From NCBI GenBank assembly GCA_000004985.1, contig GG739526.1: 1,151 bases of DNA. One strand, 5' to 3'. Origin of the DNA: Naegleria gruberi. Its lineage: Eukaryota. The translations under genes were made by a program, and so were the position numbers. This document shows positions 1 to 1,151 of this stretch, piece by piece. The notes beneath the pieces were generated by a model, which was not told the DNA's origin, searched no databases, and worked only from the letters and a program-made list of their open reading frames with translations. Numbering within the stretch: position 1 is the first letter of the stretch; every line of letters starts with the position of its first letter.

Positions 1-7
1 CAGTATC

Positions 8-220
8 ATGTATTCAGCCAGAGAAATATTTGGTCAATCGAGAAAAATAGCAAACTTTCAAAAATTCACCAAGTTCAACAAGAGTTTTACAATACATCGT
101 AGTAGTTTCGGATCATCATCATTTTCTTCCAATTTTAATATAAATTTTGATGAAATAACTGTTGAAAAAGATGATGATAATCCATCTGCTCTCTATGTTG
201 GATTATTCGAATATTATTAA
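8..220 (+). CDS. hypothetical protein (marginal ORF, possibly a fragment of a disrupted gene)
   Basis: ATG at 8-10 and stop TAA at 218-220. The frame is also open back to the window edge (2-7 = agt atc), so the ORF may be 5'-partial. The product is F/S/N/K-rich (RSSFGSSSFSSNFNINF), which is the composition expected from translating AT-rich non-coding DNA. An open frame of about 70 codons at this base composition is expected by chance roughly once per kb, so this one is weak on its own. No SD-like motif can be judged because the window edge is too close. Confidence 0.3.
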   Translation: MYSAREIFGQSRKIANFQKFTKFNKSFTIHRSSFGSSSFSSNFNINFDEITVEKDDDNPSALYVGLFEYY

Positions 221-374
221 CGAAAATATCAATGATTTACTCATGTCGGCATCAGAGGGTGGATTTAAACAAGCTCATTTATTGCTTGCCACGATTTCCT
301 ATTTGGAAGATTCCGACAATTCGAATAATAGCGAGACTAATAGAAATTTTAGAGATTATCTGACAAACAATTAG
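162..374 (+). CDS. hypothetical protein (marginal ORF, +1 frame relative to ORF 8-220, overlapping it by 59 nt)
   Basis: The frame is open from the TAA at 156-158 to the TAG at 372-374. The track start at 162 is TTG. In-frame ATGs lie at 171, 174, 195 and 243, and none has an upstream GGAGG-like motif. The product is N/I/L/S-rich, again AT-driven composition. Its length of 72 codons stop-to-stop is only marginally significant. The exact end-to-end tiling with its neighbours is the main argument that it is not random. Confidence 0.3.
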   Translation: MKKMMIIHLLSMLDYSNIINENINDLLMSASEGGFKQAHLLLATISYLEDSDNSNNSETNRNFRDYLTNN

Positions 375-658
375 TGGAAATGTACACGAATGGAGAGGGA
401 ACAGAAGCAAGTTATTCGAAAGCAATGAATCAAAAATTGTGGTACTATTTCACCAAATGTCTCTATGGATTTGGAGTTGTTACTACTCTCTCTGCATACC
501 TATTAATTCAATTATTGAGTGCAGTATTAATTGTCATTGCTCTTTTCTTTTTTTCATTACATGTTTCGGCAGTTGATGCATTCGAAATTGATTTGGATTT
601 TTCTTTTGAGAATGATGATACGCCAAATAAGACTTTTTCATTCAAATTGTCCAAGTAG
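374..658 (+). CDS. small predicted membrane protein with two adjacent hydrophobic helices (or one long one) and an acidic C-terminal tail
   Basis: The frame is open 353-658, which is 102 codons stop-to-stop and unlikely by chance at this composition. Candidate starts are GTG at 374 and ATG at 380-382 (gaaATGt). The stop is TAG at 656-658. The translation contains LYGFGVVTTLSAYLLIQLLSAVLIVIALFFFSLHVSAV, about 40 consecutive hydrophobic residues. It is followed by DAFEIDLDFSFENDD, which is acidic. Codons are GGA x4 for Gly, TGG for Trp and TGT for Cys. I recognise no homologue. Confidence 0.55.
   Translation: MEMYTNGEGTEASYSKAMNQKLWYYFTKCLYGFGVVTTLSAYLLIQLLSAVLIVIALFFFSLHVSAVDAFEIDLDFSFENDDTPNKTFSFKLSK
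548..554 (+). repeat. T7 homopolymer inside the coding region of ORF 374-658 (codons ttc ttt ttt t, encoding FFF within the hydrophobic segment)
   Basis: Direct count: positions 548-554 are all T, flanked by C at 547 and C at 555. Confidence 0.9.
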
Positions 659-666
659 ATCATCAT

Positions 667-706
667 TTAATTAAGGAATTCCATTAAAATCCATACCAAT
701 TAATTG
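667..706. repeat. cluster of three perfect palindromes in the convergent intergenic spacer: TTAATTAA (667-674), GGAATTCC (675-682, directly abutting) and CAATTAATTG (697-706)
   Basis: Read directly from the sequence. Each is exactly self-complementary. They lie between the stop of the + ORF (658) and the stop of the - ORF (769). A TATATA box follows at 730-735. No GC-rich stem plus T-tract is present. Confidence 0.8.
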
Positions 707-768
707 ACCTTACTAGAAGAAAACTGAAATATATAAACATTCTTTGCAATTTCCAAATTCGAAACCAA

Positions 769-1110
769 CTATTCATCTTGTGCAATAAGCGAAATATCAC
801 AAAGCTTCGAATTGTTGGCTATTCTCCAAAGAACTGGTTTCCATTCTCTTCCACTTTCTCTCAAACATTTAGAAATGAATGGAAACCTAGATTTCACTCC
901 ACTGAAAATCAAATCCTTAATCTCATTAACCTCCTCCTTATTTAGCAAATTAACAATGTGATACTCTGTTTCGTGTTCCTCAAAAAATTCACTCATCATT
1001 GAATTAATGACCATTCTTTCGTTTTCATTTGAGATTCGTTTCAATTCTTCCCTCATTTCATGATTCTTTAAATTTTCATAAACAACTCCTCGTTTCAGTT
1101 TTGATTGCAA
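769..1110 (-). CDS. hypothetical protein with a Glu/Lys-rich, probably helical, N-terminal half and a C-terminal half containing W/C/P residues; no family recognised
   Basis: On the minus strand the frame is open from the TAG at 1141-1143 to the TAG at 769-771. That is 124 codons and the most significant ORF in the window. The track start at 1108-1110 is TTG, not ATG. The first ATG is codon 19 (+ strand 1054-1056), which would give a product of about 95 aa beginning MREELKRISNENERMV. The composition is E-rich (about 17 Glu) and not purely AT-driven. Codons are GGA x3, CCA x2 and TGG x2. There is no SD-like motif before either candidate start. Confidence 0.65.
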   Translation of the reverse strand: MQSKLKRGVVYENLKNHEMREELKRISNENERMVINSMMSEFFEEHETEYHIVNLLNKEEVNEIKDLIFSGVKSRFPFISKCLRESGREWKPVLWRIANNSKLCDISLIAQDE

Positions 1111-1151
1111 AACATCTGGTTTGGTGAATAATACTATTTTCTACAATTGGA

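What the first reader, a model, noticed from the sequence alone, without database searches (positions are those of the whole stretch)
8..658. Three end-to-end + strand ORFs in frames 2 -> 3 -> 2, with a +1 shift and a compensating -1/+2 shift
The ORFs 8-220, 162-374 and 374-658 cover 650 nt with no gap, and each begins in the next frame before the previous one stops. Two shifts that restore the original frame suggest one ancestral coding sequence rather than three independent genes. A real gene, if there is one, could exist here in several ways. (a) Two indels have made it a pseudogene. (b) Assembly or basecalling produced indels; an A5 run at 165-169 and (CT)3 at 189-194 lie in the first overlap. 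(c) The shifts are programmed recoding. Both shifts can be placed exactly at the terminating stops (TAT TAA C at 215-221, AAT TAG T at 369-375). That placement is also what any frameshifted pseudogene looks like. (d) Only the third ORF is real and the first two are chance frames in AT-rich upstream DNA. Their F/S/N/I-rich composition supports (d).
Basis: seen in the sequence. Interest (0 to 1): 0.55.

Follow-up and report, generated by a model that had tools for sequence, protein, structure and literature searches.

The report
Broken orphan ORFs beside Naegleria G-alpha gene
The three end-to-end reading frames are really there and are longer than chance easily gives. They lie in amoeba (Naegleria) DNA next to a G-protein gene, match no known protein, and are most simply an unannotated species-specific coding stretch interrupted by ordinary one-base indels, or else chance, and not programmed recoding.

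Summary
Observation confirmed. ORFs 8-220, 162-374 and 374-658 sit in frames 2, 3 and 2 and tile 654 nt.

The window is eukaryotic. The minus-strand ORF 772-1140 is 120/122 aa identical to the C-terminus of a Naegleria gruberi G-alpha-like protein (XP_002675255.1). The three ORFs therefore lie tail-to-tail downstream of that gene.

An exhaustive HMMER search of 1.84 billion representative proteins found that homolog and its paralogs. It found nothing credible for ORF1, ORF2 or ORF3, so no subject spans the frames.

The tiling is still unusual: P is about 0.001 in shuffles of positions 1-768, including shuffles that keep local composition. ORF2 and ORF3 have codon usage like real genes (likelihood ratios about 11 and 22). 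ORF1 does not (about 1).

Splicing cannot explain the second junction, because there is no GT at 260-373. No productive slippery site exists.

The G-alpha gene itself carries a 1-nt deletion 11-17 nt from the contig end.

Best reading (0.45): a lineage-specific coding sequence, at least ORF2+ORF3, broken by simple indels that are either real or sequencing errors. Chance ORFs in AT-rich intergenic DNA remain a strong rival (0.33). Recoding is about 0.02. Interest is low.

The parts
2..217 (+). ORF1 open stretch, frame 2 (ATG at 8; stop 218-220). It runs off the left end of the window. The product is low in complexity and rich in F, S, N and K.
   Evidence: Codon LLR is 0.02-0.03, with P = 0.12 against chance ORFs and a likelihood ratio of about 1. 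The amino-acid model gives P = 0.55. No homolog was found.
159..371 (+). ORF2 open stretch, frame 3 (TTG at 162; ATG ATG at 171-176; stop 372-374).
   Evidence: Codon LLR is 0.11-0.12, with P = 0.012-0.023 and a likelihood ratio of about 11. The amino-acid model gives P = 0.03. No homolog was found.
353..658 (+). ORF3 open stretch, frame 2, with its stop at 656-658 (GTG at 374, ATG at 380 and 425).
   Evidence: Codon LLR is 0.14, with P <= 0.004 and a likelihood ratio of about 22. The amino-acid model gives P = 0.045. No homolog was found.
159..217 (+). First overlap, where any frame 2 to frame 3 change must lie. It would need a 1-nt insertion or a 2-nt deletion relative to a continuous frame. 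It contains the A5 run at 165-169.
   Evidence: A5 is the only homopolymer of 3 or more bases in the overlap. Deleting one A would give ...DEITVEKMMIIHLLSML... (my own reading of the sequence).
353..371 (+). Second overlap, where the frame 3 to frame 2 change must lie. It would need a 1-nt deletion relative to a continuous frame. It contains the A3 run at 365-367.
   Evidence: The overlap holds no slippery heptamer. The + strand has no GT at 260-373, so a GT-AG intron cannot join ORF2 to ORF3 while keeping ORF2.
461..589 (+). Hydrophobic segment of ORF3 (residues about 30-72, LYGFGVVTTLSAYLLIQLLSAVLIVIALFFFSLHVSAVDAF), a putative membrane span or spans. The strand is T-rich here.
   Evidence: Kyte-Doolittle 19-residue means reach 2.7. 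It is the only part of the merged model with pLDDT above 70. AT skew is about -0.3 over 451-650.
769..1140 (-). C-terminal 123 codons plus the stop (771-769) of a divergent G-protein alpha-like gene, ortholog or allele of N. gruberi NAEGRDRAFT_50404. It is convergent with ORF3, with 110 nt between the two stops.
   Evidence: E = 1.6e-70. (120/122 identical, same C-terminal end). (P0001 matches Pfam G-alpha at 68.2 bits against a cutoff of 48.8). (source names).
1134..1142 (-). One-base frame break in the G-alpha coding sequence, in the minus-strand stretch GAAAATAG.
   Evidence: Reverse-complement frame 1 reads SNCRK* and frame 3 reads KIVLFTKPD. Inserting a single T at about 1138 gives SNCRIIVLFTKPD, which matches P0001 ...NCRIIVLFTKPD.
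110..183 (.). Imperfect inverted repeat (hairpin) made of (TCA)3 and (GAT)3 tracts. It ends inside the first overlap.
   Evidence: 20-nt arms, 85% complementary. (-21.8 and -23.0 kcal/mol, z = -3.2 and -3.7).

Best explanation
The window is nuclear DNA of Naegleria gruberi or a very close relative.

The minus strand carries the 3' end of a G-alpha-like gene. The + strand region 2-658 converges on it. This region most likely holds a lineage-specific (orphan), unannotated protein-coding sequence or its recent relic. It would comprise at least ORF2+ORF3 (about 160 aa from ATG 171) and possibly ORF1 as well (about 216 aa from ATG 8). The product would end in a hydrophobic, membrane-type segment followed by an acidic tail.

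The reading frame is interrupted by plain single-base indels. One is a 1-nt loss within 353-371. Possibly there is also a 1-nt gain within 159-217. Both intervals contain A-runs.

Shown: the ORF geometry, its rarity under shuffling, gene-like codon composition in ORF2 and ORF3, and a 1-nt deletion in the neighbouring verifiable gene of the same contig.

Inferred: that the frames were once continuous, and that the breaks are indels. Whether they are true mutations (a pseudogene or a defective haplotype) or sequencing or assembly errors cannot be decided from this window. No ribosomal recoding or splicing is involved.
For: - Tiling of 650 nt or more by three open stretches has P = 0.0007-0.0013 in shuffles of 1-768, including block shuffles.
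- ORF2+ORF3 alone has P = 0.001-0.005.
- Stop trinucleotides are depleted on the + strand only: 41 against 50.7 +/- 4.3, while the minus strand has 52.
- A codon model was trained on 8 genes of a related gene-dense eukaryotic contig (L001). It scores ORF2 at 0.11-0.12 and ORF3 at 0.14, inside the range of real 80-codon gene chunks (mean 0.11, sd 0.09). These values exceed every out-of-frame or intergenic chance ORF of 60 codons or more in L001 (maximum 0.09). Likelihood ratios are about 11 and 22.
- The true G-alpha exon, used as a control, scores 0.16.
- The same contig has a 1-nt deletion in the G-alpha coding sequence, so indel lesions or errors do occur in it.
- The 110-nt spacing between convergent stops fits a genome that is 57.8% coding (PMC8296547, Table 2).
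Against: - No protein among 1.84 billion representatives matches ORF1, ORF2 or ORF3 at E <= 0.001. The one nominal hit was P0008, a 6,976-aa protein with 22% identity. It proved spurious: BLASTP with composition adjustment gave E of about 10. The library contains N. gruberi NEG-M proteins, including the 98%-identical neighbour. An intact ortholog of 160 aa or more in NEG-M would probably have been annotated and therefore found.
- ORF1 is compositionally indistinguishable from chance ORFs.
- A second model, based on amino-acid composition, gives only P = 0.03 and P = 0.045 for ORF2 and ORF3.
- Two short antisense ORFs in the same region (666-511 and 192-61) also score high, so the codon score is not very specific here.
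- The codon model is small (about 2,900 codons) and was trained on another organism.
- The G-alpha indel lies within 17 nt of the contig end. That position is typical of an assembly tip and may say nothing about internal positions.
- N. gruberi intergenic regions average about 930 nt, so 768 nt without a gene is ordinary (my arithmetic).
Confidence: 0.45

Rival explanations
1. These are chance open frames in AT-rich (31% GC) intergenic or 3'-flanking DNA downstream of the G-alpha gene. No protein is or ever was encoded on the + strand at 2-658.
For: - No credible homolog exists anywhere, including the annotated proteome of a 98%-identical relative.
- No Pfam or PHROG family matches.
- Open stretches of 71 codons or more occur in 66% of shuffles.
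- Chance ORFs of 76 and 95 codons occur in the intergenic regions of the related contig L001.
- ORF1 looks like a chance ORF.
- The ORF3 region is T-rich and A-poor, which lowers stop frequency and gives hydrophobic products in any frame.
- The mean intergenic length in N. gruberi is about 930 nt.
- The finding was picked out after the fact, from a scan of many windows.
Against: - Tiling has P of about 0.001 even in shuffles that keep local composition.
- ORF2 and ORF3 codon scores lie in the top 0.4-2% of chance ORFs and in the middle of the real-gene distribution.
- Stop depletion is specific to the + strand.
Confidence: 0.33
2. The ORFs are separate small genes. ORF3 alone would be a 77-94-aa membrane protein, or ORF2 and ORF3 would be independent small ORFs. 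The upstream frames would then be chance.
For: - ORF3 has the longest open stretch (303 nt; P of about 0.03 alone).
- ORF3 has the best codon score.
- ORF3 has in-frame ATGs at 380 and 425.
- ORF3 has a hydrophobic core flanked by K on the N-terminal side and by D/E on the C-terminal side.
- Small ORFs are commonly left out of eukaryotic annotations (general knowledge).
Against: - ORF2 scores nearly as well as ORF3 and abuts it with no gap. The two-segment tiling (P = 0.001-0.005) is much rarer than ORF3 alone (P of about 0.03).
- No homolog was found.
- Overlapping, back-to-back genes of 70-94 aa are not a usual arrangement for a eukaryotic nuclear genome (general knowledge).
Confidence: 0.12
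3. It is one spliced gene. The frame changes would reflect spliceosomal introns that remove the stops.
For: - The organism is a eukaryote with 1.7 exons per gene and a mean intron length of 203 bp.
- GT at 197 could pair in phase with AG at 257 (61 nt) or with AG at 352 (156 nt).
Against: - The + strand has no GT at 260-373. No GT-AG intron can therefore join ORF2 to ORF3 without deleting nearly all of ORF2, which is the best-scoring part.
- The candidate donors are poor (GTTGGA, GTTGAA). The one intron seen in the related contig is GTAAGT...TTTAG.
- An ORF1-to-ORF3 splice would discard ORF2, which scores as coding.
Confidence: 0.04
4. It is programmed ribosomal frameshifting: +1 at TAT TAA C (215-221), then -1 or +2 at AAT TAG T (369-375), giving one product.
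For: - Both shifts can be placed at the terminating stops.
- A hairpin spans 110-183.
Against: - Neither overlap contains an X XXY YYZ heptamer.
- The only heptamer in ORF2's frame (A AAT TTT, 344-350) would deliver the ribosome straight onto the frame-2 TAG at 350-352.
- TAT is not a known +1 shift-prone P-site codon, and no recoding of this kind is known in Heterolobosea (my knowledge; not tested here).
- The hairpin lies upstream of the first stop, not downstream of it.
Confidence: 0.02

Closest known systems
Frameshifted pseudogene, or coding sequence split by an indel error, in a draft assembly
   Same: Consecutive overlapping open frames on one strand. Frame changes of +1 and -1 lie in intervals that contain A-runs. 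A neighbouring, verifiable gene in the same contig has a 1-nt deletion.
   Different: The usual proof is a homolog that aligns across the frames. That proof is absent here because nothing matches. Only ORF2 and ORF3 show coding-like composition.
Taxonomically restricted (orphan) genes of Naegleria
   Same: No homolog outside the lineage, an AT-rich low-complexity sequence and a small predicted membrane segment. The Naegleria literature reports hundreds of species-restricted genes of unknown function (PMC8296547).
   Different: Annotated orphans at least match their own entry in the N. gruberi proteome. This one matches none, and its frame is not continuous.
Programmed ribosomal frameshifting (viral -1 PRF; antizyme, Ty or Euplotes-type +1)
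   Same: Overlapping frames, with the shift placeable at a stop codon.
   Different: There is no productive slippery heptamer, no known shift-prone codon and no downstream stimulator at the right place. The organism is not known for recoding.
Heterolobosean divergent G-alpha-like subfamily (N. gruberi NAEGRDRAFT_50404, 66226 and 73162) - the neighbouring gene, not the finding
   Same: The window's minus-strand ORF is 98% identical to the C-terminus of NAEGRDRAFT_50404. It shares the family's TKPD, VINS, YHIVN and FIS(P/K)C motifs.
   Different: Canonical G-alpha has NKxD and TCAT motifs and a short C-terminus. This subfamily replaces both motifs and adds a tail of about 40 aa. P0001 also lacks the P-loop Lys and the switch-II Gln.

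Membership tests
Frameshifted (disrupted) homolog of a known gene | One subject protein aligns to two or more of the frames in colinear order | tested here: not met
   Exhaustive phmmer of ORF1+ORF2+ORF3 (concatenated, together with the G-alpha ORF as an internal positive control) against 1.84 billion representatives. Only the G-alpha part has credible hits. The one hit in the ORF2 region (P0008) is spurious. Pfam, PHROGs and PDB searches give nothing significant.
Frameshifted (disrupted) homolog of a known gene | An orthologous locus in a related genome has an intact single frame | not testable with these tools
   Look-ups for two N. gruberi proteins, P0001 and P0005, found nothing on record, so no N. 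gruberi genomic DNA could be reached. Pattern and peptide scans of the viral, metagenome and prokaryote collections found no related locus.
Protein-coding sequence (intrinsic signal) | Codon and amino-acid composition like real genes of the lineage and unlike chance ORFs of the same length | tested here: inconclusive
   ORF2 and ORF3 meet the feature (likelihood ratios 11 and 22; P = 0.03 and 0.045 with the second model). ORF1 does not (likelihood ratio 1; P = 0.12 and 0.55). Two antisense ORFs also score high.
-1 programmed ribosomal frameshift site | Slippery heptamer X XXY YYZ in the upstream frame inside the overlap, opening into the downstream frame | tested here: not met
   There is no heptamer in 353-371. 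A AAT TTT at 344-350 is in ORF2's frame, but the -1 frame then reads TAG at 350-352.
+1 programmed frameshift (antizyme, Ty1, Euplotes type) | Shift-prone P-site codon followed by a stop or a slowly decoded codon, in an organism or gene family known to use it | tested here: inconclusive
   A stop is present (TAT TAA C). However, TAT is not one of the known shift-prone codons (CUU, UCC, AAA; from my knowledge), and no homologs exist with which to test conservation of the site.
Spliceosomal intron | GT...AG boundaries in the right phase that join the flanking ORFs while keeping them | tested here: not met
   Junction 2: no GT on the + strand at 260-373. Junction 1: only weak donors, GTTGGA and GTTGAA. 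The reference intron in L001 is GTAAGT...TTTAG.
Heterotrimeric G-protein alpha subunit (Pfam PF00503) - minus-strand neighbour | Match to the G-alpha profile above Pfam's gathering score | tested here: met
   The window fragment alone scores 15.3 bits, below the 48.8 cutoff. It is 120/122 identical to residues 238-359 of P0001, and full-length P0001 scores 68.2 bits.
Heterotrimeric G-protein alpha subunit (Pfam PF00503) - minus-strand neighbour | Canonical guanine-nucleotide motifs (P-loop GxGxSGKS, DxxGQ, NKxD, TCAT) | tested here: not met
   In alignment A1, P0001 has GSGAST (no Lys), GGSR (no Gln), TKPD and VNLL. The window shows TKPD and VNLL. It is therefore a divergent, possibly non-catalytic member.

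The most novel reading that the evidence does not exclude
The three frames are decoded into one roughly 216-aa membrane protein by two programmed ribosomal frameshifts: +1 at TAT-TAA and -1/+2 at AAT-TAG. This would be the first recoding of this kind in a heterolobosean amoeba.
Probability: 0.02. Interest if true: 0.75.

Novelty: new member of a known kind. Interest (0 to 1): 0.14.

Why it matters
If the best reading is right, this is one more unannotated, species-restricted ORF in Naegleria, either decaying or mis-sequenced. That is useful only as a small correction to annotation or assembly quality.

The practical lessons are larger than the biology:
- The window is eukaryotic, so bacterial ORF logic does not apply directly.
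- A neighbouring verifiable gene gives an internal check on indels in the contig.
- Consecutive overlapping ORFs that return to the original frame are not in themselves evidence of a single gene, because the return happens half the time by chance.

Nothing here bears on an open question, unless recoding were shown, and the sequence does not support recoding.

Tried and rejected
1. Bacterial or phage origin. There was no phage DNA match, and PHROG matches were all non-significant (best E = 0.032). Sigma-70-like promoter sites occurred at the rate seen in shuffles, and no terminator-like sites were found. The origin question was settled by the Naegleria identification.

2. Rfam. Only sub-threshold miRNA and snoRNA noise appeared, caused by the 110-183 hairpin.

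3. Cytochrome P450 lead for the minus strand. Weak PDB hits to CYP51 had E of about 1. The lead was rejected once the exhaustive search showed the ORF to be G-alpha.

4. Sel1/TPR-like repeat impression for ORF2/ORF3 ('LVEMYTNGEG...'). Neither Pfam nor PDB supports it, even on frame-merged sequences.

5. The word-index homology search gave three negatives. One search missed a 98%-identical protein that is in the collection. These negatives therefore carry little weight. This includes the only test made of minus-strand and other-frame ORFs in 1-768.

6. Exact-product look-ups for ORF3, the G-alpha ORF, P0001 and P0005 found nothing on record.

7. DNA and peptide scans of the viral, metagenome and prokaryote-genome collections found nothing.

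8. AlphaFold2 on the merged ORFs gave mean pLDDT 50.6, with only the hydrophobic helix confident. The true G-alpha fragment as a control gave 38.7. The test has no discriminating power in single-sequence mode.

9. Ciliate code (TAA/TAG read as Gln). I considered it because both terminating stops are TAA/TAG. I rejected it because Naegleria uses the standard code (my knowledge), and because the G-alpha ORF ends at TAG exactly where the annotated ortholog ends.

10. Internal repeats. Only short chance-level repeats and a 9-nt x 3 tandem repeat at 57-82 were found.
Full report
**1. Observation**

The window (1,151 nt, 31% GC) contains the three + strand ORFs exactly as described:
- 8-220 in frame 2
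- 162-374 in frame 3
- 374-658 in frame 2

Measured stop to stop, the open stretches are 2-217, 159-371 and 353-655. The intervals in which a frame change could lie are therefore 159-217 and 353-371. The A5 run (165-169), (CT)3 (189-194) and the two stop contexts are correct.

**2. Where the window comes from**

Pfam gave only a weak G-alpha hint for the longest ORF of the window, on the minus strand at 772-1140 (E = 0.012).

I ran an exhaustive phmmer search of 1.84 billion representative proteins. The query was a concatenation of ORF1, ORF2, ORF3 and this minus-strand ORF. For the minus-strand part it returned P0001 (E = 1.6e-70) and a set of paralogs.

P0001 is Naegleria gruberi XP_002675255.1 / NAEGRDRAFT_50404. 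It is 120/122 identical to the window ORF and ends at the same residue. Its full length passes Pfam's G-alpha threshold (68.2 bits against 48.8).

The window is therefore nuclear DNA of N. gruberi or a very close strain or allele. Positions 769-1140 on the minus strand are the 3' end of a divergent G-alpha-like gene. Lineage-specific G-alpha diversification in N. gruberi is on record (PMC3971589). The finding lies tail-to-tail downstream of this gene, with 110 nt between the two stop codons.

N. gruberi NEG-M has these features (PMC8296547, Table 2):
- 33% GC and 57.8% coding
- 15,708 genes in 41 Mb, with a mean gene length of 1,677 bp
- 1.7 exons per gene and a mean intron length of 203 bp

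By my arithmetic this gives a mean intergenic distance of about 930 bp. A 768-nt stretch without an annotated gene is therefore ordinary.

**3. Homology of the three ORFs**

The same exhaustive search gave no credible hit to query positions 1-244, which hold ORF1, ORF2 and ORF3.
- The one nominal hit was P0008 (6,976 aa, 22% identity). It vanishes under composition-adjusted BLASTP, with E of about 10.
- Two G-alpha hits merely ran a little way across my artificial junction.

Pfam, PHROGs and PDB searches were also negative, even with frame-merged sequences.

The library contains N. gruberi NEG-M proteins, including the neighbour (P0001) and two of its paralogs. So no annotated protein of a 98%-identical relative corresponds to these ORFs.

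One caveat applies. The faster word-index search missed P0001 outright, so I give its negatives no weight. As a result, the minus-strand and frame-1 ORFs of 1-768 have not been tested rigorously.

**4. Is the tiling more than chance?**

Single open stretches of this size are common. One of 71 codons or more appears in 66% of dinucleotide shuffles. Chance ORFs of 76 and 95 codons occur in the intergenic regions of a related contig.

The gap-free chain is not common:
- Three segments covering 650 nt or more occur in 1.3% of whole-window shuffles.
- Within the 768 nt not occupied by G-alpha, the figure is 0.07-0.13%. This holds whether the shuffle is global or done in blocks of 48-192 nt that preserve local composition.
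- ORF2+ORF3 alone (497 nt) gives P = 0.001-0.005.
- ORF3 alone gives P of about 0.03.
- Stop trinucleotides are depleted on the + strand (41 against 50.7 +/- 4.3), while the minus strand has 52.

The 'compensating' return to frame 2 is uninformative. It occurs in 49% of the best chance tilings.

**5. Coding potential**

I trained a codon model on the eight called genes of L001. L001 is a 10.9-kb, gene-dense, 34% GC eukaryotic contig from a Logan assembly, and it carries a paralog of the same G-alpha subfamily.

| Sequence | Mean log2 ratio per codon | P against chance ORFs of 60+ codons | Likelihood ratio, coding:chance |
|---|---|---|---|
| G-alpha exon of the window (control) | 0.16 | - | - |
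| L001 genes, leave-one-out | 0.02-0.27 | - | - |
| ORF1 | 0.02-0.03 | 0.12 | 1.0 |
| ORF2 | 0.11-0.12 | 0.012-0.023 | 11 |
| ORF3 | 0.14 | <= 0.004 | 22 |

The likelihood ratios compare each ORF with 61 real 80-codon chunks. All non-gene ORFs of 60 codons or more in L001 score 0.09 or less.

A second model used the amino-acid composition of the heterolobosean G-alpha proteins. It is weaker, giving P = 0.55, 0.03 and 0.045 for ORF1, ORF2 and ORF3.

Two further points limit the specificity of these scores:
- Two short antisense ORFs (666-511 and 192-61) also score high.
- The training set is small and comes from a different organism.

The net result is moderate evidence that ORF2 and ORF3 are, or recently were, coding, and none for ORF1.

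AlphaFold2 in single-sequence mode cannot help. The merged ORFs gave pLDDT 50.6, with only the hydrophobic helix confident. The genuine G-alpha fragment gave 38.7.

**6. What could join the frames?**

*Splicing.* The + strand has no GT anywhere in 260-373. ORF2 therefore cannot be joined to ORF3 by a GT-AG intron without discarding ORF2. The donors available for the first junction are poor (GTTGGA, GTTGAA). The one intron visible in L001 is GTAAGT...TTTAG.

*Recoding.* Neither overlap contains an X XXY YYZ heptamer. The one heptamer in ORF2's frame (A AAT TTT, 344-350) would put the ribosome straight onto the frame-2 TAG at 350-352. TAT-TAA is not a known +1 site (my knowledge).

*Simple indels.* A 1-nt gain within 159-217 and a 1-nt loss within 353-371 would restore one frame. 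Each interval holds one A-run, A5 at 165-169 and A3 at 365-367.

The contig carries an independent example of such a lesion. At the right end, the G-alpha frame changes from SNCRK* to KIVLFTKPD. Inserting a single T at about 1138 reproduces the NCRIIVLFTKPD of the N. gruberi protein. This break lies within 17 nt of the contig end. That position is where assembly tips and heterozygous indels accumulate, so it shows that indels occur in this contig but does not measure the internal error rate.

**7. Verdict**

I put 0.45 on a lineage-specific coding sequence interrupted by ordinary indels. It would comprise at least ORF2+ORF3 and perhaps ORF1, and it would end in a hydrophobic segment (residues about 30-72 of ORF3). 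I cannot tell whether the indels are real or artefactual.

The remaining weight is distributed as follows:
- 0.33 on pure chance in AT-rich intergenic DNA
- 0.12 on separate small ORFs (mainly ORF3)
- 0.04 on splicing
- 0.02 on recoding

The main argument against the leading reading is that no annotated N. gruberi protein matches. The main argument against chance is the combination of a roughly 10^-3 tiling probability with gene-like composition in two of the three frames.

One BLAST against the N. gruberi genome, plus RNA-seq mapping, would settle the matter. On every reading that the evidence leaves likely, the finding is ordinary.

Noticed in passing
window 1134-1142 (minus strand): The G-alpha coding sequence has a 1-nt deletion relative to the N. 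gruberi ortholog. The frames read SNCRK* and then KIVLFTKPD. Inserting one T restores NCRIIVLFTKPD. The break lies within 17 nt of the contig end, so it may be an assembly tip, a heterozygous indel or a defective allele.
   Followed up: yes
window 769-1140 (minus strand); proteins P0001-P0012: The neighbouring gene belongs to a divergent heterolobosean G-alpha-like subfamily. TKPD replaces NKxD, and YHIVN replaces TCAT. There are conserved VINS and FISPC motifs in a C-terminal extension of about 40 aa. The N. gruberi protein also lacks the P-loop Lys and the switch-II Gln, so it may not hydrolyse or even bind GTP.
   Followed up: partly
window 110-183: An imperfect hairpin with 20-nt arms (85% complementary) and a 34-nt loop (z = -3.2 and -3.7). 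It is formed by opposed (TCA)3 and (GAT)3 tracts, and it caused the sub-threshold miRNA hits in Rfam. It ends inside the first ORF overlap. No function is evident.
   Followed up: partly
window 344-352: A canonical -1 slippery heptamer, A AAT TTT, lies in ORF2's frame. The -1 frame then reads TAG at 350-352, so a slip here would terminate translation rather than enter ORF3.
   Followed up: yes
window 508-666 (minus strand): A 52-aa ORF antisense to ORF3, with an ATG start, has the highest codon score in the window (0.24). Another antisense ORF at 61-192 scores 0.14. These may be antisense echoes of + strand coding, or a sign that the codon score is not specific in this region. Neither could be searched exhaustively.
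   Followed up: partly
versus 20 and 25 (tool behaviour): The word-index protein search returned nothing for the G-alpha ORF, although a 98%-identical protein is in its collection. Its negatives for eukaryotic queries should not be trusted.
   Followed up: yes
L001 1303-2785 (minus strand): In the Logan contig used for training (SRR15442450), two adjacent 'genes' with Cation_efflux hits are one gene. They are split by an intron of about 72 nt (GTAAGT...TTTAG). The contig is eukaryotic DNA that was annotated with prokaryote-style gene calls.
   Followed up: partly
window 57-82: A weak tandem repeat, TTCAACAAG x 3 (77% matches), lies inside ORF1 and adds to its low-complexity character.
   Followed up: no
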